The translations under genes were made by a program, and so were the position numbers. Shown here one piece after another: positions 1 to 64,000 of a stretch of DNA of 64,000 nt. The stretch lies in sequence record OZ196285.1, one strand, 5' to 3'. Each line of letters starts with the position of its first letter. Positions within the stretch are counted from its first letter, which is position 1. The notes beneath the pieces were generated by a model. The model was not told where the DNA came from and ran no database searches. It saw nothing but the letters and a program-made list of their open reading frames with translations.

Positions 1-80
1 AACTTTAAGTTTAACAGAGTTGACATTGACGCTATGATGTATTTGTCAACTCGACAACTCACAACTAAAAGGTCTACTAC

Positions 81-794
81 ATGGGCAAGAAAAAACCTTC
101 AGAAGATCCTCGTAACTCACAAAAAGTTGAATTACTTTCTTTCAATCAAGAGCAATACGCAAGCGCGATTGAAGAGGAAGTCAAAGAAGATGGCTCAGGC
201 GCATTCGTCTTTGCAATCGGTTCGGCTGGTACGGGTAAAACATGGTTAGCGACAACATTGGGTGCTGATTTATATTCAATGTTCGCGTACAATCAATTCT
301 TGATCTTGAAGCCAACACTTTCGTGTGGTGAAGAACTTGGCTATTTGCCGGGTACTCTTGAAGAGAAAATGGAACCGTGGATTCAAACAGTCACGCAGCC
401 GTTGAAAGACCGTCTGGGTGCTGACAAGTTCAAATGTGATTGGAACAAGCGTATTCACGCAGAGCCTATTCAGTTCGTTCGTGGTAAAACGTTCGATAAC
501 TGTTTCATTGTAGTCGATGAAGCTCAAAACTTAACGAAGACTGAAATTGAAACTATCATGACTCGTATCGGTGAGAACACGAAAATGGTGTTCTGTGGCG
601 ACTTGAAACAAGACGACCACAAGCTAATCTACCGAACAGGCAAGAAAGAAATCAGCGGTCTAGCATGGATGGTGAACGAGATTCGTCGTCAGCAACGTGC
701 AGGTATTGAAATCATCGAATTCACTAAAGAAGATGTTGTTCGTTCAGGTGCTTGTAAAATGGCATTAGACATCATCGACACAGCAGGGGATTAA
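81..794 (+). CDS. phoH: PhoH-like ATPase
   Basis: Walker A GSAGTGKT, GYLPG..EEKM motif, FVRGKTF, Walker B VVDEAQN, GDLKQDD. Confidence 0.95.
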   Translation: MGKKKPSEDPRNSQKVELLSFNQEQYASAIEEEVKEDGSGAFVFAIGSAGTGKTWLATTLGADLYSMFAYNQFLILKPTLSCGEELGYLPGTLEEKMEPWIQTVTQPLKDRLGADKFKCDWNKRIHAEPIQFVRGKTFDNCFIVVDEAQNLTKTEIETIMTRIGENTKMVFCGDLKQDDHKLIYRTGKKEISGLAWMVNEIRRQQRAGIEIIEFTKEDVVRSGACKMALDIIDTAGD

Positions 795-1108
795 TGAAAA
801 CACTGATCAATAACAAGACAGTGAAGATCACAGACTCTGGCAACTTCAATAAGCTTGTCAGAGTCTGGTTCGATAAAGACGGCGTTGAAATTGTCGGTCT
901 ATCTCTCGATGAAGACGATATCGTCAACATCAAAGAGTACAAAAACTTGACCGTACCGGGCGGGGTACACACGCTCATTGCCAAAGCCGTCGAAGGCACT
1001 GTTTACACTTCAACAGTTCTAGGTCGTCTGATATTCAATCGGAAAGACGCATCATACAAGATGAAAGAAGACCGACATCGAATTCAGTTCACTGAGAATC
1101 TGAAATGA
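794..1108 (+). CDS. Hypothetical protein
   Basis: 104-aa ORF coupled to phoH by a TAATG overlap and followed by a terminator. Confidence 0.75.
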   Translation: MKTLINNKTVKITDSGNFNKLVRVWFDKDGVEIVGLSLDEDDIVNIKEYKNLTVPGGVHTLIAKAVEGTVYTSTVLGRLIFNRKDASYKMKEDRHRIQFTENLK

Positions 1109-1110
1109 TA

Positions 1111-1133
1111 AAAGCGCCTACGGGCGCTTTTTT
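1111..1133 (+). terminator. Rho-independent terminator
   Basis: AAAGCGCC-TACG-GGCGCTTT followed by a T run. Confidence 0.85.
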
Positions 1134-1134
1134 G

Positions 1135-1163
1135 TTTAGAACGAGCACTATATACACTATAAT
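1135..1163 (+). promoter_or_regulatory. Sigma70-like early promoter
   Basis: TTTAGA-17 bp-TATAAT upstream of ORF 1211. Confidence 0.65.
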
Positions 1164-1210
1164 GAAGAACGAGACTTCACAACAAAAGCCACAGAACATC
1201 GGGGAGTTGA

Positions 1211-1942
1211 ATGGAACGAACAGAAATCGTAATTCCGACGACTAGCGTTAGAAATGCGGGTTACGAGTTTGAAGTAATTGACACAAGCAAGCTAGATCAC
1301 TTTCATGTACGTTGCGTAACGAATACATTGTACGACAATCAGATTCAAGGTTCTAAACTAGACGGCTTTCGTGCCGAAATAACTTTAATGGACGCAGAAT
1401 CACTAATATTCTTGAACTCAATGAATCTTTATGCTAACTTTACTGAGTCGAACCGTGCAAATAATGGAATGAAGCGAATTAAGTCGGCTCGACATGATTA
1501 TTATCACTATTATCAACAACAAGAGGACTGGTTTAAAGGCATACTCAAACAACACAAGATTACAGTAAAATACCCCGGCGGAGAAACACGAAAGAAGCTT
1601 CCCAAGTTCTACACGTGTGGTCTGCGTTTGTCGAATGTAAGACGTTCGGCAGATAAAGCGTGCGCGATGCTCGTTCTCGACGAGTGCGGCAAGCCGTTGG
1701 TCTATGCTTTTGCAATCGGTAAACTTAGGTACGTTGTGGATGCTTATGATAGAACTATCAACGTTAACTGCCCTGCTCAAATAGGGAAAAGAACAGTTGA
1801 CGTAATCGAATGTTTAGATTACAATGACGGAGACGATTGGAATGACGAAAATGAGCTAGAAGAGACTCATAAAAAGATTGTTATTCCAGATGTATCCGAT
1901 TTAGACAAAGTATTAATGTCACTAGATGAAGAAGAGCTTTAA
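1211..1942 (+). CDS. Hypothetical protein
   Basis: 243-aa ORF with SD GGGGAG and an upstream promoter; no family recognised. Confidence 0.75.
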   Translation: MERTEIVIPTTSVRNAGYEFEVIDTSKLDHFHVRCVTNTLYDNQIQGSKLDGFRAEITLMDAESLIFLNSMNLYANFTESNRANNGMKRIKSARHDYYHYYQQQEDWFKGILKQHKITVKYPGGETRKKLPKFYTCGLRLSNVRRSADKACAMLVLDECGKPLVYAFAIGKLRYVVDAYDRTINVNCPAQIGKRTVDVIECLDYNDGDDWNDENELEETHKKIVIPDVSDLDKVLMSLDEEEL

Positions 1943-1946
1943 TTAT

Positions 1947-2255
1947 ATGATGAACGAACAGCCAGTAACAAACTACACCGATATGTCAGAACTAGCACTA
2001 GACATCGCAGCTTATGCTTCACTATTAGTAAAAATGGGTCACTGCGATTGCGTGACGAATCAAAAACTTTTCGTTGAAATGTGCAACGAAGCAGGCTTTA
2101 GAACAATTACAGGTAAAGAATTCAGTCAAATGTCATTCAGAAAGATGTTTTTCCGATTACCGAAACGAATCAAAGATGAAGTACGCAAGATTTTCGAATG
2201 GGGCGACAATGCACCAGGCGAATCTCTATTAGAATCAGTTTATAATGTACATTAA
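1947..2255 (+). CDS. asiA: AsiA-like anti-sigma70 factor
   Basis: ASLLVK..D.V.N...F....NE.G....G....Q.SFRK aligns by eye with T4 AsiA. Start moved from 1926 to ATG 1947. Converges on the holin-position gene as in T4. Confidence 0.8.
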   Translation: MMNEQPVTNYTDMSELALDIAAYASLLVKMGHCDCVTNQKLFVEMCNEAGFRTITGKEFSQMSFRKMFFRLPKRIKDEVRKIFEWGDNAPGESLLESVYNVH

Positions 2256-2263
2256 GAGGCAAC

Positions 2264-2557
2264 ATGAATTTCGAAAGAGCACTAGAAGCAATTAAAGACG
2301 GGCTGCGCGTGCAGCGTGAGGGTTGGAACGGTAAGGACATGTTTGTTGTTCAGATGCCGGCTCTATATCTGCCGCCATACAACACACAAGAACCCGGTCC
2401 TAAAGTGAACGACCGTACTGCTAAACACATCGGCGAAGATACGCCACTTGACTGTCAGCCGTATATCGCGTTGTTTACTCAAGACAAACTATGGCAACCT
2501 GGGTGGTTACCCTCTCAAGCAGATCTGTTTGCTGAAGACTGGGAAGTTTTAGATTAA
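2264..2557 (+). CDS. DUF2829 protein, Tad2-like (Thoeris anti-defence)
   Basis: MNF..AL..K.G..V.R.GWNGK.MF and GW.PSQ.D..AEDW motifs. Confidence 0.85.
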   Translation: MNFERALEAIKDGLRVQREGWNGKDMFVVQMPALYLPPYNTQEPGPKVNDRTAKHIGEDTPLDCQPYIALFTQDKLWQPGWLPSQADLFAEDWEVLD

Positions 2558-2559
2558 AA

Positions 2560-2599
2560 AAAAAGGCGTGAATCTGTAATATCAGGTTCACGCCTTTTT
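2560..2599. terminator. Bidirectional terminator
   Basis: A run, GGCGTGAA...TTCACGCC stem, T run; lies between convergent genes. Confidence 0.85.
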
Positions 2600-2612
2600 G
2601 TTGGTCACTACT

Positions 2613-3176
2613 TTACTGTTGGTCAGATAATTTCTCTACCCTAGCATCCAATTTTTCGATTTGCGCCTTTAGCATATCTGCTTCAGAACTCGTGAAACGG
2701 TCTTCGTTAACTGCGTCTAGGCGTGTGTTCACTCTCGCCAAGTCTGCTGCGAATTCACCGTCTTTCGCATTACGCGCATCGATTTTGATGCCTAATTCTC
2801 TCTGAGATTCATGCAGTGTGGCAATGTTGGCACGCAAACTTACGTCTGCTGCTGTAGTTGTCACACGAAGAGATTCAACACTTGTTTCTAGTTTGCCGTA
2901 TGAAGCAAGCAACTGATCTTGCTTATGTCCAATCGCTGCTTGTTGCCCTTCGAGTGAAATAAGCTGCTGCGCTTGCGTTGCATTGGTTAATTTAATGTCG
3001 CCAATCTCTTGCACGATTTTAGTGTTTAGCTCAATGGTGGTAGCGCCTTGGTCTTGTAAAACTACAAGAGCCTCTTGCATCCCACCATAGCTTGTCGCTA
3101 CACTCAATGAAGATATAGATAGAGGAATAAGAATCGTCCCTACAATTGCTAAAACGCCTTGCCAGAACTTTGTCAT
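2613..3176 (-). CDS. Membrane-anchored coiled-coil protein; candidate holin (T position) or i-spanin
   Basis: One N-terminal hydrophobic helix then a long coiled coil; own TATAAATA promoter; sits after the fibre genes and converges on asiA. Confidence 0.5.
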   Translation of the reverse strand: MTKFWQGVLAIVGTILIPLSISSLSVATSYGGMQEALVVLQDQGATTIELNTKIVQEIGDIKLTNATQAQQLISLEGQQAAIGHKQDQLLASYGKLETSVESLRVTTTAADVSLRANIATLHESQRELGIKIDARNAKDGEFAADLARVNTRLDAVNEDRFTSSEADMLKAQIEKLDARVEKLSDQQ

Positions 3177-3219
3177 AGTATTGGTTCCTATGTATTATTT
3201 ACTCTTATGTCTTCAAACG

Positions 3220-3227
3220 TATTTATA
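3220..3227 (-). promoter_or_regulatory. T4-type late promoter
   Basis: TATAAATA on the minus strand, overlapping the fibre stop codon. Confidence 0.75.
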
Positions 3228-6200
3228 AGCGGAAAAGTTTCTTCCACCACGGCTTTTTAAGCTCTTGTACTTCGTTCTGAAGCGTATTGACAGTTTCGTT
3301 AAGCTCTTTAATCGATTCGATTATAAGACCGCTTAGATTGCCGTACGCGACTGATTTGATGCCATCCGCGTCGTTATTATCGGCGCGAACCGCTTCAGGC
3401 AGAACTTTCTCAACTTCTTGAGCAATCACACCCGTTTCACGCGTTGTCTTGTCTTCGTGCAATGACAATTTCTTGTCGTAAACATACCCGCCAAGTTGCA
3501 TGATCTTCTCTAGTGGATTTTCGATGCGCTCGATGTTGCTTTTCAGGCGAATATCAGAGTAAGCAGTTACGTTGCCAGTTGCAGTAAAGTGCCCTGCATC
3601 ATCGAACGTAAATCGAGTCGTTGATCCGTCACGAACATACCAGTTACCAATACCGCTGTTCAAGTCAGTGTACATGTGAGAGCCATTACAGAAGAACTCG
3701 ACATCATCACTTGAACCGAAACGCATGATATCGTTATCAGCCAAATCGATTGCTGTACGAACACTCAACGTTCCATTAACCGTCATGCTACCAGTTATCG
3801 TACCGCCAGTTAGCGGTAAGTATCCCGCGCCTGACAGAGGAGCAAAACGCGCATCAGCTTCAGCTTCTGTGTAGTAACGACCATCATGTGTATGCGAATC
3901 GTTAGCAACTGCAACAGTGATCGAAGCGTTCGCTGAACCATCGAACAAGACTGAACCACTAGCATCACCTGCTAATGAAATCGTACGGGCTGTATTCAAC
4001 TTAGTTGCTGTTCCCGCATTTCCGTTCAGTGCACCTTGGAATGTGTTTGCTAACACCGTACCAGTAGACGCTTGAAATTTGAAACTAGAAGTGTCATACA
4101 AGGCGTTACTGTTGTTATGCCAAACTACAGGATAGAACGTAGATGACGTTGAGTTAGAAACAGTTACTTTGCTTGCAGCATCTAATATTCCAAGATATTT
4201 CGCACTCAGTGCAGTAGTACCCTCGTAAATCGAGTTCGCGTACAGTTGACTGAATCTCCATGTACTTGTACCTAGAGCACCCACCCCATTCGAATGTGGC
4301 AATAGGCCATCACTCGTTATACGCACATATGCAGTTGTTGAATTACTTCTACCGGTCATTTGACGATATGTACTTGAATCGTTAATGCCCATGTAATTGG
4401 TGTGCGCGTGACTATCGTTAGCAACAGTAACGGTCAGAGTTTTGTTAGCTGATCCGTCAATCGAAACTGAACCACTTACATCACCGTTAAGCGTGATCGT
4501 ACGAGCTGTTGTCCATTTATCAGCATTCGGATGATAGTTGTCTGCAAACAATCTTTCCCATGATGACCATGTCCCGTTATTTTGACCGCGAACATACCAA
4601 GCGTTGGTTCTCCAGTCACTTGCTTGCTGCGTCTGCCACGAAACACTATATGAGTTCGTTTGAATCGCGTGATCTTGTCCCGAAGGTGCGTTACTTGCAT
4701 CGGCTCCAAGATAACGAACTGAGAACCCGCCAACATCACCTACTGTGTCTGCGTTGACTGTTGATTTATCAGCCAAGAACGCATCAAATCTATCATGCGC
4801 GTGACTATCGTTAGCAACAGTAACGGTCAGAGTTTTATTAGCTGATCCGTCAATCGAAACTGAACCAGTCGCATCGCCACTTAACGTGATCGTACGAGCT
4901 GTTGTCCATTTATCAGCATTCGGATGATAGTTGTCTGCAAACACACGCTGTGTGTTGTTTGCATAAATCTCGCCCTCTGCATACGTTGCGTCGCGAGTAA
5001 CCCAGAAAGAACGTCGGTTGATAACATGACCAGTCGTATCACTCGCAGTTGAATGCAACACACTGAATGAATCATTATCGTCATTTGCAGAGATTACAAC
5101 CGCAGCATGACCGTTATCAGGGCCCCACAATGAAAGACAGTTGTTCGAACCTGGGATTAAACCATCGCCCGGGTTTGTGCTTCTGGTAATGTACGCGCCA
5201 GTATCGAATAGTAGCGAATTAACACCCAATATAAGCGAACCCGTCATTGTATCGCCTGATTTAGACACGTAGCGAGCGTTCGATTCTGCTTCTGTGTAGT
5301 AACGACCATCATGCGTGTGCGAATCGTTAGCAACAGTAACGGTCAGCGTTTTATTAGCTGATCCGTCAATCGAAACTGAACCACTTACATCACCGTTAAG
5401 CGTGATCGTACGAGCTGTTGTCCATTTATCAGCATTCGGATGATAGTTGTCTGCAAACACACGCTGTGTGTTGTTTGCATAAATGCTACCAGTCATGTAC
5501 ACGTTATTGCTTTCTCGTGCACCGCTCATTACAAGATGGTCGGCTCCCCCAGTTCTACGCCACAACTGCCAGTCGTTCACGTCACCATCATACTTCAAGA
5601 AAGCACCATGCTGTCCGCTATCTTCAGTCATACGCAATTCAGAATCGGTGTTTGCAGTTGCATTCAAGTGAAGTAATGAGTTTGCTTTAGTGATCGTCAG
5701 ATTACCCGTCATCGAATCACCAGACTTAGAAACGTATCCCGCACCATTAATAGGCGCGAATCGTGCATTAGCTTCTGCTTCTGTGTAGTAACGACCATCA
5801 TGAGTGTGCGAATCGTTCAGAACAACAACTTCTAGTGTTTCGTTTTCAGAACCATCGATTGAAACTGAACCAGTTGCATCGCCTGAAAGACTTAGTGTTC
5901 TTGCTGTTGTCCATCTATCCGCATTCGGATGGTATGTGTCGGTGAAGAACATGCGCCAGTCTGCCCATGTGCTTTCATCAGTCGCTACACGAGTGCCAAC
6001 GTTGCCGTTATCACCGAATGCGAATTGCAAACTACGACCACCACTCGATCCCTGCCATGCATCGAAGTTCATCACTCGGTGGTATGTGCCACCTCCATGA
6101 GTAAAGCCGTCAATCGTGTTGTACTTGAAGTGATACTCAACACCATCACCGTAGTCGCTTGGTAGATAATCAACACTTCGGCTATCTTTGCGCGGTAGAA

Positions 6201-7035
6201 CATCAGCTCCACCCGCCCCTTGACCAACTCTCATGTATCGAGTATCGTGCGTATGCGAATCGTTTACAACTGAAACGATCAGTGTTCGATTAGACGAACC
6301 ATCGATTGAAACTGAACCAGTCGCATCGCCACTTAACGTGATCGTACGAGCTGTTGTCCATTTATCAGCATTCGGATGATATGCATCGTGAAATACATCA
6401 TTGCCCTTGTACGTGATGCTCATCGCGTTCACGTCAAACGTCGAGCCATCACTACCGACACGAAATGCGTTGTCTGTTCGAACAACTGACGATCCGAAGT
6501 AAATACCGCTCGTGAAATCAAGCTGATCGTTGATTCTCAGCCATGCATCATATCCGCGCATAACAGTTTTATCGTTAATCGATAGATCATCGACGAACAA
6601 TTTAAACTCATTGCTGTACAGAGAAACACGCGTATTTGATGTACTACCTTCACGAAACGAAACGAACCCACCATCATTGACTAAAAACCAGTTTTGAGCA
6701 TTAGAGCCTGAGTTATCAGTCAGCGTTAGTCGTGGCGAGCTACCCTGTATTTCAATATCATTCGCAGCAACAGTCAATTTACCAGTCATCGTGTCACCAT
6801 CGCGCTTCATGTACCCCGATGGTACAGTATCAGCAAAACGCGTGTCTGCTTCTTCTCTGGTATATGCTGACGTACTGCCTCCGTTACCAAGCTCACTCGG
6901 TAACGGAGTGTCGTGTTCTGTGAAGATTTTATAGCCGCTGTAGCGAATTGTCTCGCCTTGTGTATCAAAGCGTAAATTCCCCCCATGCCATACTATGTTA
7001 CCGCCAATCGCAGTAGTTGACTTTAATTCTGCCAT
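3223..7035 (-). CDS. Long tail fibre with gp36-like N-terminus, six internal repeats and a C-terminal intramolecular chaperone (peptidase S74-like)
   Basis: N-terminus MAELKSTTAIGGNIVWHGGN resembles T4 gp36; repeated HPNADKWTTARTITL.GD..GSVSIDGS..NDSH.H; C-terminal YSDIRLKSNI...GVIAQEV...VAYGNL. Confidence 0.88.
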   Translation of the reverse strand: MAELKSTTAIGGNIVWHGGNLRFDTQGETIRYSGYKIFTEHDTPLPSELGNGGSTSAYTREEADTRFADTVPSGYMKRDGDTMTGKLTVAANDIEIQGSSPRLTLTDNSGSNAQNWFLVNDGGFVSFREGSTSNTRVSLYSNEFKLFVDDLSINDKTVMRGYDAWLRINDQLDFTSGIYFGSSVVRTDNAFRVGSDGSTFDVNAMSITYKGNDVFHDAYHPNADKWTTARTITLSGDATGSVSIDGSSNRTLIVSVVNDSHTHDTRYMRVGQGAGGADVLPRKDSRSVDYLPSDYGDGVEYHFKYNTIDGFTHGGGTYHRVMNFDAWQGSSGGRSLQFAFGDNGNVGTRVATDESTWADWRMFFTDTYHPNADRWTTARTLSLSGDATGSVSIDGSENETLEVVVLNDSHTHDGRYYTEAEANARFAPINGAGYVSKSGDSMTGNLTITKANSLLHLNATANTDSELRMTEDSGQHGAFLKYDGDVNDWQLWRRTGGADHLVMSGARESNNVYMTGSIYANNTQRVFADNYHPNADKWTTARTITLNGDVSGSVSIDGSANKTLTVTVANDSHTHDGRYYTEAESNARYVSKSGDTMTGSLILGVNSLLFDTGAYITRSTNPGDGLIPGSNNCLSLWGPDNGHAAVVISANDDNDSFSVLHSTASDTTGHVINRRSFWVTRDATYAEGEIYANNTQRVFADNYHPNADKWTTARTITLSGDATGSVSIDGSANKTLTVTVANDSHAHDRFDAFLADKSTVNADTVGDVGGFSVRYLGADASNAPSGQDHAIQTNSYSVSWQTQQASDWRTNAWYVRGQNNGTWSSWERLFADNYHPNADKWTTARTITLNGDVSGSVSIDGSANKTLTVTVANDSHAHTNYMGINDSSTYRQMTGRSNSTTAYVRITSDGLLPHSNGVGALGTSTWRFSQLYANSIYEGTTALSAKYLGILDAASKVTVSNSTSSTFYPVVWHNNSNALYDTSSFKFQASTGTVLANTFQGALNGNAGTATKLNTARTISLAGDASGSVLFDGSANASITVAVANDSHTHDGRYYTEAEADARFAPLSGAGYLPLTGGTITGSMTVNGTLSVRTAIDLADNDIMRFGSSDDVEFFCNGSHMYTDLNSGIGNWYVRDGSTTRFTFDDAGHFTATGNVTAYSDIRLKSNIERIENPLEKIMQLGGYVYDKKLSLHEDKTTRETGVIAQEVEKVLPEAVRADNNDADGIKSVAYGNLSGLIIESIKELNETVNTLQNEVQELKKPWWKKLFRL
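3501..3975. repeat. ~475-bp near-identical direct repeat, copy 1
   Basis: Matches 7372-7846 with few substitutions; encodes the fibre tip and start of the chaperone. Confidence 0.85.
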
Positions 7036-7064
7036 GTTTTTAATCTCATTTGTGCATTTACATG

Positions 7065-7071
7065 TATTTAG
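7065..7071 (-). promoter_or_regulatory. Late promoter variant CTAAATA
   Basis: About 30 nt upstream of the 7035 start; the same variant precedes several late genes. Confidence 0.65.
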
Positions 7072-7078
7072 CAGACAT

Positions 7079-7103
7079 AAAAAAAGCCCCGACGGGGCTT
7101 TTT
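7079..7103. terminator. Terminator after the 973-aa fibre
   Basis: AAAAAAAGCCCC-GAC-GGGGCTTTTT. Confidence 0.85.
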
Positions 7104-7105
7104 AG

Positions 7106-10027
7106 TTAATTAAACAGTTTACTGTATATTTTTTTGTACCACGGAGTTTCAAGTCGTTCAACTTTTTCATTAAGCTCCTTGATTGATTCTACTAACAAGC
7201 CAATCATGTTTCCGTAAGCTACAGATTTGATGCTATCGGGGTCGTTAGCGTCAACGTGTACCGCTTCAGGCAGAACTTTCTCAACTTCTTGAGCAATCAC
7301 ACCCGTTTCACGTCTCGTCTCGCTCTCGCTCATAGAACGCTTCTTATCGTACGTGTAGCCACTAAGCTGTTTGATCTTCTCTAGTGGATTTTCGATGCGC
7401 TCGATGTTGCTTTTCAGGCGAATATCAGAGTAAGCAGTTACGTTGCCAGTTGCAGTAAAGTGTCCTGCATCATCGAACGTAAATCGAGTTGTCGAACCGT
7501 CACGAACATACCAGTTACCGATGTCACTATTCAAGTCAGTGTACATGTGGGAGCCATTACAGAAGAACTCGACATCATCACTTGAACCGAAACGAAGAAT
7601 GTCATTATCTGCTAAGTCAATCGCAGTGCGAACACTCAACGTACCGTTCACCGTCATACTACCAGTTATCGTACCGCCAGTTAGCGATAAGTATCCCGCA
7701 CCGTTAATAGGTGCGAATCGTGCATCAGCTTCAGCTTCTGTGTAGTAACGACCATCATGTGTATGCGAATCGTTAGCAACTGCAACAGTGATCGAAGCGT
7801 TCGCTGAACCATCGAACGAGACTGAACCACTAGCATCACCTGCTAAACTGATTGTTCTTGCTGTTGCAAGCTTCGATGCGCTTGATGCGTTGCCAATGAA
7901 CGACGCTGCTGTTACCGATCCACGAAATTCCCAGTTGTTTGAGTTGTATTTGTTTCTAGCCGTCCAGTTATCATCAGAACCTGCTCGGTTAAACAGTGTG
8001 ATGTAGTCTGAGCCAGAGCCAGAGCCAGTCGGAGTACCGTCACCGTTGTACTCAAGACCACCACCATGAGTTGAAGACTGACCCACATAAATTCGACCAG
8101 TACCTTGCGACCCACCCATTGCTTGAATATTAGCCACGCCCGCATCGTCACAAATCACATTTAGTGTTGATGATGTGCCTGCATCGATAGTCATACTACC
8201 CGTCAGCGATCCACCCGTCAGCGGTAAGTATCCCGCACCATTAATAGGTGCGAATCGTGCATTAGCTTCTGCTTCTGTGTAGTAACGACCATCATGTGTA
8301 TGCGAATCGTTAGCAACTGCAACAGTCAAAGTCTTGTTCGCTGAACCATCAATTGAAACTGACCCACTAGCATCACCTGCTAAACTGATTGTTCTTGCTG
8401 TCGCCCATTTGCTTGCCGTCGTTGCGTTACCAGTCAATGCACCACTGAATTTTGTTGCAAAAACAGTCCCAGACGATCCTTCAAACTGAACACCAGTATG
8501 ACTATACATTAAGCCATTAACGTCAACAGTCATCGGGTATTTACCGCTGAACGTCGTTGTGATATCAACTCGATCTGCTAATGCTGCATGAGTTGCTTCG
8601 TTCACATCGACTGTGATACTCGCGTTAGCTGAACCGTCCCATGATACTGAGCCAGTTGCATCACCAGTAAGACTTAATGTTCTTGCAGTTGTCCATTTAT
8701 CAGCATTCGGGTGATAGTTGTCCATGAAAATACGCTGAGATGTTGCGTCGGACGTTGTATTACTCGTATTGTTTTTATACGCATAATGTAGTTTATCAAT
8801 GTTGCTAGTATCCGTCCATAATGAATGTCTGAACTTAGACCCCCCGTTATGACCCCACTGAATCCAGTTGATGAAATCATTACTAGGTGCCCCAGAAACA
8901 TTAGATGCCGACCCGGTTCTAAATTCGTCAGTTTGCGCGTTCCAGTCTGCGTTTAACGGGTCGATTCTAGTATGTAAGTGACTATCGTCTGCAACTACGA
9001 CATTGATACTTGCATTAGTTGATCCGTCAATCGAAACTGAACCACTAGCATCACCAGTAAGACTCAACGTTCTTGCAGTAGCCCATCGACTTGATGTTGA
9101 AGCATTACCACTTAATGCGCCGTATACCGTATTAATGTACGCACTACTAAACCTCCAAGAAGATGTACCCAAAACACTGCCACCAGAAGTGCCAGATTTA
9201 TAGGGAAGCAAACCGGATGCAGGTGTACAAATATAAGTATTTGCATTAGTCTTACCACGAATTTGATAATAAGACCCAGATGGGCTTAATGTATCACCCC
9301 GAGCATATCTAGTATCATGTGTATGGCTATCATTTGCAACTACAGTTGTAATCGTAGTAGTTTTATTCCCAGTGCCATCCACGCTCATTGATGCCGAACC
9401 CGTAACATCGCCCGTTAATGTAGTTGTTAATGTTCTCGCAGTCGTCCATTTATCAGCATTCGGGTGATAGTTGTCCGCAAACACGCGTTGCGTGCCACTT
9501 GCGTAGATGTTACCACCAACGACAATATGTAACGGGTGCGACGTTGAACTCGTGTCTTCGAAAAACAAGGCTTGACCCGACGTATTCGGCAGATTACCAT
9601 CAGTTATTTCGTGACGAATTCTCGCGTTCTGTGTTGAGTCGGATACGAAATTAATCGTTGCATCTATAGCTGTACTAGTCGATGTAAGCGACAAGAATGG
9701 AGAATTCCCGTATGCTTCAATTCCGTATTCAAGAACACGCAATTTGCTCCCTTTCAAGTCAAGAACGTTGCTTGAAGATGCATCGAAACGAGCGTCGTAA
9801 TCAGACGCGCCGCCTGAGATATGAAAGTCGATGTATCTACCGACTTCCATAACCCCGTTTGTTCCTATGACTGGAATCATTTCAGTATCTGGCGTTCCAT
9901 CAGTCCCGAAAAGACCGCCAGTCGCAACTACAGCACCGTTTAGCGTATTCAAGATCACATCGTTTAAAGACGTAACCCCTGTTACGTCTATACTACCGTA
10001 AACCGTAGTAGGGCCTAATTTAGCCAT
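7106..10027 (-). CDS. Distal tail fibre with five internal repeats and a C-terminal intramolecular chaperone
   Basis: Same repeat family and chaperone motifs as 3223-7035, but a different N-terminus. Confidence 0.88.
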   Translation of the reverse strand: MAKLGPTTVYGSIDVTGVTSLNDVILNTLNGAVVATGGLFGTDGTPDTEMIPVIGTNGVMEVGRYIDFHISGGASDYDARFDASSSNVLDLKGSKLRVLEYGIEAYGNSPFLSLTSTSTAIDATINFVSDSTQNARIRHEITDGNLPNTSGQALFFEDTSSTSHPLHIVVGGNIYASGTQRVFADNYHPNADKWTTARTLTTTLTGDVTGSASMSVDGTGNKTTTITTVVANDSHTHDTRYARGDTLSPSGSYYQIRGKTNANTYICTPASGLLPYKSGTSGGSVLGTSSWRFSSAYINTVYGALSGNASTSSRWATARTLSLTGDASGSVSIDGSTNASINVVVADDSHLHTRIDPLNADWNAQTDEFRTGSASNVSGAPSNDFINWIQWGHNGGSKFRHSLWTDTSNIDKLHYAYKNNTSNTTSDATSQRIFMDNYHPNADKWTTARTLSLTGDATGSVSWDGSANASITVDVNEATHAALADRVDITTTFSGKYPMTVDVNGLMYSHTGVQFEGSSGTVFATKFSGALTGNATTASKWATARTISLAGDASGSVSIDGSANKTLTVAVANDSHTHDGRYYTEAEANARFAPINGAGYLPLTGGSLTGSMTIDAGTSSTLNVICDDAGVANIQAMGGSQGTGRIYVGQSSTHGGGLEYNGDGTPTGSGSGSDYITLFNRAGSDDNWTARNKYNSNNWEFRGSVTAASFIGNASSASKLATARTISLAGDASGSVSFDGSANASITVAVANDSHTHDGRYYTEAEADARFAPINGAGYLSLTGGTITGSMTVNGTLSVRTAIDLADNDILRFGSSDDVEFFCNGSHMYTDLNSDIGNWYVRDGSTTRFTFDDAGHFTATGNVTAYSDIRLKSNIERIENPLEKIKQLSGYTYDKKRSMSESETRRETGVIAQEVEKVLPEAVHVDANDPDSIKSVAYGNMIGLLVESIKELNEKVERLETPWYKKIYSKLFN
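7372..7846. repeat. ~475-bp near-identical direct repeat, copy 2
   Basis: Matches 3501-3975. Confidence 0.85.
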
Positions 10028-10060
10028 ATATGTTTTCCCAATAAGTTATGTATAATGAGT

Positions 10061-10068
10061 TATTTATA
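10061..10068 (-). promoter_or_regulatory. T4-type late promoter
   Basis: TATAAATA upstream of 10027. Confidence 0.75.
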
Positions 10069-13000
10069 CCTCGTTGAACTCAAACGTGTTCGTAGACCCA
10101 TCAGATTTAATTCGCGTTGCATTGTTTTCATACTCACCTAGTGTGTTGTAACAACTGACAATAGGCGTATGTTCAGCGCCTGCACACAACTCGGCAATCG
10201 AGGGTTGAGTCCCATCCATCACATCAACTCGCGGTCTATGATAATTCTGAATCGTGTTCGCATCAGTAGAATAATACAAAAAGCTTCGATGTGTATTGCT
10301 CGTCGAGCCCGCCTTGCTGCGAAAGTTGGATGATATATTGCCAATCTTCTCGCCATTGACGTTGTATATGCCATAATCGGTATATGTGTTTGTGTCAGTC
10401 GTACCCGCTGCATACAAATAAGCAACGACTAAAAACCACTCGTTGCCATTTGGCAAATTACCAGACGATATAAAGTATGGGTTGGTATTTGCAGACCCAC
10501 TGAGATTTTCAGTATGCGACCCACTACACCCCAAATACCAACTACCGTTGCCCGTAACTTCTCGTTGAATCCAATTTGTATATCGATGATGCTTGGTAGA
10601 ATCAATCGCGACTGTCTGACCGTACCATCCACCATCACTACTGCTTGTCCCGCGAGTCATACCTTGCCATACAACATCATGGTCACCCCACGGATTTTTC
10701 TTTATAGTTATCAAATTCTCAATAGGATCAGATGTGCCGAATCCGCCATCATCACCGATAACCCACGTCGAATAGTCCAACAACGAAGGCTCAAAATTCG
10801 TTTCAATCAGCTCGCCTGCATGAACAACTCCGTCACGAGTAACACCCGTGTCGTGGTAGCCGCCGGTCACGAATCGCGAATTTGTGTAGTAAACAATCGA
10901 CCCGCTTTCGTTATATCGCCTTCCCTCTGCGAATTGAGACAGCAATTCACCGTTCTTGATGCCCATGAATCCCCACGTTCCGCGTGATGCAATTGCGTGA
11001 TCCTCAGTAACCCCAAAATACTTCAAGAATGTTTCTCTAAGTTGACCGTTCTGAGTCGTACTAGCATCACATCGAGCAGCAGTCATCAACCATCCATCTT
11101 CCATATTGTCCATTGCATGAATCAGCCAGTCAGCAGCTTCTTGAGCAGAGTCAGCGATATCATTTGCAGACGCAACATAAACAGTGCCGTCGAACTCATA
11201 ATACTGAGTAGTCGTGCCCGAATATGTATCCAACGAACCGTAGCCGCGCAACGTCATGCTTTCGTCGTAAATACAGAAGCTAATGCCGCGACTACTAGAC
11301 TGATAACCTTGCTTAACGCCATTGATAAACGTACCGGTATTTCCTGATGAGCTACTGCGAATTTCGATTTCTAAATCGCCATCGCTATCCCAACCCTCAA
11401 CGAACTCAGACGCACAAAAAACACCCGTTTCAACAACAGACGCTCGGACTCTAGACAAACGATTGATCTTCTCTGCTGATAGCTCTGACGCATATACTCG
11501 AACATCAGATACGTGACCCTCATTCATCTTGCGATATTCGTAGCTACCACTAGCACCCGCATCGTAATTGATCATTAGTCGATACGCAGCGCCCGGGTTG
11601 GTATTTACGTTCTCGCCAGTTCCTTCAAGAACGCCATCGACGTATGTTTTGTAAACGCCATCAGCGTACGACATTGCAAGGTGATGCCAAACGCCATCAG
11701 AGACTTGACTCGTGCCCGTTGCAACTTGCTTGTCTGTACCAGTCGAGCTATCACCATACAAATGACATGCTAGTACGCCCCCTTCGATTTGCATCGAATT
11801 TAGAACATTGTTACCGGTTCTACCACCAAACAATAAGAATACAGCCGAATCGGTAGTTTTTACCCACAACGAGCGAGTAAACGCAGGCAATGTTGCTAGA
11901 TAGTCGTTCTTGAACTTAATTGAGTTGAAATGTCCATCAGCAGACGGTCGAATGTAATAACCACTGGCACCAACTGCTGCATCAGAACTCCATCCAGCGG
12001 TTGTCGAATCAAGATACGCATCGTTGCCATACCCCGAACGGTCGTAGACCGCATCAGATTGTATGTCTTGTGGTTCACGTGCCAACGTATCAGACTGAAC
12101 AGCAACAGAACGAGCAAATTTGTACCAGTATGAATTCCCATCACTCGCACCCCCAATTCGCGATGTCAATTTCAAAATATCAGACGAATCAGTCGTGCGA
12201 TGTGACTGAAACATGTATCCTGTTTTCGTTATGAATTCTTTCGTTCCTGATTTGGTTCCGTCACCAACACCCTCATTTTGATACGAAATGAAGTACAAAT
12301 GATCGCGATATGAGGGATCATTTGTGGCGATCAATTCTACACCAAATGTATATGGTGTATCTGATTTCATATCAGTCACATTGAGCGAGTTCGTGTACCA
12401 GCTACCCACATCACCTGTCGTAGTTACAGTAAACGTACCATCGTCATTATTCACAACAGAATTGCGATAATGATTCCCACTAGCGTGTCCATCGCTCAGA
12501 TTCAATCCGAACAGTGGAGCACCGCTCAGATGAACAATTTTCGCGTCTAAAATTTCATCCAATTCGAGGTCTGTGATGCAATGATCGTAAATTCGAACAT
12601 CATTCATTTTTCCATTAGGGCGATAACTCGAACTCGAACTATTCGTTACAGACCAGTTGAACAACTCAAGATATTCTTCAGTATATGCAAACGACGAATA
12701 CGGCTGAGTTTTTTCGATTACCCCGTCAACGAGAAGTTCAAGTTTTGTGCCGTCATAACGATAAGTTAAGTGACGCCACGCCCCGCGCAAATCACTAGTT
12801 CCGTAATAAGCGTTGTATGTTCGACCTGTACCACTCCCCGTGCTACACCCTATGTAAATCTCGCTACTATTGGTTCGCTTCATTAACCCAAGGCATGGGT
12901 TCGAATTCGCGACGTGATTATGTAGAGTTACCAGCCCATTCGCAGTATTCGTATGAGCACTACCTCCACTATAGAACCACGCTGTCATTGTAAATTCTTT

Positions 13001-13192
13001 AGTAAGCAAGATCTTATTATCAGAACGGAGCAAATCTACGGTATTGTATGTAATTCTTTCATGACAACGACCGATTTTACCGCCAGTCGCTGAAGCGATA
13101 TTAGCCTCGCTCCCGACTAATGACAAGTGGTTTGCATTCCCACTTTTATCGTGTAAGTCCCCGTCTAGTGGGTACCATGCTATTAATGACAT
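10064..13192 (-). CDS. Tail-fibre-associated lectin: two LamG/ConA-like domains, an ILEI/GG-like domain and a C-terminal beta-sandwich
   Basis: AWYPLDGD..DKSGN, W.HL.......LYVDG and D.R.Y motifs twice; central RGI.F..YD...FDTY...WGF.GIKNG segment. Confidence 0.75.
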   Translation of the reverse strand: MSLIAWYPLDGDLHDKSGNANHLSLVGSEANIASATGGKIGRCHERITYNTVDLLRSDNKILLTKEFTMTAWFYSGGSAHTNTANGLVTLHNHVANSNPCLGLMKRTNSSEIYIGCSTGSGTGRTYNAYYGTSDLRGAWRHLTYRYDGTKLELLVDGVIEKTQPYSSFAYTEEYLELFNWSVTNSSSSSYRPNGKMNDVRIYDHCITDLELDEILDAKIVHLSGAPLFGLNLSDGHASGNHYRNSVVNNDDGTFTVTTTGDVGSWYTNSLNVTDMKSDTPYTFGVELIATNDPSYRDHLYFISYQNEGVGDGTKSGTKEFITKTGYMFQSHRTTDSSDILKLTSRIGGASDGNSYWYKFARSVAVQSDTLAREPQDIQSDAVYDRSGYGNDAYLDSTTAGWSSDAAVGASGYYIRPSADGHFNSIKFKNDYLATLPAFTRSLWVKTTDSAVFLLFGGRTGNNVLNSMQIEGGVLACHLYGDSSTGTDKQVATGTSQVSDGVWHHLAMSYADGVYKTYVDGVLEGTGENVNTNPGAAYRLMINYDAGASGSYEYRKMNEGHVSDVRVYASELSAEKINRLSRVRASVVETGVFCASEFVEGWDSDGDLEIEIRSSSSGNTGTFINGVKQGYQSSSRGISFCIYDESMTLRGYGSLDTYSGTTTQYYEFDGTVYVASANDIADSAQEAADWLIHAMDNMEDGWLMTAARCDASTTQNGQLRETFLKYFGVTEDHAIASRGTWGFMGIKNGELLSQFAEGRRYNESGSIVYYTNSRFVTGGYHDTGVTRDGVVHAGELIETNFEPSLLDYSTWVIGDDGGFGTSDPIENLITIKKNPWGDHDVVWQGMTRGTSSSDGGWYGQTVAIDSTKHHRYTNWIQREVTGNGSWYLGCSGSHTENLSGSANTNPYFISSGNLPNGNEWFLVVAYLYAAGTTDTNTYTDYGIYNVNGEKIGNISSNFRSKAGSTSNTHRSFLYYSTDANTIQNYHRPRVDVMDGTQPSIAELCAGAEHTPIVSCYNTLGEYENNATRIKSDGSTNTFEFNEV

Positions 13193-13203
13193 TGTTTACC
13201 GCC

Positions 13204-14844
13204 TTATGCGAAAATAAAATCGATTGATTTAGATGTCGAATTGTATTCAATCGTTGCAGCCCCATCGTCGAAGTTCATTTCAGAACGACCATCGTGTTGC
13301 ATAGGGCTGCCGTTGTATGTTACTGCGTCGGCTGAACTTGCACTCGTTGTTGAGTCAATACGCAGTGTGTTTTTAGAACCTGCGCCTGCACGCAACTCGA
13401 TTCCTTCAGTTGCACCAGTCCCGTCTAAGTCAGCTTGAATGATCACACTTGCGTTCGACTGCAACGTAGGTGATGAATTACCACCCATCAGATTCAAAAA
13501 GTATCCGATTGACGAACCAACGATAGAGTTAGTACCAATCGTCAAGTTACCAGTCATCGAATCACCAGTCGCATTCACATAACGGCTGTCTAGCTTCGAC
13601 GTGTAGTTACCCATGTGGATAAGATCGTGACCGTTGAACTCAACTCCGTTAATGTCCGTCCCTCCGCCGCGAACGCGCAACGTGTTCAGACCTGCTTTTA
13701 GATTTAAGTATCGTGTTGCTTCGTTATCATTAGAATCGGCTTCAATTGTGATATCACCGACCGATTGCATATCAATCGACGTGGTATTGAATTTCAGATT
13801 ATACGATGCATTCGAACCCTCAAGACCATGACCGACTTCAAACCGAATATCAGTGCCTTTCATGTCAAGGTCGCCTGCGGTAGTGAATTCCCAGTTGTCA
13901 CCACTCACTTTATTACCACGAAACGCAACTAATGAACTATCATCCCCATCCCCGATGTAAATCGTATCTGAGTATATGTATGTAGTCGGTGCGCCTGACT
14001 GAATGTAAAAATTACCGCCAGTGAATGCTGTTCGACCATCAGAGTCTGTATAGAAATACCCGTTGCCTTTATCGCCAAGATAAACTCTAGGCGCGACCAG
14101 CGCAGTGTCAGAACTCACGTCCCCGTCGAACGATGCTGCACCGTTGCCTAAATTAAATTCAATTCGCGATATATCAAGGTCGCGGTCGATGAATCGCAGC
14201 AGCTTAGAAACGCTGTAGTCAATACCTGCGATGTATGCAGAGTTTTGAAATTGCAATTCAGATGAGTAAGACGTACCATTATCTTGCAGAACTATGTCAT
14301 CAGTAAATATAACTTTACCAGAGAACGTGTTATCGCCATCAGTACCTGCATAACGCGAGTCAAGATACGTCGTATAGTTGCCAGTATGAAGCATTTTGCT
14401 CGTAGATGAACCGTCGTAATAATCGAAATTACCGTCATGATCGAATTTCCACGATTTATTCGAATTAGTCGATTGAATCATGAACTCATTGCCGTCAGTC
14501 CCTGACGTACTACCCAGATATGTCAAATTCCATGCATACGTAGAATTACCCATGCGAATCCACGCATCAGTGCCACCAAGAGTGTCGCCACTGCCATCAG
14601 ATACGCCACCATCAATTGACAACGCAAGTCCTGTTTTGTTTAGATGCAGCGGGCCGCTCATCGAATCGCCTGCGCGTTTAACAACAGATTCAGTCAAGCC
14701 GGTATGCGGGTCTGGTTTGTCGTTCTCAGTGTAAATTTTATAGCCGTCGTAACGAATCGAATCGCCCTGTGGATCGAAACGTAAATTCCCTCCGTGCCAT
14801 ACTATGTTACCGCCAATCGCGGTAGTTGACTTTAATTCTGCCAT
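13204..14844 (-). CDS. gp36-like proximal fibre or hinge connector
   Basis: First 24 aa identical to the 1270-aa fibre; GD.M.G.L motifs; C-terminal IEYNSTSKSIDFIFA. Confidence 0.8.
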   Translation of the reverse strand: MAELKSTTAIGGNIVWHGGNLRFDPQGDSIRYDGYKIYTENDKPDPHTGLTESVVKRAGDSMSGPLHLNKTGLALSIDGGVSDGSGDTLGGTDAWIRMGNSTYAWNLTYLGSTSGTDGNEFMIQSTNSNKSWKFDHDGNFDYYDGSSTSKMLHTGNYTTYLDSRYAGTDGDNTFSGKVIFTDDIVLQDNGTSYSSELQFQNSAYIAGIDYSVSKLLRFIDRDLDISRIEFNLGNGAASFDGDVSSDTALVAPRVYLGDKGNGYFYTDSDGRTAFTGGNFYIQSGAPTTYIYSDTIYIGDGDDSSLVAFRGNKVSGDNWEFTTAGDLDMKGTDIRFEVGHGLEGSNASYNLKFNTTSIDMQSVGDITIEADSNDNEATRYLNLKAGLNTLRVRGGGTDINGVEFNGHDLIHMGNYTSKLDSRYVNATGDSMTGNLTIGTNSIVGSSIGYFLNLMGGNSSPTLQSNASVIIQADLDGTGATEGIELRAGAGSKNTLRIDSTTSASSADAVTYNGSPMQHDGRSEMNFDDGAATIEYNSTSKSIDFIFA

Positions 14845-14883
14845 TGAAAAATTCCCAATTTATGAAAATAAGATATATGACAG

Positions 14884-14890
14884 TATTTAG
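14884..14890 (-). promoter_or_regulatory. Late promoter variant CTAAATA
   Basis: Upstream of 14844. Confidence 0.6.
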
Positions 14891-14898
14891 TATAGCCG

Positions 14899-14922
14899 AA
14901 AAAAAGGACGCCTTAGCGTCCT
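14899..14922 (-). terminator. Rho-independent terminator
   Basis: AGGACGC-loop-GCGTCCT followed by a T run on the minus strand. Confidence 0.75.
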
Positions 14923-15443
14923 TTAGTTTTTTTATATTTCGCTTTCTTATTCTTTCGATTAATCTTGCGAACTTCTTTTCGTTTAGCGATTTTATCAGCT
15001 CTTCGCACTGCATCGTAATCAGCAGCACAAGACGCTGCAAACGCATCAGGCTTGAATACAGGCTCCTGACCTACATAACCCAAGATCGTGCCCTTAGCTT
15101 CGTTATACGCAATGCTAGACTTATGTTTCGGGTCAGGATTGATATCGACGTGAACTTCAAAGCCACGAGGACCGCACATTGGCTTAACGCGCAACGCACA
15201 TTCACCTGCTTTGTAGACTTCATTCATTAGACGACTGCGAATACCGTCAGTCGCGTTCATGTATGCAGGTTCAGTTTCAACCATCTTGAAGACTTGAGCA
15301 CCTTTACTGCCTTCCAAGTGAATTATGATTACAGTCGCATAACTGATTAAATCACTCTTTCGCTTACTGTCACATCCGACATAAATCGTGCTGCTCGGGT
15401 GACTATTGCATATCGCTGTTTCTATTGCTTCCCAATCAAACAT
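14913..15443 (-). CDS. RNase H-like protein, YkuK/DUF458 family
   Basis: IYVGCDS, YATVI..H...GA, RLMNEV, EVHVDIN...KS and AASCAAD motifs; basic C-terminal tail. Confidence 0.85.
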   Translation of the reverse strand: MFDWEAIETAICNSHPSSTIYVGCDSKRKSDLISYATVIIIHLEGSKGAQVFKMVETEPAYMNATDGIRSRLMNEVYKAGECALRVKPMCGPRGFEVHVDINPDPKHKSSIAYNEAKGTILGYVGQEPVFKPDAFAASCAADYDAVRRADKIAKRKEVRKINRKNKKAKYKKTKGR

Positions 15444-15455
15444 TGTTCACCTCAC

Positions 15456-15478
15456 AAAAAAGGCGGCATGAAGCCGCC
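15456..15478 (-). terminator. Terminator between the DUF2828 and RNase H-like genes
   Basis: GGCGGC-TTCAT-GCCGCC-TTTTT on the minus strand. Confidence 0.7.
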
Positions 15479-15487
15479 CCATTCTAG

Positions 15488-16936
15488 TTATACTGCGTAC
15501 CGGTCGATACCAACAGTCTTCATCATGATCTTCACTGGCTCAAGCTCGCCATCAAGTAAAGAAGTCAGGATAGATGGACTACAACCCGACACAAGTGCCG
15601 TACCTGCCTCACCCGTTTTCACTGGTACGTTGTCTAGACGACCGCGAATGTTCCAGAACGCTAGTTGCGGCATTTCGTAGCCCGCTGCTGCGTATTGAGC
15701 TTTGATAGCATCAAAGTTTGTTTCTGTGCGGCTTGGCCAACCACCACCGCATTTCGCAGTGTTGAATTCCATGTCAGACATGATCAACATCTTCGTAGGC
15801 ATTTCAGATTGTGGCAAGTTTGCACGCTGCGCACGCTCCAATAGCACTTCGAAACACTTCTGAATATCAGTGCTCATGTTCTCACCAGAACGACGCATGT
15901 TAGCAAGACGCGTTGACAGTGTATCACCAACAAGCTTGTGGAAATGTGGATCGCCTGAGAACGAAATGAACTGATCTTTGAAGATACCTTCGTTACGTTC
16001 AGCTACGTAGACACCAAGAGACATCGCTACGTCCATACAAGTTGTAACAGTGCCCTGTGAATAGCAGCTACCTTGTTCTGAGTTAATCGCACAATTCATT
16101 GAGCCAGACACATCAACAACAGGGATGATGCGCTCGTCAGACCCTTCCATGTAATTCGGAAGTGCTTTCCATTGCTGATCTGCTACACGTGAATCGCCCA
16201 TTCGTACGCTGCGAACAACGTCGTAAGGGAAGACTGCACCTGCATTGATCTTAGCTTCGCCTTTCTCAAGCTTGTTGATGTACTCACCGTAGTTCTCAGC
16301 CGCGTTACGACCGAATGCTTTCTGATAACGCGCAGACGCTACAGATGGCAACTTACCGAAGTCGATCTCGTTCCAGTTCTGTGAACACATTTTCTGTTCA
16401 ACAGTGTCAGACAGCGTAGAAATGACCTTACGCCATTGCTTCGATGTCACGCCAAGCGCCTTGATAGTGCGCTTAAACACGATACCGTTTTTACTCTTCT
16501 CACGAGGGAACCACTTCGCAGCCAGTGCGTTTTTGCCGTTCACGATTGCATTTGCCCATAGAGCAATTGCATCAGACTCAAGAGGAGTACCGAACGCAGT
16601 CACTAAGTCATCGAAACGACCTAATTCTGGCACCTTGTGCATTACAGCACGTGCAACGTCAGGGTTTTTCGCGATAAGTTCAGCGAAAATGCGACGGAAA
16701 GTACCGCGCTCACCTGCACCACCGCGCACGTCGCGAGACCATAGCAAGATACGTGTTGCTAGTTCAGGGTTTTCACCGTATGCGCGATTGAACGCATGTA
16801 CTGAATCTTTGTTACCGCGCATTGCTGCTACAGTAAAGAACAAGTTCAGACACTCGTTACCCGAAGTGCTGTGTGTAATTGCACCGTTTGCTGTACGTGC
16901 GTCGTTTGTGCTCATTGCGTTCATAAATGCTGACAT
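15488..16936 (-). CDS. DUF2828 TROVE-like/vWA protein (Ro60-related RNA-binding protein)
   Basis: T.NGA..H..S, RDVRGGAGER, GRFDDL, AAKW.PR and SVA..RY.KAF motifs; vWA MIDAS VVDVSGSM and MSDMEF. Start moved to 16936 (SD GAGGA). Confidence 0.9.
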   Translation of the reverse strand: MSAFMNAMSTNDARTANGAITHSTSGNECLNLFFTVAAMRGNKDSVHAFNRAYGENPELATRILLWSRDVRGGAGERGTFRRIFAELIAKNPDVARAVMHKVPELGRFDDLVTAFGTPLESDAIALWANAIVNGKNALAAKWFPREKSKNGIVFKRTIKALGVTSKQWRKVISTLSDTVEQKMCSQNWNEIDFGKLPSVASARYQKAFGRNAAENYGEYINKLEKGEAKINAGAVFPYDVVRSVRMGDSRVADQQWKALPNYMEGSDERIIPVVDVSGSMNCAINSEQGSCYSQGTVTTCMDVAMSLGVYVAERNEGIFKDQFISFSGDPHFHKLVGDTLSTRLANMRRSGENMSTDIQKCFEVLLERAQRANLPQSEMPTKMLIMSDMEFNTAKCGGGWPSRTETNFDAIKAQYAAAGYEMPQLAFWNIRGRLDNVPVKTGEAGTALVSGCSPSILTSLLDGELEPVKIMMKTVGIDRYAV

Positions 16937-16984
16937 TGTGTATTTCCTCTTAAATAATATGCTGTAAAATGTCTTATGCGTTGT

Positions 16985-17013
16985 ATTATACACACGTTTT
17001 TACGAGTGTAAAC
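16985..17013 (-). promoter_or_regulatory. Early promoter of the DUF2828 gene
   Basis: GTTTAC-17 bp-TATAAT, the T4 early consensus. Confidence 0.8.
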
Positions 17014-17035
17014 AACATTTTCAAGTTTTTTTTAA

Positions 17036-17356
17036 TTATCGCTGCATCGGATTTCTGCGAGTAAATGCCGTACCATTCTTGTGTACTTCGACAAGAATAT
17101 TACCTGCTGTACCGTAACTCGCACGAACAGTACGATACCCGTATTTCTCAAACCAATTGCGAATGATCGTCGCTCCACGCTTGTCTGTGTCAATTACATG
17201 AACTGGCACTTTGAACGTAATCGGAAACACCTGATTCGCTTCTACTGCTGCCATAAATTCAGTTTCACACTTTGACGTGTAGTGGTCGGTCAGTGTTTTA
17301 CGCTCATCAGCAATGCGCGTTTCGATTGCATCTTGAAGTTTGGTATATTCAATCAT
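17036..17356 (-). CDS. Hypothetical protein
   Basis: 106-aa ORF in a tightly packed minus-strand run. Confidence 0.7.
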   Translation of the reverse strand: MIEYTKLQDAIETRIADERKTLTDHYTSKCETEFMAAVEANQVFPITFKVPVHVIDTDKRGATIIRNWFEKYGYRTVRASYGTAGNILVEVHKNGTAFTRRNPMQR

Positions 17357-17361
17357 GGTGA

Positions 17362-17685
17362 TTATCCATTATTCTCGCGAATTAACAGAGTCACGTATGA
17401 GAATGATACCGCGTTGTATTCACGATAATCTGCGTCATGGCGACCGAATTCAGCGTCGAAGTTAAAAAATCCCTCATCACGAAGCACTTCATGAATAAGT
17501 GTCATGTATTCCGAACACGCATCGCTTTGTGAGTCAAGTGTAATTTGCATTTTCAAAGGGAATCGATATCCCTTTGACGAGTCAATCAAATCTGCAATCG
17601 ATTTGCGTAGCTTGACTGTGAAGTCAGTTGCACGCTGAGAACGATTGTCTTTGACTTTCGAAACTAAGTTGTCATATAAACTCAT
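17362..17685 (-). CDS. Hypothetical protein
   Basis: 107-aa ORF, coupled overlap with its neighbour. Confidence 0.7.
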   Translation of the reverse strand: MSLYDNLVSKVKDNRSQRATDFTVKLRKSIADLIDSSKGYRFPLKMQITLDSQSDACSEYMTLIHEVLRDEGFFNFDAEFGRHDADYREYNAVSFSYVTLLIRENNG

Positions 17686-17978
17686 GATTGTACCTTAGGC
17701 AGCATTGAAACTGTCAGTTTAGGTTCGTTAAGACGACCGCGAAATTTCACAAGCATTCGGTGACTGAAGTCGTCGGGATGCTCTTCAAGATGGGCTGCAA
17801 ACTCCCACAGACGACAGTCGTTGCGCATTGCTCGACCGATAGTGTGATGATAAGCTGATAAGTCAGTCTCATCATTCAGAAACTGCTCACGCGCTTCTGG
17901 TGGGCTATTTTCCCAAAGTCCCTTCAACCAACGCTGACAGTGTGCAGCTAGAATATGTTTCACTAGAAATGTTTTCAC
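17682..17978 (-). CDS. Hypothetical protein
   Basis: 98-aa ORF with ATGA overlaps. Confidence 0.7.
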   Translation of the reverse strand: MKTFLVKHILAAHCQRWLKGLWENSPPEAREQFLNDETDLSAYHHTIGRAMRNDCRLWEFAAHLEEHPDDFSHRMLVKFRGRLNEPKLTVSMLPKVQS

Positions 17979-18346
17979 ATGTAATCCTTAATGTCACCAA
18001 CAAAATGACGAATGCATGAGCTATCAAGTCGAGGACGCGTGTCTTCTTCTGCAATAGCAGGTAAAATGTATTGATCATTAAAAGGCTGACCACTTGCCTT
18101 TGCGATTTCGAGCGCATCACCGCGATTGAAATACTCACCGCAGAAATTCACAAACCCCTGCCCGCGATCACCGAGTTCACTTCGATGTCGAATCGTACAA
18201 CCAAGCTCTTTAAGAGTCTTGATTATAGGCGACATGTTTCTACCAAAGTGACAGCTATCAACGACGACGAGATCTTTCACTGTACCGTCAGGGTACGTTA
18301 CTTCAATCGCGTTCGCAGCAGCAGAGATTACATTAATATGTTCCAT
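17975..18346 (-). CDS. Conserved phage hypothetical protein
   Basis: ISAAAN...QGFVNFCGEYF.R..A..IA...GQ pattern is common in phage proteins; function unknown. Confidence 0.7.
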   Translation of the reverse strand: MEHINVISAAANAIEVTYPDGTVKDLVVVDSCHFGRNMSPIIKTLKELGCTIRHRSELGDRGQGFVNFCGEYFNRGDALEIAKASGQPFNDQYILPAIAEEDTRPRLDSSCIRHFVGDIKDYM

Positions 18347-18347
18347 A

Positions 18348-18680
18348 CTATCTCCGTGTAAAAATTGAGCCTAACTGACTATACTTGTTGCTGTGTAGCA
18401 ACATTTGTTTCATTCGAGCGAGTGCAACTGAATTGCTCGTCACTAGAACGATAGTTTTTGGAAAGTTACCGTGGTCGATAGCATAACTTAAAATATCATA
18501 ACCTTCACCATCGTAAGTTCCCAAGTCGTTGTCCATGAACAGAGTGATGTCAGTCAAGTTCGTGAACTTAACGTATTTCATCCCATCTTCGAACGTTCGA
18601 ATCGTGAGTTTTTCGTCATCGAGAACGTGATCAGCAGTCATCTTGTTGATATCACGCAAATCATCGATTAGCACGTACAT
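18348..18680 (-). CDS. Cyclic-phosphate-processing receiver (cREC-like) domain protein
   Basis: LIDDLR, MDNDLG...GYD and VTSN motifs. Confidence 0.7.
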   Translation of the reverse strand: MYVLIDDLRDINKMTADHVLDDEKLTIRTFEDGMKYVKFTNLTDITLFMDNDLGTYDGEGYDILSYAIDHGNFPKTIVLVTSNSVALARMKQMLLHSNKYSQLGSIFTRR

Positions 18681-18946
18681 ACATCAATCTCCACGGCATG
18701 TAAGTCTACAAGCCAATAAGTTAAATCATAAGCAGAAGCTAAAGTCGGAGTATACGAAATCCAATAATGCATGTTATTAGACATCGATTCTAGATAGAAC
18801 ACTGCTTCGTCAGCAGACACGCGATAGATGAATTCTGAATTCATGTACGCATCAACAACTTTAGTACGAGGATCGATGATAACATCGAACCCAGCTTGCG
18901 TAAACAAGCTTGCAATTGTCTCGTGTTCAGTCAGAAGTAATGACAT
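18668..18946 (-). CDS. Hypothetical protein
   Basis: Start moved to MSLLL at 18946 (SD GAGA). Confidence 0.6.
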   Translation of the reverse strand: MSLLLTEHETIASLFTQAGFDVIIDPRTKVVDAYMNSEFIYRVSADEAVFYLESMSNNMHYWISYTPTLASAYDLTYWLVDLHAVEIDVCTC

Positions 18947-19007
18947 TTTCGTTTCTCTCGTTCGCTTCGATAAATACAAATATACAGATACAGTAAGGAC
19001 TTGTCAA

Positions 19008-19385
19008 ATGAAAGATGAAAAAATCTCAAACTTTTGTGAATACCTAGAAGAGAGTTGGGTTGAACGTAAGTGGAAAGAGTTTAAAGATGGCGGCGAACAG
19101 CGCACGTTGAAAAGCTTAGGTAAGAAAATGACCAAGCTCAGTAAGACGATGAAGCAAGCTGAGAGCAACGAGAACCGCAAAAGATACGAAGCAGCAGAAA
19201 TGAACTTCAAGAAGATACGAATGGACGCTACTCACGCGCTGCGTACAGCCCAGAAAGTGTCGAAAGGAAAGAACATGAGCGTTGATATGTATGAGGCGCT
19301 TAAAGTCATTGAGAGTGAGCTACAGAGCTGGATTCAATATGCCAACGATGGTTTATTGAGATTAATGACGAATCAGTTAATTTAA
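19008..19385 (+). CDS. Late-expressed basic helical protein; possible internal head protein
   Basis: GATAAATA at 18969, SD AAGGA, N-terminal F.EYLEES; start moved from 18828. Confidence 0.6.
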   Translation: MKDEKISNFCEYLEESWVERKWKEFKDGGEQRTLKSLGKKMTKLSKTMKQAESNENRKRYEAAEMNFKKIRMDATHALRTAQKVSKGKNMSVDMYEALKVIESELQSWIQYANDGLLRLMTNQLI

Positions 19386-19388
19386 ACC

Positions 19389-19415
19389 AAAAAAGCCCGC
19401 ATTGAGCGGGCTTTT
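19389..19415. terminator. Bidirectional terminator
   Basis: AAAAAAGCCCGC-ATTGA-GCGGGCTTTT between convergent ORFs. Confidence 0.85.
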
Positions 19416-19418
19416 GTT

Positions 19419-19658
19419 TTAATGGTTATGGCGTAACTTGCGATTGATCGTTTGATCTACAACCGTGGAGTACATTAAATGTTCTTTATAATATTTCTCA
19501 TCAACTCGATTGCATTGGAATTGTCGAAAGTCTTTGCGCAGTCTCGCAATGAATTTATTCAGTGCTTTGCGTACTTGGCAAACTTCGTTTAGTTCCATGC
19601 CTTTTAGCGTATCTTCAGAAAGTATTTCCATGATTGTTACCTCTAGGTTATTAGACAT
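19419..19658 (-). CDS. Hypothetical protein
   Basis: 79-aa ORF ending at a terminator. Confidence 0.55.
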   Translation of the reverse strand: MSNNLEVTIMEILSEDTLKGMELNEVCQVRKALNKFIARLRKDFRQFQCNRVDEKYYKEHLMYSTVVDQTINRKLRHNH

Positions 19659-19727
19659 AAAGGCGGGGTCAGGACTCGAACCTAACGTGTAACCATTCCC
19701 ACCACCGAGAAAGTTACACCATGCTGA

Positions 19728-19943
19728 CTAGTAAGCCATGCTTTGAAGACGTTTCATTCGTTCTTTAAGCTCAAGATCTTCAAGATCTACCGCTTCGACT
19801 TTCACTTCTTCTGTATCAGGCTTTTCATCTTGTTTTGATTTGAGACCGATATTGTCCCACAATGGACTATTACGCCAGTTGTCGTTATAGCCATTGCCAA
19901 CGCCTCGACCTTGCCTTGCGTGTGATTTATTTGCTTGACTCAT
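19728..19943 (-). CDS. Hypothetical protein
   Basis: 71-aa ORF with a TAATG overlap. Confidence 0.65.
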   Translation of the reverse strand: MSQANKSHARQGRGVGNGYNDNWRNSPLWDNIGLKSKQDEKPDTEEVKVEAVDLEDLELKERMKRLQSMAY

Positions 19944-20170
19944 TATTCGTTTGACTTCTTCGTAACTTGTGAAGCAACAGCAGCAGTTGCACCCGCAGCA
20001 GCGACTTTAGCACCAGTCTTAGCAGCTTTACCCGCTTTCTTAGCACCAGATTTCACGCGATCAGACATTGAACGCTTTTTCTTTTCAGGCTTCTTCTTGT
20101 CATCGGAAGGCTTTTCGTTTTTCTCTTCTTCTAACTGCCCCATGAATTGATCAAATGTTTTGTCACTCAT
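19943..20170 (-). CDS. Lys/Ala-rich basic protein; candidate internal head protein
   Basis: MSDKTFDQFMGQLEE N-terminus; CTAAATA promoter at 20202-20208. Confidence 0.6.
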   Translation of the reverse strand: MSDKTFDQFMGQLEEEKNEKPSDDKKKPEKKKRSMSDRVKSGAKKAGKAAKTGAKVAAAGATAAVASQVTKKSNE

Positions 20171-20204
20171 TGTGAGTTTCTCCATTGTGTGTGTATGAGT
20201 GTAT

Positions 20205-20582
20205 TTAGAATAACTTTTCTGTTACCACTAACTCAAGTTCAGAACTCATTCGAGTTTGAGTTGGGTTCATCAAAATTTCATCAATAGAGAATCGAGCACG
20301 CTTATTTGACATGTTCAATGACATATCAAGCCAACGGTCGCGATTTTCATCAGTACCGAACCAACGACGCTGACCGCGAAGCTGTGGGCTGCTACGCTGC
20401 GAGAAGTCATTGACGATAGAATACACGTATCGACCGTGAATAACGATAGCAGACAAGTGTGTAGTCGTCTTAACGACATTCTTAACGATAGTATCAGAAT
20501 GACGCAACTCAAATAGAACAGTCGCGTCGGGCATCTTAGAAATGCGTGCAATTTTGGCAGGTGAAACGAATTTCTCAAACAT
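20205..20582 (-). CDS. Hypothetical protein
   Basis: 125-aa ORF with SD GAGGA. Confidence 0.7.
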   Translation of the reverse strand: MFEKFVSPAKIARISKMPDATVLFELRHSDTIVKNVVKTTTHLSAIVIHGRYVYSIVNDFSQRSSPQLRGQRRWFGTDENRDRWLDMSLNMSNKRARFSIDEILMNPTQTRMSSELELVVTEKLF

Positions 20583-20647
20583 GATTTATTCCTCTTTTGT
20601 TTTACTCAGCATCGCACATTACGACAGTTTTGTAAACCACAAAAACA

Positions 20648-20670
20648 AAAAAGCCCCAATTAAGGGGCTT
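20648..20670 (-). terminator. Terminator ending the tRNA/ncRNA transcript
   Basis: AAGCCCC-TTAATT-GGGGCTTTTTT on the minus strand. Confidence 0.85.
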
Positions 20671-20685
20671 ATTCGTGCAATAATC

Positions 20686-20877
20686 AGACATTCGTGAACA
20701 GTTTTAAAGTCTTTCGCATAAATCACATTTGACTTTCATGTTTAACGATACATGAATCCCTAACGACGAATCGTCAGTCGTGCCTTCGAGCGTATTGCTT
20801 TAAATCACCGAGAAAGCGGCTATGCGTTGCTCTATTCTTTTAAGTAAGTTTTGTTAGTTGGTTGCAGTACAATGTCT
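20686..20877 (-). ncRNA. ~190-nt structured RNA carrying the CWGCAA motif (element A)
   Basis: Closing helix AGACATT/AATGTCT, then GTA-CTGCAA; internal hairpins TTCATG/CATGAA, AAAGTC/GACTTT and GACGATTCGTC; no ORF. Confidence 0.6.
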
Positions 20878-20887
20878 TTTGCAAAAT

Positions 20888-20976
20888 TGGCGGAAGCACT
20901 GGGAGTCGAACCCAGAGAACGCTATTAACGTCCGACACCTTAGCAGGGTGCTGTCATACCATTAGACCATGCTTCC
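20888..20976 (-). tRNA. tRNA-Ser(GCT)
   Basis: Cloverleaf, long variable arm, G73, CCA. Confidence 0.95.
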
Positions 20977-20982
20977 GTAATG

Positions 20983-21059
20983 TGGTGCTCAACCCGAGAT
21001 TCGAACTCGGACGTTCTAGTGTTTGAAACTAGTGACTCTGCCAATTGGCCTAGTTGAGC
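20983..21059 (-). tRNA. tRNA-Leu(CAA), short variable loop
   Basis: Cloverleaf, loop TTCAAAC, CCA. Confidence 0.9.
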
Positions 21060-21065
21060 GATGTT

Positions 21066-21142
21066 TGGTACGCGTGGGCGGATTCGAACCGCCATCCCTG
21101 AGATTTTAAGCCTCATGCCTCTGCCAATTGGACCACACGCGC
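21066..21142 (-). tRNA. tRNA-Leu(TAA), short variable loop
   Basis: Cloverleaf, loop CTTAAAA, CCA. Confidence 0.92.
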
Positions 21143-21144
21143 AT

Positions 21145-21218
21145 TGGAGCTCGTACAGAGAATCGAACTCTGACCGTGAGATTTGCAATCTCCCATACTA
21201 CCGTTATACGATACGAGC
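21145..21218 (-). tRNA. tRNA-Cys(GCA)
   Basis: Cloverleaf, U73, CCA. Confidence 0.93.
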
Positions 21219-21233
21219 ATTAAAAATGTACTT

Positions 21234-21310
21234 TGGGGTGACCGACGGGGATCGAACCCGCATCTTCCGGAATCACAACCCGGAGGTATTTCCACTTCAC
21301 CCACAGCCAC
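21234..21310 (-). tRNA. tRNA-His(GTG)
   Basis: Cloverleaf, C73, CCA; base -1 is T. Confidence 0.93.
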
Positions 21311-21402
21311 ACCAAAGTACACTTCGGGACATATAACGTCTGTCAACCGGACTCATTTACGTGGGTCATTCGAGCAAAGCACAACTTTGCTAGTAAGTTT
21401 TC

Positions 21403-21630
21403 TTAACTGAGATAAATTCTATCAGGAGAGAGTTCGCGATTAAACATTTTTCTAAAGAAAATTGCAACGTCATCACTAGTGATATTCGACTCGATTTGTT
21501 GTGCAAGCTCAAGCACTTTAACGCGCTTATAGCCTTTACGCCAACAATCAAACATCAATCGATCCATTTGCTTCAATTTCTCGACTTGGTTCGAGTGAAC
21601 ATACTCGTGGGTTTCTAATAGCGAACTCAT
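21403..21630 (-). CDS. Hypothetical protein
   Basis: 75-aa ORF between tRNAs with a GAGA SD. Confidence 0.55.
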   Translation of the reverse strand: MSSLLETHEYVHSNQVEKLKQMDRLMFDCWRKGYKRVKVLELAQQIESNITSDDVAIFFRKMFNRELSPDRIYLS

Positions 21631-21650
21631 AATAAAAATCTCATAATAAA

Positions 21651-21724
21651 TGGTGTTCCCTAGTGGAGTTGAACCACTGACTCCTCTTTGTAAGAGAGGC
21701 GTATTCCCGTTATACTAAGGGAGC
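21651..21724 (-). tRNA. tRNA-Val(TAC)
   Basis: Cloverleaf, one acceptor-stem mismatch, CCA. Confidence 0.9.
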
Positions 21725-21729
21725 AGATT

Positions 21730-21805
21730 TGGAACGCGTAACGAGATTCGAACTCGTACTCTCGGTTTGGAAGACCGCAGTGCTACCGTTAAACACCATA
21801 CGCGC
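21730..21805 (-). tRNA. tRNA-Gly(TCC)
   Basis: Cloverleaf, U73, CCA. Confidence 0.93.
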
Positions 21806-21967
21806 ATTGTAAGTTAGTCAGACGCATTGAACAAGTCTTGAATTGCTTTCAAGTTGGTCAACTCTACTTCAAGTGTTCTTATAAAGAACGGGTTGGTCTC
21901 TATTGAGAGACGATATTCAACATCGCGAATAAATCGACCGATGTTGCCCTTGCTTAGTGTAAAGTAG

Positions 21968-22081
21968 TCATGCTTCTTTCTCTTCGTTTGAGGTTAGTAT
22001 TAGATGAACTTGTTCGTAAACTTCTTGCTCAATCAGCCATTGTTCGTAAACGTAGTCTGCATACAAAAGTGTTTCGTACAT
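21968..22081 (-). CDS. 37-aa acidic small protein (not in the ORF track)
   Basis: SD AGGTGA; MYETLLYADYVYEQWLIEQEVYEQVHLILTSNEEKEA. Confidence 0.45.
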   Translation of the reverse strand: MYETLLYADYVYEQWLIEQEVYEQVHLILTSNEEKEA

Positions 22082-22101
22082 ACTTCACCTATTTTAAAAT
22101 G

Positions 22102-22178
22102 TGGTGGTGACTCTGAGGTTCGAACTCAGTACCAGCGGCGTATGAAACCACGACTTTACCATCATAAGCTAAGTCACC
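22102..22178 (-). tRNA. tRNA-Met(CAT), elongator-like
   Basis: Cloverleaf, loop TTCATAC, CCA. Confidence 0.85.
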
Positions 22179-22321
22179 AAAGACGATATTTCTCATTTAA
22201 TCTGCACACGGGCTAGACACCATATTTTAATGGTCTGAGTGAAGAACCTCTGCACAACAATCCCGATCTAATTGCGTTATGTGGTGACTGTCACGAGGAA
22301 TCGTATCTTCAAATTAGTATC

Positions 22322-22530
22322 AGGCAATCGCGAAATGTTTTATCGTCTTTTGCATAAATCGCTATTGACTATCTTGTGTATTCTGTACAAGAACATATCA
22401 CATTTTCGCAAGTGAGGCTATCATATCATCACTGATATGCACGTCTTGTAATGCTTGAAGTGACACGTTTCCGCTCACCCGCACCAAGAGCCATCTTTGA
22501 GTTAGAAAGATTAGTTGCAGTACATTGCCT
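22322..22530 (-). ncRNA. ~210-nt multi-hairpin RNA carrying the CWGCAA motif (element B)
   Basis: Closing helix AGGCAAT/ATTGCCT, then GTA-CTGCAAC as in element A; at least five internal hairpins. Confidence 0.6.
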
Positions 22531-22573
22531 AGCGCACGTTTTAGCCGAAGCAAACGTGAACTCTAATTATGTG

Positions 22574-22649
22574 TGGCACGCCATATAAGATTCGAACTTA
22601 TAACCCCGAATTTAGAAGATTCGTGCTCTTCCAATTGAGCTAATAGCGC
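22574..22649 (-). tRNA. tRNA-Arg(TCT)
   Basis: Cloverleaf, CCA. Confidence 0.93.
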
Positions 22650-22726
22650 ATCATTAAGAATCGAACCATAAGATCTTGTGACACGATGGTAGTAAAGAGA
22701 GTGTCTATCTCATGTGTTCGAAAATT

Positions 22727-22801
22727 TGGTGGACCGTAAGGGACTCGAACCCTTAACTCCGCCTTGCAAGGGCAGTGTATTCCCACTTATACTAACAGCC
22801 C
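22727..22801 (-). tRNA. tRNA-Ala(TGC)
   Basis: Cloverleaf, G3:U70, CCA. Confidence 0.95.
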
Positions 22802-22807
22802 AAATTG

Positions 22808-23017
22808 TTATAACTTGACGACGTTAATAACTCTCCAAGAGAACAATCCGTCAAGATCTTCTGCCGACTCACCTGTACATGCAGAGAGTTCAGCAACAAC
22901 TTTCGCCTCGATTTCATCGACGCTTAGTGAATCATCTACGATATACGCTTCTTCGTTGTTATTACCACCGAACGCGCCATTAAAATCGTATTCACACCAT
23001 ACAGAAATGAATTTCAT
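22808..23017 (-). CDS. Acidic hypothetical protein
   Basis: Start moved to MKFISVW, because the longer ORF overlaps tRNA-Thr. Confidence 0.6.
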   Translation of the reverse strand: MKFISVWCEYDFNGAFGGNNNEEAYIVDDSLSVDEIEAKVVAELSACTGESAEDLDGLFSWRVINVVKL

Positions 23018-23041
23018 TATATATTCCAAAGTTGTAAAAAA

Positions 23042-23116
23042 TGGTGCACCCACTCAGACTCGAACTGAGATAGTCGGATTACAAAACCGATATAATTGCC
23101 TTTATATTATGGGTGC
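23042..23116 (-). tRNA. tRNA-Thr(TGT)
   Basis: Cloverleaf, CCA. Confidence 0.9.
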
Positions 23117-23119
23117 GTT

Positions 23120-23233
23120 ACTGAGTGTCGTTTATACCGCGTCTCCAAGACCTGAGCTACCAACTCAGCGTGAGATTCGAACTCACAACGTTTCTTGTAT
23201 CGAAAGAATTTAAAATTGCTGTAAACACTCAAT
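23120..23233 (-). ncRNA. Circularly permuted tRNA-mimic RNA (YrlA-like) with CAGCAA (element C)
   Basis: 9-bp closing helix ATTGAGTGT/ACACTCAGT, TTA-CAGCAA, canonical T arm GTGAG-TTCGAAT-CTCAC, then CTGAG/CTCAG and GTCT/AGAC hairpins; no anticodon arm and no CCA. Confidence 0.7.
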
Positions 23234-23239
23234 GGTATC

Positions 23240-23314
23240 TGGAAGGGCTAACAGGATTTGAACCCGTACTCCGAAAGTCAAAGTTTCGTATGCTACCAGT
23301 TACATCATAGCCCT
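23240..23314 (-). tRNA. tRNA-Gln(TTG)
   Basis: Cloverleaf, CCA. Confidence 0.92.
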
Positions 23315-23318
23315 ATTG

Positions 23319-23512
23319 TTTGTCAAGACATCTTACACGACGGCGTAAGTGAACGTTCTAATGGTTAGTTCAGAATCCACGTCATAATATTGATGCTATA
23401 TTCGCGCCACTATCTGCTGATAGATATGTTATGCATCATCTATGCAGACTCTTCTTGCGCTGTAAATTGCCTTCTTATGATATGAGACTGTCACTTCTCA
23501 AATCACGACAAA
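23319..23512 (-). ncRNA. ~195-nt multi-hairpin spacer RNA
   Basis: Closing TTTGTC/GACAAA plus four or more short hairpins; no ORF. Confidence 0.45.
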
Positions 23513-23513
23513 T

Positions 23514-23588
23514 TGGCGGTCCCGAAGGGAATCGAACCCTCATCTCAGCATAGACAGTGCAGCATAATTGCCATTATACGACGAGACC
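23514..23588 (-). tRNA. tRNA-Asp(GTC)
   Basis: Cloverleaf, G73, CCA. Confidence 0.93.
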
Positions 23589-23603
23589 TTTAAATTAAGT
23601 ACA

Positions 23604-23664
23604 GTAATCGTTTTAGTTTTTTTTCAAATAAAAAAAAATTTTAGTTTGTTTGCAGAATGATTAC
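23604..23664 (-). ncRNA. Minimal CWGCAA-motif hairpin (element D)
   Basis: GTAATC/GATTAC helix, ATT-CTGCAAAC, apical T8/A8 hairpin. Confidence 0.5.
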
Positions 23665-23671
23665 TTAAATC

Positions 23672-23747
23672 TGGCAGGGACGCTCAGACTCGAACTGAGA
23701 CCAACGGATTTGGAATCCGTCATGCTAGCCATTAACACCACATCCCT
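23672..23747 (-). tRNA. tRNA-Trp(CCA)
   Basis: Cloverleaf, CCA. Confidence 0.93.
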
Positions 23748-23756
23748 AAAATAAAT

Positions 23757-23830
23757 TGGTAGCCCCAAGCAGACTCGAACTGCTAACTAGCGATTATCGG
23801 TCGCACGTTTTACCTTTAAACTATGGAGCT
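23757..23830 (-). tRNA. tRNA-Ile(GAT)
   Basis: Cloverleaf; loop CCGATAA has C33. Confidence 0.88.
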
Positions 23831-23894
23831 AGAGTGTGCTCGAAAGCACACAATGTTAATCGGTTAAGTGACTAGCTCGACCAATGTAACATGC

Positions 23895-23987
23895 TGGAGG
23901 AAAGTAACAGAGTCGAACTGTCACCACGCTACTAACGCAGTGGGCTGGTTTTCAAGACCAGTTGCGAACCACATCGCCCTACCTTCC
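23895..23987 (-). tRNA. tRNA-Ser(TGA)
   Basis: Cloverleaf, long variable arm, CCA. Confidence 0.9.
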
Positions 23988-24001
23988 ATTCAATGAGTTG
24001 T

Positions 24002-24265
24002 CTACTTGTTACGACCCCACATTGTTTTATCAAATTGACTGAGATACTTTTCAACCGCTGCAACTTGTGCTGAAGAAACAACCCACTCATTATCGCGTGA
24101 TTTTGTTTCGGCAGGTGAGCGTAGTCTAGCTCCAAGCTTCTGCATAGCGTTTCTATGCTTCTCTCTGTCCATCGAACCAGATACTAATGATCCAGATACA
24201 CCGTATACAACTTCATCAGAAGCAGACTCGGCGATGAACGCGTCGAATGTTTTTAGTTCTTTCAT
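24002..24265 (-). CDS. Candidate internal head protein
   Basis: LKTFDAFIAES resembles the T4 capsid-targeting sequence; CTAAATA at 24291-24297. Confidence 0.6.
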   Translation of the reverse strand: MKELKTFDAFIAESASDEVVYGVSGSLVSGSMDREKHRNAMQKLGARLRSPAETKSRDNEWVVSSAQVAAVEKYLSQFDKTMWGRNK

Positions 24266-24305
24266 TGTAGTTTTCTCTTATGTAAAACTATATTTAGAAC
24301 GAATT

Positions 24306-24382
24306 TGGATGCGTGAGAGTGGATTCGAACCACTGACCTCCGGCTTATGAGACCGACGAGCTGACCGCTGCTCTACTCCGCA
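24306..24382 (-). tRNA. tRNA-Met(CAT), initiator-like body
   Basis: D arm and variable loop resemble tRNA-fMet; one bulged base in the acceptor stem; CCA. Confidence 0.8.
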
Positions 24383-24387
24383 ATTGT

Positions 24388-24582
24388 TTATTTGCTGAAC
24401 TGAACTATACAAGTATCTGATTGATACACTAGTGTGCCAGTTGCTTCCGCGTCTATCTGAACGATACAGCCGTTAGCCCCATCTTCACCGCGTGATGCTA
24501 CATCTTTTACTGAAATACCGCTTGCACAAGCTGTTAGAGATAGTGCAAGTAAAGCTGCCATTATAGCTTTCATGATGCTCAC
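24388..24582 (-). CDS. Small lipoprotein
   Basis: Signal peptide with lipobox LSLTAC; 64 aa. Confidence 0.7.
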   Translation of the reverse strand: MSIMKAIMAALLALSLTACASGISVKDVASRGEDGANGCIVQIDAEATGTLVYQSDTCIVQFSK

Positions 24583-24589
24583 CTTAATT

Positions 24590-24674
24590 TGGTGGGCGAT
24601 AGAGGAATCGAACCTCTCTTCCCGTTAGGGACACGGGGTTACAGCCCGCTACTCCACCTTGGAGCATATCGCCC
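24590..24674 (-). tRNA. tRNA-Tyr(GTA)
   Basis: Cloverleaf with variable arm, CCA. Confidence 0.93.
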
Positions 24675-24680
24675 AGGAAT

Positions 24681-24754
24681 TGGTACTCCGTACGAGGATC
24701 GAACTCGTTCCCTGATCTTGAAAGGATCATGACCTACCATTAGTCCAACGGAGC
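24681..24754 (-). tRNA. tRNA-Glu(TTC)
   Basis: Cloverleaf, CCA. Confidence 0.93.
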
Positions 24755-24884
24755 ATTGAAAAAATATTTGTTAGCAAACTAGCAAGTTATTTGACATAAT
24801 CATTTAACGGGCCCAGCTAGTAGGCTAACAGATACTCTTTCAAGAATCTAGAGATAGTTTAGCGACTTCTCAACGGTCGAAATA

Positions 24885-24959
24885 TGGTGGGTCCACAGAG
24901 ACTCGAACTCTGACAGAATGGTTAAAAGCCACATATGCTACCAATTACATCATAGACCC
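24885..24959 (-). tRNA. tRNA-Lys(TTT)
   Basis: Cloverleaf, CCA. Confidence 0.92.
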
Positions 24960-24965
24960 AGAATA

Positions 24966-25040
24966 TGGTGCACCCTCTCGGAATCGAACCGAGCACTGTG
25001 GGACTTCACTCCACCGCTTTTCCTGATAAGCTAAGGGTAC
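24966..25040 (-). tRNA. tRNA-Phe(GAA)
   Basis: Cloverleaf, atypical loop GTGAAGT, CCA. Confidence 0.82.
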
Positions 25041-25048
25041 ATCTAATT

Positions 25049-25123
25049 TGGCGCCTCATGTAAGATTCGAACTTACGACTCCCGAGTTAACAGCTCGGCA
25101 CTCTACCACTGAGTTAATGAGGC
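25049..25123 (-). tRNA. tRNA-Asn(GTT)
   Basis: Cloverleaf, G73, CCA. Confidence 0.95.
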
Positions 25124-25500
25124 ATATTCTTTTGCAAGGCGTGTTCTTCTCGATGACAGTTAGAGCAAAGCATTATACACTTCTCTAATTCAGCTTCAAT
25201 CAATTCCCAACGCATAGTATTGCCGTTCGAGATACCGAAGTCTTTGCCACCGGGTTCTACGTGATGAAACTCAAGAGCATCAATACATCTATCGTAGCCA
25301 CACCGTTCACAACAACCGCCCTTCGATTCAACCGCCCGCAACTTAGTGCGTCGTCGATAAGAAACGACTGCTTTCTTATTCTTTTCTTTACGTTCTTCAT
25401 CGCTGTACAGTCGTCTATGTTTTCCCATATACAGACCGCCACATTTGCGACTACAGAATTTATTAAGTGCATCAGCACCACAATTTAAACATTTGTTCAT
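25114..25500 (-). CDS. HNH endonuclease, free-standing homing endonuclease-like
   Basis: CxxC zinc fingers, CERCG...LEFHH...C..LCSNCHREEH. Confidence 0.9.
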   Translation of the reverse strand: MNKCLNCGADALNKFCSRKCGGLYMGKHRRLYSDEERKEKNKKAVVSYRRRTKLRAVESKGGCCERCGYDRCIDALEFHHVEPGGKDFGISNGNTMRWELIEAELEKCIMLCSNCHREEHALQKNMPH

Positions 25501-25633
25501 GAGTTACCCCTTTATTAAAAAGAAAGTAGCTCAAGGCATGAGATTTCGATCCGCCACATTCGTAAGTGAATGACTCTGTTACAGTGTTGATTAAGTTCTC
25601 GCGTTACTGAGAATCACAACACTGTCTTTAATT

Positions 25634-25710
25634 TGGTACGCAGAGAGAGATTCGAACTCTCAACTCACAGTTTCTAAAACTGCCGGCTCTGCCAATTGGC
25701 CTACCTGCGC
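25634..25710 (-). tRNA. tRNA-Leu(TAG), short variable loop
   Basis: Cloverleaf, CCA. Confidence 0.92.
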
Positions 25711-25740
25711 ATTATTCTTGTTTAGAACTTTCGTTCTTAC

Positions 25741-25933
25741 ATTGTACATGATGTTTTCATCGTTGTAAACATCTTTTTTGAAAAACTTTTCGTTCGTTTT
25801 TGAACGTTTAACTGCTTTTCTCTATTGTACATGATGTTTTCGTTGAAGTAAACATCTTTTTTAATTTATTTTGAAGAACTTAACGTTTTTGTTTCTATGC
25901 GTTAATTCTAACATCGCTCAGACAAGTGTTAAA
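25741..25933 (-). promoter_or_regulatory. Three tandem sigma70-like promoters
   Basis: TTTACA-17-TACAAT (25741-25769), TTTACT-17-TACAAT (25824-25852) and TTTAAC-17-TAGAAT (25905-25933), each with an upstream AAAAAGATG. Confidence 0.85.
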
Positions 25934-26010
25934 CATCTTTTTAGAAAAGATTTCGTTAAATTCTATCATCACGACAGTAGATAACGAGACACGGTCCTAA
26001 GCGTATCGTT

Positions 26011-26086
26011 TGGCATCCCACAGAAGATTCGAACTTCTAACCTGCGCCTTCGTAGGACGCTGCTCTTCCAATTGAGCTAGTGGGAC
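26011..26086 (-). tRNA. tRNA-Arg(ACG)
   Basis: Cloverleaf, CCA. Confidence 0.95.
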
Positions 26087-26094
26087 ATTAATAA

Positions 26095-26169
26095 TGGTCG
26101 GAGTAGAAGAATTCGAATCTTCACCGCTCGGCCCCAAACCGACTATGCTGCCATTAACACCATACTCCG
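26095..26169 (-). tRNA. tRNA-Pro(TGG)
   Basis: Cloverleaf, C1:G72, CCA. Confidence 0.93.
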
Positions 26170-26210
26170 AAAACACTTGACAACTAATGGGTTGTGATTG
26201 TCTAGTGCGT

Positions 26211-26256
26211 TTATTTGTTTATCATACTCTGTAAACAAAGTGTGTTAAACAAATAA
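26211..26256 (-). promoter_or_regulatory. Promoter flanked by an 11-bp inverted repeat
   Basis: TTTAAC-17-TATGAT inside TTATTTGTTTA...TAAACAAATAA. Confidence 0.6.
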
Positions 26257-26276
26257 TTTCTTTTTCTTTCGCCCAT

Positions 26277-26301
26277 AAAAAAGGACGCTATCTGCGTCCT
26301 C
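26277..26301 (-). terminator. Rho-independent terminator
   Basis: AGGACGC-AGATA-GCGTCCT followed by a T run. Confidence 0.75.
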
Positions 26302-26560
26302 AAGTATACTTCTATGTTATACTATCGGACTACGTTTGTGGATCCCATTTTTGTTCAATGCTCGGATTTGACAGATACACCGCGCCTGTTCGCATAAAAT
26401 CATTGCGTAAAGCTTTAGGTGAATGTGAAATCGAATGTGGCATCAATTGGGTCTCTTTTAACGAAAATTTTAATAAGTTTTTTTTATTCTACAATTGTAC
26501 TTATAAGAGTAAAATCAAGGTTTCGGGCTTTTTTCGCAAAAAACCCGAAAAAATTACAAT

Positions 26561-26800
26561 TTATTTTTTAAAGTGTTCACGCTTGCTGCATTCAGCAAGA
26601 ATTTCATTGTCATAATGATTCTTCAGTTGCTTGAATTTAGCGTGCTGATCAGACGTTAGCTCGTTCTCATCACGTAGGTTCTTCAAGAACCCTAGAGGTT
26701 TACGAAACGACTTGCGATACTCGTCTAGACGCTTGTCAGTTAGACCTACAAGCTGCTTTGGAGTTAGCAACGTTTTATTGATGTCGAATTTATTACTCAT
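26561..26800 (-). CDS. Hypothetical basic protein
   Basis: 79 aa, SD GAGAGG. Confidence 0.7.
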   Translation of the reverse strand: MSNKFDINKTLLTPKQLVGLTDKRLDEYRKSFRKPLGFLKNLRDENELTSDQHAKFKQLKNHYDNEILAECSKREHFKK

Positions 26801-26826
26801 GTGTAACCTCTCATTGTTATAAATGG

Positions 26827-26979
26827 CATAGTTTGCTTTTGCAGTGCACCGTCCCGTTTCTCAATTACTCTGCTCTACAGACGTTAGCTGCTTGATTAAC
26901 AATTGCAGTCGCATTTGGTATAACATGTCGCCATCATCTTCCAGATGAATCTAGCGTATGCACTCAAAAGCAAACTATG
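26827..26979 (-). ncRNA. 153-nt RNA closed by a 21-bp helix with one bulge
   Basis: CATAGTTTGCTTTTG/CAAAAGCAAACTATG is a perfect 15-bp pair, extended by AGTGCA/TGCACT. Confidence 0.55.
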
Positions 26980-26987
26980 TAAAAAAA

Positions 26988-27467
26988 TTATGTTCTAGTG
27001 ATTGTAAACTTACCTTGTCGTTTACCGACGTATTCAAACCCTAGTTGTTCGATGCTCGACTTCATGTTCTTGCTATTCAAAATAGCGTTGTACAATCGAT
27101 CTAGACGCGAATCAAACCCACTGAATACAATCTCATTAATGGTAGGCTTAAACTTGATATATTCAATCGTGACGTACATCACAGAGCCCAACACAGGCGC
27201 TGCGTTATTAGTGCTAACACGTTCTACATTGTAATCATTCCAGTCAGTGCTCTTTATAGAAGAAGCACCAAACACGATTTCATATGAATCACCGTTTCCG
27301 TTTAATGGCGAGGCGCCCCACATGTAGTAGTGACCACCGACTTCAAAATATGTGGTGTCCATTTCGGGATGCATTCTAAATTGCATGTTACTCATATCAG
27401 CATCAGCACCGTATGAAGTAACAGCAGGTCTAATAGATTCAGATAAAAATTGTTCTAATGTTTTCAT
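26988..27467 (-). CDS. Candidate internal head protein
   Basis: MKTLEQFLSES N-terminus; GATAAATA at 27489-27496. Confidence 0.65.
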   Translation of the reverse strand: MKTLEQFLSESIRPAVTSYGADADMSNMQFRMHPEMDTTYFEVGGHYYMWGASPLNGNGDSYEIVFGASSIKSTDWNDYNVERVSTNNAAPVLGSVMYVTIEYIKFKPTINEIVFSGFDSRLDRLYNAILNSKNMKSSIEQLGFEYVGKRQGKFTITRT

Positions 27468-27491
27468 TGAAAACTCCGATTAAACACATAT

Positions 27492-28010
27492 TTATCTAAG
27501 GCTGAACTGCAAGTTGCGCCAATCCCAAGAACTATTGCCTTTGCGATTGTGCCATGCGTGCCAGTCTATTTTAATGGGACAGTTCTTCGAACCGACACGA
27601 GCGTAGAAACGTTCGTATGTGTCAGTCTCTCTAGCCTGCTCTCTAAGCAACTTTTGACGTTCATTGATATAATCACTGCACGCTTTGTTATAGTCTGCCC
27701 TAGAGAACTTGTGTTGCTTACTGCGTTGCGTGCTGAATTTCATATTCAGATAAGGTCGAATCACATTGACGTGAGTACGTGACCATCGCATACTGAAGCT
27801 TTCTTCAGTCTGTCCTAGAATTTCACCAGTCTTCTTGTTGCGTGACAAAAGCACCCAACAGCGTTCACGAGTATAATCAGCCCGTGACATCACATTTACA
27901 GATTCAGTATGACGCATGTTATACAAGCGTCGTACGTCTGAACGAACCCCGGGACTCATTTTGTCTCTAGTCTCACGGTCAAATGCATGTGCAAATCGCA
28001 ATAGTTTCAT
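27492..28010 (-). CDS. Arg-rich hypothetical protein
   Basis: Start moved to MKLLRF at 28010 (SD GAGGA); the longer ORF runs into an ncRNA. Confidence 0.65.
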   Translation of the reverse strand: MKLLRFAHAFDRETRDKMSPGVRSDVRRLYNMRHTESVNVMSRADYTRERCWVLLSRNKKTGEILGQTEESFSMRWSRTHVNVIRPYLNMKFSTQRSKQHKFSRADYNKACSDYINERQKLLREQARETDTYERFYARVGSKNCPIKIDWHAWHNRKGNSSWDWRNLQFSLR

Positions 28011-28023
28011 GATATTTTCCTCT

Positions 28024-28267
28024 TGTCGCCGCCCTGTGGAATCGAACCACTTCAAACACAACACATCATCAACCCGATAAGAGTTTCGAAAGTCAGAGCC
28101 TACCAGCATGTCAGATCTTGAGCTTTTTTTATTGCATCAGAGAAATTCGACTCCCTCTGATCTTTTTCTTATTACTCGCCCGAGTGATTCGCAACGGAAG
28201 TCAGTAATTAATTGACGACTGAAGTAATGTTCGGGAAACACTGCGTATTGTACACCGAGTAGGCGGC
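28024..28267 (-). ncRNA. ~240-nt RNA closed by a tRNA-like acceptor stem and T arm
   Basis: 5' GCCGCCT pairs with 3' GGGCGGC after GTGG-TTCGATT-CCAC; several internal hairpins; dedicated promoter. Confidence 0.6.
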
Positions 28268-28289
28268 ATAATGTTAATTTCTAGACACG

Positions 28290-28318
28290 AGCTTAACGCT
28301 TTTTTTAATGTCTGTCAA
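28290..28318 (-). promoter_or_regulatory. Sigma70 promoter
   Basis: TTGACA-17-TAAGCT just upstream of the 240-nt RNA. Confidence 0.75.
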
Positions 28319-28341
28319 CGTTTATTTTCACTTTTTTAATA

Positions 28342-28419
28342 TGGTGACCCTCGCGGGACTCGAACCCAGCTATCTTTCGGTTATGAGCCGACTGCTTTTA
28401 CCTGTTAAGCTAAAGGGCC
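28342..28419 (-). tRNA. tRNA-Ile2(CAT), lysidine type (alternatively Met)
   Basis: GGCCCTT acceptor and CTCATAA loop as in ileX-type tRNAs; CCA. Confidence 0.8.
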
Positions 28420-28420
28420 A

Positions 28421-28783
28421 TTATGATAACCACTTACCGACTTTAGCCGCGAAGATTGTCGATTCTTCATTTATCAGTGCAGTGCTCTTGATTTGATGAA
28501 ACGCATCTTGTTGATGCATCTGATCAAGCTTGTGAGCGCACTTGGCTAAGTCTTTAATCGTTTTCATTATTTCTTCTGTATCGAGTTGAGACGTTAAGGG
28601 ATGATGCACTAGATCGTCTAGCACAGCTTCTATCTGCCCGTAACAGCCCATACCGATGAAGTTAACAATAAGTCGATACTTCATTTCAACAGAGAACGAA
28701 CAATGCTTTCTCAGATTGCGTTTTACAACTTCACAACGAGTCAAGCATACATCTAGTTCTGTCTTAATTGCGTCAAACGGCAT
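28421..28783 (-). CDS. Hypothetical protein
   Basis: 120 aa, SD AGGTGA. Confidence 0.65.
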   Translation of the reverse strand: MPFDAIKTELDVCLTRCEVVKRNLRKHCSFSVEMKYRLIVNFIGMGCYGQIEAVLDDLVHHPLTSQLDTEEIMKTIKDLAKCAHKLDQMHQQDAFHQIKSTALINEESTIFAAKVGKWLS

Positions 28784-28800
28784 ATTGTCACCTTTTTAAA

Positions 28801-28923
28801 TGGTGGAGAGTAGTGGATTCGAACCACTGACCTAAAGACCCATTCGTTTTAATGTTTGCAGCATGAATGCTTTACAGAATTCTTTTAACATTCTTTTGCT
28901 CTACCAAACTGAGCTAACTCTCC
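28801..28923 (-). ncRNA. 123-nt tRNA-like RNA with an expanded anticodon domain carrying CTGCAA (element E)
   Basis: Perfect acceptor GGAGAGT/ACTCTCC-A-CCA, canonical D and T arms, AAAGA/TCTTT stem enclosing about 53 nt. Confidence 0.8.
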
Positions 28924-28935
28924 AGAAAAAACACA

Positions 28936-29057
28936 TTGATGCGGGTGCAGGATTCGAACCTGCGTCACGATCTTATGAATGATATGCGATTTGATTGCTG
29001 AATACAAGTTTGTCAACTTGCGTTTGCTACGTGTGCTAACCACTACACCAACCCGCA
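28936..29057 (-). ncRNA. 122-nt tRNA-like RNA with an expanded anticodon domain carrying CAGCAA (element F)
   Basis: TGCGGGT/ACCCGCA acceptor, D-like arm, T arm GCAGG-TTCGAAT-CCTGC; ends CAA rather than CCA. Confidence 0.8.
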
Positions 29058-29100
29058 TCAATGTGTTCTTGTGATGCTACGAATCAACGTAGCATCCGAA

Positions 29101-29233
29101 CCTGTTTTATATTGCCTTAGCTAACTAACATAATCTGAAATCATGCGCTTTAATATAGGGAGGCGTCCCCATTCGCACAGTTAGCATAGAAAAGCTATAC
29201 ACCCATTCTTCTATCATGTCCAAGGCAAACAGG
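29101..29233 (-). ncRNA. ~130-nt nested-helix RNA
   Basis: Nested pairs CCTGTT/AACAGG, TGCCTT/AAGGCA, GCTAACT/AGTTAGC and TGCG/CGCA. Confidence 0.45.
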
Positions 29234-29301
29234 ACTATGAAAACGAGTGCGAGAAAATAGACAATCAAATTGCATTACCTCGCTAATTTATGAAAGCACA
29301 T

Positions 29302-29423
29302 TGGTCGAGTGTACTAGAATCGAACTAGTCCCACGATCTCCTAATGATATGCTAAATTGGTTGCTGAATACAAGCTTGTCAACTTGCGTTATGCTACGTG
29401 TGCTGCCACTACACCAACACTCG
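29302..29423 (-). ncRNA. 122-nt tRNA-like RNA, paralogue of element F (element G)
   Basis: CGAGTGT/ACACTCG-A-CCA, T arm ACTAG-TTCGATT-CTAGT; insert nearly identical to element F. Confidence 0.8.
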
Positions 29424-29440
29424 ACCAATATGCTTTCTAT

Positions 29441-29591
29441 TTCTTTTAAATGTGCGCTACTTGCACGACGACTGAGCGAATCTTAACTCAGCTAGTTTTT
29501 GTTCGATGTGTCCGCGGCTAAGCTTCTCACCTGCTTGTCAGAACTTACCTGACCCCATGTATTCATTGCGTCTAGCGCACATTTAAAAGAA
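29441..29591 (-). ncRNA. ~113-nt structured RNA inside a perfect 19-bp inverted repeat
   Basis: TTCTTTTAAATGTGCGCTA/TAGCGCACATTTAAAAGAA; inner GTCAG/CTGAC and CTGAG/CTCAG hairpins. Confidence 0.6.
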
Positions 29592-29604
29592 TTCTTATCT
29601 TCAG

Positions 29605-29826
29605 TAAAGAGCAGAAACGATAAGACTAGTCTGTTTATTCAAGAGTGTTCATCTTCAAGAAGAGGCGAAAACGATGAACTTAGTTCGCTTAATCAACTGT
29701 GTTAATCTTAGCAGCATTTTCGCTGAAGTCAAACACTTTTCAAATTTCTTTCATCGAATCAAGAGTTTGTGTTGCTATCTCTCGACTCGATGAAATACAT
29801 TCTACAGGCTTTTGAACGTAAGTCAA
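29605..29826 (-). promoter_or_regulatory. rrn-like leader with tandem promoters and boxA
   Basis: TTGACT-16-TAGAAT (29799-29826), TTGACT-16-TAAGAT (29705-29732), hairpins, then TGCTCTTTA (29605-29613). Confidence 0.65.
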
Positions 29827-29844
29827 ACACTTTTTTCAATCTTT

Positions 29845-30117
29845 TTACGATTGAATGATAATGCCGCTTTCCGTCTCACCGCGCTCTAGTGCTGCATGTT
29901 TAATTTGCAACTGAGAGACTGCGTGCTGAAGCTCAGTGATCGTCTGGTCATATAGCTTCATGTTGCTTTGCATGTGTTTGATTTGATCGCTCTGCAAACC
30001 CATGATGTACGTTAGTAGAATGATGCTCTCATTATCTTCAAGAGATTCGGGAGCTTTATTGTACTTGTCTAGTACGCTTTGCAGTGTGACACCGCCAAGA
30101 TTAGTTTCATCAGCCAT
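29845..30117 (-). CDS. Hypothetical coiled-coil protein
   Basis: 90 aa, overlaps the end of 57B. Confidence 0.7.
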   Translation of the reverse strand: MADETNLGGVTLQSVLDKYNKAPESLEDNESIILLTYIMGLQSDQIKHMQSNMKLYDQTITELQHAVSQLQIKHAALERGETESGIIIQS

Positions 30118-30565
30118 TGTCTTCCGTCCACCTTAGGTCTAGTGGTTCGACGTATTCATCGACTAAGCGAATTTCAGCGTCTACTTGTAAAGGAGTGATT
30201 GCATCATCATACGATAGTGTGACGTGCGGTGAGTAGTCAGGGTAGTCGTGAGTACCGCCGATAGAGATAAGATCGTCGTGACGTTCTGTAAGCTCAGGAC
30301 AAACAAGTTTTGCAACGACTGCAAACTTACCGTCCTGAGTTTTCCAACAATCAATATAAGTCACTTTAGCAACGAACACTGTATCAACAGTAGGTACGTC
30401 AACTTGTTTGCGGCTGTATAGAGTTGTTACGTGAAACTTCTCAGGGTCTAAAGGGTTTTCTAGACGAAGAGTTGTTTGCAAGCGAACTAACTCTTGCTTA
30501 CTCGCTTCGTCTAGTTTGATACCAACGTACGTTCCCTGACTTTCAAGGAACGTAGATAGTTTCAT
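30110..30565 (-). CDS. 57B: gp57B 2H-phosphoesterase (Acb1-like)
   Basis: Two HxT motifs (FHVTTLYS, PHVTLSY); position after 57A. Confidence 0.9.
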   Translation of the reverse strand: MKLSTFLESQGTYVGIKLDEASKQELVRLQTTLRLENPLDPEKFHVTTLYSRKQVDVPTVDTVFVAKVTYIDCWKTQDGKFAVVAKLVCPELTERHDDLISIGGTHDYPDYSPHVTLSYDDAITPLQVDAEIRLVDEYVEPLDLRWTEDNG

Positions 30566-30834
30566 TATTCTGCTTCTTCTTCTGTAGTTTCAGCAGGGCG
30601 TTCAGCCTTGCCAGTTAGAATCGCGATTTCGTCAACGTAATTTTGAAGCGAACCTGCTTTCTCTTGATCGAAATCTAGAAGTTGTGCTAGTACACCAACG
30701 AACTGACCGAATGATTGACGTTCAGCAGAAAGTGCTTCTTGTGTGTCGAACTGACGTACTTTCAGATCTTTTACTTGACCTTGTAGCTGTTCGATTACTT
30801 GTTCTGGAGTTGCTTGTTGTGACATGTTATTCAC
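30565..30834 (-). CDS. 57A: gp57A tail-fibre chaperone
   Basis: Coiled coil, LK.R.FD..E motif, synteny between 1 and 57B. Confidence 0.8.
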   Translation of the reverse strand: MNNMSQQATPEQVIEQLQGQVKDLKVRQFDTQEALSAERQSFGQFVGVLAQLLDFDQEKAGSLQNYVDEIAILTGKAERPAETTEEEAE

Positions 30835-31474
30835 CTATAGTTAAATTGTCGATTTGTTCATAAAGCTCTTCAAGTGAGCCGTTATTGTCTATTTGAACTG
30901 CGGTCTTAATATGACCAAGTTCTGTGTCGCTAATGTGATTTGATGCAAGCGAACCGTTTCGGTTAACTTGAAGCATCGTGCCACCAAGCTCATATACTAA
31001 ATTCAATTCGTTTTCGAATCGCACATCAGTAATTATAAACGTTAAATCAGCGTTGTTAAACACCATTTCGTTATATTTGTTTCTAGCGTAATTAACCCAA
31101 TGTTGATCGTCGATTGAGCGTGCTACGTCAGTACCAGCCATTTGCAATAAGTCGCGAATGCTGAATAATCCGATGTGAGGCAACAAGCAGTAATATACGT
31201 AATGCCAGTCAGCGTCTACATTGGCGTATTCGCAACATTGCAATACGATTTCAATAGATTCATCAAGTGAGAAAGTCGGGACTTCTCTGTCAAAATTATC
31301 TTGCCCATCAATGTCTGCATACGAATATCCGTATTCTGCAAGCCCGATAAGCAACCCTTCTTTAATAGGATCAGCGAATTTGTAAATAAACGTCTGATCA
31401 CTATGAGTTTCTTTAATGGCATGTGCTACGGTGTCTTTGCCCGAGCGTTTTTGTCCATTTATTCCTATAATCAT
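30827..31474 (-). CDS. 1: gp1 deoxynucleoside monophosphate kinase
   Basis: IIGING.KRSGKDT, FADPIK, R.LLQ..GT, ITDVRF.NE and HISD motifs. Confidence 0.95.
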   Translation of the reverse strand: MIIGINGQKRSGKDTVAHAIKETHSDQTFIYKFADPIKEGLLIGLAEYGYSYADIDGQDNFDREVPTFSLDESIEIVLQCCEYANVDADWHYVYYCLLPHIGLFSIRDLLQMAGTDVARSIDDQHWVNYARNKYNEMVFNNADLTFIITDVRFENELNLVYELGGTMLQVNRNGSLASNHISDTELGHIKTAVQIDNNGSLEELYEQIDNLTIGE

Positions 31475-31506
31475 AATGATACCAGTTGTGTGTTGTTCAT
31501 AACGTA

Positions 31507-31535
31507 ATTATAGACGGAAAGCAGGTGATTCTAAA
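31507..31535 (-). promoter_or_regulatory. Early promoter
   Basis: TTTAGA-17-TATAAT. Confidence 0.7.
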
Positions 31536-31557
31536 CAATATGGCAATGCGTCGCTCA

Positions 31558-31621
31558 TTTCTCTAATATCTCTAATTTCCCTAATACCCCTAAGTGTACT
31601 AATACTACTAAGATGATGCGG
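31558..31621. repeat. Six tandem 9-bp iteron-like units plus GATGATGCGG, copy 1
   Basis: Units end in CTAA at 9-bp period; an inverted copy lies at 57561-57624. Confidence 0.85.
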
Positions 31622-31683
31622 TTTTTTCGAGCCAAGGCTCTCCAACCGACACCAGTCAAATCCTGCCGCTATCGCTCAGTCCT

Positions 31684-31705
31684 AAAAAAGCCCCTATTCG
31701 GGGCT
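31684..31705 (-). terminator. Terminator after gene 3
   Basis: AGCCCC-GAATA-GGGGCT followed by a T run on the minus strand. Confidence 0.8.
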
Positions 31706-31714
31706 ATTATTGAG

Positions 31715-32248
31715 CTAGGGAGTTATCGGACTTATAATAACTTCAGTTCCATCGACTTTATGAACCATTTCAAAGTAAGCATATTCGAAATCAACATCGC
31801 AGGTAACTGCTTCAACATCACCTGCTTCTGTGTAGTTCCATTCAACAGCACTTAGACTCTTAGGGAATGCGTTGATGAATCGATATGTTGCTACGATATG
31901 TTCCTTGTTATTGTCTAGTACATGCAGCAACAACGTAACTGGTACAATGCCATCACTTGTACTTGCACCTGTTGGGTTGTTCATTGTTATCATCCAACGA
32001 TACAACTCAGCATATGCTTTCATGTCTTCATCGACTAGAAATTGAATCGATAGGTCGTCGTAACTTGTACCTGAACCTGCAACGTTGTTGTTTGCTAGTT
32101 TAGCGTACTTCGGACCTCGATTGATACTTGCTACTTCCATATTGACACCAGGGATAGTGGCAGTTTGAATCTGCCACACGAACGTACCCGTTGCGTTGTT
32201 ATCTGGTACATCAATACGGAAATTGCTTTTCGTAGTAATGTTTTTCAT
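31715..32248 (-). CDS. 3: gp3 tail tube terminator
   Basis: Q.A.IPG, YDDLSI.FLVDED...Y.ELY.W and V.F.Y..F motifs. Confidence 0.9.
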   Translation of the reverse strand: MKNITTKSNFRIDVPDNNATGTFVWQIQTATIPGVNMEVASINRGPKYAKLANNNVAGSGTSYDDLSIQFLVDEDMKAYAELYRWMITMNNPTGASTSDGIVPVTLLLHVLDNNKEHIVATYRFINAFPKSLSAVEWNYTEAGDVEAVTCDVDFEYAYFEMVHKVDGTEVIISPITP

Positions 32249-34206
32249 TAGTTGACTGACCCTCTTCCGGTTTCTTTAGCTGAACCACCAGTTGATAGCG
32301 GTGAAGTAAAGTTAGTTGTTGCTTGAGAAACATTGTTCACTGCTTGATTCACCATTGTGTTACCAACAGTCGCTGCTTGTTGAGCAGCTTTGAACGCAGC
32401 ATCGCGAACAGCCATAGCTTCTAGAAGTGCTGCATTCGAGATTGTTTTCGCCCCCTCGATGCCTTCGGCAATCATTCGCTGACGTTCAGCTTGTAATGCT
32501 GCTGCTTCTGCTTGCTGTTTCTTCTCAAGTTCCATGTCAAGGAATCGATTTAATCCCTCGGTTGAATCTGCTAAACTCTTCACTGGGTTACGAAGTGTAT
32601 CAGTTACGCTCTTCGCACCGTCTATAATCGCTTGTCCTGCAACGTTAGCCCCATCAACGATTGCATCCCCAGCTTTGCCTAGATAATCAGTTTCGTAGCG
32701 TGCAGACATTCTAGCTTTCGTTGTTGCTTCGTCGGAATCGATACGCTTGCGCTCTTTCGAAAGTGTTTTCTCGTCTAACCAGTCAGGAACATCAATACCA
32801 GGGATGTAGTCGATAACGCTACCGATCACTTCTTTGATGTTTAACATCATGTTGTCAACTGCTAACATAAGCAACTTGAACGAATCGGGAATACTCATCC
32901 AACTAGCGATGATACCATTAATAGCATCGACATACATACTGAATGCTTTCTGTACGAAGGCAGTAATCTTGTCAAAACCTGCTACGATTCCATCAATTGC
33001 ACCCTCTGGTACTGCGTCCTTGATCTCATCACCGACTAAGCCAAACCAGTTGCCGATGCCGTTTAGAGTATCAGTAAACCACTGTGACACTAAGCTGAAT
33101 AATAACTGACGTTTTTCGGGGTCTGAGAATATCGATTTCAGAGTGCCGAAGATACGGTCGATTTCTTCTTCGAAGATTTTATAGATACCGTAACCTGCAA
33201 GCATTGCAGTTAGAGCAACAGGGTTCATCATGATCGCTACCATGCGACCTAGACCCAAGAATGCTTGTTTTACAACTACCCACATCCAACTTTTAATCGT
33301 TCCGCTCATATCATACGCGAGTTTCTGAACGATATTACCTGTCCCTTGAGTCAATTTACCGAATCCTAATAGAATCGACGATGCAATTCTACCTAATTTG
33401 CCAAATTTCGCTGCTGCTTGAGCCGCTGTGGCCATAGTTGCACTAAACGTCATGATCTTTCCGCCTAACAATGCTAGACCGATACCGACGTATTGAAACA
33501 GTTTCGCAATCCATCCTAACTGCTTGCCAGTCAAGTGATTCGCGATACGCTTCAAGCTGCTCGCCTGATCACGTTGAACTTTCATGTTCATTTTGTAGCG
33601 ATGTAGTTCTGTTTTACGGTCACGCGCACGCGTAACAGTTTCGTATGCGAAGATCTTCTTATACAGTGAGCTTATAAAGCCCACTGTAAGCGGCGAGTTG
33701 TTACCCGCACCCGATGTCAAGAACGAGTTTAAATCGTCTGACGAGTTCTTCTGCATCCCAATAAGCCGCTTCATATCATTGACTCTGAAAATCAGACGTT
33801 CGAACCAACGATTAAAGCCCTCCTGCATACGCATGAAGCCCATTTGTGCAGTTAATTTGGCTTCTTGAATGCCGCGTTCGATACGCGACAAGTGACCTTT
33901 AAAGTCTAATGTTGTTTTGATCACATCAGTCAATGAAATGATCGACGCTCTTAGCTTATTAGACCCTTGTTGGAAATTCTCACCGATGCGCTGAAACAAT
34001 GTTTTTTGCTGAATCGTTTGTTTCTCGTTCACTCTGAACACTGATTTCATCGTGTCTAGAAGCGACGATGTTGTTAGATCAATGTTGCCGACGTGACGAG
34101 CCACACGCTGCATCGTGTAAATTTCGGGTCTATCTTCTTGTTGAAGAATCATGTGATCTAATCTTCCGATTATCTCATTAATCTTCTTCGTGTTATCAGC
34201 CGACAT
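32248..34206 (-). CDS. 29: gp29-like tape measure or baseplate hub protein
   Basis: 652 aa, helical with hydrophobic stretches, located next to 51, 26 and 54; assigned by synteny. Confidence 0.55.
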   Translation of the reverse strand: MSADNTKKINEIIGRLDHMILQQEDRPEIYTMQRVARHVGNIDLTTSSLLDTMKSVFRVNEKQTIQQKTLFQRIGENFQQGSNKLRASIISLTDVIKTTLDFKGHLSRIERGIQEAKLTAQMGFMRMQEGFNRWFERLIFRVNDMKRLIGMQKNSSDDLNSFLTSGAGNNSPLTVGFISSLYKKIFAYETVTRARDRKTELHRYKMNMKVQRDQASSLKRIANHLTGKQLGWIAKLFQYVGIGLALLGGKIMTFSATMATAAQAAAKFGKLGRIASSILLGFGKLTQGTGNIVQKLAYDMSGTIKSWMWVVVKQAFLGLGRMVAIMMNPVALTAMLAGYGIYKIFEEEIDRIFGTLKSIFSDPEKRQLLFSLVSQWFTDTLNGIGNWFGLVGDEIKDAVPEGAIDGIVAGFDKITAFVQKAFSMYVDAINGIIASWMSIPDSFKLLMLAVDNMMLNIKEVIGSVIDYIPGIDVPDWLDEKTLSKERKRIDSDEATTKARMSARYETDYLGKAGDAIVDGANVAGQAIIDGAKSVTDTLRNPVKSLADSTEGLNRFLDMELEKKQQAEAAALQAERQRMIAEGIEGAKTISNAALLEAMAVRDAAFKAAQQAATVGNTMVNQAVNNVSQATTNFTSPLSTGGSAKETGRGSVN

Positions 34207-34373
34207 TATGAATTTTCCTTATTCTTTTCTTGAATATGATGGATTAATTGGGCGGCGTAAATGTCGCGCTCGAATAGAATCATAGTTTCTAAATCGTAAA
34301 GAGAAAAATTGCCATGAGTTACCATGGCAAAGTTTTCTTTGTAATACTCTTCTAGCGAGTATCTACCGAGCAT
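34206..34373 (-). CDS. 51: gp51-like baseplate hub assembly protein (55 aa, not in the ORF track)
   Basis: SLEEYYKENFAMVTHGNFSLYDLETMILFERDIY matches the short gp51 family pattern; coupled overlaps on both sides. Confidence 0.8.
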   Translation of the reverse strand: MLGRYSLEEYYKENFAMVTHGNFSLYDLETMILFERDIYAAQLIHHIQEKNKENS

Positions 34374-35218
34374 TAAACGAAAAAATCTTCAATCCCTTTC
34401 AGGGTTACTTTCTCGTGGTTACCACATTTAGGACACTTAACATCAATGTGCGTAGTCAAACGCGGTACATTATCGACGAACTTCTGCACTTTCGAGAATG
34501 CGTTCGTGTCAAGCTCACCCATGATGTCAATTAGCTTGCCTTGTTCTGCAAGTTCCTGCTTCGTGTACACTGTTTCGCCTACGTGAACTTCGTGAATCGC
34601 AGCAACTGCAATGTTGAACAACCCCTGAGGTTCATTCGGGTTGTTATCTTCGTAAACCTTGATGTGCGGGTGTTGAAGAGAGATAATTACTTGACTATTC
34701 ACCTTGATTAGAGTCTCACCTTTGAACTCAGGCACATATGCTTTATTCAAGTCTATGTGTGTGGTGATCTTTTCGCCACATAGAGACTTGTCTGGTGCGA
34801 ATACTTTCTCGATTGCTTCTTCATCAGTTTGATTGACGATTTCGGCAAACAGATCGTCGGCAGATTTTTCAAGCTCGGCTTCTTCTTCAGCAGATAGATG
34901 TTCTTCCGAGTCTGTTTTCTCTGCACAGCAGTTGTATTCTGCTTGAATTTCAGTAACGCCATTGCTGTTCATATACATGTGCATGAACAAGAACTCAGCG
35001 TCACCGACAGTCAGATCTTCCATTTTAATATCAGATACGATACAGTTCGACAGTGCTTGCTCGATTGCATCGATCTTTTCATCAGATTCATTGGCTATTA
35101 GTAACGCTTTGTGCTCTTTTGCAAGCATTGCGCGAAGTTTCACTTCTTCACCAGTTGAAGGCAGTTTTACAGAATATTGTGGCGCAGCTAGTACGTTAAT
35201 ATCGAATGTTTTAGTCAT
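34373..35218 (-). CDS. 26: gp26 baseplate hub subunit
   Basis: Y.VKLPSTG..VK.R....KE.K.LL.A and C-terminal CPKC...L.G...FF. Confidence 0.85.
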   Translation of the reverse strand: MTKTFDINVLAAPQYSVKLPSTGEEVKLRAMLAKEHKALLIANESDEKIDAIEQALSNCIVSDIKMEDLTVGDAEFLFMHMYMNSNGVTEIQAEYNCCAEKTDSEEHLSAEEEAELEKSADDLFAEIVNQTDEEAIEKVFAPDKSLCGEKITTHIDLNKAYVPEFKGETLIKVNSQVIISLQHPHIKVYEDNNPNEPQGLFNIAVAAIHEVHVGETVYTKQELAEQGKLIDIMGELDTNAFSKVQKFVDNVPRLTTHIDVKCPKCGNHEKVTLKGIEDFFV

Positions 35219-35228
35219 TATGTTTACC

Positions 35229-35969
35229 TTATAAAAGACCAGTAAGAGCTTCAGTGCTCGTATTATAAATGCTGTTGAATCCAGTTTCGTGTGCTTGTTC
35301 TATACCAAGAGCACCTGAAACTTTGTCTTTGATATCTTCGGATATATAAGTCGCAGATTCATACACGAATTCGACTTCAAATTCGGCAATAGCGTTGTTG
35401 TTTTCGTAGCCTAGCTGAACTCCACCTACTCGCGTAGGGAATGCGTTCTTCAAGCTCGTCATTGTAACCATTTGTGTGTTGCGGTCGTATGTGTAAATCT
35501 CGATTGTACGTACGTAGTTCGCGGCAAAGCCAACTTGTGCGCTTGAATTCGTATAGATTTGTTTGAACCAACCGAGCATCATTTTTCGCTCGGGGTGTTT
35601 CGGTGACAAATACATCGTCATCGTGACCGGCTCGTCAGTTTTCGCTTTCACGATATGAGACGGTGCTCGGCGAGTTTTATCAACGTCTGTTTCGTACGAT
35701 GAACCCGGGATGTTCACAGATTTAACCATCATCCCGATGTTGCGTTCATACTCAAACCCCGAACCAAACAGATCCATCGTTGACATCATCGCGTCTTCTA
35801 CGCCAATGCCCTTTACTGTATCGGTTGCTGCGTTGTAAATAGTCTCGCCTGTATTCGCTACTTGCTTCGCTGTGTCTTGCAGCGATGCGAAACGCACCGC
35901 GTACAAATTTGGACGAGCTAAATCGTTCTTAGTGATTTGTGCTAAGAACTTTTTAACATCAACTGTCAT
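35229..35969 (-). CDS. 54: gp54 baseplate tail-tube initiator
   Basis: DLARPNLY.V, SVNIPG, AFP..VG...L.YE and F.V.F.Y motifs. Confidence 0.85.
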   Translation of the reverse strand: MTVDVKKFLAQITKNDLARPNLYAVRFASLQDTAKQVANTGETIYNAATDTVKGIGVEDAMMSTMDLFGSGFEYERNIGMMVKSVNIPGSSYETDVDKTRRAPSHIVKAKTDEPVTMTMYLSPKHPERKMMLGWFKQIYTNSSAQVGFAANYVRTIEIYTYDRNTQMVTMTSLKNAFPTRVGGVQLGYENNNAIAEFEVEFVYESATYISEDIKDKVSGALGIEQAHETGFNSIYNTSTEALTGLL

Positions 35970-35971
35970 GT

Positions 35972-36571
35972 TTATCTCCTACGTCTGTAACGATCATCGT
36001 AAGCACGAACAGCAGAAATATTACGACCATTTTTAGCAACGAATTGCTGAAGTGGCATGTGAATAACATTGAACCAGTCATGAGGCTTCACTTCTTCAAG
36101 GGAGCCTTTTATTCGCTTCATGATGTACAATTTCACCATGTGCTTACTGAATTTAATGTTCCTCACTCGACCCCAATCGACGATTAGGCGCGTAGAGTTA
36201 CTAACTGTTTTTGTGTTTGAGAATTTAATTAACGTCGTTAAAAATTTCTCACGATCTTTCGGTGGTATATAGTGTAAGTTCAGTCCGAGCATATAGCCCT
36301 TGCTTTGACCTAAACAGATAATGCATGGGAACTTATCCCAATACGGCAGTTCTGCTTTGCCTTTCGCGTCGTATGCAAATACATACATGTTGCCTTTATG
36401 GGGAACTTGAACCTTTTTGCTTCGAATAGCATTGCTAACACGCTGCTTGAACCAAGAGATCGACTTTCGCTGATTCTTCGCGACTGGCTGACGACCTAGC
36501 TCGTGCATTTGAGCTTTAAAGCTCTGTAGCAAGCTTTCTTTTTTATTCGGTGTTCTGTCTACTTTTGCCAT
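35972..36571 (-). CDS. 2: gp2 DNA end protector
   Basis: Y.F.YDAK.K..LPYWDKFP and GLNLHYIPP motifs. Confidence 0.95.
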   Translation of the reverse strand: MAKVDRTPNKKESLLQSFKAQMHELGRQPVAKNQRKSISWFKQRVSNAIRSKKVQVPHKGNMYVFAYDAKGKAELPYWDKFPCIICLGQSKGYMLGLNLHYIPPKDREKFLTTLIKFSNTKTVSNSTRLIVDWGRVRNIKFSKHMVKLYIMKRIKGSLEEVKPHDWFNVIHMPLQQFVAKNGRNISAVRAYDDRYRRRR

Positions 36572-37026
36572 TAGATTCTAAGCCCTATCAACTTTCTCAA
36601 CCCATGCTCAGTCAAAACTTTGAACGACCATCCCTTCTGCTTTGCGTATTTAATAGCAGCTTCCCACTTGTCTTGATTGACTTGATATGTGTAAACGTCG
36701 TGTAATAGTCGTTTCTTCGCTTTCTCAGTCATTCTCTGAGGTTTTTCGGGTGGTCTTGTTTCTTTGTGTGGTTTGATTTCAAAAATGAACTCGCGACCGT
36801 CTGAGAATTTCACAAAAAAGTCCATGAAATATCTTCTCTTCTTGCCGCCATCCGCTTTGCTAACGTACGGGATTACAATTTCTTCGCTGTTCCATCGAAC
36901 TACGTGTGGGTTGTTGTCGCACCAACGCATGAACGAAAGCTCCCATGAGCTTCGATATTCTATCTTCTGATAGTTACCTTTATACTTCGATTTATTCGTC
37001 GGGACGAATTTTCCAGAATATGCCAT
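36571..37026 (-). CDS. 4: gp4 head completion protein
   Basis: MAYSGKF.P.N..KY.G, YRSSWE, IPY and EIKP motifs. Confidence 0.95.
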   Translation of the reverse strand: MAYSGKFVPTNKSKYKGNYQKIEYRSSWELSFMRWCDNNPHVVRWNSEEIVIPYVSKADGGKKRRYFMDFFVKFSDGREFIFEIKPHKETRPPEKPQRMTEKAKKRLLHDVYTYQVNQDKWEAAIKYAKQKGWSFKVLTEHGLRKLIGLRI

Positions 37027-37044
37027 AAAACGTCTCCTTTCTTA

Positions 37045-37067
37045 TATTTAGTGTCGCGTCTAAATAC
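37045..37067. promoter_or_regulatory. Back-to-back late promoters for genes 4 and 48
   Basis: CTAAATA on both strands. Confidence 0.65.
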
Positions 37068-37093
37068 GTGTATATTACTAATCGGAGAATAAC

Positions 37094-38236
37094 ATGGGAC
37101 TATTTGGCTATATAGGGCTAGACGGAGGTCAAAGCGACACACTAGACAGAGTGTTAGCAATGGACAACTCGGGTGGTCTTGACTCAACAACAACAACAGA
37201 AATCACGGATACTGATCAAGGACGGGACGCACAATCGAAACAAATGGTCGCGTTAACATACCCACTGAATCTAGGTGTTGCTAGTGGACATCCGAACTTT
37301 TTCATATTTCGGGCGTATGATATGGCGAGTACGACGAAACAACATTACACGGACATGCGAAGCTCATTTACCGCTCAGACAAAAGAGAGTGAAACTGCTA
37401 CTGAAATTCCACAGGAATTGATGGCGACTATCGCGCTATATGCACCGAATCTAGTTGAGGAGGTGTCTCATGAATTTGATAAAACGCCGACCTCTGTTAT
37501 GTCAGATTTTCTTGCTGATATGGCGAAGGTTCCTGGCGCAGAATCAGTTCAAGAGGGTGTTAATTTAGCAGGCAAGGCAGCAAAGACAGGTGCAGGCGCG
37601 ACAGTCGCGCAATTTCAGCGTTCATTCATTCAAAACAACGCTGCGGCTCAGTTGAAGAAAGACAGTAAAGTCGTAACGGATAACGTGACCGTGTCCGCGT
37701 ATAAAGGTACAGCTCAACGTACTCAGACAGTTGTATATATTTTTCATCCGAAATCACTAGCAGAGCTGAAAGAAGTCGGTAATATCATCAAGACATTTTA
37801 CAGTCTATCATTACCAGTGAAAACATCGATGGATAGTGATTTTGTAGGTGCTGACGCACTGGGATCTGCGGGATCTGCGGGATTTGGTAAGTATGCAACT
37901 ATGCTGAAAACGCCACCAGTTTGGATGATCGAAGAAGTTACTGACAGTAGCGCACCGCGTTACACTCCTCGATTTGTGTTCGGTCCGGCCGGTATCACAA
38001 ACGTTAAGTTGAACAGAACACCCGACCAATACTGGCGTACGTTTAGAGGGACATCAGGCGATTCGTCAGGGATTGAACTTGAGATTACGTTTACAGAACT
38101 TATTCCGCTTGATCGTGACATGTACAACCGTGACATTAGCAGTTATACACAAGGGTATCAAGATAACACAGTGAGTGCTTCGGGCGACAGTACGGGTTCT
38201 GCATCTATAATTGACGACATTACGGGGATTTTCTAA
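37094..38236 (+). CDS. 48: gp48 baseplate tail-tube cap
   Basis: RTQ...Y.F.PKS..EL, PPVW.I, FGPA.IT....RTPD and LE.TF.E motifs. Confidence 0.85.
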   Translation: MGLFGYIGLDGGQSDTLDRVLAMDNSGGLDSTTTTEITDTDQGRDAQSKQMVALTYPLNLGVASGHPNFFIFRAYDMASTTKQHYTDMRSSFTAQTKESETATEIPQELMATIALYAPNLVEEVSHEFDKTPTSVMSDFLADMAKVPGAESVQEGVNLAGKAAKTGAGATVAQFQRSFIQNNAAAQLKKDSKVVTDNVTVSAYKGTAQRTQTVVYIFHPKSLAELKEVGNIIKTFYSLSLPVKTSMDSDFVGADALGSAGSAGFGKYATMLKTPPVWMIEEVTDSSAPRYTPRFVFGPAGITNVKLNRTPDQYWRTFRGTSGDSSGIELEITFTELIPLDRDMYNRDISSYTQGYQDNTVSASGDSTGSASIIDDITGIF

Positions 38237-38814
38237 TGATTTTTTCTATATTTGAACGCGTCGAATATGAGGGGGTTGCTACGGCTGATATTTTCAAGAA
38301 CTTGAATTATTACCACAAGCAACTAGCCGATGATTACGACATAATTCAATACAAAATAAGGGGCGATTATCGCCCCGAACAAATAGCATATGAACTGTAC
38401 GGCGATACATCGCTATACTGGATGATTATGCTGTTCAATGAACGCGTAGATCCGTTTTACGATTGGGTTCAGCCCAATGAAACAGTGTCTGAAAATTCAG
38501 AATATCGATATCAGTGGATTGGCGGTAATGACCAAGTACATCATCACATCGACGAGCAAGGTCGATGGTGGTATGATATGACAGAAGACCCAGATAATCC
38601 ACGCAATTGGTACAACAATTTCGACTTCATTAACAACGCGCCGGAAGAGGGACAAGAAGATCATCGTGAGCTACTTTATCACGGTGTTATGATCCCTGTG
38701 TCAGTTGATGAGTTCGAATTTGATAAAAATGAGGGTTATCGTGTGATTAACGTCATTGCACAAGATGATGTTGCGACATACGTTAGCTCGTTTATGAGAT
38801 TAGCAGGGGTATAA
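38236..38814 (+). CDS. 53: gp53 baseplate wedge subunit
   Basis: RPEQIAYELYGD..LYW.I...N...DPFYDW. Confidence 0.92.
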   Translation: MIFSIFERVEYEGVATADIFKNLNYYHKQLADDYDIIQYKIRGDYRPEQIAYELYGDTSLYWMIMLFNERVDPFYDWVQPNETVSENSEYRYQWIGGNDQVHHHIDEQGRWWYDMTEDPDNPRNWYNNFDFINNAPEEGQEDHRELLYHGVMIPVSVDEFEFDKNEGYRVINVIAQDDVATYVSSFMRLAGV

Positions 38815-38815
38815 C

Positions 38816-40087
38816 ATGTTTGAAATGCGCTCGGCTAACCCGGTAGAAAACTTCGTGGTTAGCCAAATCACCATTCGTGGCGTTAATTACTCTGCGGCTG
38901 TTGAAAACGAAATTACGCACTTGGAAGTATATGAGTCGCTTGACGGTTTGACTTCGGGTGTTGTGATGTTCACTGATACAGCGGGCATCGCTGATACAGT
39001 TCGAATGAACGGCTTCGAAGCAGTAGATCTTGAGTTCGCATCGTTCGTGGGGGCGCAAGCGAACAAAGTTTATCGCAAGTCGTTTCGATGTACTGGTATT
39101 TCACGTAGTCCGTCGAGAACTGGTGGATTTGAGACTGTAATGGTTCGTTTCACTAATAACTTGCTGACACTGAACGACTACAAGAAGCGCCCGTATGTGT
39201 TTAAGAAGACGAGTATATCGAACATCATCAAAGCAATTCTAGATGGAATGGGTGATGAAGCACAAGTATATGACCTTGAGCCTAGCTTGTATCAACGAGA
39301 TTTCGTGACTCACATCACGAAACCGTTCGACACGATCAAAAGCATTGTGAATCACGCAAGCACCGATGTTTCGAACTCATGTAAGTTTGTGTTCTATGAA
39401 GATCGTGACGGTTTGAAACTAAAGTCACTCGGAACCCTGCGTGCTCAAGAGTACGATTATATCATTCGCAAAGGTGCCGATACCGGAGACGGTAAATGGA
39501 CATCAGGTAAAGGCACTACTATCACGGCACTTCGCGTGATGGTAAAAGAACAATCTGATATGAAGCGCATTCGTAGTGGCATATATGGCTCGCGTACGTA
39601 TGCGCACAGTTTAATCAACAAAAAGCTAACAACTAGTGATGTTCGTAGAAACGATTATATCGCAAACGTCGGGATTTTGAATGATGTTGCTCACTTGTAC
39701 ACTAGCGAAGACGTTATGGCGAGCGAAGTTCCTGATAATGAGCAGCCGCTAAACAGTATTCAGCTTGTTTCGCATGACGGTTTTTACGAGAAAGACACAA
39801 ATCACCCGTTGGGGTCGATACATGGCGTCGGTCTTATGGAAGATACATACATTAATGCAAAGCGAATCGTAGTTGAAATTCCTGGTAATACGAATATCAC
39901 AGTTGGTGAAGTTGTTTACATGGACTTTAAATCGGTTACTGGTGACAATCACGCGAGTATGGATGCATCTGGTAGATGGCTCGTGCATGAAGTCAAGCAT
40001 CGCGTTGAATCGAATAAATTCGTCACGACTCTTGAGTTGGCTAATGATTCGTCTGTTGACATCGCAATCGCGGGGAGCAAAAAATAA
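38816..40087 (+). CDS. 27: gp27 baseplate hub subunit
   Basis: Precedes gp5; FYEDRDG and IPGN...TVG motifs. Confidence 0.75.
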   Translation: MFEMRSANPVENFVVSQITIRGVNYSAAVENEITHLEVYESLDGLTSGVVMFTDTAGIADTVRMNGFEAVDLEFASFVGAQANKVYRKSFRCTGISRSPSRTGGFETVMVRFTNNLLTLNDYKKRPYVFKKTSISNIIKAILDGMGDEAQVYDLEPSLYQRDFVTHITKPFDTIKSIVNHASTDVSNSCKFVFYEDRDGLKLKSLGTLRAQEYDYIIRKGADTGDGKWTSGKGTTITALRVMVKEQSDMKRIRSGIYGSRTYAHSLINKKLTTSDVRRNDYIANVGILNDVAHLYTSEDVMASEVPDNEQPLNSIQLVSHDGFYEKDTNHPLGSIHGVGLMEDTYINAKRIVVEIPGNTNITVGEVVYMDFKSVTGDNHASMDASGRWLVHEVKHRVESNKFVTTLELANDSSVDIAIAGSKK

Positions 40088-41352
40088 TGTTTATGGGATT
40101 AGATGGATTTGAGTGGTGGACTGGCGTAGTTGAAGATCGCACGTCTGACCCTCTCAAGTTAGGTAGAATTAAGGTGCGAATGATCGGTTTGCACCCCGAG
40201 AAAAAGAACTCAGAGCAGGGTATCAAAACTGAAGAATTGTTGTGGGTTTTTCCCATGCAGTCTTTCGAAAACGCTGGTATGAATGGGATAGGACAGACTC
40301 CGCTAGGAGTAGTTGAGGGAACGTGGCTTGTCGGCTTCTTCAGAGACAAATTGCATCAAGATGCTGTTGCAATGGGCGTATTACCCGGGATTCCGGGTGA
40401 AGTCGCCAACGGATCTCGTGGATTCAATGATCCGAATGAGAAATATCCGTTATCTGATAAGCTCAATGAGCCAGATACGAATCGCCTTGCACGCAACGAC
40501 GTTTCATCAGACGAATACGATGAACAAGCAGCAGTAGACGCGTTTGAGCGCGGTGATACTGATTATGTTCATCGACCGCACGCAGTTATTGCAGCTAAAC
40601 GCGCTTTAGACGAGATTGAAATCCCGACAGCGGGATATAATGCTGCTGGTGCGCTCTATGACGAGCCTAGTACCCCGTATAACGCGCAGTATCCGTTCAA
40701 TCACGTTCATGAAAGTGAATGTGGGCATATCAGCGAAATCGACGACACGCCCGATACAGAGCGTTTGCACACGTATCATAAAAGCGGCACATTTGAAGAG
40801 ATTCACCCTGACGGTACGCGAGTTGTTCGAATCATCGGTGATGACTTTGAAGTTGTCAAACGCAATCAGAACTTGTACGTGAAAGGTAACTTGAATGTGA
40901 CCGTTGTCGGTGATGCGACGTTCTATTGTCAGCAAAACGTTACTCAACAAATCGACGGTAACTTGAAGCAGCATGTGAAAGGCAATGTTGATCAGCACGT
41001 CGAAATGAATGTAACGCAAACGGTTGACGAGAACGTTGTTCAGACAGTGCATGGGAATGTTACTCAAGAGATTGATGGTGATGTATCGCAAACGGTTCAT
41101 CAGAACGTCACACAGACTGTTGACGGTAACGTTAATCAAAATGTGGGTGGCAGCGTTCAAAGCACGGTTACAGGGGATTACACGCAACATATCAGCGGTA
41201 ATTACACAATAACAGTCGGCGGTTCGATGTCAGAGAGTGTGAGTTCGTCTTATTCTCGTTCAGCTTCGTCTATTTCAGACGATGGTGGTGGCGCGACATT
41301 GAATCTTGCAGGTGCAGCAGCACTAGACGGTTCAACAGTGAGCTTGGGTTAA
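40087..41352 (+). CDS. 5: gp5 central spike without a lysozyme domain
   Basis: OB fold (WW.GVVEDR.DPLKLGR), YP.NHV.ESE.GH, C-terminal V.G beta-helix repeats. Confidence 0.93.
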   Translation: MFMGLDGFEWWTGVVEDRTSDPLKLGRIKVRMIGLHPEKKNSEQGIKTEELLWVFPMQSFENAGMNGIGQTPLGVVEGTWLVGFFRDKLHQDAVAMGVLPGIPGEVANGSRGFNDPNEKYPLSDKLNEPDTNRLARNDVSSDEYDEQAAVDAFERGDTDYVHRPHAVIAAKRALDEIEIPTAGYNAAGALYDEPSTPYNAQYPFNHVHESECGHISEIDDTPDTERLHTYHKSGTFEEIHPDGTRVVRIIGDDFEVVKRNQNLYVKGNLNVTVVGDATFYCQQNVTQQIDGNLKQHVKGNVDQHVEMNVTQTVDENVVQTVHGNVTQEIDGDVSQTVHQNVTQTVDGNVNQNVGGSVQSTVTGDYTQHISGNYTITVGGSMSESVSSSYSRSASSISDDGGGATLNLAGAAALDGSTVSLG

Positions 41353-41353
41353 T

Positions 41354-41836
41354 ATGGCTAGTATTCTTCCGCTTTTGCTAGAAGAAACGCCAGAGGCAGA
41401 GAGCGTAGATGTTACGTTCTCTGCTGTTCTCGAAGAGGGCGAGACGTTAGACAGCATTAGCATTACATCACACAGAGAAAACACGGGAATTACTGTGTCA
41501 GGCGCGAGATTTCATGGTCAGTACGTTGATTCGTTCGACTTGGGTCCGAATGGCTTGTTATATCGCGATACGCGAGACAACAGTTATCACAGCGTCGGTG
41601 GCTTTGACGAGCTACCCGAGAATCCCGTTAACGGCCACGTGTATCGATTCGAAGCACCTAGTCCATTAACGACAGATTACGATTACACGGTAACTTTAAA
41701 TTACACGTACGAAGATCCGCTTGTACCGGGAATGCCTGAAGAGCTTGAAATAATCGAGACGTTCACTCAAACAGTGAAAGGTAAATGGGACGCATGGGGT
41801 CAACAGCTACGTGATTACATAGCAGCAGGGAACTAA
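41354..41836 (+). CDS. gp5.1-like protein
   Basis: Synteny between 5 and the PAAR gene. Confidence 0.55.
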   Translation: MASILPLLLEETPEAESVDVTFSAVLEEGETLDSISITSHRENTGITVSGARFHGQYVDSFDLGPNGLLYRDTRDNSYHSVGGFDELPENPVNGHVYRFEAPSPLTTDYDYTVTLNYTYEDPLVPGMPEELEIIETFTQTVKGKWDAWGQQLRDYIAAGN

Positions 41837-41837
41837 T

Positions 41838-42134
41838 ATGCCAGCAATAGCAAGATCAGGTGACCCGACAACAGGTCATGCAACATACCCACCAACGACT
41901 GTAGTGGGTGGTAGTCCAAAAGTATCAGCTCAAGGGATTGGGGTTTTGTCAGAAGCGAATTTGATTCACGTTACGCATTGTAACACAGTCAAACCGCACG
42001 ATTGCCACGCAGGTAGCGCAGCAACGTTCAGTGATAAAGTGTTTATCGAAGGAAGCCCCGCAGTTCGCATAGGGGATATGCTAACTTGCGGAGATACTGT
42101 AGCAGGTGGTGCAGGTAAAGTCGTTAGTGCTTAA
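41838..42134 (+). CDS. 5.4: gp5.4 PAAR spike-tip protein
   Basis: PAIAR.GD...GH, VFIEG.PAVRIGD...CGD. Confidence 0.92.
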   Translation: MPAIARSGDPTTGHATYPPTTVVGGSPKVSAQGIGVLSEANLIHVTHCNTVKPHDCHAGSAATFSDKVFIEGSPAVRIGDMLTCGDTVAGGAGKVVSA

Positions 42135-42484
42135 AGATCGTTATGTTCTTTAATCTTCGCGTTATCAGACACGCTTGTATCAACGAATTCAGGCTCGAAC
42201 GAGTTGTCTTTCGCGATTGGTAACACTAATATTGTGTCTTGTGGTACTTGATATTGACCGATGTCGTTTTTAACTTCAGTAATAACAGGTCGCGTGATTG
42301 GCGAAGTGATCACTTTGTATGCGCTGAACACGATAGTCAGTACGATTACTGCTAGTGATACACGACCATATGGGAATTTCAGTTCGAATTTACACAGTTT
42401 CGCGATGAATGCCATCAGAAACATGATTAGAAATACGATTACAGCAGCGCCTACAACAGGCAAGATAGGGAGTAAGAATTCCAT
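42131..42484 (-). CDS. Two-TM membrane protein
   Basis: Two hydrophobic helices; start moved to MEFLL (SD AAGGA). Confidence 0.7.
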   Translation of the reverse strand: MEFLLPILPVVGAAVIVFLIMFLMAFIAKLCKFELKFPYGRVSLAVIVLTIVFSAYKVITSPITRPVITEVKNDIGQYQVPQDTILVLPIAKDNSFEPEFVDTSVSDNAKIKEHNDL

Positions 42485-42539
42485 GATATTTTCCTTATTT
42501 AAAAAGGGCGACATAATGCCGCCCTTTTTGATTAGATGA

Positions 42540-43418
42540 TTACTTGTTAATCGGAGAGTTAATCGCGATTTCGTCAAGCATTGCAGTTGGTACGAACACT
42601 TTGTTGTTACCTTGAGCCATTAGGCGTAGAGTTTTTTGCTCTTCAAGGAAGCGAACGTTTTTGTTCATTAGCTTGTCAGCAACAAGTTTTTTCGTTTCAG
42701 CTTCGTACAGTTCGATGTCACGCTCTTTCTTTGACACTTCTTCACGTGTTGTGATTTTAAGTAAGTCAAGTTTACGCTGTGCATTAACCGTATCTTCTTG
42801 TTGACGACGTTCCGCAGACTTGATTTGTGCGTCTGTGATTGTCTTCGGGTACACTACATCAGTCACACCAACAACTTTAAGAACGAACGGTGTTGAAGCA
42901 AGTTCTTTGTTAAGTCGTTTCATTACGTATGCGTTCAGTGCTTCACGTGTACTTGCAACTTCACTGATTGAATATTCCGCGATAATCGACGGGATAATCG
43001 TATTCAGTTTAGCTTTTGCGTAACGTTTGAACACGTCAGCTTGTTCAATCACACCTAGCTGATCAGCTTGAGCGCGGAACGGCACTTTAGTGAAGACGAA
43101 GTTTTGCTTCGCAGGGTTAAGAGCCATCGTCATTTCGATGTTGTAATCGAGCATCAGCTCATCTTTCGGCATGAACGTACTGAACTTCATTGAGTAGAAC
43201 TGGTCAGATACATCAAGAAGAACTAGACGATCTGGGTAGCGCCATGCCCAATCAAGACGAAACTTAGAAGGGCCACGCGGAGTTGCATTTGCATCGAAGC
43301 CATCTTTCGTCTGAATCTTACCGACATAACCAGTCGGGATTTCAGCAGGTGTGCCACAGCCTACAAGTGCTAGACCTAGTGCAGCTACTGACATCAATTT
43401 AGCGATTTTCTTAATCAT
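42540..43418 (-). CDS. SPFH/band-7 family lipoprotein
   Basis: Lipobox LVGC, V..GYVG motif, SPFH-like core and coiled-coil tail. Confidence 0.8.
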   Translation of the reverse strand: MIKKIAKLMSVAALGLALVGCGTPAEIPTGYVGKIQTKDGFDANATPRGPSKFRLDWAWRYPDRLVLLDVSDQFYSMKFSTFMPKDELMLDYNIEMTMALNPAKQNFVFTKVPFRAQADQLGVIEQADVFKRYAKAKLNTIIPSIIAEYSISEVASTREALNAYVMKRLNKELASTPFVLKVVGVTDVVYPKTITDAQIKSAERRQQEDTVNAQRKLDLLKITTREEVSKKERDIELYEAETKKLVADKLMNKNVRFLEEQKTLRLMAQGNNKVFVPTAMLDEIAINSPINK

Positions 43419-43484
43419 GTATTACTCTCTTAGTTGTGATTGATATTGCTATCATTGTGTGCGCTTCGTTGCGCTGAGGAGTAC

Positions 43485-43529
43485 ATAGTAGGGCTAATCG
43501 TCGTGACTGTCAACAATTTTATATAAATA
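43485..43529. promoter_or_regulatory. Divergent early (minus) and late (plus) promoters
   Basis: Minus strand TTGACA-17-TACTAT (43485-43513); plus strand TATAAATA (43522-43529). Confidence 0.8.
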
Positions 43530-43550
43530 AATTCAAAATAGGGAGAAAAT

Positions 43551-43970
43551 ATGGCTATCGCAGAGTTGAACACGCTGAAACCAGGGAAATATTACTACAG
43601 TGATGTCCCCGCAAACTTCGGCAAAAGTGTTGTAAACAATGACTTGAGCGCATCATATGACTTGAACGCAGTACAAGAATCTATATTGGGCATCGTGAGC
43701 ACAAACAAAGGTGAGCGCCCGTTCAACCCCGAATTCGGGTGTGACATCAGCAATCAGCTTTTCGAGAATATTTCACCTGCTAGTGCGTTTTCAATCAAAT
43801 ACAGTATCGAAAACGCAATAAGCAAATGGGAGCCGCGTGTAATCATACGCAACGTTGAGGTATTGCCTCTGTATGATAGAAACACGTATCAAGTGACGAT
43901 TAAGTATCACTTGAAAACAAATCTTGATCGTTTGTTCGCAACAACAACGATACTAGCGAATAAAAACTAG
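43551..43970 (+). CDS. 25: gp25 baseplate wedge subunit
   Basis: YSD, T.KGERPF.PEFGC and WEPRV motifs. Confidence 0.95.
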   Translation: MAIAELNTLKPGKYYYSDVPANFGKSVVNNDLSASYDLNAVQESILGIVSTNKGERPFNPEFGCDISNQLFENISPASAFSIKYSIENAISKWEPRVIIRNVEVLPLYDRNTYQVTIKYHLKTNLDRLFATTTILANKN

Positions 43971-43973
43971 TAG

Positions 43974-43999
43974 AAGCCCGCCAACGAGCGGGCTTTTTT
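43974..43999 (+). terminator. Terminator after gene 25
   Basis: AAGCCCGC-CAACGA-GCGGGCTTTTTT. Confidence 0.85.
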
Positions 44000-44054
44000 G
44001 TGCATTAAATATAAGAAACGAATTATACAAAATTTCTACTACAGGGGAATACAC

Positions 44055-46013
44055 ATGACAACTAACTCGAATTTGCCTGTTAGTTCTGGGTCTTTTGAGA
44101 CAATCAAACAAGATCTAATTCAGTACCTTAAAGGTCAAGATGAGTTCAAGGACTATGACTTCAAAGGTTCGCGACTAAACGTTCTAACAGATTTGCTTGC
44201 GTACAACACAATGTACATGCAGCACTATTCAAACGCAGCGTTGTACGAAGGGTTCATGCGAACTGCTCAACAACACAGCAGCGTTGTACAACACGCGCAG
44301 GATATGGGTTACGCACCGAGTTCTTTGTCGGCTTCTACTCATACAATCGGTATTAAAGCATATCACGCGGCAAACCCAGTTGAAATTACACTAGGTACAG
44401 GCACGCGATTCAGTGCAGACGTTGATAACATCGACCACTACAGCTACATCGTATGGGAACCTCATATTCTGATTGGTGCGAAAGAAGATGCACTTGACCC
44501 TAATAGCCCGCTAGTATATCAAGATCAGATTGATGTTGTTCAAGGTACGCTTGGTCGTTACGAAGTTGTCTTCACTGAAACAACAGCAATCACAATTAAA
44601 GACCCGGACTTAGATAGAAACTACGTTCGAGTGTTCGTCGATGATGCAGAATGGATCAACTGGACGAATAAATCAATCATCAACGTTTCAGGGGGTTCGA
44701 ATGTGTTCTACTTGCGTGAGACTGTTGATGGTTACACTGAAGTTTATTTTGGTGAAGGCGAACTGACAGATTTTACAGAGACAGCAGGAGCATATGACCC
44801 AAGTTACATCGGCGGTTTACGCCCGGTTAATGGTCAGCGTGTTCGTGTTCAATATGTAAAGACATCAGGCGAAGTCGCTAACGGTTCGAAGAACTTCACA
44901 TGGGCAGATGATATCCCGAACTTCCAACTCGATGACAAGAATATTGACGACAACCCGAATGACGATGAAAACTTCGTTGGTTCGATTGGTGGTGGTGGCG
45001 CTGAAGGCACTGAGCGTATTCGTGAGCTTGCCCCTGTGTTTCGTGAATCGCAACGTCGTTGTGTAACGAAACTCGATTATGAGACGTTTGTTTCTCAGAA
45101 GTTTGGTAACATTGTTCAGGCGGTTCAAGCATTCGGGGGTACTGATAAGCCAGGTTACGTGTTCATCGCTATCAAGCCGAAAACGGGGCTTACGTTGCCG
45201 CAAGTTGCGAGAACTGATATCGAAGATTATCTTAGTGAGTTCAACATAGTGACAATCACACCGAAAGTTGTTGACCCTGATTACTTATACGTGAATCACA
45301 ATCTACGCGTTAACTACCGTATCGGCTCGCTGTCAGAAGGCGCCGATTACTTGAAAGCGAAAATCATCGACGCGATCAGTGATTACTACTACAACGAAGT
45401 TGAGATTTTCAACGCATCGTTTCATGTATCGAAAATGCTAGGATATGTCGATGCTGCACACTCTGCGATTCTAGGTTCTCGATGTGACATTGAACTTGTT
45501 CGTGAATTGACGAACTTCAGCCAGACTCCGATGAGTGGATATAGTTTCTTGAATCCGGTTACATCTCGTTCTGTATTGTCAGGAGACGTTGAATACATTC
45601 CGGGAGGGTATAACGTGCATGTCACATCGACTGAGAATCGAACCGCTCCTACTGAAGAGAATATAGGCGAGCTGTTACTAGGCCCATTTGCATCAGGCGA
45701 TATCACGGATCCTATTGACCCCGTGACGGGATTACCGACGACTGAATACACGCCTAACGACTTTGATCGCGTTGTGATTGATGATCGCAGTCTGTACTAC
45801 AAGATTGGGTCAGTTAACTACGAAACTGGATTCATGGAATACAGCTTCAGTAACTTAGGCGTAGATACAGCAGATTGGGATGTTGTTGGCAACTTAGTCG
45901 TAACAGCAACGCCAACACGTGCGAACATTTATACCGATGACGGTAGTTTAATTGTGTACGAAAACGAATTGCGTCCACAATATACAAATATTGAATTAGA
46001 AGGCATTGCTTAA
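44055..46013 (+). CDS. 6: gp6 baseplate wedge subunit
   Basis: F.DYDF.GS.LNVL.DLLAYNT and Q.RCVT..DY motifs; start moved to 44055 (SD GGGGA). Confidence 0.95.
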   Translation: MTTNSNLPVSSGSFETIKQDLIQYLKGQDEFKDYDFKGSRLNVLTDLLAYNTMYMQHYSNAALYEGFMRTAQQHSSVVQHAQDMGYAPSSLSASTHTIGIKAYHAANPVEITLGTGTRFSADVDNIDHYSYIVWEPHILIGAKEDALDPNSPLVYQDQIDVVQGTLGRYEVVFTETTAITIKDPDLDRNYVRVFVDDAEWINWTNKSIINVSGGSNVFYLRETVDGYTEVYFGEGELTDFTETAGAYDPSYIGGLRPVNGQRVRVQYVKTSGEVANGSKNFTWADDIPNFQLDDKNIDDNPNDDENFVGSIGGGGAEGTERIRELAPVFRESQRRCVTKLDYETFVSQKFGNIVQAVQAFGGTDKPGYVFIAIKPKTGLTLPQVARTDIEDYLSEFNIVTITPKVVDPDYLYVNHNLRVNYRIGSLSEGADYLKAKIIDAISDYYYNEVEIFNASFHVSKMLGYVDAAHSAILGSRCDIELVRELTNFSQTPMSGYSFLNPVTSRSVLSGDVEYIPGGYNVHVTSTENRTAPTEENIGELLLGPFASGDITDPIDPVTGLPTTEYTPNDFDRVVIDDRSLYYKIGSVNYETGFMEYSFSNLGVDTADWDVVGNLVVTATPTRANIYTDDGSLIVYENELRPQYTNIELEGIA

Positions 46014-49000
46014 TGACAACTTTACAAGCACCACCAATTATGGGCGTGTACATTGATAAGTTATCGCGTAATTACGTTGACTTGTCATGGGATGCAGTTG
46101 GTGACAATTTTAGATATGAAATTCACGTTCGCTCGGCTGGCTCATACGAAAACGTGCTGCTTGAGTCGTATCAACCACTTTACCCAAACCCGTATACAGG
46201 CGAAGTTCGTCTGTATGCTCAAATCAATGCATCGGTGCGCTACTATCAGTGGCGCGTTCGTGCAGTTTACAAAGATTTTGAGCCGGGTGAGTGGACGTCG
46301 TCTGACATAGGATACACATCAGAAACGAACGAATACGAGATCGAAACACAATCTCAGTTCACCGTTGCGAACTCATTTATCGAAGCTCGACTGAATGACG
46401 ATAACGAATCCTACTTAAATGCTCGAAATCCTCTCCAGGCTACGCTTGTGCGTCCAGGCTATGAATTTGACTCGGACATGTTTAACGTCGATTCAGCAGC
46501 ATACTGGTTCGTTACAAATCCAGGATTCAGCGCAAATTATGGGCATATTCCTACAGTTTGTCAATCAAATTCTCGCGTAATTCCATCAGTAATTGACGAT
46601 GTGATTTACGCATTCGAGCGTTGGCAAGAAGTTTGTAAGGTCTCGAACGATGGCGGGCAGACATGGCAGACATATCGAGCAACAAACTCGCGCCTAGGAA
46701 ACCCTGTTTATGATTGCATCTGTAAGCAGTCTGAGACGTTTAGTTATCTACTAGGGTACGATTACCTCATTCAGGGCGTTGCGTCGTCTGACGTTGATTA
46801 CTCGCACGATAACGGAACGGAATACTCGCATGCCTCAGTAGACTTGACGTTCGATAAGCTAGATTTCGATTTAGGTTTTGGTTTTGAAGTTGAGCGTTTC
46901 AAAGATCTTGCGGTTTTACCACCCCAAGTGCGCCATAAGGCAGATGCGTTTGGAGTTGATAACGTGATGACGGTTGTCACGTCAGGAAACACATGCGTTT
47001 GGCACAATAACAGAATCCCTAACATATTTGACAATGTTAGTTCAGATCTTTACGGATCGCGCATCTTCGAAACAATCGGTGAATTGAACAACGAGCCAAT
47101 GTATTCTGAATCTTACGTCGTGTGTAATGACGATATGCGACCTGATTTCGACGAAACAACTGCTGACGTTGTAGTGAAAAAGATTCAATACTTTGACGAC
47201 CCAGAAAAAGGGATCGATTATCAAGACGGTAGCATGTATGCGCTTGTTCTAGGTGAATGGGTTCATGACGAAAATGGGAATCGTGTTGGCGTGAGCGATG
47301 ATAGTGAGATTCGCGGTATATATCGCATGAGTCGCACTCCAGTTATGAACGGTGATGTTGTTGTTAGTTACACCGATGTTGAATGGAGCCGCGTATACGG
47401 AAACATTGAACCAGAGCGCGATCTAATCAACGAGCGAACCAACATTTCTCGTGATAATGAACATCTAATCGTAGGGCATGATTTAACCAGAGCATACGGT
47501 GAAGATGGCGACGCAGAGTACGACAATCGTCAAGAGTCGAGCGGAGCCCCTGGCAACTATCACTCTGAGGCTGGCGATCATTATGGTACAATCGATGACG
47601 TTACACTAGTTCAGGACAATGCTGAAGTATCAGAAGCTGTTCGAATGTTCAGTAAGCCATACTACACAACAAATGTCAAACCAATGTCGCAAATAATTGC
47701 AACGAAAGACGGCGAGACGTGGGCGTATAAACCACAAGATTACTACGGGAACGCGAACTTCAACTGGATGGAGCGTGCGCAGACGCGAGATTGGAAATCA
47801 TGGTCAAATGAGATCATGTATTACAAGAAAGAGTCTCTATTCCGACGTGATTTTGATGACACTACAGACGAACGTTGGAGCGAATCGCTAAATGAAGGCT
47901 CATATGTGTTCGAAGCGCCAGATCTAGACATATTCGGATTTAATGGGTACTGTGCAGGTGCATTAATTCACACTGCACACGATAACAAAGTAGTCGGTTA
48001 CTACAAGTTCACGTATCGAGTATCGAACAACGCGTCGATTGAATGGTCGCCAAAACGAACTGCGGTGACAGGTGCATTGACAAACTATACACCAGTTACG
48101 ATTGAAGAGCCCGTAGGTGACCCGACAACGATGATCGACCCGACAATTACCCCGTTGGTATACAAAATGATGCCTGAAAACTATCTAGATTCATCAGGAG
48201 AGTACAAGGCATTCGTGAAGCACTATCTTGATTTCGTCAGTAAAGGTAACGGCACAGCGTACAACAAGCTGTATAACTTGATGAACAGCAAGAACCCGCT
48301 TGACGACCATTACACGGAATACTTACATAAGCTTGTATACGAGCGCAACCGCATCATTGAGCCAGAGAAGCGCGACGCAGTTGTGAAATTCTTCTTGGCG
48401 AGACGTGCGGATTTCTATAGTACGAAGGGTATTCTTGATTCGTACAAGTTTCTGTTCAAGTTGCTGTACAACGAAGACGTTGACGTTGAGATTGAATCCC
48501 TGAACACATTTGAGTATGCGATTACAGTTGCATCAAATGACGTAACCGAAGACATCGTAGGCAAGCGCATATACAATGATCACGGTCAAGCTGACGTAAC
48601 ATATATTGAGCGCGAATACATCGATGGACGCAGACATTGGAAGCTGACGCTGAACAACCTTATTGGTGAGTTCACAGCAGGGGATGACATTTCCATCAAC
48701 GACTTCGATTTCGAAGGAATTGCACTATCTGGTGTGAAAGGTGTTCGAATCGATTATGACTCAAACGAATACACAGACAGAAGTAAATCATATTACGTTA
48801 TGAAACTTCGTTCTGAATTGCAATTGAGTCAGTATCGCGATGATGTGATTCGTTTCGTACACCCAATCGGTTTCGGGTTTGTTGGTATCACTATGCTGAC
48901 GATTCTAGTAAATCAGGGTGTTTCTGTTGCGCATCATGAAACAATCGTTGACTCATATCGTTCAGTTCGTTACGACAACGGTATTGGTTTGAGCTACACA

Positions 49001-49507
49001 GAAGAAACGAGTCTTTTAGACAACGTCGATGAACGTCAATACAACGATTTCAACGAGTTGATCTTAAAGCCGCATCCACATTACGGGGAATCTCCGATTG
49101 ATAATGCAATACAAGACAGACTCACAAACGTTCAGGGCGTGACAGAGACTGAATACAACGACTATTGGGCAAATGACCGTCACATCGCACATGATGAATA
49201 TCGTGCTGTTGATGAGCAACGATACATTGAAATTGATACTGGCAATCCTGACGATGCGTTCGGAGGAAAACAGCGTGTTCTAAATCCCGATTACAACCCA
49301 TGCGCTAAGATCCAAGCAGCAGATATAAATGATTCGCTTGCATGGGGATTGACTCCGTATGAACGTGCGCCTGGATTCATGTTTGATATGTCATCAGCAT
49401 CATTAAGTATTAGTGATATGTACGAAGACTTGAACAATCGATTGAAAGATAACGTAGGTAATCCGTACGACCCAGAAGAGCCAACACAGAAAAATATAGG
49501 TGAATAA
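46013..49507 (+). CDS. 7: gp7 baseplate wedge initiator
   Basis: 1164 aa after gp6; FY..KG...SY.FLFKLLYNEDV and FVHPIGF motifs. Confidence 0.92.
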   Translation: MTTLQAPPIMGVYIDKLSRNYVDLSWDAVGDNFRYEIHVRSAGSYENVLLESYQPLYPNPYTGEVRLYAQINASVRYYQWRVRAVYKDFEPGEWTSSDIGYTSETNEYEIETQSQFTVANSFIEARLNDDNESYLNARNPLQATLVRPGYEFDSDMFNVDSAAYWFVTNPGFSANYGHIPTVCQSNSRVIPSVIDDVIYAFERWQEVCKVSNDGGQTWQTYRATNSRLGNPVYDCICKQSETFSYLLGYDYLIQGVASSDVDYSHDNGTEYSHASVDLTFDKLDFDLGFGFEVERFKDLAVLPPQVRHKADAFGVDNVMTVVTSGNTCVWHNNRIPNIFDNVSSDLYGSRIFETIGELNNEPMYSESYVVCNDDMRPDFDETTADVVVKKIQYFDDPEKGIDYQDGSMYALVLGEWVHDENGNRVGVSDDSEIRGIYRMSRTPVMNGDVVVSYTDVEWSRVYGNIEPERDLINERTNISRDNEHLIVGHDLTRAYGEDGDAEYDNRQESSGAPGNYHSEAGDHYGTIDDVTLVQDNAEVSEAVRMFSKPYYTTNVKPMSQIIATKDGETWAYKPQDYYGNANFNWMERAQTRDWKSWSNEIMYYKKESLFRRDFDDTTDERWSESLNEGSYVFEAPDLDIFGFNGYCAGALIHTAHDNKVVGYYKFTYRVSNNASIEWSPKRTAVTGALTNYTPVTIEEPVGDPTTMIDPTITPLVYKMMPENYLDSSGEYKAFVKHYLDFVSKGNGTAYNKLYNLMNSKNPLDDHYTEYLHKLVYERNRIIEPEKRDAVVKFFLARRADFYSTKGILDSYKFLFKLLYNEDVDVEIESLNTFEYAITVASNDVTEDIVGKRIYNDHGQADVTYIEREYIDGRRHWKLTLNNLIGEFTAGDDISINDFDFEGIALSGVKGVRIDYDSNEYTDRSKSYYVMKLRSELQLSQYRDDVIRFVHPIGFGFVGITMLTILVNQGVSVAHHETIVDSYRSVRYDNGIGLSYTEETSLLDNVDERQYNDFNELILKPHPHYGESPIDNAIQDRLTNVQGVTETEYNDYWANDRHIAHDEYRAVDEQRYIEIDTGNPDDAFGGKQRVLNPDYNPCAKIQAADINDSLAWGLTPYERAPGFMFDMSSASLSISDMYEDLNNRLKDNVGNPYDPEEPTQKNIGE

Positions 49508-50531
49508 CGTGGCAAAAATCTACAGATCCGCAATCACGACTGAATATCGTGTAAACAACTTGATGAATTTTTACGAGAATATCGGGGATGATTCTGACCA
49601 CAACACGATTTATCTCATGTTTGGACGAAACACGCCCTGGTCTGACCGCGAAGATGAAATAAACTTCGCGCCCCCTTACCCGAATGACTCAGCAGACGGT
49701 AAAGCCGATGTATGGGCTCGTTCTCTAGGCATGATTAAGATTCCTAAGTCTCAGTTGCGCCCAGTTCTTGTGCGCAAGGATTGGGGCGACCCTGACTTGA
49801 ACAACTCACTGCGATTTACATTTGGTGACATAGTAACTGTAAACACAATGTCAATTAACTCGCATCCAAGTGCGTTGAACGGCTATATGGTTTATCGCTG
49901 TGTCGATATCCCAGAAACAGATGCATACAACGCGAATATTCGCGGCACGTGTTCAATACCCACCATCACAAACAAAAGTGATTGTGTTGCAGTCGGTGGA
50001 GAATGGACAGCCCCTAGTTCACCTGGCAACCAAGAGAACATCCCTCATGGTACCGGTAACGCGATTGATACAGGCGATGGGTATGTGTGGGAATACCTGT
50101 ACACGATTCCCCCATCTGAAGTTCTGACGAACGTTACGCGTGAATACATCGTATGCCCATTCCCAGACGAGGTCATAAATGATCGTAAATCATGGGGATT
50201 AGATCAGAACATCATTTTCAATGCCGAAACGGACGAAACAATTTACAGTGTAGGTGTAGTCAACTTGCGTTTCAGGGCTAAACTGTCGGGTAGCGACTTC
50301 ATTCACTTATTCGGACCTGGTAATCAAGGATATCGTCAAGTGAGTCTGGTTCAAAATCCATTGCTGATACGCGAAGAAGGCGCGACCGTCGATATAAAGG
50401 CGACAGAATCGCTGTACAATCCTCATGAAATTCAGGAAGGGACAGGTCAGATAATTTACATGGAGAATCGTCAGCCGATTCGCAAAACGTTAGACCAAGT
50501 AGAAGAGTTCAACCTGATCTACACATTCTAA
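49500..50531 (+). CDS. 8: gp8 baseplate wedge subunit
   Basis: YL.FGR..PW, PPYP.D, GDGYVWEYLY.IP and YMENR.PI motifs. Confidence 0.95.
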   Translation: MNNVAKIYRSAITTEYRVNNLMNFYENIGDDSDHNTIYLMFGRNTPWSDREDEINFAPPYPNDSADGKADVWARSLGMIKIPKSQLRPVLVRKDWGDPDLNNSLRFTFGDIVTVNTMSINSHPSALNGYMVYRCVDIPETDAYNANIRGTCSIPTITNKSDCVAVGGEWTAPSSPGNQENIPHGTGNAIDTGDGYVWEYLYTIPPSEVLTNVTREYIVCPFPDEVINDRKSWGLDQNIIFNAETDETIYSVGVVNLRFRAKLSGSDFIHLFGPGNQGYRQVSLVQNPLLIREEGATVDIKATESLYNPHEIQEGTGQIIYMENRQPIRKTLDQVEEFNLIYTF

Positions 50532-50588
50532 TAAATACAACAAACACTCATCGGGCTTGATTGTCAAGCCCTATTTGGAGATTTAAAG

Positions 50589-51545
50589 ATGGGAAGATCA
50601 AGATTAGAAACTGGTACCGCGGGGTCGGTCGGTACGGGCGATACGATTCACAACGGTGGTAATAAATTGCGTGATAACTCAGATGAGTTCTATCACATGT
50701 TTGCAGACTTCGAGTTAACAGAAGCAGGAGAGGGTTATATCCCCTCGTACAACGATTCTTTTCCTCGACCACATGCAGACGGCTACTGGCAACGTATTCC
50801 ACCAAGTTCAACAGCAGGTGGTTCAGGTGGCGCGAATGCTACGAACTTACTGTCATCAATTATCACGGGCGGGAAGTATGATATAGATACATCATCGCTA
50901 GGTGGTGGCGCAATGATGACGCTGAATTTGCCGAAAATTGGTACTTCAGCAGGTCAAGCGAAACGCGGCGAGGTTATTTCGTTTCAGAACACGACAGCGA
51001 CATTAGACACTAATCCAATGGTGCTTAGTTCAGCGTCAGGTGATGCGATTGTCGGTGCAACTGAATTGAACGGCACGCACATAATCCGTACGAATTATGC
51101 ACGCGTTTCGTGTGTTGTTATCGACGACGGTACTGGTATTGCTGGCACTCCTCAATGGGGTATCAAGATTGAGCCGATTATGGGAGATTTCGGGTCACCT
51201 GTTAACGATACAATTTACACTATTCCGAATACAGCAACAGAGACAATTCCTCTGTTCGACACACTTTCATATGCCGCAGTGAAATTGATGGTTTATTCTG
51301 AGAATAGCGATCCTGCTCAGGGTGGTATCGTGACTCGACGTTCAACGTCTGAAATACTACTGCTAAATAACATTACAAACGCATACATTGATGAATACTC
51401 TGTTATCAACACAGACCGAGACTTCGGTAACCTTGCACAGATCGTGCCGCGCATCGAAGATGGCATAGTATACCTCGACATCACATCAAACGATGATAAT
51501 GTATCAATATCGATTAAATCAATCGAAACTATCAGATTATCGTAA
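50589..51545 (+). CDS. 9: gp9 long-tail-fibre connector
   Basis: G....GTGD..H.GG.KL..N N-terminus; synteny. Confidence 0.88.
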   Translation: MGRSRLETGTAGSVGTGDTIHNGGNKLRDNSDEFYHMFADFELTEAGEGYIPSYNDSFPRPHADGYWQRIPPSSTAGGSGGANATNLLSSIITGGKYDIDTSSLGGGAMMTLNLPKIGTSAGQAKRGEVISFQNTTATLDTNPMVLSSASGDAIVGATELNGTHIIRTNYARVSCVVIDDGTGIAGTPQWGIKIEPIMGDFGSPVNDTIYTIPNTATETIPLFDTLSYAAVKLMVYSENSDPAQGGIVTRRSTSEILLLNNITNAYIDEYSVINTDRDFGNLAQIVPRIEDGIVYLDITSNDDNVSISIKSIETIRLS

Positions 51546-51554
51546 GGGACACAA

Positions 51555-53801
51555 ATGAAACAGACGATCAATGTCGGACAAGTTGTCGATGATGGTACCG
51601 GTGACTACCTAAGACAAGGTGGCATCAAGACTCGCGACAACTTTGATGAAATTTATAGTCATCTAGGCGACGGTAGTAAAATTTTTGCTGCCGGGGCGTG
51701 GCGCAACTGGAGATTTGCGTCAACATACCTAAACGGTGACACGACATACAACGAAGCAAATGCAGAAAACTACTTCGACGCTGACGGCAATGGTCAAGGC
51801 CCAGAGCTGCACGTAGACTTCGGCGAATCATGGACAATCGACACATCGCTAGGTGCCGTTAATGTTCATCTAGTCGGCGGGGTAGAAGAAGCTGATTATG
51901 GTAAAGCTATTCGTCTTCGCGATGTGAAAGGTACATGGGACCGTTTCATCGTAACCGTGTACCCTAATCAACGAGATTCAATCAAGCGAGTTGCAACTAC
52001 ATTAAATCGTGAATTGGGTACTGGCGCAGAATTTAAGAATGCTTATCAAGACCTTGAGCTAGTATTCACACCGCCTCGACACTGGGAATACGTAGCACAG
52101 AAATATGTAACTGGACTGACGTTCGGTGATGTGCCTAGTGTTCTCAGACGCGCTTTAATCGCTCGCCAAAAACAACGCGATTTCAATATGTCACTTGAGT
52201 TAGGTGGCGGTGTTTACAATCAAGCAGCAGTCGAAGTTTATCGACGCGGTAACTTGATGTATTACGGTAACGAACTGAATGACATGTCAGATTACGGGTC
52301 AGTGCCATTACATACGGTGGATGCATGGATCCCTTCGAATCCCGACACGTATTTCGTTGGCGATCTAGTACGCGGCGATTCTTCATCCGGACTTGATGAC
52401 CGCGTATGGCAATGTATTGTAGAGCATAACGCAATCGGCGCATGGGAAACATCCAAATGGGCTGAATTTGCTGAATTCCCTGATTATGACGACCACACAA
52501 CATCAACACTATACGAAACTGGTGTAATTGTAACGCAAGAACATGATGGATTCTCTCAGACGTTTGAGTGTCAACAATCTCACACATCTTCGAGTACATA
52601 CACTGACTTGACTACTGATAGTCGATGGAAGCAGCTTACTAATGACGATTTGGCGCCTTTGGATGGCAAGACGATTCGTTTAAGATTAGGTGCTAATAAT
52701 GGCGATCCTGTTGCTATGGTCACGTACTTGAGTGACGTTTCAAGCTTTCGTAGCAGCTACGTGCTGAAGTCGATTAAAGTGGTTGACGAAAATAACCACG
52801 GTGTTGCTGAAACCCCAGGTTCTGTTGTTAAAAAAGATTTCGTGCCTGGTATGACACTAAATCTTGTCGATTTCGGTATGCCTAGCTACACGCAGTTTAA
52901 CACTGAAACGCTTGAGCTGCTGTTGAACGGAACTCAAATGACGCGTGCGAACACCGCAGGTCAAGGCGATAGCGAGAATGGCGGGGATTACGATTACGAT
53001 TACGTTCAAGACGCTGACGGGCTATGGAATACGTTTGTGTTTTCAGAAGCACTTGCCGATAGTGATATCGTGACAATTCGATGGTATGATAACGTAATCG
53101 GCACACTTTTGTCGTGGGATGAGGGTGACGACAACTTACAAACTCGAACACGTGAGCTTTTTGTTTCTCGCGACGACTGGGCAGACATTAGACGCAATAA
53201 CAAGATTCTGTATACTGATACTGACAACCCATCCGCGGCTGTCACTGAAGTTTTGCCAGAGCTAGAAACGTTTGCACCGGGCGGAACGCTTACATCATTG
53301 ATGGAAAGTATATTCCCTATTGGCTCGATTTACACGAACGCGAACAACCCGAACAACCCAGCCGATTACATGGGCTTTGGTAAGTGGGTTCGATACGCAG
53401 AAGGCAAGACGATTGTCGGCTGGAACCCAGAAGATGACGGTAGTTTTCATCGAAACAACAACAACGAAAATATCACTCAGGCGGGTGGTACCGGTGGTTC
53501 GATTGGTGTTACGTTGACACAATTAAACATTCCAGAACTAATAAGTACAACAAACCCAAATCATTCAAACGACTCAGAGCGCGATATCAGTAATATCACT
53601 GAGCAATATAGCTTAGTCGCTCGTGCTGCAACGTCTGGCGGCGACATCAACTTGAATGGTTGTTTAGGTGACCCTGATAACACGGCGCCACTTGCGTATT
53701 ACGCAGAAGAGCCGATCAAAGTGAATCACGGTCAAATTGCTCAGGCAGTTGACGTAACTCAGCCGTACATCACTGCATATACGTGGATAAGGACTGCATA
53801 A
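51555..53801 (+). CDS. 10: gp10 baseplate wedge or pin, with an insertion
   Basis: MKQ.IN.G.VVDDGTGDYLR.GG.K and C-terminal FPIGSIY.N..NPNNP. Confidence 0.93.
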   Translation: MKQTINVGQVVDDGTGDYLRQGGIKTRDNFDEIYSHLGDGSKIFAAGAWRNWRFASTYLNGDTTYNEANAENYFDADGNGQGPELHVDFGESWTIDTSLGAVNVHLVGGVEEADYGKAIRLRDVKGTWDRFIVTVYPNQRDSIKRVATTLNRELGTGAEFKNAYQDLELVFTPPRHWEYVAQKYVTGLTFGDVPSVLRRALIARQKQRDFNMSLELGGGVYNQAAVEVYRRGNLMYYGNELNDMSDYGSVPLHTVDAWIPSNPDTYFVGDLVRGDSSSGLDDRVWQCIVEHNAIGAWETSKWAEFAEFPDYDDHTTSTLYETGVIVTQEHDGFSQTFECQQSHTSSSTYTDLTTDSRWKQLTNDDLAPLDGKTIRLRLGANNGDPVAMVTYLSDVSSFRSSYVLKSIKVVDENNHGVAETPGSVVKKDFVPGMTLNLVDFGMPSYTQFNTETLELLLNGTQMTRANTAGQGDSENGGDYDYDYVQDADGLWNTFVFSEALADSDIVTIRWYDNVIGTLLSWDEGDDNLQTRTRELFVSRDDWADIRRNNKILYTDTDNPSAAVTEVLPELETFAPGGTLTSLMESIFPIGSIYTNANNPNNPADYMGFGKWVRYAEGKTIVGWNPEDDGSFHRNNNNENITQAGGTGGSIGVTLTQLNIPELISTTNPNHSNDSERDISNITEQYSLVARAATSGGDINLNGCLGDPDNTAPLAYYAEEPIKVNHGQIAQAVDVTQPYITAYTWIRTA

Positions 53802-54487
53802 TGACAAGTAAAGCAAGACATTCATCACGAGTATGGACGAATGATTCGCGCTTGAAGATTTTCGACCAAGATGCTATCAGCGACTCGGGTTTATACCCGG
53901 GTGGTCGTTATAACTTTCAAGGTGCGATTTTGGGGGATTCTACCGTAGATGAAATCGAAAACGGAGCATGGAATCCCAACGCACAGTCTGCAATTATGCA
54001 ACTCGCGATGGCAGCGATTTTGCCAATCGGAAGTGTACTACTATCGACTGACGAATCAAACCCATTCAACTCGGCTCAATTTAACGAAACTATATCATAC
54101 ACAGGAACGGCTGCCGTAGACAATATCAGCCTGTATGGTGTATCAGTATCGCTATTGCCAGGCGATTCAGACAACGACATCGCAGAGAAAGTATTCATTT
54201 CGTTGTTAGAGTCAGGGTTGTTTGATATGGACCCTACTGATCACGTACCGCCGTCGAACACGTTTGTGTTGAAGCATCGTAGTTCAAGACCGCATAATAC
54301 GTCGTATACGTCAACATACGCTGACATATTAGATCCACTAGGGGAAAGTACAGGCATACAAGCAAAAAGCGTCGTAGCGGGTGAATCGAGCGGCGAAACG
54401 AGCTTAGGTTACGGACAGTGGGAGTTGTATTACACCGACACCACAAACTTCCCTACAAACATGTATTACTACAGAAGGATTGGCTAA
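53801..54487 (+). CDS. 11: gp11 short-tail-fibre connector
   Basis: Synteny, TAATG overlaps, G.W....YY..RI C-terminus. Confidence 0.8.
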   Translation: MTSKARHSSRVWTNDSRLKIFDQDAISDSGLYPGGRYNFQGAILGDSTVDEIENGAWNPNAQSAIMQLAMAAILPIGSVLLSTDESNPFNSAQFNETISYTGTAAVDNISLYGVSVSLLPGDSDNDIAEKVFISLLESGLFDMDPTDHVPPSNTFVLKHRSSRPHNTSYTSTYADILDPLGESTGIQAKSVVAGESSGETSLGYGQWELYYTDTTNFPTNMYYYRRIG

Positions 54488-56028
54488 TGAGTGGAACAAA
54501 CATATTCACGCACGCAAGTGATGAGGCGAAATATGTTTACCTACAGCCGTTCACGTCGCCCGGTTCAGCATTTGAATCTGGCGGCGATGTTCAAGACATC
54601 ATCGAGCAGATCGATATCAATGCGCTTTTGCCTCTACCACCCCTGCCATTCGCAAGTGAAGATGAGCAAGGCTCTGTTCAGTATGCAACACAATCTCAGG
54701 CAACTGAACTTGATGACGTGCTACTGGTTATCACGCCACACAGTCTAAATGGCGTAGATGTGTTCGTATCTCCCTCGAATGATGTGCAATTAGGTAACGT
54801 GAAAGAGGTGTCATTCGGTGATTTGACTCGAACGACCGCGAGTTCGACCGCCGAAGATATTGTTTCATATCGTCGTTTTAATGACATGATGACAACACGA
54901 AACGCCCTTGATGATGACGGGTCAGTTCAATCATCGGGGTTTGCAGAATTTGCAACTGTTGATGAAGCACTCGCGTACAATCCGTCGAGGGTTATATCCC
55001 CTATGCGAACGTGGAATTTAATCAAGAATGAAATTCCAAACCCATGGTGGCAAGCAACCGAAGAAATTTTAGGCATTTTACGAACCGTTAGTCCGCGAGA
55101 TTCATTGCAGTCAGATAAGACAATCGCGATAAGCGTACATGGTATCAATAATGTGCTTGCGTCTGCGTCAAAGCGAGGCGCGTTCAAAACGCCATCAAGC
55201 AACATACCACGCGATTCACTAGACGCGAATGAATACGCGATTACGCCATCGACAATTTCAAACATCGTTGCTAATGAGAATGAAGTAGGTTTCTTTGAGT
55301 TGCCATCATCGTTCGTAGATGATTCATCAAAGGCGGTTAGTGCATCACAAGGGTATACTCTGAATCAGAAACTTGGCCCTGACGGTGGTACGATTACAGG
55401 TACATTGAACAGCGACAATTTTGTAGCAAGAACAACACAACGCGTCAAACAAACGACTAGTAGCGGCGGCTATTATTATACAGATGTATCAGAAGAACGC
55501 GATCTATATCCGGACGAACAACTTGACCAACGAGTTGGCTTGAATGGTAGGCCAGTAGGCAGCATTTTCCACACGACAAAAACAACCAACCCGAATACGT
55601 ATTTTGGCGGAACATGGTATAGAATCGGCTCAGGGCGAACTATGGTCGGAGAAGGTACAGGTAACGATTACAACAGAAAGCGTTACTTCTCGTCTGGATC
55701 ACAGGGTGGTGAAGTAAAGACGAGATTATATGAATCTCATTTACCTGCGCACAAACATGCGAGTTGGGGTGAACGATATTCGACTACAAGCGGGGCATGT
55801 GTACGTTATCAGGTAGTACGAAGTCCTTACGGTTCGACGTATCAGTGTAAAGAATACGCAACAGCGAGTTACTGGAGATTCGGCAAAACGGGAAGTCGAA
55901 ATCATGCTGGCATGGGATCGACAGACAGAGACAATTACATGTACTACACGTCACCTGTTGGCGGAAACGGCTATCATGAAAACATGATGCCATATTACTC
56001 AGTTTATATATGGAGAAGAGTGAAATGA
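54487..56028 (+). CDS. 12: gp12-like short tail fibre, copy 1
   Basis: H.SDEAKYV N-terminus, ASE...G...AT repeats, PVGSIF collar-like domain; start moved to 54487. Confidence 0.8.
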   Translation: MSGTNIFTHASDEAKYVYLQPFTSPGSAFESGGDVQDIIEQIDINALLPLPPLPFASEDEQGSVQYATQSQATELDDVLLVITPHSLNGVDVFVSPSNDVQLGNVKEVSFGDLTRTTASSTAEDIVSYRRFNDMMTTRNALDDDGSVQSSGFAEFATVDEALAYNPSRVISPMRTWNLIKNEIPNPWWQATEEILGILRTVSPRDSLQSDKTIAISVHGINNVLASASKRGAFKTPSSNIPRDSLDANEYAITPSTISNIVANENEVGFFELPSSFVDDSSKAVSASQGYTLNQKLGPDGGTITGTLNSDNFVARTTQRVKQTTSSGGYYYTDVSEERDLYPDEQLDQRVGLNGRPVGSIFHTTKTTNPNTYFGGTWYRIGSGRTMVGEGTGNDYNRKRYFSSGSQGGEVKTRLYESHLPAHKHASWGERYSTTSGACVRYQVVRSPYGSTYQCKEYATASYWRFGKTGSRNHAGMGSTDRDNYMYYTSPVGGNGYHENMMPYYSVYIWRRVK

Positions 56029-57449
56029 CAACTAAAGGTACTCAAATATTCGACCATATTATCGATGATGCAGGTACAGTCATTGTTGAGATCGAAGGTA
56101 CTGCGTTCGAATATCAGACGGGCGGGAATACGGATTTACAGTCGTGCTTGGAGGCAATTCAGTCACACGCAACAGACCCTATCCCTGATTACCCAATCGC
56201 GAGTGAATCAGTTTCTGGTATAACATACCTGACTAACGATACAACAGTATTAGACCCGAGCAATGAATCTAGTGCAGTTACGCCAAGCTCATTGAATCAT
56301 TGGATGAATGAACATGCGACCGCAACTGAAGTTCAGTTCGGCTTCGTCAAATTAATCAATGAGAATACAATTGACACGGTAGACCCGACTGCATCAGTCG
56401 AAGAAGCGCAGAAACACGCGTTCACGCTACGAATGTTCAATTACGCTATAGACACTCGCTTTTATGCGTCAGAGTCTGCTCCGGGCGCTGTGCGTCTCGC
56501 TACGCAGGCACAAGCAACAACTACTGGTTCATTATCGACTACAGTCGCGATGACCCCTCAACGCGTTAAGCAAATGCTAGATGTGTGGGCGAATACGACA
56601 GCATCAGACGCGAGTGAGAGTACGAAGGGATTGATACGTCTTGCGAACGGGGCTGAAGTGAATAGCGAAGCTGCGAGTGAAAACAATCTGGCTATTTCAC
56701 CGTATCGTTTCAACGAACGAACGGCATCTACGACGCGAAAGGCAGGATTCATGCTGCCAACTCAGAGTGTTGCGAACGCGAGAACATCGAATGATCATGC
56801 AGTAACGGTAGGGACGCTAGATTTGTTTAGCGCGAACTCGTCTCGTGTTGGCGTTGCTAAACTAGTAAACAACTTGACAACGAATGATTCATCACAAGCA
56901 CTGAGTGCAGCGATGGGATTCAAGTTGAACAACGAGAAGATCGGTGCGCCTGGTGGTACTGTTAGCGGAACATTGAAAATCAACAACATGCAATCGGTTG
57001 ACGGTACTCAGTTAATGTCTAATGGTATAATCGAGTCACGTGCAATGCTGAACATGTATCCAGTCGGTGCGATCTACATGAGTCTAGTGTCAACGTCACC
57101 TGCAACATTGTTTGGTGGCGGTTGGTCTAGAATTGCCCAAGGCAGAGTGTTAGTATCAGAGGGTTCGTATGGCGGCAGAACCTTCAATGTTCGTTCTACT
57201 GGTGGTGAGTATGCAGTAACGTTGACCGAATCGACAATTCCGAGTCATAAACACGCAGGATGGGGTGAGGCGTACAACGGTAACGGCATTGGTTTCGGCG
57301 TCGCTACACAATACGGGCGTAATAATCCAGGTTCACGAAAGACCGATAGCGATAACTACTTATATTACACATCGCCGGTTGGTGGGAGCCAAGCTCATAA
57401 TAACATACAGCCTTACTACACTGTATACATGTGGGAAAGAACTTATTAA
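56025..57449 (+). CDS. 12: gp12-like short tail fibre, copy 2
   Basis: H..DDAGTV, ATE...G.V.LAT repeats, YPVGAIY domain; start at 56025 (ATGA overlap). Confidence 0.85.
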   Translation: MTTKGTQIFDHIIDDAGTVIVEIEGTAFEYQTGGNTDLQSCLEAIQSHATDPIPDYPIASESVSGITYLTNDTTVLDPSNESSAVTPSSLNHWMNEHATATEVQFGFVKLINENTIDTVDPTASVEEAQKHAFTLRMFNYAIDTRFYASESAPGAVRLATQAQATTTGSLSTTVAMTPQRVKQMLDVWANTTASDASESTKGLIRLANGAEVNSEAASENNLAISPYRFNERTASTTRKAGFMLPTQSVANARTSNDHAVTVGTLDLFSANSSRVGVAKLVNNLTTNDSSQALSAAMGFKLNNEKIGAPGGTVSGTLKINNMQSVDGTQLMSNGIIESRAMLNMYPVGAIYMSLVSTSPATLFGGGWSRIAQGRVLVSEGSYGGRTFNVRSTGGEYAVTLTESTIPSHKHAGWGEAYNGNGIGFGVATQYGRNNPGSRKTDSDNYLYYTSPVGGSQAHNNIQPYYTVYMWERTY

Positions 57450-57485
57450 AGACACGTATATTGTATCTTGAAATACGTTGATAAT

Positions 57486-57513
57486 AAACGAGTGATACTA
57501 GTATCACTCGTTT
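57486..57513 (+). terminator. Perfect 28-bp palindrome; likely terminator after gene 12
   Basis: AAACGAGTGATACTAGTATCACTCGTTT followed by further Ts. Confidence 0.65.
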
Positions 57514-57560
57514 TTGTATCCCTGAATACCAAGCGAAATGAATCGAGAGGCGGAAAAATT

Positions 57561-57624
57561 CCGCATCATCTTAGTAGAATTAGTACACTTAGTGATATTA
57601 GAGATATTAGAGATATTAGTATAA
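57561..57624. repeat. CCGCATCATC plus six tandem 9-bp TTAG units, copy 2 (inverted)
   Basis: Reverse complement of the 31558-31621 array. Confidence 0.85.
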
Positions 57625-57632
57625 TATCCTTG

Positions 57633-57661
57633 TTTAATCTCAGAACGTTCACTGCTAGTAT
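57633..57661 (+). promoter_or_regulatory. Early-type promoter next to the array
   Basis: TTTAAT-17-TAGTAT. Confidence 0.5.
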
Positions 57662-57748
57662 AGACACATAAAGATAAACCCTCCTTGATCCTTTGTATTG
57701 CTATAAATAGTAGTAAGCTATGTTCATTTACAATACAAGGGAACAAAC

Positions 57749-59434
57749 ATGACAATTCAAAAGCCTATCATTGAAGAGCTTAGATATGTAAATGGTCAAC
57801 CAGATCCTGCTCAACGTCCCGATCAAACTCGTATCAATTGGGCGAAGAACGGAGAAAGCATTAACGGTGCATCTGGTGACACGACTTCCGACGGCGTTCT
57901 TAACCGAGCACCTGTTGAAATTCAAGAAAACGTATTAAACTCTCATCACAACACAAAAGCACAGCAAGTAACAATCGAAACCCTAGTTGATACTGTTAAC
58001 GAGCTAACCGGTGGCGAAGATGCCGACTTGGGCACTCGTATTTCAACGAATGAGTATGATATTGAAGTTCTTCAGACGCAAACTACGAATATTATCGCAG
58101 ATGTTGGGACCCCGTCGAACTCAGATACACTTGCGACTGGTTTACATCGAACTACCGAAGATATTATATCGGACGTTGGTGTGCGTAACCCACAAGACAT
58201 GCCAAACGACGTTGAGAACAACGACACTGTGCGCAAAGATTTGTATTTCATCAAGCGACGTATCGGTAATGATCGTAACTATGATGTTAACGGAAATCTA
58301 GTACCTGATACCGTACCAACCGGCATGAAATATCAGATTGACGAACTGTACAATCGTGTTGCGACTGTTAATCAGGAGATTGGGGAAGATAGTCAACCGT
58401 CAACGATCAATGGTCGCATTTCAGAACTTGAGCAGAATTCACAAGCCGGTTCGGTTGCTGAAATACGTAATGAGTTAGGTGATTCAGAAGATGCAGTCGA
58501 GGGTCGTACCGTTTACTTGCGTCTTGATGACATCGAAAGTGCTCAGGCTGACATTGTGATAGATGTTACTTCTATTGAAACTACGATTACTGCTCCTGAT
58601 ACGGGATTGATGTCTCGTGTGCAAGTTATTGAAGGCGAGCAAATCACATCGAACGCGCAACTTGACGCAAACACTCTGACAATCTCTAGCGTGTCGTCAG
58701 ACATCGGAGATTATTCACTAGGTGATTCATATAATGGATCGATGAAAGCTCGTCTGAGTACGCACAGCGACGATTTATCGGCATTGTGGACTCGTATCGG
58801 CACTACTGACGACGTGACGGGTTCTATCGGTGAGCGTGTCAAACTTCTAGAGAACTCACTGGGTGATACTAACAGTCCTGTTGAATTTACCGCGTGGTTT
58901 GATATTCAAAGCAACGCAGCAGATATTCTTCAGCTTCAACAAGATTTAGCAACAGTAACACCGTTGGCAACTGCATTCGTTGCCCCTGAAACCATCGAAT
59001 CTCGCATTGACACTCTTGAAGGGAATCGTGCGTATGCACTGCTTTCATCAGAGACGCCAGAAAATATCAGTTTGACGACATCGTTTCAGAACGTTGCTGA
59101 TATAGTTGACGAAGAGCTTGAGCTTGACGGATACACGTTCGTTAATGGTGCAATCGTTCGCGGTAGTGGTTCAACTCAGACAAATATGACAATCGCGTGG
59201 GTTCTATACGAGCCGGCCGACCACGAGCATATTGTGACCGTGCGTGTTGAAGTTACTCACCCTGATACAACTGTTGAAATCGATGATTACACTCGCAAGC
59301 TTCGTGGCTTGACTGTTACTCCGATTGCGATTAGTCATACGGTTAATTTAGTTGAGGGTAGTGAAATTCGAGTTCATATCGTGTCTGATAGTGTAAGTGA
59401 TGTCGAACACGATTCTTTATTCATTCGACTATAA
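57749..59434 (+). CDS. wac: Fibritin (whisker)
   Basis: L.YV.G.P...Q..I.W.KNGE...GA...G.LNR N-terminus, long coiled coils; TATAAATA upstream. Confidence 0.92.
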   Translation: MTIQKPIIEELRYVNGQPDPAQRPDQTRINWAKNGESINGASGDTTSDGVLNRAPVEIQENVLNSHHNTKAQQVTIETLVDTVNELTGGEDADLGTRISTNEYDIEVLQTQTTNIIADVGTPSNSDTLATGLHRTTEDIISDVGVRNPQDMPNDVENNDTVRKDLYFIKRRIGNDRNYDVNGNLVPDTVPTGMKYQIDELYNRVATVNQEIGEDSQPSTINGRISELEQNSQAGSVAEIRNELGDSEDAVEGRTVYLRLDDIESAQADIVIDVTSIETTITAPDTGLMSRVQVIEGEQITSNAQLDANTLTISSVSSDIGDYSLGDSYNGSMKARLSTHSDDLSALWTRIGTTDDVTGSIGERVKLLENSLGDTNSPVEFTAWFDIQSNAADILQLQQDLATVTPLATAFVAPETIESRIDTLEGNRAYALLSSETPENISLTTSFQNVADIVDEELELDGYTFVNGAIVRGSGSTQTNMTIAWVLYEPADHEHIVTVRVEVTHPDTTVEIDDYTRKLRGLTVTPIAISHTVNLVEGSEIRVHIVSDSVSDVEHDSLFIRL

Positions 59435-59444
59435 GGGGTAGTGT

Positions 59445-60374
59445 ATGAACACGTATAACGCAACATCACCACGTGAAATGAAAGACTTGATATTGAGACG
59501 ATTAGGTGCACCAATTGTCAATGTGGAAGTAACTGAAGATCAAGTATACGATTGTATTTCTCGTGCGCTTGAGTTGTTTATTGAGTATCACCCAGATGGT
59601 GTTAACAAGACGTATTCTATCATCACTCTTTCCGAGGAACAAGCAGCATCGGGGATTATTCAGATGGATATCCCGGCTCAAGCTGTGACCAAGATTCTTC
59701 GTGGTGAAAGCACGTTCTGGACTATGGATGGTAATGCAACTTACTCATGGTTCAGTGACTTTCTGACAGGTCTTGCGGGTGGTTCGATGGGCAACGGGTC
59801 GTGTAATTCGTATCATGGTGGTATGATGAGTGGTTCGAGCGGCTTGAGTGACTACTGGAACTTGATGAGCTACAAAAACACGATGATGGATATTCTATCT
59901 CCTGAATACGACTACTGGTACAACTCAGTGAGTAAAACGTTGAAGTTAAACGCGAACTTACAAGTAGGCGAGATCGTCGTTGTAGAGGCGTTCGTTTCAA
60001 CAGCATTGCTAGTGCAAGAATCAGGTACTGGTATCATTGGCAATAAAGCAGCGGAAATAGGATCTTATGAGGACGTGACATCACAGCAACTGTTCGACGA
60101 CCCGTACAGTATTCTTCGTCAGAACAACACGATTGGTAACCCTAATCAATATGCAGAGCAAAACGCGTATTCTGTTCGTTGGGTGAAAGACATGGCAACT
60201 GCATTTACGAAGCAGATGAACGGCATTGTTCTTAAAAAGCACCAGGGGTTACAACTACCAGGTGGTATTACAGTTGACGGTAAAGAGATTTACGAAGAGG
60301 CAGTGGTTGAAATCGAGCGTCTTCGCGAAGAGTTAATGTCACTAACACAGCCACTCGGCGTATACATAGGGTGA
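59445..60374 (+). CDS. 13: gp13 neck protein
   Basis: P.ELK..ILRRLGAP.VNVEVT.DQ and LPGG.T.DG motifs. Confidence 0.95.
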   Translation: MNTYNATSPREMKDLILRRLGAPIVNVEVTEDQVYDCISRALELFIEYHPDGVNKTYSIITLSEEQAASGIIQMDIPAQAVTKILRGESTFWTMDGNATYSWFSDFLTGLAGGSMGNGSCNSYHGGMMSGSSGLSDYWNLMSYKNTMMDILSPEYDYWYNSVSKTLKLNANLQVGEIVVVEAFVSTALLVQESGTGIIGNKAAEIGSYEDVTSQQLFDDPYSILRQNNTIGNPNQYAEQNAYSVRWVKDMATAFTKQMNGIVLKKHQGLQLPGGITVDGKEIYEEAVVEIERLREELMSLTQPLGVYIG

Positions 60375-60379
60375 TTTAG

Positions 60380-61201
60380 ATGAGTGCATATGACCGAAAT
60401 TCGGGTGGTATGTTCGCGAAGTTGGAAAATCAAAAAGGGTTTGATAAGATCTATGATGAACATCTTGTCAACCCTTATTTCAATTGGGTGAACAATCAGA
60501 ACGAACAAAGTTTGTCCGACATGTTAGTTGCTGAAGCAATTATCAACCGTGGTGTTGAGAGTGTTTACATTCGACGTGACATGGACAATGTTGATTTGAT
60601 ATTCGGCGAAGACCCGTTGAGTTATTTTCACAGAAACTTTCGTATGGCTCTATATGTTGAGTCGTTTGAGGGGTGGGATGGTGATAATGACTGGTTCAGC
60701 AAATTTGGGTATCAAGTCAACGATGAAATGAGCGTGTGTGTGAATCCGAAGCTGTTCGCACAGCAGGGTGATGGTCAGGGACCTTTGATGGGCGATTTGA
60801 TCTATTTTCCTCTGGCAAACAGCTTATTCGAAATTACGTGGGTTGAGAAAGAAGACCCGTGGTATATGAATGGCGCCTTACCAATGCGTAAACTTAAAAT
60901 GCAGAAATTCGTTTACTCTGGTGAAGAAATTAAACTTGAACGCCCTGACTCTGTTGTCGATTCTATTGCTGACATTATGAGCTTTGGTGAGGACACCGAC
61001 GAAATGATCGATATTGACAAGATAAATGCACTTGACGGGCGATGGGACATTGGTATCACGCAAGGCGAAGAAATGGAGCAAATCGATTCTGAAGTCGACG
61101 AGTTCTACGAGGGCGAACAAGTTGTGCCTAATGGTAGTGAAATTCAGCCTACGTCACCGCCAGTTGGGTTCAACGTAGACAATCGAAATCCGTTCGATTA
61201 A
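60380..61201 (+). CDS. 14: gp14 neck protein
   Basis: LVNPYFN, LVAEAI..RG, FSKFG and GDLIYFP motifs. Confidence 0.95.
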   Translation: MSAYDRNSGGMFAKLENQKGFDKIYDEHLVNPYFNWVNNQNEQSLSDMLVAEAIINRGVESVYIRRDMDNVDLIFGEDPLSYFHRNFRMALYVESFEGWDGDNDWFSKFGYQVNDEMSVCVNPKLFAQQGDGQGPLMGDLIYFPLANSLFEITWVEKEDPWYMNGALPMRKLKMQKFVYSGEEIKLERPDSVVDSIADIMSFGEDTDEMIDIDKINALDGRWDIGITQGEEMEQIDSEVDEFYEGEQVVPNGSEIQPTSPPVGFNVDNRNPFD

Positions 61202-61212
61202 GGGGAATCTAA

Positions 61213-62775
61213 GTGAAAGGTTATTTCTATCACAGCTCGATTCGAAAGTACGTTCTATTGATGGGCAATCTTTTCTCTAGTATATACGTCGCACGCGGCG
61301 AAGACCAGTATAGAAAAGTTCCCATTACTGTGAGTTCAAAGGAGCAGTTTGTCGCTGCTCTTAACTCCCAAGAGCTAAACGGTGACGGCATGGTCGCTAA
61401 TGTTTCGACTATGCTGCCTCGAATTGGACTGGACATGGTGTCTTGTACGTATGACTCGACACGCAAGACAAACGTATCAAATCGTAAACTGTCTCAAGAT
61501 TACACAGCAGATCGCCCCGCGCAAAATCGCTTGTTTAACCCTGTGCCTTACGACTTTGAATTCGAAGTAAGCATTTATACACGTCATCAAGACGATGCTT
61601 TTCAAATTATAGAACAGATACTACCGTACTTTCAGCCTGCTTTCAACACGATGATTAAAGAGTTGAATGAGAATGAAGTAGTCGTGGATAAGCGCGACAT
61701 TCCAATCATTCTTGAATCGGCGGTACCGGAAACAACATTTGAGGGTGAAGGAGGAGAGACTCGCCATATTGAATGGACACTGAACATGCGCCTGAAAGGC
61801 TGGCTTTACCCGCCAACGAATGCTCAGTTCGGTGAAATTAGAACGATATACTTGAACTTTCAAGACGAAGAAACCGACGTTATTCACGCTGAACGTGAAC
61901 CTGTTAGTCGTCTTCACGACCTGGCATGGTCAATTCGTTCATCTATTGGTATCACGAACGAAGTCAATTGGCGTTCATCTATCGACCTTCTATCTAGTAT
62001 GACGTGGAATAAACGCGAGTCTATTGTTGAAGCATCAGAACTAGATTGGTGGATTCGCCCTCAAATTGCAACTGAGACTGAAATTTCTTCAATGATACGT
62101 GGTGCATTGTCTAAACAACATGTTATCTCGTGGGATGAAGCTGCTCAAGTTGAATCTAGCTATGAGTTTGACTGGTCGACGCAATATCCAATTGAATCGG
62201 GCGCTGAATTTGAGTGGTCTACACAATACCCAATTGACAACGACACTGATATTGATTGGTCAACGTTAGGTTCGGTTGAATCTGATACTGAGATTGTGTG
62301 GAATCAACGTGAGATTGTACTTGGTGCGTCACAGGCTCGTTGGGACATTCGTAACGCGATAAGCGGCGATTCGAATATCGATTGGGGTGCTCAAACTTCG
62401 ATTGAATCAGACGTTGCGTTCGATTGGACTGGATTGACTGTTATTTCAACGTCAACAGACATCAAGTGGAACAAACGTATGACTACGATTGGTGATACGC
62501 AAGTTGTATGGGGAACGTACGAGCCTGTTACATACGATACTGACATCAGTTGGGGTATTTCGCCAGCGGTTGAGGCTGATACTGAACTTGAATGGCACAA
62601 ACGTACAGACCTATCAAATGATACTCAAATGGCATGGCATATTCGCGAATCTGTTGCATACGACACTGACATCAACTGGGGGTCGTTAGCTGTTGACTCA
62701 ACGCTCGCCCTGTCATGGGCAACATTGCCAACAGCAGAAGTCGGTACCGACGTGTCATGGGGTTCAGACGTTTAA
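61213..62775 (+). CDS. 15: gp15 tail sheath terminator with a C-terminal Trp-repeat extension
   Basis: YFYHSSIRKY..LMG.LF, LPRI, EQILPYFQP and GWLYPP motifs, then about 20 repeats of 14 aa. Confidence 0.92.
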   Translation: MKGYFYHSSIRKYVLLMGNLFSSIYVARGEDQYRKVPITVSSKEQFVAALNSQELNGDGMVANVSTMLPRIGLDMVSCTYDSTRKTNVSNRKLSQDYTADRPAQNRLFNPVPYDFEFEVSIYTRHQDDAFQIIEQILPYFQPAFNTMIKELNENEVVVDKRDIPIILESAVPETTFEGEGGETRHIEWTLNMRLKGWLYPPTNAQFGEIRTIYLNFQDEETDVIHAEREPVSRLHDLAWSIRSSIGITNEVNWRSSIDLLSSMTWNKRESIVEASELDWWIRPQIATETEISSMIRGALSKQHVISWDEAAQVESSYEFDWSTQYPIESGAEFEWSTQYPIDNDTDIDWSTLGSVESDTEIVWNQREIVLGASQARWDIRNAISGDSNIDWGAQTSIESDVAFDWTGLTVISTSTDIKWNKRMTTIGDTQVVWGTYEPVTYDTDISWGISPAVEADTELEWHKRTDLSNDTQMAWHIRESVAYDTDINWGSLAVDSTLALSWATLPTAEVGTDVSWGSDV

Positions 62776-62832
62776 CATAAATGGTGGTCTTCTAAATAAG
62801 AAGACCATCCCTTTTTTATTTGGAGAAATGAA

Positions 62833-63381
62833 ATGCCTATTTTATCAGGTGATTTGAAATTCAAGAAAAGTCTGCACGAAGTTGCAGCAGGCGTAGACAA
62901 TGGCAACACACATGATCTGGCAGTAAGTTCACTGGGTCTAGGTGTTTCGACTGACGAATTAACGTCGGGTCTACTTCACGATCTTTTCGATGCTGTACCA
63001 TCGTCAGAAGCAAGTGCAGGTCGTGTGGAATACCGCTGCATTTACGTAGAGAACGATCACGCATCACTAACGCTTTACGATTCAAAGATTTTCATCAGTA
63101 GCAATACAGATTCATCAGGTACAACTATCGAAATCGGTGTTGACCCTGTATCTGTAAACGGTGAAGACTCATTGATTGCACTTGTGGATGAAGTTGATTC
63201 TTCAAACTTGCTTTCGTCAGTTGTATGGTCTACAAGCCCGACGTTCGATAACGGTTTGAGTCTTGGCAACTTAGCTGCGGGTGAGCAGCGTGCGGTTTGG
63301 ATTCGTAGAACAATCAACTCAGCAACTGTAGCGACTGCTGAAACTGCGACGCTTGCATTGCGAGGCGATACAGACGCTTAA
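62833..63381 (+). CDS. Hypothetical beta-sandwich virion protein
   Basis: 182 aa between 15 and 16; EYRCIYV.N and L.LG.L.AGE..AVWIRR motifs; CTAAATA upstream. Confidence 0.7.
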   Translation: MPILSGDLKFKKSLHEVAAGVDNGNTHDLAVSSLGLGVSTDELTSGLLHDLFDAVPSSEASAGRVEYRCIYVENDHASLTLYDSKIFISSNTDSSGTTIEIGVDPVSVNGEDSLIALVDEVDSSNLLSSVVWSTSPTFDNGLSLGNLAAGEQRAVWIRRTINSATVATAETATLALRGDTDA

Positions 63382-63492
63382 TGTGTCACTAACACGCTGT
63401 GTGCAGCTCGTACGCAGCGTGTTTCTATTTTATTGAGTATTTGTACTCAGATATTGTGATGAACGCTTACAGTGCGTTCTAGAGAGGAATGT

Positions 63493-64000
63493 ATGGACGA
63501 AGAACTTGTACGCCAGATGATGGCGTTGACAAATGTTGATGATCTAGGTATCCCGGGTGCAATTGAAGCGCCAGAGCCCGAAGAATTTCAGCCACCGGTG
63601 ATTAAAGAAGTAACGAGTAATCCGGGCGAACGTGTCAAAGATCTAGAGTCTGATTATGCAACAGTGCGTGATAACGCTCACTTCCAACAACAACTATTGC
63701 GTATGGCAGCAATGAAAGCGTTCGAAAACGCTAACATGTCAGACGCACCGAGAATGATGGAGGTGTTTGCAACGTTGATGACTCAGATGACCAACAACAA
63801 CAAACAGATTCTTGATATTCAGAAGCAGATGAAAGACATCACTCAGCAAGAAATTGCAACTGCGCAAGGGACTGGTAGTGGTACTGTTCAATCGATTAAT
63901 GCTGAAACGGCTGTATTTGTTGGTAATGCTCGTGATTTGTTAAATGATGTCGGTTCACGACAGGAGTATTTGCGCGAGAAACGAGAGAAAGAGGTAATCG
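63493..64000 (+). CDS. 16: gp16 terminase small subunit (runs off the window end)
   Basis: SNP..R..DLE.DY..VR.N.HFQQQ, PR..EVFATLM and VF.G motifs; open to the end of the window, so absent from the ORF track. Confidence 0.92.
   Translation, partial: MDEELVRQMMALTNVDDLGIPGAIEAPEPEEFQPPVIKEVTSNPGERVKDLESDYATVRDNAHFQQQLLRMAAMKAFENANMSDAPRMMEVFATLMTQMTNNNKQILDIQKQMKDITQQEIATAQGTGSGTVQSINAETAVFVGNARDLLNDVGSRQEYLREKREKEVI

What the first reader, a model, noticed from the sequence alone, without database searches (positions are those of the whole stretch)
23120..23233. Circularly permuted tRNA mimic (YrlA-like) between tRNA-Gln and tRNA-Thr
Minus-strand order: 9-bp closing helix, TTACAGCAA, small hairpin, perfect T arm (GTGAG-TTCGAAT-CTCAC), a stem closed by TTGGTAG directly after the T arm (acceptor-like), a small hairpin, then the closing strand. 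A T arm placed before the acceptor-like and D-like arms is the permuted layout of YrlA-class Y RNAs. tRNA scanners would miss it or call it a pseudogene.
Basis: partly seen in the sequence, partly recalled or inferred. Interest (0 to 1): 0.85.

Follow-up and report, generated by a model that had tools for sequence, protein, structure and literature searches.

The report
Phage Y-RNA-like tRNA mimic
A conserved 123-base RNA between two tRNA genes of a T4-like Vibrio phage folds like a rearranged tRNA held in a short stem, and belongs to a large, apparently undescribed family of phage RNAs encoded beside a Ro60-like protein gene; the family's stem-plus-motif frame is also the one that defines the Class I RNAs of social amoebae.

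Summary
The window is Vibrio phage F86, a KVP40-like T4 relative. The tRNA-Gln/tRNA-Thr spacer is conserved in about 40 related phages, with compensatory changes in the T arm and the next hairpin. No tRNA scanner or Rfam family matches it, YrlA included.

The same strand, 6.1 kb downstream, encodes a DUF2828/DUF7788 protein. Its model matches only Ro60/Rsr structures over its full length.

In 80 unrelated phage contigs holding this gene, one signature (6-bp helix, UU(A/U)C(A/C)GCAA, complement, then NG) occurs 93 times on the gene's strand and never on the other. Some copies are about 55 nt. Others carry T arm, closed acceptor-like stem and D arm in YrlA order.

A covariance model built only from those long copies ranks the F86 element first in the window (37.5 bits). 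The F86 version has a shrunken D arm.

So it is YrlA-like in architecture, not a YrlA member. It belongs to a DUF2828-linked Y-like RNA family absent from Rfam. Binding to the protein is inferred, not shown.

Unexpectedly, the short copies share their frame with dictyostelid Class I RNAs. A model built from amoeba sequences alone finds 33 phage copies, all on the gene's strand.

The parts
23117..23239 (-). Whole candidate RNA: the complete spacer between tRNA-Gln and tRNA-Thr (123 nt)
   Evidence: R1 scores it 127.7 bits, but R1 was built from this group. R2, built without this group, scores it 37.5 bits, E about 1e-4, the top hit in the window.
23224..23233 (-). Closing helix, 5' strand (AUUGAGUGUU; conserved core GAGUGUU)
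   Evidence: It is invariant within the KVP40 group. The helix sequence differs freely across the wider family while pairing is kept.
23216..23224 (-). Single-stranded motif UUACAGCAA next to the helix; the family signature and proposed protein-recognition site
   Evidence: CAGCAA is invariant in nine relatives. The strict signature occurs 93 times on the DUF2828 strand and 0 times on the other. It matches the core of the dictyostelid Class I motif CCUUACAGCAA.
23192..23208 (-). V (variable-arm-like) hairpin UUCUU-UCGAUAC-AAGAA
   Evidence: Phage 1.081.O has UUCGU/ACGAA instead. The loop varies in sequence and length (6-8 nt), so it is not an anticodon loop.
23170..23186 (-). T arm GUGAG-UUCGAAU-CUCAC with a canonical T loop
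   Evidence: Two stem pairs change on both sides, and the loop GUUCGAnUC is conserved.
23152..23168 (-). Acceptor-like closed stem (AS) CUGAG-UUGGUAG-CUCAG, one base (G, 23169) after the T arm
   Evidence: Four of five pairs change on both sides, and the loop UUGGUAK is invariant. R2 aligns it to the AS helix. Similar UUGGYAA loops occur in L150 and L166.
23141..23151 (-). Reduced D-like hairpin GUCU-UGG-AGAC; GG is kept in the loop in all relatives
   Evidence: R2 aligns it to the D arm. Compare the GUC...GAC D arm followed by GCGGUCAUA in L159.
23130..23140 (-). 3' linker GCGGUAUAAAC (family consensus about GGYCAA plus an A-rich run)
23120..23129 (-). Closing helix, 3' strand (GACACUCAGU)
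23240..23314 (-). tRNA-Gln(UUG) with encoded CCA; its 3' maturation would set the 5' end of the RNA
23042..23116 (-). tRNA-Thr(UGU); RNase P cleavage at its 5' end would set the 3' end of the RNA
15488..16933 (-). Gene for the DUF2828 + DUF7788 protein (about 481 aa; the mechanical ORF runs to 16993): Ro60-like ring plus vWA domain with MIDAS DVSGSM; proposed protein partner
   Evidence: Pfam E = 2e-27 and 1.5e-43. AlphaFold model pLDDT 80.5. The top 11 Foldseek PDB hits are all Ro60/Rsr/TROVE, E from 6e-9 to 3e-5, over the full length. It is annotated 'RNA-binding protein' in the F86 record.
15460..15480 (-). Terminator-like hairpin just after the DUF2828 gene

Best explanation
The spacer encodes a stable non-coding RNA of the Y-RNA kind.

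- Release (inferred): it is transcribed within the polycistronic tRNA cluster. Maturation of the flanking tRNAs releases it, with RNase P cutting at tRNA-Thr and 3' trimming acting at tRNA-Gln.
- Fold (shown by sequence, covariation and model searches): its ends form a 7-10-bp helix followed by single-stranded UUACAGCAA. The interior folds into a tRNA-like module in permuted order: V hairpin, T arm, closed acceptor-like stem stacked on the T arm, then a reduced D hairpin.
- Partner (inferred from genomic linkage only): the helix plus motif is the handle by which the phage's own Ro60-like DUF2828 protein binds the RNA.
- Function (speculative): the tRNA-like module is the business end. It presents a tRNA 'top half' to a tRNA-recognising partner. 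That partner may be an exoribonuclease such as PNPase, as in Ro60/Y RNA/PNPase complexes, or a host tRNA-targeting or other defence factor. The RNP would then help the phage manage RNA decay or repair, or evade defence.
For: - The structure is real and conserved.
- A Ro60-fold protein is encoded 6.1 kb downstream on the same strand. The same synteny holds in KVP40, VH7D and VS1.
- The family is linked to DUF2828. R1, built from the KVP40 group, finds RNAs beside DUF2828 genes in unrelated contigs at E from 2.6e-5 to 4.5e-3, and all 65 hits lie on the gene's strand.
- The strict helix+motif signature occurs 93:0 by strand, against 0-2 per shuffle. 61 of 80 loci carry it, and 42 have it within 500 nt of the gene.
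- In 119 other phage contigs there are about 6 hits per Mb of strand, and these look like chance.
- The reciprocal model R2, built without the KVP40 group, ranks the F86 element first in the window and finds its orthologues in five relatives.
- The long relatives have canonical T-AS-D order with U8-A9, and weak Rfam YrlA hits.
- E. coli Felixounavirus HY02 has the DUF2828 gene followed by a tRNA array holding three short copies and one tRNA-like copy (R2 55.4 bits, E = 1e-8).
- Precedent: YrlA/Rsr (PMC4201824) and Thermus phage phiLo Ro60 with Yrl1/Yrl2 and host PNPase (PMC12135203).
- A preprint reports that the Ro60-like gp130 of the Felixounavirus Bas63 counters the Ppl defence. Its authors guess that some downstream 'tRNAs' are Y RNAs (10.1101/2024.10.10.617714).
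Against: - There is no expression, end-mapping or binding data for any member.
- The F86 copy lies 6 kb from the gene, inside a tRNA cluster. Most other copies abut the gene.
- The signature was refined on the same loci in which it was counted. Strand asymmetry and shuffles control for chance, not for that selection.
- DUF2828 has no significant sequence match to Ro60. The PDB profile search gives E = 0.24. The link rests on a predicted fold with TM 0.5-0.6.
- The D arm is degenerate, so a full L-shaped tRNA fold is doubtful.
- The single-sequence fold z-score is only -1.9.
- No Rfam YrlA hit.
- In Dictyostelium, the protein shown to bind the look-alike Class I RNA directly is an RRM protein, not a Ro60-like one.
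Confidence: 0.68

Rival explanations
1. It is a decayed tRNA, or a relic of a tandem-tRNA junction, with no function of its own. It would persist only because it sits in a conserved tRNA cluster.
For: The 5' half can be read as acceptor strand, U8, an anticodon-like arm, a 5-nt variable loop and a T arm. Tandem tRNA junctions naturally give the order T arm, acceptor strands, D arm, and they are picked up by the sequence profile and by R2. KVP40-type phages carry several annotated pseudo-tRNAs.
Against: Compensatory changes maintain the non-tRNA hairpins, and the motif and the AS loop are invariant across genera. The same helix+motif frame recurs next to DUF2828 genes in unrelated phages, with and without tRNA parts. 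A tRNA-junction origin may explain where the family came from. It does not explain why the element is kept.
Confidence: 0.07
2. It is a cis-acting processing element. A tRNA-like minihelix would guide RNase P, RNase Z or RNase E so that the neighbouring tRNAs mature correctly. It would not be a trans-acting RNP component.
For: It lies between two tRNAs with only short flanks. T arm plus acceptor-like helix is the unit that RNase P and other tRNA enzymes recognise, and M. smegmatis YrlA is cut by RNase P (PMC4201824). In HY02 and several contigs, members are interspersed with tRNAs.
Against: Most family members are about 55-nt RNAs without any tRNA-like part, sitting right after the DUF2828 stop codon and often with no tRNA nearby. 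The AS helix is 5 bp, not 7, which Chen et al. consider too short for RNase P. Most tRNA pairs in the same cluster need no such element.
Confidence: 0.1
3. It is a functional RNA of this family, but the helix+UUACAGCAA frame is read by a protein other than DUF2828, or acts by base pairing. Examples would be a host or phage RRM-type or other RNA-binding protein. The linkage to DUF2828 would then reflect a shared pathway rather than direct binding.
For: In Dictyostelium the RRM protein Rnp1A/CIBP binds Class I RNA DdR-21 directly. Canonical Ro60 sites (GGUCCGA, GNCGAA) are absent here. Linkage alone cannot prove contact.
Against: The adjacency is very tight and strand-specific: 42 of 80 loci have a copy within 500 nt of the gene. 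This is the same pattern that identified YrlA as the Rsr partner. Phage phiLo Ro60 binds adjacent Y-like RNAs. No conserved second RNA-binding gene was noticed in these loci, though this was not searched systematically.
Confidence: 0.13

Closest known systems
YrlA (Rfam RF02553), the tRNA-mimicking bacterial Y RNA bound by Rsr/Ro60 (Chen et al. 2014, PMC4201824; structure preprint 10.1101/312249)
   Same: 5' and 3' ends form a stem. The interior holds a V hairpin, a T arm with a canonical T loop, a closed acceptor-like stem and a D arm, in that permuted order. It is encoded on the same strand as a Ro60-fold protein and is also found in phages. Long relatives of the F86 element score 30-42 bits against RF02553.
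   Different: There is no RF02553 hit for the F86 element or for the HY02 long form. The GNCGAA(N)G motif is replaced by UU(A/U)C(A/C)GCAA. The stem is only 6-10 bp. The partner is DUF2828/DUF7788, not a Pfam TROVE protein. The D arm in the KVP40 group is reduced to a 3-5-nt loop, with no U8-A9. The AS loop, not the D arm, is the invariant part. The gene is 6 kb away rather than within 4 kb.
Dictyostelid Class I RNAs (Rfam RF01414; Kjellin et al. 2021, PMC7919456)
   Same: A 6-bp terminal stem that covaries freely and begins with a conserved G. The motif (CC)UUACAGCAA follows the 5' strand directly. The middle is A-rich and variable, and the RNA ends in C-UG. The phage short forms match all of this. 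A model built from 15 amoeba sequences alone finds 33 of them, all on the DUF2828 strand. The F86 element keeps the stem, the motif (U3, C6, C9, A10, A11 all present) and a C-AG end.
   Different: The F86 element is about 123 nt because a tRNA-like module of about 95 nt replaces the variable middle. It gets no RF01414 hit. The phage short forms reach only 24-31 bits, against a gathering score of 41.5. Class I RNAs have their own DUSE promoters and are reported as unique to Dictyostelia. Their known direct binder is an RRM protein. Whether dictyostelids have a DUF2828 protein could not be tested.
Thermus phage phiLo Ro60 with Yrl1/Yrl2 (PMC12135203; PDB 9KOP, 9L5Y)
   Same: A phage-encoded Ro60-fold protein with Y-like RNAs encoded next to it. 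This protein is the best structural match to the F86 protein. It forms complexes with host PNPase.
   Different: The phiLo protein is a recognised TROVE protein, and its RNAs carry the CGAA motif. The paper, as far as it was read, reports no tRNA-like module and no CAGCAA motif. Sequence similarity to DUF2828 is insignificant.
Bas63 (Felixounavirus) gp130, a Ro60-like counter of the Ppl defence (bioRxiv 10.1101/2024.10.10.617714)
   Same: A Ro60-like gene directly upstream of a tRNA array. The authors suggest that some of those 'tRNAs' are Y RNAs. The related Felixounavirus HY02 has a DUF2828 gene followed by four CAGCAA-frame RNAs among the tRNAs.
   Different: That work identified no RNA. 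That gp130 is the DUF2828 orthologue is my inference from Felixounavirus hits at 43% identity. It was not checked on Bas63 itself.
Phage T4 stable RNAs rnaC and rnaD (species 1 and 2)
   Same: Small stable RNAs of unknown function encoded at the end of a T4-type tRNA cluster and processed with the tRNAs.
   Different: No match to R2. The R2 search of the T4 tRNA region found no closing-helix+motif RNA, and T4 did not appear among the listed DUF2828 hits. rnaD merely contains CAUCACAGCAG near its 3' end.

Membership tests
YrlA (Rfam RF02553) | Scores at or above the family's Infernal gathering score (69 bits) | tested here: not met
   No YrlA hit at E<=10 in 23000-23350. The model is present and working: it gives 30-42 bits on relatives in L145, L169 and L185.
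YrlA (Rfam RF02553) | GNCGAAN0-1G motif near the 5' end (proposed Rsr site; PMC4201824) | tested here: not met
   The 5' part GAUACCAUUGAGUGUUUACAGCAA has no such motif. The only CGAA lies in the T loop.
YrlA (Rfam RF02553) | Terminal stem enclosing V, T, AS and D stem-loops in that order | tested here: met
   MFE fold, alifold consensus and R2 alignment.
YrlA (Rfam RF02553) | Nearly invariant tRNA-like T and D arms able to make tRNA tertiary contacts | tested here: inconclusive
   The T arm and loop UUCGAAU are canonical. The D arm is reduced to GUCU-UGG-AGAC, with GG kept but no U8-A9 and no 7-11-nt loop.
YrlA (Rfam RF02553) | Encoded within about 4 kb of a Ro60/TROVE gene on the same strand | tested here: inconclusive
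   Same strand, but 6.1 kb away. The protein is DUF2828/DUF7788 with a Ro60 fold, not a Pfam TROVE hit.
YrlA (Rfam RF02553) | Bound by Rsr; carries pseudouridine 55 and dihydrouridine | not testable with these tools
   Needs immunoprecipitation and CMC or alkali primer extension.
DUF2828-linked CAGCAA-frame RNAs (family defined here) | Helix of 6 bp or more joining the ends, 5' strand starting with G or A, followed at once by [AUG]U[AUG]C[AC]GCA[AG], with the 3' strand followed by NG | tested here: met
   GAGUGU + UUACAGCAA ... ACACUC + AG. This is the only convincing strict hit in the window.
DUF2828-linked CAGCAA-frame RNAs (family defined here) | Recognised by a covariance model built from other members only | tested here: met
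   R2 (8 sequences from unrelated contigs): 37.5 bits, E about 1e-4, top hit in the window. Orthologues in five relatives score 26-34 bits.
DUF2828-linked CAGCAA-frame RNAs (family defined here) | Same genome and strand as a DUF2828 gene | tested here: met
Dictyostelid Class I RNA (Rfam RF01414) | RNA of about 42-65 nt with a 6-bp terminal stem, the 11-nt motif with U3, C6, C9, A10, A11, and a CUG(U) end | tested here: not met
   The stem and motif residues are present, but the RNA is about 123 nt with a structured insert and ends in C-AG. There is no RF01414 hit at E<=10 and no R3 hit. The phage short forms fit the description.
tRNA (RF00005) | Cloverleaf with acceptor stem, D arm, anticodon arm and T arm in the standard order | tested here: not met
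   Not called by ARAGORN or by the Rfam tRNA model at E<=10. The V-hairpin loop varies in length and sequence.
Ro60/TROVE proteins (for the partner ORF 15488-16933) | HEAT-repeat ring plus C-terminal vWA domain with a MIDAS motif | tested here: met
   The top 11 Foldseek hits are Ro60/Rsr/TROVE over about 510-590 aligned columns. DVSGSM is invariant in 31 homologues.
Ro60/TROVE proteins (for the partner ORF 15488-16933) | Significant sequence match to the TROVE family or to solved Ro60 proteins | tested here: not met
   Pfam gives only DUF2828 and DUF7788. The PDB sequence and profile searches give E = 0.24 for the phiLo TROVE protein.

The most novel reading that the evidence does not exclude
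The short helix plus UUACAGCAA would be the recognition handle of an ancient RNP built on DUF2828 (Ro60-fold) proteins, found from phages to eukaryotes. The dictyostelid Class I RNAs, published as unique to social amoebae and of unknown mechanism, would be its eukaryotic members. The phage RNAs would be modular versions whose variable middle is swapped for cargo such as a tRNA mimic, and the F86 element would be one of these.

Two observations fit this reading. DUF2828/DUF7788 homologues exist in plants, fungi and green algae. The Class I paper's own supplement lists a perfect-frame candidate in Arabidopsis.

One protein pulled down with Class I RNA, DDB_G0281243, has no known function. I could not test whether it is a DUF2828 protein.
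Probability: 0.35. Interest if true: 0.9.

Novelty: new variant of a known kind. Interest (0 to 1): 0.8.

Why it matters
DUF2828 'RNA-binding' or 'Ro-like' proteins are encoded by at least 710 sequenced phages, including Felixounavirus, KVP40-like and other T4-like phages, and phages of Listeria, Staphylococcus, Campylobacter and mycobacteria. They also occur in thousands of metagenomic contigs. No RNA partner has been described for them.

A defined RNA family with a simple signature gives these proteins a testable ligand. It explains unannotated gaps and 'pseudo-tRNAs' in phage tRNA clusters. It also offers a handle on the reported anti-defence role of the Ro60-like gp130 of Bas63.

The family extends tRNA mimicry by Y RNAs to a second protein lineage. 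The shared frame with dictyostelid Class I RNAs makes a 20-year-old question directly testable: what those abundant amoeba RNAs bind and do.

Tried and rejected
- Rfam at E<=10 on the element: only the flanking tRNAs and noise.
- Collection scan for T arm plus UUGGUA (GTTCGANTCN{8,12}TTGGTA): mostly chance matches or tRNAs. The R1 hits in L088, L051 and L082 are real tRNAs. Only L021 was a true relative.
- Sequence-only profile (nhmmer) of the long forms: it is dominated by tandem-tRNA junctions, and the element ranks sixth. Structure-aware models were needed.
- MAFFT alignment of 15 long forms: too heterogeneous, so a subset of 8 was used.
- Reading the V hairpin as an anticodon arm (GAU in F86): rejected, because loop length and sequence vary among relatives.
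- Reading hairpin 2 (loop UUGGUAG) as the D arm: considered because of its D-loop-like sequence. I now prefer AS, because R2 aligns it there, it abuts the T arm, and L150 and L166 have UUGGYAA loops on their AS stems followed by a separate canonical D arm.
- Permuted-tRNA gene processed into a working tRNA: rejected. There is no anticodon loop, no 7-bp acceptor and no CCA.
- CAGCAA upstream of the tRNA-like gene at 24310-24381: this is the end of an ORF, a coincidence.
- T4 rnaC and rnaD as homologues: no model match.
- PDB sequence searches for a Ro60 relationship: not significant.
- Rfam RF01414 on ten loci with short forms: no hits at E<=1.
- Search for a Dictyostelium DUF2828 protein by lengthening the query to shut out phage-sized proteins: it found plant, fungal and algal homologues but none from Dictyostelium. 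The 2011 pull-down paper is not held.
- Literature searches for DUF2828, the motif, or Y RNAs in T4-like phages: nothing describes this family.
Full report
**What and where.** The window is identical to Vibrio phage F86 (OZ196285.1, 228 kb), a T4-like Straboviridae phage related to KVP40, nt-1 and 6E35.1a. The minus strand between about 20.9 and 28.9 kb carries a cluster of 25-27 tRNA genes. The finding is the 123-nt spacer 23117-23239 (-) between tRNA-Gln(UUG) and tRNA-Thr(UGU).

Read 5' to 3' on the minus strand, the spacer is:
- a 9-nt leader GAUACCAUU, whose last three bases A7-U9 already pair in the F86 closing helix
- helix strand GAGUGUU
- UUACAGCAA, whose first U is the last base of the helix strand, then an A/U linker
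- hairpin UUCUU-UCGAUAC-AAGAA
- ACGUU
- T arm GUGAG-UUCGAAU-CUCAC
- G, then hairpin CUGAG-UUGGUAG-CUCAG
- hairpin GUCU-UGG-AGAC
- GCGGUAUAAAC
- helix strand GACACUC, then AGUAAC

RNAfold returns this structure (-31.2 kcal/mol, z = -1.9). ARAGORN, the Rfam tRNA model and every other Rfam family are silent on it, even at E<=10.

**It is conserved as a structure.**
- BLAST finds the spacer between the same two tRNAs in 41 phage records. Identity is about 90% in the 6E35.1a/D48x group, 75% in nt-1, and about 70% in KVP40, VH7D, VS1, V09 and 1.081.O.
- Nine representatives align over their whole length.
- Invariant blocks are GAGUGUUU, CAGCAA, the T loop GUUCGAnUC, the loop UUGGUA, CGC and ACACUCAG.
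- The stems vary with compensation. The T stem has UA, CG, GU and AU at one pair. Hairpin 2 reads CUGAG, CAGAG, UAGAG, CAGUG or GUGC, each with its complement.
- On the proposed structure, 94.2% of cells pair, against 45-57% when partners are slid by 1-3 columns. Seven pairs change on both sides, and 0 of 500 shuffles reach that.
- The loop of the first hairpin varies in length (6-8 nt) and sequence, so it is not an anticodon loop.

**A Ro60-like gene is nearby.**
- Pfam scans of the large ORFs in the window show that 15488-16993 (-) carries DUF2828 (E = 2e-27) and DUF7788 (E = 1.5e-43). This gene is 6.1 kb downstream of the RNA, on the same strand. A terminator-like hairpin follows it.
- Homologues start about 20 codons in, so the likely protein is 481 aa. 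There are more than 6,700 homologues in the protein collection.
- An alignment of 31 shows an invariant DVSGSM, a MIDAS motif.
- The AlphaFold model (pLDDT 80.5, pTM 0.81) was compared with the PDB. Its top 11 matches are all Ro60/Rsr/TROVE structures, aligned over the full length: Thermus phage phiLo Ro60 (E = 6e-9), Xenopus and human Ro60, and D. radiodurans Rsr. TM scores are 0.45-0.61. Below them come only isolated vWA domains.
- By sequence the relation is not detectable.
- Several databases already name such proteins 'RNA-binding protein' or 'Ro-like RNA binding protein'. tblastn finds them in 710 phage records of many genera.
- The RNA-to-gene distance and orientation are similar in KVP40, VH7D and VS1.

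**The RNA belongs to a family tied to that gene.**
- I built model R1 from the nine KVP40-group spacers. I fetched 80 viral contigs encoding DUF2828 proteins only 44-50% identical to the F86 protein.
- R1 found 65 matches at E<=10, all on the strand of the DUF2828 gene. The best five had E from 2.6e-5 to 4.5e-3, and none of those five was a tRNA (one start abuts a tRNA-Ile).
- Reading the matches showed a common frame. After AAAG comes a 6-7-bp helix strand beginning with G. Next comes (U)U(A/U)C(A/C)GCAA and an A-rich linker. A variable interior follows. Then comes the complementary strand, followed by UG or AG.
- A strict version of this signature occurs 93 times on the DUF2828 strand of the 80 loci and 0 times on the opposite strand. 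Shuffles give 0-2. 61 loci have at least one copy, and 42 have one within 500 nt of the gene, usually just after its stop codon.
- In 119 other viral contigs there are 12 chance-looking hits in 2 Mb. Two more, clear ones, lie in L021. That contig also encodes DUF2828 and had been reached independently by a pattern scan.
- Caveat: I refined the signature on these same loci. The strand asymmetry and shuffles exclude chance, not selection.

**Short and long forms.**
- Most copies are 45-65 nt with an unstructured A-rich middle.
- Fifteen or more are 95-140 nt and contain a T loop.
- In the long forms the interior is, in order: sometimes a V hairpin, a T arm, usually a closed stem (AS), then UA and a canonical D arm (for example UA-GCUC-AGUUGGUA-GAGC), then a linker GGYCAA plus A-rich run. 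This is the YrlA layout described by Chen et al..
- Rfam's YrlA model gives these long forms 30-42 bits (E from 6e-6 to 2e-2), below its 69-bit threshold.
- Some lack the AS stem.

**Reciprocal test.** Model R2 was built from eight long forms taken from five unrelated contigs, with no KVP40-group sequence. It ranks 23117-23234 (-) first in the 64-kb window (37.5 bits, E about 1e-4). It also finds the orthologous spacers of 1.081.O, VH7D, nt-1, KVP40 and VS1 (25.8-33.9 bits).

Its alignment puts F86 hairpin 2 on the AS helix and hairpin 3 on the D arm. This fits the resemblance between ...GUCUUGGAGAC-GCGGUAUAAAC in F86 and ...GUCAAGUGGUAAAGAC-AGCGGUCAUACUAAAAAG in L159. It also fits the UUGGYAA loops on the AS stems of L150 and L166.

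The KVP40-group version has a shrunken D arm and no U8-A9. What remains intact is the T arm stacked on a closed 5-bp acceptor-like stem, a tRNA 'top half'.

**A tractable relative.** In E. coli phage HY02 (Felixounavirus) the DUF2828 gene is followed at once by a tRNA array. Within that array lie three short forms (8713-8787, 8880-8941, 9187-9256) and one tRNA-like long form (9271-9404; R2 55.4 bits, E = 1e-8). All four share the helix AGACCR/YGGUCU. Rfam has nothing for them.

A preprint on the Felixounavirus Bas63 reports that its Ro60-like gp130 counters the Ppl defence system. Its authors speculate that some of the downstream 'tRNAs' are Y RNAs. The RNAs described here are concrete candidates.

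**An unexpected resemblance.** Weak Rfam hits of short forms to Dicty_Class_I_RNA (24-31 bits) led me to the Class I literature. Dictyostelid Class I RNAs are:
- about 60 nt long
- closed by a 6-bp stem that covaries freely and starts with an invariant G
- marked by an 11-nt motif next to the 5' strand, with U3, C6, C9, A10 and A11 nearly invariant
- variable in the middle
- ended by CUG(U), whose C pairs with the first G

The published sequences read, for example, GUUGAC-CUUACAGCAA-...-GUCAAC-UG. That is the phage frame.

Model R3 was built only from 15 amoeba sequences. It finds 33 matches at E<=1 in the phage loci, the best at 6e-4. All 33 are on the DUF2828 strand, and most sit right after the gene.

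[quoted passage not shown] Their known direct binder is the RRM protein Rnp1A. A second pulled-down protein, DDB_G0281243, has no known function.

I could not determine whether dictyostelids have a DUF2828 protein. DUF2828/DUF7788 homologues do occur in plants, Mortierella-type and other fungi, and green algae. The Class I paper's supplement lists an Arabidopsis candidate with a perfect frame. Common descent, horizontal transfer and convergence all remain open.

**Mechanism.**
- Shown: a conserved structured RNA with a tRNA-like module in YrlA order; membership of a family whose only constant parts are the terminal helix and the adjacent motif; and tight, strand-specific linkage of that family to a Ro60-fold gene.
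- Inferred: the RNA is released from the tRNA precursor by RNase P at tRNA-Thr and by 3' maturation of tRNA-Gln. The DUF2828 protein binds the helix and motif.
- Speculative: the tRNA-like module engages a tRNA-recognising partner. By analogy with Rsr/Y RNA/PNPase and with phiLo, that partner may be an exoribonuclease. It may instead be a defence factor.

**Rivals.** The alternatives are a tRNA relic, a cis processing signal, and a different binding protein. They are weighed in their own section. None explains the family-wide pattern as well.

**Comparison and novelty.** The element works like a YrlA-type Y RNA but fails YrlA membership: no model hit, no GNCGAA motif, and no canonical TROVE partner. 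Phage Ro60 homologues with Y-like RNAs are known (mycobacteriophages, phiLo). The Ro-likeness of DUF2828 is implicit in annotations.

I found no description of the RNA family with its CAGCAA frame, its short and tRNA-like forms, or its resemblance to Class I RNAs, either in Rfam 15 or in the searchable literature. I therefore rate it a new variant of a known kind. The amoeba link is the reading that would raise it further.

Noticed in passing
window 28930-29060 (-): A second odd tRNA-like RNA. It has a perfect 13-bp outer stem (ACAUUGAUGCGGG/CCCGCAUCAAUGU) followed by a U run. Inside are a normal D arm, a hairpin CAAGUU-GACAA-AACUUG followed by UAUUCAGCAA (the same motif), a linker and a T arm. 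The arms are in standard tRNA order, with the anticodon arm replaced. It is conserved in the KVP40 group, where KVP40 annotates pseudo-tRNAs at this place, and in Synechococcus phage BUCT-ZZ01. It may be another ligand of the Ro60-like protein.
   Followed up: partly
window 28804-28923 (-): The Rfam tRNA model scores this 57.6 bits over 120 nt, but ARAGORN does not call it. It is a complete cloverleaf ending in CCA, with an insertion of about 48 nt in the anticodon loop (...GCUGCAAACAUUAAAAC...). It is conserved with the neighbouring element.
   Followed up: partly
window 24310-24381 (-): A tRNA-like gene with a CAU anticodon, found by Rfam (53.5 bits) but not by ARAGORN. The acceptor stem has mismatches. 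The CAGCAA just upstream is the end of a small ORF, not a motif.
   Followed up: partly
L129-L208, e.g. L139 11443-11503, L181 11443-11506, L152 2076-2146; L209 8713-8787, 8880-8941, 9187-9256: RNAs of about 55-65 nt (6-bp stem, UUACAGCAA, A-rich middle, stem, then UG/AG) sit immediately after DUF2828 genes in many phage contigs and in E. coli phage HY02. Their frame is that of dictyostelid Class I RNAs. A model built from amoeba sequences finds 33 of them, all on the gene's strand.
   Followed up: yes
L021 150-279; L159 3134-3240; L203 9702-9794: A third cargo type in the same helix+motif frame. Its interior holds a conserved block GAACCUUUCUGGAGGGGAAAG(C/U)AAAAACUCGCCAA and has no T loop.
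   Followed up: no
window 23234-23238 with 23157-23161 (-): The conserved leader AAUACC just 5' of the closing helix is complementary to the invariant AS loop GGUAU: 5 bp in KVP40, 4 bp in F86, and G-U where the leader has U. This could be a pseudoknot. Only one-sided changes are seen, so there is no covariation proof.
   Followed up: no
window 21018-21108, 25016-25089; L210 3083-3438: Junctions of tandem tRNA genes (T arm, acceptor 3' strand, spacer, acceptor 5' strand, D arm) score weakly against the long-form models. This suggests that permuted tRNA mimics of this kind could have arisen from such junctions.
   Followed up: no
L210 2054-2172 (-) (phage T4 rnaD): T4 species 2 RNA contains CAUCACAGCAG near its 3' end, which resembles the Class I motif variant of A. 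subglobosum. It has no closing helix in the family's register and no model match, so it is probably chance.
   Followed up: partly
L169 8605-9054 (+): A phage contig with a DUF2828 gene also encodes a tmRNA (Rfam 75.4 bits), a tRNA array and at least four CAGCAA-frame RNAs in a row (11844-12536).
   Followed up: no
proteins P0245-P0300: DUF2828+DUF7788 proteins of 620-830 aa occur in land plants, Mortierella/Podila, some ascomycetes and Coccomyxa. One cyanobacterial protein is 734 aa. Some are named after mimivirus L728, and one wheat entry is named 'TROVE domain-containing protein'. The supplement of the Class I RNA paper lists an Arabidopsis sequence with a perfect stem-AUUACAGCAA-stem-CUG frame.
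   Followed up: partly

Follow-up and report, generated by a model that had tools for sequence, protein, structure and literature searches.

What occupies the upstream end of the tRNA gene cluster in Vibrio phage F86? F86 is a KVP40-like, T4-like phage of the Straboviridae, and the window that we analyzed, a stretch of 64,000 nucleotides, consists of the last 64 kb of its genome (OZ196285.1). The window contains a minus-strand cluster of 26 tRNA genes, identified with ARAGORN and Rfam, whose upstream end is a 244-nt element on the same strand, reading from a 5′ G at position 28267 to a 3′ end GGGCGGC-G-ACA at position 28024. The initial annotation had proposed a discrete RNA of about 240 nt that is made from its own promoter and in which a tRNA-like acceptor stem with a T arm brings the two ends together. 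Our analysis indicates that it is almost certainly a real, conserved and structured non-coding RNA. Its ends mimic the acceptor/T-arm minihelix of a tRNA, and the F86 RNA is neither a tRNA nor a tmRNA.

Using sensitive blastn, we found a homologue of the approximately 250-nt segment in 49 Vibrio phage records, with homology over the full length of the RNA and 71–75% nucleotide identity. The carriers include KVP40, phi-pp2, VH7D, ValKK3, phi-ST2, nt-1, VS1, QD01, CZ01, the D48x/K5xx series and 1.081.O, and two closer relatives, L019 and L020, were recovered from Logan assemblies. The RNA was not annotated in any of the records inspected, where its place was either empty, assigned to a spurious small ORF or covered by a neighboring ORF stretched over the RNA. 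The adjacent protein shows only 43–52% amino acid identity in the same genomes, and the RNA segment is thus the better-conserved feature of the two. Exact-pattern scans of IMG/VR and JGI metagenomes matched only KVP40 and VH7D, or nothing. Rfam gave no family on the element at either gathering or permissive thresholds, and our search of the literature and Rfam found no record of this RNA.

Considered as a single sequence, the element is close to chance expectation. A strict motif combining the acceptor stem, the T arm and the GG dinucleotide was found twice in the window, in comparison with 0.9 occurrences expected from shuffles, and the z-score of the minimum free energy was only −0.58. As the motif and the fold are both within chance, the case for the RNA rests on comparative data. 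RNAalifold predicted 67 base pairs from an alignment of 13 sequences, 35 of them with compensatory changes. On the same 13-sequence MAFFT alignment, we counted the support for a curated structure of nine helices and 65 pairs and compared that with controls in which the 3′ partners were slid by 1–3 columns and with 500 shuffles. In the curated structure, 95.0% of the cells were paired (38–45% in the slid controls), 38 pairs showed changes on both sides (10–15 in the slid controls) and the covariation score was 0.52 (0.07–0.14 in the slid controls), and none of the 500 shuffles reached any of these observed values. Double changes were present in every helix taken singly. The covariance model R1 scores the F86 RNA with 195.8 bits from end to end. 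The proposal of a discrete RNA with a tRNA-like closure was thus borne out, as the acceptor stem, the T arm and six internal helices all covary.

The RNA is closed by an acceptor stem of 6–7 bp (P1), in which the 5′ strand GCCGCCU (28267–28261) pairs with the 3′ strand GGGCGGC (28034–28028); the latter is followed by a discriminator G (28027) and the tail ACA (28026–28024), so that the 3′ part as a whole spans 28034–28024. All cells of this helix are paired, and compensatory changes are seen in four of the six counted pairs. In place of a D arm, the RNA has a 10-nt single-stranded linker, ACUCGGUGUA (28260–28251), the GG of which (28256–28255) is invariant in the F86-type alignments and recurs in the Ci1-like and D479-like RNAs described below; we infer that this GG mimics G18/G19 and touches the T loop. 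The linker leads to helix P2, formed by CAAUACGCAG (28250–28241) and UUGUGUUUG (28061–28053). P2 has nine pairs and one bulged U, is 100% paired in the alignment and shows double changes from A–U to U–A and from A–U to G–C in the nt-1 clade. A local hairpin GUGUA-CAA-UACGC in place of P2 was considered and rejected, as its covariation is weaker and a change in VH7D/L020 converts a U–G pair into C–A.

Three hairpin domains lie inside P2. Domain 1 (28235–28179; helices 3 and 4) consists of the stem P3 (CCCGA/UCGGG) and a long hairpin that includes UCAGU/ACUGA; 13 of its 20 pairs have changed on both sides, and its apical 7-nt loop reads UUCGCNA in the homologues other than F86 and 1.081.O, which have a loop of AUUAAUU type. 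Domain 2 (28176–28121; helices 5 and 6) comprises P4 and the P5 hairpin, made by AUCAGAG (28161–28155) and CUCUGAU (28142–28136), and shows double changes in 11 of 14 pairs around an invariant loop GUCGAA (28151–28146). The two hairpins singled out in the initial annotation, UCAGU/ACUGA and AUCAGAG/CUCUGAU, are thus both present on the minus strand. Domain 3 (28116–28065; helices 7 and 8) contains P7 and P6 and ends in a 17-nt loop with the invariant sequence UUCGAAAC (28090–28083); within this domain, pair 169:191 swaps between A–U and U–A (6:6) and pair 154:205 between C–G and A–U (7:6). Two nucleotides separate the 3′ strand of P2 from the T arm, (A)GUGG-UUCGAUU-CCAC(A) (28051–28035), which stands directly before the acceptor 3′ strand. 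In the T loop, the core GUUCGA is invariant and the other positions vary very little; four of the five pairs in the T stem (helix 9) show compensatory changes.

Sequence conservation is highest around the multi-helix junction and in domain 3. Alignment columns 14 and 24 have changed jointly (U/G to C/A), and they did so in two separate lineages, a possible sign of a tertiary contact. A search for pseudoknots, conducted as a search for covarying stacks outside the model, gave nothing convincing, with the exception of a possible three-pair G–U extension of P2 and a ‘CUGA’ repeat for which an alternative pairing is possible.

The gene immediately downstream, including its RBS, occupies positions 28023–27492 of the minus strand. 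The RBS AAGAGGAAA starts at 28023, the ATG is at 28010, and the product is a basic protein of 172 amino acids that belongs to PHROG family 15953 (phrog_15953; E value 4e-56, pI 10.3). The AlphaFold model of the protein (pLDDT 77) has no significant fold match in the PDB, SmpB included, and Pfam, NCBIfam and Foldseek-PDB gave no assignment. A profile of the protein, searched against 5.8 billion proteins, picked up no more than 20 clusters. At every locus inspected, the RNA immediately precedes the RBS of the phrog_15953 operon. The RBS starts 1–10 nt after the acceptor strand, and the junction, CAAGAGGAAAUUA, is conserved.

The wider-family loci comprise D479 and L021 as well as Ci1, S13 and seven metagenomic contigs, the latter group representing Citrobacter/Cronobacter-type T4-like phages. 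In the D479-like and Ci1-like loci that we fetched, the operon RBS is preceded by a gene-free stretch of 257–272 nt that has a G–C-rich start and, at its end, a T arm and a strand complementary to that start. The acceptor stems of the Ci1-like RNAs covary (GCUCGU/ACGAGC, GCACGU/ACGUGC, GCGAGU/ACUCGC, GCGCGU/GCGCGC and GCAAGG/CCUUGC), and five of the eight RNAs end in A-CCA. An alignment of the eight Ci1-type loci supports the cap, P2 and three hairpin domains, with 91.8% of the cells paired, double changes in 40 of 65 pairs and none of the 500 shuffles matching these values. The D479-like RNA, approximately 270 nt, is comparable in that its two sequences, from D479 and L021, share the same cap, several hairpins and a similar length and position. 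The full plan, consisting of the acceptor stem, GG linker, P2, three domains, T arm and the phrog_15953 operon, is found in F86 and 14 aligned relatives and in the eight Ci1-like loci. With filters off, the F86-type model R1 still aligned the Ci1-like and D479-like RNAs at the cap alone and not in their internal domains; a common descent of the three sub-families is suggested by their shared architecture, CUCGGUG-type linker and synteny.

The claim that the RNA has its own promoter holds only in part. A promoter-like site at 28318–28290, with the −35 element TTGACA (28318–28313), a 17-nt spacer and the −10 element TAAGCT (28295–28290), is indeed present in F86, but its −10 element is weak, matching three of six consensus positions, and the site went unreported in a consensus scan. 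It is identical only in the near-identical relative L019 and is absent from the other homologues. Further upstream on the same strand is a tRNA-Met (CAU) gene (28419–28342; ARAGORN and Rfam). In nt-1, 11 nt separate the end of the same tRNA-Met from the RNA, and KVP40 and L020 have the end of an ORF shortly before the RNA. Because these upstream genes are so close and the promoter is confined to F86 and L019, excision from a longer transcript would be the general route, and in the relatives, the tRNA-Met and the RNA are likely to share one transcript. Another nearby gene is annotated as an ‘RNA ligase’; its product is Acb1, and we dismissed it as evidence for RNA splicing or repair.

Several features of the ends resemble those of tRNA precursors. 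If the promoter is used, a 5′ leader of 22 nt (28289–28268) would separate the −10 element from the mature 5′ end, and the last position of this leader, −1 (28268), is a U. Each of the seven homologues shown has a U before the first acceptor G, and this is the base that bacterial RNase P prefers; cleavage by RNase P after U(−1) is therefore plausible, and cotranscription with the upstream genes followed by RNase P-type processing may be the more general way of producing the RNA. At the 3′ end, positions 74–76 are CCA in the KVP40 clade (G-CCA) and ACA in F86, D482 and 1.081.O, and the nt-1 clade has the discriminator followed by AC. The F86 RNA thus lacks the encoded CCA, as the initial annotation had noted, and the CCA is encoded in all 26 ordinary tRNAs of the phage. 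Some T4 tRNAs require 3′ trimming and CCA addition, and with its tail ACA the F86 RNA would need the same. Given the ACA and AC endings, the RNA may not depend on a free CCA end. The discriminator varies (G, A or C) and G1–C72 is the only universal pair, and hence no aminoacylation identity is evident. As judged from these sequence features, the RNA is likely to be matured and stabilized by tRNA-processing enzymes.

The explanation that we favor, with some reserve, is a stable, trans-acting RNA that is processed in the manner of a tRNA and possibly partnered with the phrog_15953 protein. Its tRNA-like cap consists of the 7-bp acceptor stem on a canonical T arm, with the GG-bearing single strand standing in for the D arm, and P2, at the place of the anticodon stem, closes a core of about 180 nt containing the three hairpin domains. 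The cap could recruit the tRNA maturation machinery of the host, leading to an RNase P cut after the conserved U(−1), 3′ trimming, repair or addition of CCA and modification of the T loop. The product would be a stable, discrete RNA cut from the polycistronic transcript of the tRNA cluster, and F86 might additionally use its private weak promoter. The RNA probably acts in trans. More speculatively, the trans-acting function could be carried by the conserved junction and the loop of domain 3, and the most plausible form of it, itself speculative, would be a ribonucleoprotein with the very basic phrog_15953 protein, paralleling tmRNA and SmpB without a messenger function. The conserved adjacency and the charge of the protein suggest such a partnership, which we propose tentatively, as less than an even chance. 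We consider it improbable that the two form a tmRNA/SmpB-like particle in the stronger sense, one whose chargeable or CCA-bearing cap gives it access to, or lets it occupy, the ribosomes of the host or other tRNA-binding machinery in infected cells; if true, this would be a new type of ribonucleoprotein hijacking the ribosome or the tRNA pathway, and it might explain T4 RNAC as well.

The evidence for an RNA has to be weighed against the reading that the segment is an N-terminal coding extension of the ORF at 27492–28109 or the decaying remnant of a pseudo-tRNA. This ORF covers the 3′ third of the RNA and is stretched into it by gene callers in F86, KVP40 and two metagenomic relatives, and KVP40-like genomes do contain several ‘pseudo’ tRNAs. 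The in-frame extension up to 28109 is open in F86 but meets stops within 12–18 codons in the KVP40 and nt-1 clades, whereas a strong RBS, AAGAGGAAAUUAU (GGAGAAUAUU in the nt-1 clade), is found before the proximal ATG in every homologue; in F86, the RNA is followed by AAGAGGAAAAUAUC-AUG. For these reasons, we rejected the extension and take the ATG at 28010, behind its RBS, as the true start, in agreement with the initial annotation, which suspected that the ORF track overruns the RNA. Protein-level conservation from the ATG at 28109, which it had regarded as evidence against an RNA, was not seen. Substitutions have preserved base pairs and not codons, and the nucleotide sequence is more conserved than the neighboring protein, making it extremely unlikely that no functional RNA exists. 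A cis-acting role, in which the element is a leader or punctuation element attached to or cleaved from the mRNA of the downstream operon, deserves more attention. Such an element could set the 5′ end of the mRNA by tRNA-style processing, shield it from 5′-end-dependent decay or gate the RBS, and it would account for the 3′ end of the RNA abutting the RBS in all three sub-families, for the conserved junction, for the lack of a conserved private promoter and for the fact that in the loci inspected the RNA never occurs without the operon. The adjacency to the RBS fits a role in cis equally well as one in trans, but phage genes are tightly packed anyway, and adjacency alone is weak evidence. A leader would have no need of a canonical T loop, of a GG as its partner at the elbow or of the CCA that stands at the exact place in the KVP40 clade and in most of the Ci1-like RNAs; the invariance of the junction and of the loops suggests that they meet a specific ligand or partner, and no conserved pairing sequesters the RBS. 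On balance, we regard the role in cis as unlikely, at perhaps one chance in a handful.

Two further rivals start from known RNAs. A miniature tmRNA-like molecule, aminoacylated, brought to ribosomes and possibly templating a short tag, would explain why the acceptor stem, the GG analogue of the D loop, P2 and the T arm follow the tmRNA topology, why CCA is encoded in some clades and why the RNA gene has a dedicated gene for a basic protein next to it, in the way that the gene for SmpB often accompanies ssrA. In addition, one reading frame ends in Cys and a stop in every homologue (Cys-Trp and a stop in F86). However, in the KVP40 clade a further stop closes the same frame a few codons before this point, and three-frame translation of the RNA core in eight homologues found no conserved peptide or frame that could serve as a tag. 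The pair 3:70 is invariably C–G in the F86 type (13 of 13) and U–A, A–U or G–C in the Ci1 type, so that there is no identity for AlaRS, and the varying discriminator and the apparent absence of pseudoknots also count against a tmRNA, as does the predicted structure of the partner protein, which is unlike SmpB. Rfam gave no tmRNA match above threshold on the element: the tmRNA model RF00023 matched only 11 nt of the T loop with 7.1 bits, against a gathering score of 47, and ARAGORN called neither a tmRNA nor a tRNA at the element, in the window or in four homologous loci. Together, these observations make a miniature tmRNA very unlikely. The other rival, a Y-RNA-like partner of a phage Ro-like protein, is suggested by a protein with DUF2828 and vWA-like DUF7788 domains that F86 encodes at 15488–16936 of the window and that is homologous to proteins annotated as ‘Ro-like RNA binding protein’ in mycobacteriophages. 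In Ci1-like phages and S13, the corresponding gene is on the same strand, about 1.2 kb upstream of the RNA, and the invariant loop GUCGAA agrees with GNCGAA, the core of the YrlA motif that is linked to Rsr binding (PMC4201824). Moreover, the YrlA of M. smegmatis is cut by RNase P and given CCA (PMC4201824). Against this, about 11 kb separate the Ro-like gene from the RNA in F86 and KVP40, GUCGAA is located in a hairpin loop and not on a helix strand, and the topology of the RNA is inverted relative to YrlA. The Rfam YrlA model (RF02553) is silent on the element and produced sub-threshold matches only on adjacent tRNA pairs or elsewhere, and in the Felixounavirus Alf5, whose Ro-like gene lies beside the tRNA cluster, a motif scan found no such RNA. 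We therefore consider a Y-RNA role doubtful, with a low probability that still exceeds that of a miniature tmRNA.

The tRNA-style stable RNA that we favor can be placed more precisely by setting it beside the known systems. P1, P2 and the T arm covary and the GG and the GUUCGA core are invariant, as in a tRNA-like domain. As in tmRNA, the 5′ and 3′ ends pair into an acceptor stem that stacks on a canonical T arm, all that is left of the D arm is a single strand with GG, and the place of the anticodon stem is taken by P2, a long helix around a large structured insert; the CCA encoded in some members and the adjoining gene for a small basic protein add to the likeness. The initial annotation had recognized this topology and nevertheless set the RNA apart from tmRNA, a distinction that the Rfam and ARAGORN results uphold. 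Unlike tmRNA, which is about 360 nt in comparison with the 244 nt of the F86 RNA, it has no conserved resume codon or tag frame and no detected pseudoknots, and it lacks the pair G3:U70, its C3–G70 agreeing with what had been read from F86 alone; the neighboring phrog_15953 protein, as modeled, does not resemble SmpB. In contrast to a canonical tRNA, the RNA has the 10-nt single strand for a D arm and a three-domain core of 180 nt for an anticodon loop, and the tRNA covariance model and ARAGORN were silent on it. An intron-bearing tRNA was rejected, as there is no D arm and no match to a group I intron, and so was a T-box-like reading of ‘GGGUGGA’, in which the UGG is not conserved (GGGU[GU]GA) and for which Rfam gave no T-box match. 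The F86 RNA shares with the YrlA-type Y RNAs of bacteria and phages a tRNA-like module, and with it potential recognition by RNase P, the CCA-adding enzyme and T-loop modifiers, as well as the GNCGAA motif and a Ro-like protein encoded by the same phage. The module is internal in YrlA, whose ends form the Ro-binding stem, whereas the ends of the F86 RNA form the acceptor stem; the F86 RNA also lacks a D arm, and the Ro-like gene is not adjacent to it in vibriophages. The ‘tRNA-Pseudo’ genes of KVP40, about 115–124 nt long with a conserved insert, occur in the same phages and neighborhood and likewise combine a tRNA-derived scaffold with a foreign module. They differ in having kept the D arm and in their size of about 120 nt, and no sequence relationship links their insert, a hairpin and UAUUCAGCA, to the three-domain core.

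By biology, the nearest analogue is T4 RNAC. For 50 years, T4-like phages have been known to produce ‘stable RNAs of unknown function’, RNAC and RNAD, also called species 1 and 2. Their role is still given as unknown in reviews and recent omics papers (PMC3014915, PMC9697503, PMC12685909). Like them, the F86 RNA is encoded by a small stable-RNA gene in the tRNA cluster of a T4-like phage, and RNAC has a covarying terminal stem directly before a canonical T arm (CCGGG-UUCGAAU-CCCGG) and the same 3′ tail, N-ACA, as in F86. At 139 nt, however, RNAC forms a cloverleaf-like four-way junction in which a long hairpin takes the position of the D arm and a separate one that of the anticodon arm, and it lacks a closing P2. 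Model R1 found nothing at rnaC when run on the T4 locus, and no similarity between the two could be detected by sequence or covariance model. RNAC is not located beside a phrog_15953 gene, and tblastn with the phrog_15953 protein found no match in T4. The T4 genes rnaC and rnaD, which the initial annotation had suggested as comparators, are thus analogues, with no homology to rnaC detectable by model R1. The RNA described here represents a new family within a known kind, the tRNA-like stable RNAs of phages. It corrects the annotation of about 50 genomes and, beside RNAC and RNAD, provides a second example that is larger, at roughly 240–270 nt, and much better constrained, with every helix covarying and with a fixed genomic partner in a protein gene, and that occurs in marine vibriophages of the KVP40, nt-1, ValKK3 and F86 groups and, as a diverged version, in Citrobacter/Cronobacter phages. 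As KVP40 and nt-1 grow on laboratory Vibrio strains, the family offers a tractable system for asking what the non-decoding tRNA mimics of phages actually do.

Three tRNA-like genes of about 120 nt were identified on the minus strand of F86, at 28804-28923, 28939-29058 and about 29303-29425, the last of which was called by neither the ARAGORN nor the Rfam searches. All three keep the acceptor stem, D arm and T arm, and carry a module of about 45-50 nt at the position of the anticodon arm. The motif AACGCAAGUUGACAAnCUUGUAUUCAGCAA is common to two of the three genes and its core, UGUAUUCAGCA, was found again in the loci of Vibrio phages D482 and 1.081.O, the Ci1-like phages and Cronobacter phage S13. 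Counterparts of the F86 genes are named tRNA-Pseudo-3/4/5 in the KVP40 record; the genes appear to form a second family of conserved, tRNA-scaffolded RNAs and not to be decayed tRNAs.

The Ci1-like phages contain a further T-arm element (about 2034-2190 of locus L018; T arm CGCGAG-UUCGAAU-CUCGUC), with the insert-bearing tRNAs on one side of it and the 265-nt RNA on the other. At the equivalent place in comparison locus L025 (1128-1188), the match to the Y RNA model YrlA was sub-threshold (24.7 bits, E 0.18). In F86, a tRNA without an ARAGORN call was recognized by the Rfam tRNA model at 24310-24381 on the minus strand (53.5 bits).

A minus-strand ORF of 120 aa (28421-28783, phrog_27428), flanked by the long tRNA-like genes and by tRNA-Met, shows a weak, sub-threshold similarity to HigB/RelE-like toxins (E 0.0026; 18.6 bits, with the cut-off at 27). 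The gene at 30110-30565 on the same strand is labeled "RNA ligase" in the F86 record, but it encodes an Acb1 anti-CBASS phosphodiesterase (PF23474, E 7e-44), its matches to LigT / 2'-5' RNA ligase remaining sub-threshold.

The record label "RNA-binding protein" is given to a DUF2828 + DUF7788 (vWA-like) protein of 482 aa (15488-16936, minus strand), which has relatives in 711 phage records and whose homologues include mycobacteriophage proteins labeled "Ro-like RNA binding protein". In Felixounavirus Alf5, the Ci1-like phages and S13, the Ro-like gene directly adjoins the tRNA cluster, an arrangement suggesting that Ro-like proteins of phages are generally linked to phage tRNA or tRNA-like genes.

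RNAC is the stable RNA encoded by phage T4 rnaC (1405-1550 of locus L016, minus strand). In its EcS1 and KKP_3262 homologues, the terminal stem and the T stem both carry compensatory changes and a U-ACA tail is retained; one record labels the 3' part tRNA-Phe. These features make T4 RNAC, too, a tRNA-derived, acceptor-closed RNA.

Follow-up and report, generated by a model that had tools for sequence, protein, structure and literature searches.

The tRNA cluster of Vibrio phage F86 and its annotation

The DNA analysed here (the window) is a stretch of 64,000 nucleotides from the record of Vibrio phage F86 (OZ196285.1), a KVP40-like, T4-type phage originating from seawater and oysters; its positions 28300-29300 match that phage at 100% identity. 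Its minus strand carries a tRNA cluster, comprising 25 genes as predicted by ARAGORN and 26 as predicted by Rfam, that is syntenic with the part of T4 in which genes 1, 57A and 57B and the tRNAs lie. One gene of this cluster, here termed element E, carries an insert in its anticodon loop; its parts, and promoter matches lying upstream of E and of two paralogues (D1 and D2, described below), are as follows.

28801..28923, minus strand: element E, a tRNA-Asn(GUU)-type gene with an insert and an encoded CCA (Rfam, ARAGORN with the intron option, orthologues)
28886..28923, minus strand: 5′ exon of E, i.e. the acceptor 5′ strand, D arm, AAAGA and the loop part AUGUUA (sequence)
28840..28885, minus strand: 46-nt insert (putative intron) at the canonical 37/38 position (ARAGORN intron option and excision scan)
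28865..28882, minus strand: insert hairpin GAAUUCU/AGCAUUC, 7 bp with one U.C mismatch (covariation across families)
28872..28875, minus strand: GUAA tetraloop capping the 7-bp stem of this hairpin
28856..28861, minus strand: single-stranded motif CUGCAA (consensus C-N-G-C-A-A; register fixed in 70 elements)
28840..28855, minus strand: 3′ tail of the insert, A/U-rich and variable, holding a GAAUG specific to F86 (alignment)
28801..28839, minus strand: 3′ exon of E, i.e. G38, UCUUU, variable loop, T arm, acceptor 3′ strand, A73 and CCA (sequence)
29705..29826, minus strand: two sigma-70-like promoter matches, on the strand that carries D2-D1-E and upstream of these genes (consensus matches only, not enriched over shuffles)

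The F86 record already contains 28804..28923 as the tRNA VPHF86_TRNA_0025 (element E) and the neighbouring 28937..29057 as tRNA_0026 (paralogue D1). Some 50 related vibriophage records match the stretch that includes E and hold orthologues of it. The KVP40 orthologue, found at the same place in the tRNA cluster, is labelled tRNA-Pseudo-4, and two paralogues in that phage are labelled tRNA-Pseudo-5 (P5) and tRNA-Pseudo-3 (P3). Other vibriophage records name such genes tRNA-Asn, -Phe, -Cys or -OTHER, and the intron-bearing calls under these names in phi-Grn1, phi-ST2, phi-pp2 and 1.081.O are, like the KVP40 genes, direct orthologues or paralogues of the F86 genes, E being 84-95% identical to its counterparts. 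Two vibriophage genome papers refer only to ‘pseudo-forms’ or low-score tRNAs (PMC3468402, PMC5107563). Neither the records nor the vibriophage genome literature (the KVP40 genome paper aside) was found to describe the shared module, insertion at 28/29 or the wider distribution reported below. E is real and has been annotated before, but as an oddity and without explanation; a chance or artefactual origin was rejected on its tRNA score of 57.6 bits and its roughly 50 orthologues.

A complete tRNA body with an interrupted anticodon loop

Read on the minus strand, E runs GGAGAGU-UA-GCUC-AGUUUGGUA-GAGC-A-AAAGA-(53 nt)-UCUUU-AGGUC-AGUGG-UUCGAAU-CCACU-ACUCUCC-A-CCA. The canonical acceptor stem, D arm, variable loop, T arm, discriminator A and CCA described in an earlier note on this DNA are confirmed in the sequence, and the Rfam tRNA model (RF00005) aligns to E over its full length (positions 1-71) with 57.6 bits against a threshold of 29 bits (E = 7.8e-10), placing a 48-nt insertion in the anticodon loop. 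The AAAGA/UCUUU stem around 53 nt, also described there, is present in the minus-strand sequence; with these 53 nt between the stem strands, E as encoded has no contiguous 7-nt anticodon loop and, as the note had proposed, could not decode in this form. The anticodon loop has nevertheless not been replaced, as the note had it, but interrupted: AUGUUA, i.e. U33, the anticodon GUU (28887..28889) and A37, has been retained, and none of the 15 distinct vibriophage orthologues of E has lost GUU. Across 15 vibriophage variants the 5′ exon has a mean pairwise identity of 98%. E is missed by ARAGORN in default mode; with the intron option, the program reports a tRNA-Asn(gtt) with a perfect cloverleaf and a 46-nt intron after A37, the boundary of which can slide by 1 nt because of the flanking A residues.

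Orthologues of E show compensatory changes in both the T stem and the acceptor stem, which argue against a decaying pseudogene. In many orthologues (L002, L004, L005, L008-L011, L017-L019) the 5′ strand of the T stem contains a one-base U bulge, a feature unusual in a working tRNA, and compensatory changes surround the bulged U (ACG(U)GG/CCCGU and GCG(U)GG/CCCGC). E has A73, whereas the other Asn genes here have G73. A normal tRNA-Asn gene at 25049..25123 makes E redundant, and E is missing from phages nt-1 and TCU-VP03. No terminator-like site lies between the promoter matches at 29705..29826 and E.

Architecture and covariation of the insert

The insert of E contains a module with a constant order of parts: an A-rich linker, a 7-bp hairpin capped by a GNNA tetraloop, exactly 3 nt, the motif CNGCAA and a variable A/U-rich tail. 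Membership of the GNNA/CNGCAA family was defined by a 7-bp hairpin, a G-N-N-A loop, a 3-nt spacer and C-N-G-C-A in the anticodon arm of a tRNA-like element, and E shows this arrangement at 28882..28856 (GAAUUCU-GUAA-AGCAUUC AUG CUGCAA). Inserts of the family are approximately 38-56 nt long; their hairpins are closed by U-A and C-G pairs around loops of GACA, GAUA, GUUA, GUAA or GUCA, and CNGCAA lies 3 nt past the hairpin in each of 70 elements. In the window the full pattern occurs three times, always in tRNA-like elements (E, D1 and D2), with one more match corresponding to the level expected by chance.

Comparison of 31 distinct hairpins from all families identified changes on both sides of the helix at all seven pairs, with a covariation score of 0.83 against 0.23 in shuffles, none of 500 shuffles scoring as high. 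Paired cells amounted to 94.5%, compared with 61% in shuffles and 30-51% when the partner strand was slid, although preselection of hairpin windows for at least five of six inner pairs inflates this percentage (but not the compensatory changes). The single-sequence minimum free energy fold of E, with a z of -1.45, is uninformative. Within the E family, identity is 0.98 in the 5′ exon, 0.89-0.94 in the hairpin, 0.96 in CNGCAA, 0.68 in the linker and 0.76 in the tail (14 of 18 tail columns being variable), i.e. the core of the module is about as conserved as the exons, the linker and tail less so.

These alignments modify the structure drawn in the earlier note. Its CATTC/GAATG helix is possible in F86 only, since no other vibriophage orthologue examined has the 3′ GAATG, all of them reading CUAGGUAAA or a close variant at this position. 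Similarly, the AUG and CUGCAA that it placed on display upon this helix do follow the hairpin supported by comparison, but not as a conserved reading frame, ATG-CTG-CAA being broken by 1-nt indels in the orthologues L004, L009 and L012.

Excision of the insert in silico

The consequences of removing the inserts were explored by a scan of all combinations of k bases from the 5′ side and 17-k bases from the 3′ side of the anticodon region, the conditions imposed being a fully paired 5-bp stem, U33 and a purine as residue 37; when the inserts were shuffled, a canonical arm arose in approximately 1-2% of cases. Removal from E of the 46 nt after A37 gives AAAGA-AUGUUAG/AUGUUAA-UCUUU, i.e. a 5-bp stem and a 7-nt loop with GUU, U33 and a purine at 37, which is the gene structure of an intron-containing tRNA. 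This is the outcome that the earlier note had set against its own reading of E, and it favours an intron-containing tRNA.

Canonical arms also result in other families (colons here mark the ends of the insert). All nine P3 variants give CG:..:UGC-CUGUUAA-GCACG, with the Asn anticodon GUU, and all D2 variants give CGAUC-loop-GAUCG with UAG or AGG. The D1-like element of a cyanophage yields CGUCC-AUCAUAA-GGACG (CAU), and its E-like element, with the insert at 29/30, yields ACGGC-CUGUUAA-GCCGU (Asn GUU, G73), a product that hardly differs from the tRNA-Asn of Alishewanella phage Slicko01, which has no intron. In P3, D2 and the cyanophage families it is the 5′ strand of the anticodon stem that the insert divides, either at 28/29 or at 29/30, and in the non-E families the splice context is ACG:UA...AU:; vibriophage E is the outlier, with an intact anticodon stem, an insert at 37/38 and a different splice context. 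A rumen-type phage array consists of three genes in tandem that share both their insert and their stem (CGGAA/UUCCG); their loops read Gly UCC, CAU and Pro UGG, and their discriminators fit (U73; A73; U1.G72 with A73, respectively). Aberrant loops (8 nt, AGG or A33) are frequent in D1, D2 and P5. Occurrence of the same anticodon in E and in its cyanophage orthologue is very unlikely by chance, and provides the strongest reason for regarding E as an interrupted tRNA-Asn gene.

Paralogues and distribution

BLAST comparison with loci from 20 relatives identified five paralogous insert-bearing families (E, P5, P3, D1 and D2), three of which, E, D1 and D2, are carried by F86. The two paralogues in the window are as follows.

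28932..29066 (approximately 29057..28938), minus strand: paralogue D1, module at 28/29 (annotated as tRNA_0026)
29296..29433 (approximately 29423..29302), minus strand: paralogue D2, module at 28/29 (from reading the sequence)

The module of D1 reads GCAAGUU-GACA-AACUUGU, AUU, CAGCAA; the anticodon-like loop of this element, AUUCAUAA, is 8 nt long and its terminal helix 16 bp. D2 without its insert reads CGAUC-AUUAGGA-GAUCG (UAG) and has a 17-bp terminal helix. These 16-17-bp helices, in which pairing of leader and trailer extends the acceptor stem, covary across phages. The 5′ strand of D2, UUGGUCGAGUGUUG, is similar to the 5′ stem of vertebrate Y RNAs, and gave no match to the Rfam Y_RNA family. 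The D1 and D2 hairpins are nearly identical in F86 (GCAAGUU-GACA-A[A/G]CUUGU) whilst those of their KVP40 orthologues differ, a pattern suggestive of gene conversion.

The cyanophage, entered in its record as Synechococcus phage BUCT-ZZ01, has a distant D1-like element followed by an E-like one, i.e. in the same order, and its inserts share an identical 33-nt core in different tRNA bodies. Such near-identical inserts in different tRNA bodies of one genome (in this cyanophage, and in D1 and D2 of F86) fit mobility or gene conversion. A search with the conserved D-type 5′ sequence returned two uncultivated viral contigs and 37 metagenome stretches, many of these on contigs of 50-300 kb, and the module is also present in uncultivated rumen and freshwater phages, its range thereby including unrelated phage lineages; the D-type pattern occurs in none of 185,579 bacterial and archaeal species genomes. 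The D-type body has a relative without an intron in T4 tRNA-Arg(UCU). Neither 50,697 phage records nor IMG/VR yielded an intron-less allele of E, P3 or the D type, the one pattern match proving to be a coincidence within a coding sequence.

HNH or homing endonuclease genes lie in or beside the tRNA clusters (25114..25500, minus strand; L020:2215-2868; L025:1947-2516), and in TCU-VP03 such a gene stands in place of E, P5 and D1. Their presence brings to mind segB of T4 and the interplay of introns with endonucleases.

Comparison with known RNAs

Group I and II introns have a conserved catalytic core and are roughly 200 nt or more in length. The insert of E is, as the earlier note observed, too short for either: it comprises 46 nt, and no Rfam intron family matches it even at E ≤ 10. 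Like the group I introns of bacterial and phage anticodon loops, it interrupts a tRNA gene of bacterial type in surroundings where homing endonucleases abound; unlike them (approximately 200 nt or more), it is only 46 nt long and lacks a group I core. The protein-spliced tRNA introns of archaea and eukaryotes are closer in size, being likewise short, and in position, since E has its insert at 37/38 and the paralogues at non-canonical sites in the stem. Thermoproteales tRNA introns occupy non-canonical positions and undergo intron transposition, and, as in that order, similar insert sequences here occur in different tRNAs of one genome. The bulge-helix-bulge (BHB) recognised in these introns consists of a 4-bp central helix, joining the exon end to the 3′ end of the intron, with a 3-nt bulge on either side. 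Permissive criteria applied to seven representatives recovered the central helix no better than in shuffled introns, 312-494 of 500 shuffles being at least equal. The phage inserts therefore differ from archaeal and eukaryotic introns in lacking a BHB and in their bacterial host, which is not known to have an EndA-type endonuclease; none was seen here.

Counterparts in other phages are the ‘enigmatic introns’ in tRNAs of Lak megaphages, described with the statement that phage tRNA introns had previously been unreported (Devoto et al. 2019, PMC6784885). Both are non-group-I inserts in the anticodon region, found by tRNA finders in eukaryote or intron mode and without an Rfam match. However, the Lak inserts (sequences in Table S6 of that study) are approximately 80-115 nt long, occupy 37/38, open with (U)ACA and include a T-arm-like GGUUCGAAUCC hairpin, whereas that of E has 46 nt with a GNNA hairpin and CNGCAA, and no internal T arm or GGUUCGAAUCC-like hairpin; the two thus belong to separate classes. 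A search for follow-up literature on the Lak tRNA introns found none. E is best filed as a short variant of the poorly understood phage tRNA introns, with a defined module and a wide range in large phages. Rumen contigs additionally contain tRNA genes with 87-101-nt inserts at 37/38 (L027:~2579-2738 and L033:~10365-10524, both minus strand; L028; L049) that begin UACAGGA and resemble the Lak intron class, and a further type of insert, with a hairpin followed by UUACAAG, is found in L029, L030, L048 and L060.

Among stable noncoding RNAs, T4 species 1 and 2 (rnaC and rnaD, 119-139 nt) also derive from a T4-type tRNA cluster; a T arm is found close to the 3′ end of rnaC, and the CCA at the end of rnaD is encoded. 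Neither has detectable homology to E or shares the module, rnaC scoring only 17.5 bits on a tRNA-clan model. Y RNAs and YrlA are, like E, tRNA-like noncoding RNAs, and F86 encodes a Ro60-like protein (below). However, YrlA is topologically permuted, its 5′ and 3′ ends forming the Ro-binding stem and its ‘acceptor’ being closed by a loop, whereas E has the normal tRNA topology. Rfam Y_RNA gave no match. Assignment of E to YrlA was rejected: the hit has 29.1 bits against a threshold of 69, aligns to positions 27-81 of the model only and runs from the T arm of D1 into the D arm of E. It is an artefact of tandem tRNAs, a kind of false positive against which the family's own authors caution (PMC4201824).

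Three further candidates were set aside. For a tmRNA (a tRNA-Ala-like domain with G3.U70 plus a tag reading frame) or a mini-ORF tag starting at ATG or GCA, ARAGORN finds no tmRNA, E has A3-U70 and the frame is not conserved. The hammerhead-like CUGAYAAG is a hairpin loop with pairing flanks, of which the outer C-G and U-A pairs leave a GNNA tetraloop. As a promoter or MotA box on either strand, compared by eye with the published consensus, the module is inconsistent across paralogues.

A Ro60-like protein and other neighbouring genes

The minus-strand ORF at 15488..16936 encodes a protein of 482 residues with DUF2828 and DUF7788 domains (phrog_850). Its AlphaFold model (pLDDT 81) best matches Ro60 of Thermus phage phiLo (E = 2.5e-8), with animal Ro60 and a Ro60/pre-5S rRNA complex also among the best matches, suggesting from the predicted fold that the product is Ro60-like. 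The phiLo protein binds phage Y-like RNAs encoded beside its own gene (PMC12135203); no YrlA-like RNA was found beside the F86 gene. A specific linkage of Ro60-like genes with the module was rejected, there being no module near the gene in two other large phage contigs. An RNaseH-like gene (PF04308; 14913..15443, minus strand) follows the Ro60-like gene, and the pair recurs in the large phage contig L068.

Two neighbours of E were considered as processing enzymes and rejected. The ‘57B RNA ligase’ (30110..30565, minus strand) is not a splicing ligase but an Acb1 anti-CBASS phosphodiesterase (Pfam, 6.7e-44); the ‘RNA ligase’ label on 57B homologues is misleading in many phage records. The adjacent ORF of 120 residues (28421..28783) gave, as a possible RNase, a sub-threshold HigB-like match and has no homologue near the module in non-vibrio loci. 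At the loci checked, no splicing endonuclease or ligase gene adjoins the module, and HNH endonuclease genes are common.

Interpretation of element E

The explanation that we favour, whilst putting its probability at slightly under one half, is that E is an intron-containing tRNA-Asn gene, the insert of which is excised at the RNA level, probably with the assistance of protein. Early-type promoters lying upstream would drive transcription of E together with the tRNA cluster, and the ends of the RNA would mature like those of any tRNA. The hairpin and CNGCAA would form the unit recognised for removal of the insert, which would proceed by protein-assisted cutting and resealing rather than by self-splicing, with the halves rejoined by RNA end-healing and sealing enzymes of phage or host; the outcome would be a second tRNA-Asn. 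Phages of the KVP40 type carry an Rnl2, and that of KVP40 has been characterised (Yin et al. 2004, as cited in PMC2577357). In the 28/29-type paralogues the break would be a nick in a duplex, the preferred type of Rnl2 substrate. Several observations weaken the intron reading: there is no splicing endonuclease or ligase beside the loci checked, no BHB beyond chance and no match to an Rfam intron or ribozyme family; E has A73, is redundant with tRNA-Asn, has a T-stem U bulge in many orthologues and aberrant loops in its paralogues; and its splice context deviates, intron-less alleles were not found, and nt-1 and TCU-VP03 lack the gene.

The main competing possibility, which we consider doubtful but worth retaining, is that E gives rise to an unspliced, stable, CCA-ended tRNA-like RNA. 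Its body would be a scaffold providing processing, stability and CCA, and the hairpin and CNGCAA would be the working part, i.e. a module that binds protein or acts as a decoy; it might pair up with the Ro60-like protein of the phage in the manner of a Y RNA, or lure host enzymes that target tRNA. The insert core is conserved to the same extent as the exons, neither 50,697 phage records nor IMG/VR gave any intron-less allele, paralogues tolerate aberrant anticodon loops, and the covarying 16-17-bp terminal helices of D1 and D2 are unlike a normal tRNA precursor. The stable RNAs rnaC and rnaD of the T4 tRNA cluster set a precedent, the predicted fold of ORF 15488..16936 resembles phage and animal Ro60, and the cyanophage carries a Ro60-like gene immediately ahead of tRNA-Met, D1 and E. 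However, an unspliced RNA would leave unexplained both the retention of GUU and canonical post-excision arms across lineages with differing insert positions and the fit of discriminator to anticodon in the rumen arrays. Furthermore, there is no match to YrlA or Y_RNA at threshold, Ro60-like genes occur in 711 phage records and in two other large contigs with no module nearby, and that of F86 lies 12 kb away from E. The earlier note had likewise proposed a scaffold or decoy rather than a decoding tRNA. The complete CCA-ended body is as it described, and A73, redundancy, the lack of intron-less alleles and the Ro60-like protein keep such a role alive; nevertheless, because the excision results, the cyanophage orthologue and the intron-less Asn relative agree, the evidence points to an interrupted tRNA-Asn gene and not to a purpose-built decoy.

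Two other explanations appear less probable still. If the insert were a small selfish DNA element residing in redundant tRNA genes, E could be a dead or dispensable gene, i.e. a pseudogene left behind. This is improbable, but would accord with the KVP40 label tRNA-Pseudo-4, the redundancy of E with a normal tRNA-Asn, its loss from nt-1 and TCU-VP03 with a homing endonuclease gene at the site, the labile anticodon loops of D1 and P5 and the frequency of HNH endonuclease genes in these clusters. Against this, orthologues have lasted across some 50 phage records and into a cyanophage, 5′ exons are 98% conserved, and the acceptor stem, T stem and insert hairpin all show compensatory changes; this persistence, taken with the compensatory changes, indicates selection on RNA structure. 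We regard as very improbable indeed a tiny self-splicing or self-cleaving ribozyme, with the GNNA hairpin and CNGCAA as its core and the tRNA body aiding its folding. Helices with a GNNA cap that keep a constant distance from an invariant single-stranded motif are typical of RNA tertiary modules, and no protein candidate emerged among the neighbours, yet at 41-55 nt the inserts fall far below known self-splicing introns, no Rfam ribozyme matches even at E ≤ 10, and inspection of the alignments revealed no conserved pairing of the motif with the splice sites.

Returning to the intron reading, a broader form of it would make the inserts an uncharacterised class of short mobile phage tRNA introns, at 28/29 or 37/38, excised and rejoined by a protein pathway operating in bacteria, such as cleavage by an endonuclease and subsequent sealing of the nick by phage Rnl2/Pnkp or host RtcB. 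We put this forward only tentatively, as a proposal rather unlikely to hold in full. Were it correct, protein-dependent tRNA splicing would for the first time be documented beyond archaea and eukaryotes, and phage Rnl2 would have a natural substrate.

Structured inserts of 40-55 nt recur in phage tRNA genes from marine, freshwater and rumen sources, with canonical anticodon arms preserved. The textbook view is that bacterial-type tRNA genes carry only self-splicing group I introns. If E is an intron-containing gene, infected bacteria would possess a new route of RNA excision and ligation, Rnl2-type RNA repair enzymes would gain a physiological substrate and the ‘pseudo-tRNAs’ annotated since 2003 would be accounted for; if instead it specifies an unspliced RNA, this would represent a new class of tRNA-scaffolded noncoding RNA tied to phage Ro60-like proteins.

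Additional features of the window

tRNA finders in bacterial mode overlook genes of this kind, and spurious ORFs are annotated on top. In F86, ORFs at 28885..29061 (minus strand), 29247..29486 (plus strand) and 29288..29428 (minus strand) overlie D1 and D2, and are most likely spurious; 29247..29486 is an annotated CDS in the F86 record. An ordinary tRNA at 24310..24381 (minus strand), with the anticodon loop CUCAUAA (CAU) and an Rfam score of 53.5 bits, is not called by ARAGORN. The annotated ORF of 205 residues at 27492 probably starts too far upstream, because its phrog match begins at residue 34. Between this ORF and tRNA-Met lies a noncoding stretch of approximately 250 nt (28026..28266, minus strand) that has an acceptor-like closing helix (GCCGCC/GGCGGC) and a T-arm-like GUGGUUCGAUUCCAC, and is approximately 72% conserved at the same place in all vibriophage relatives.
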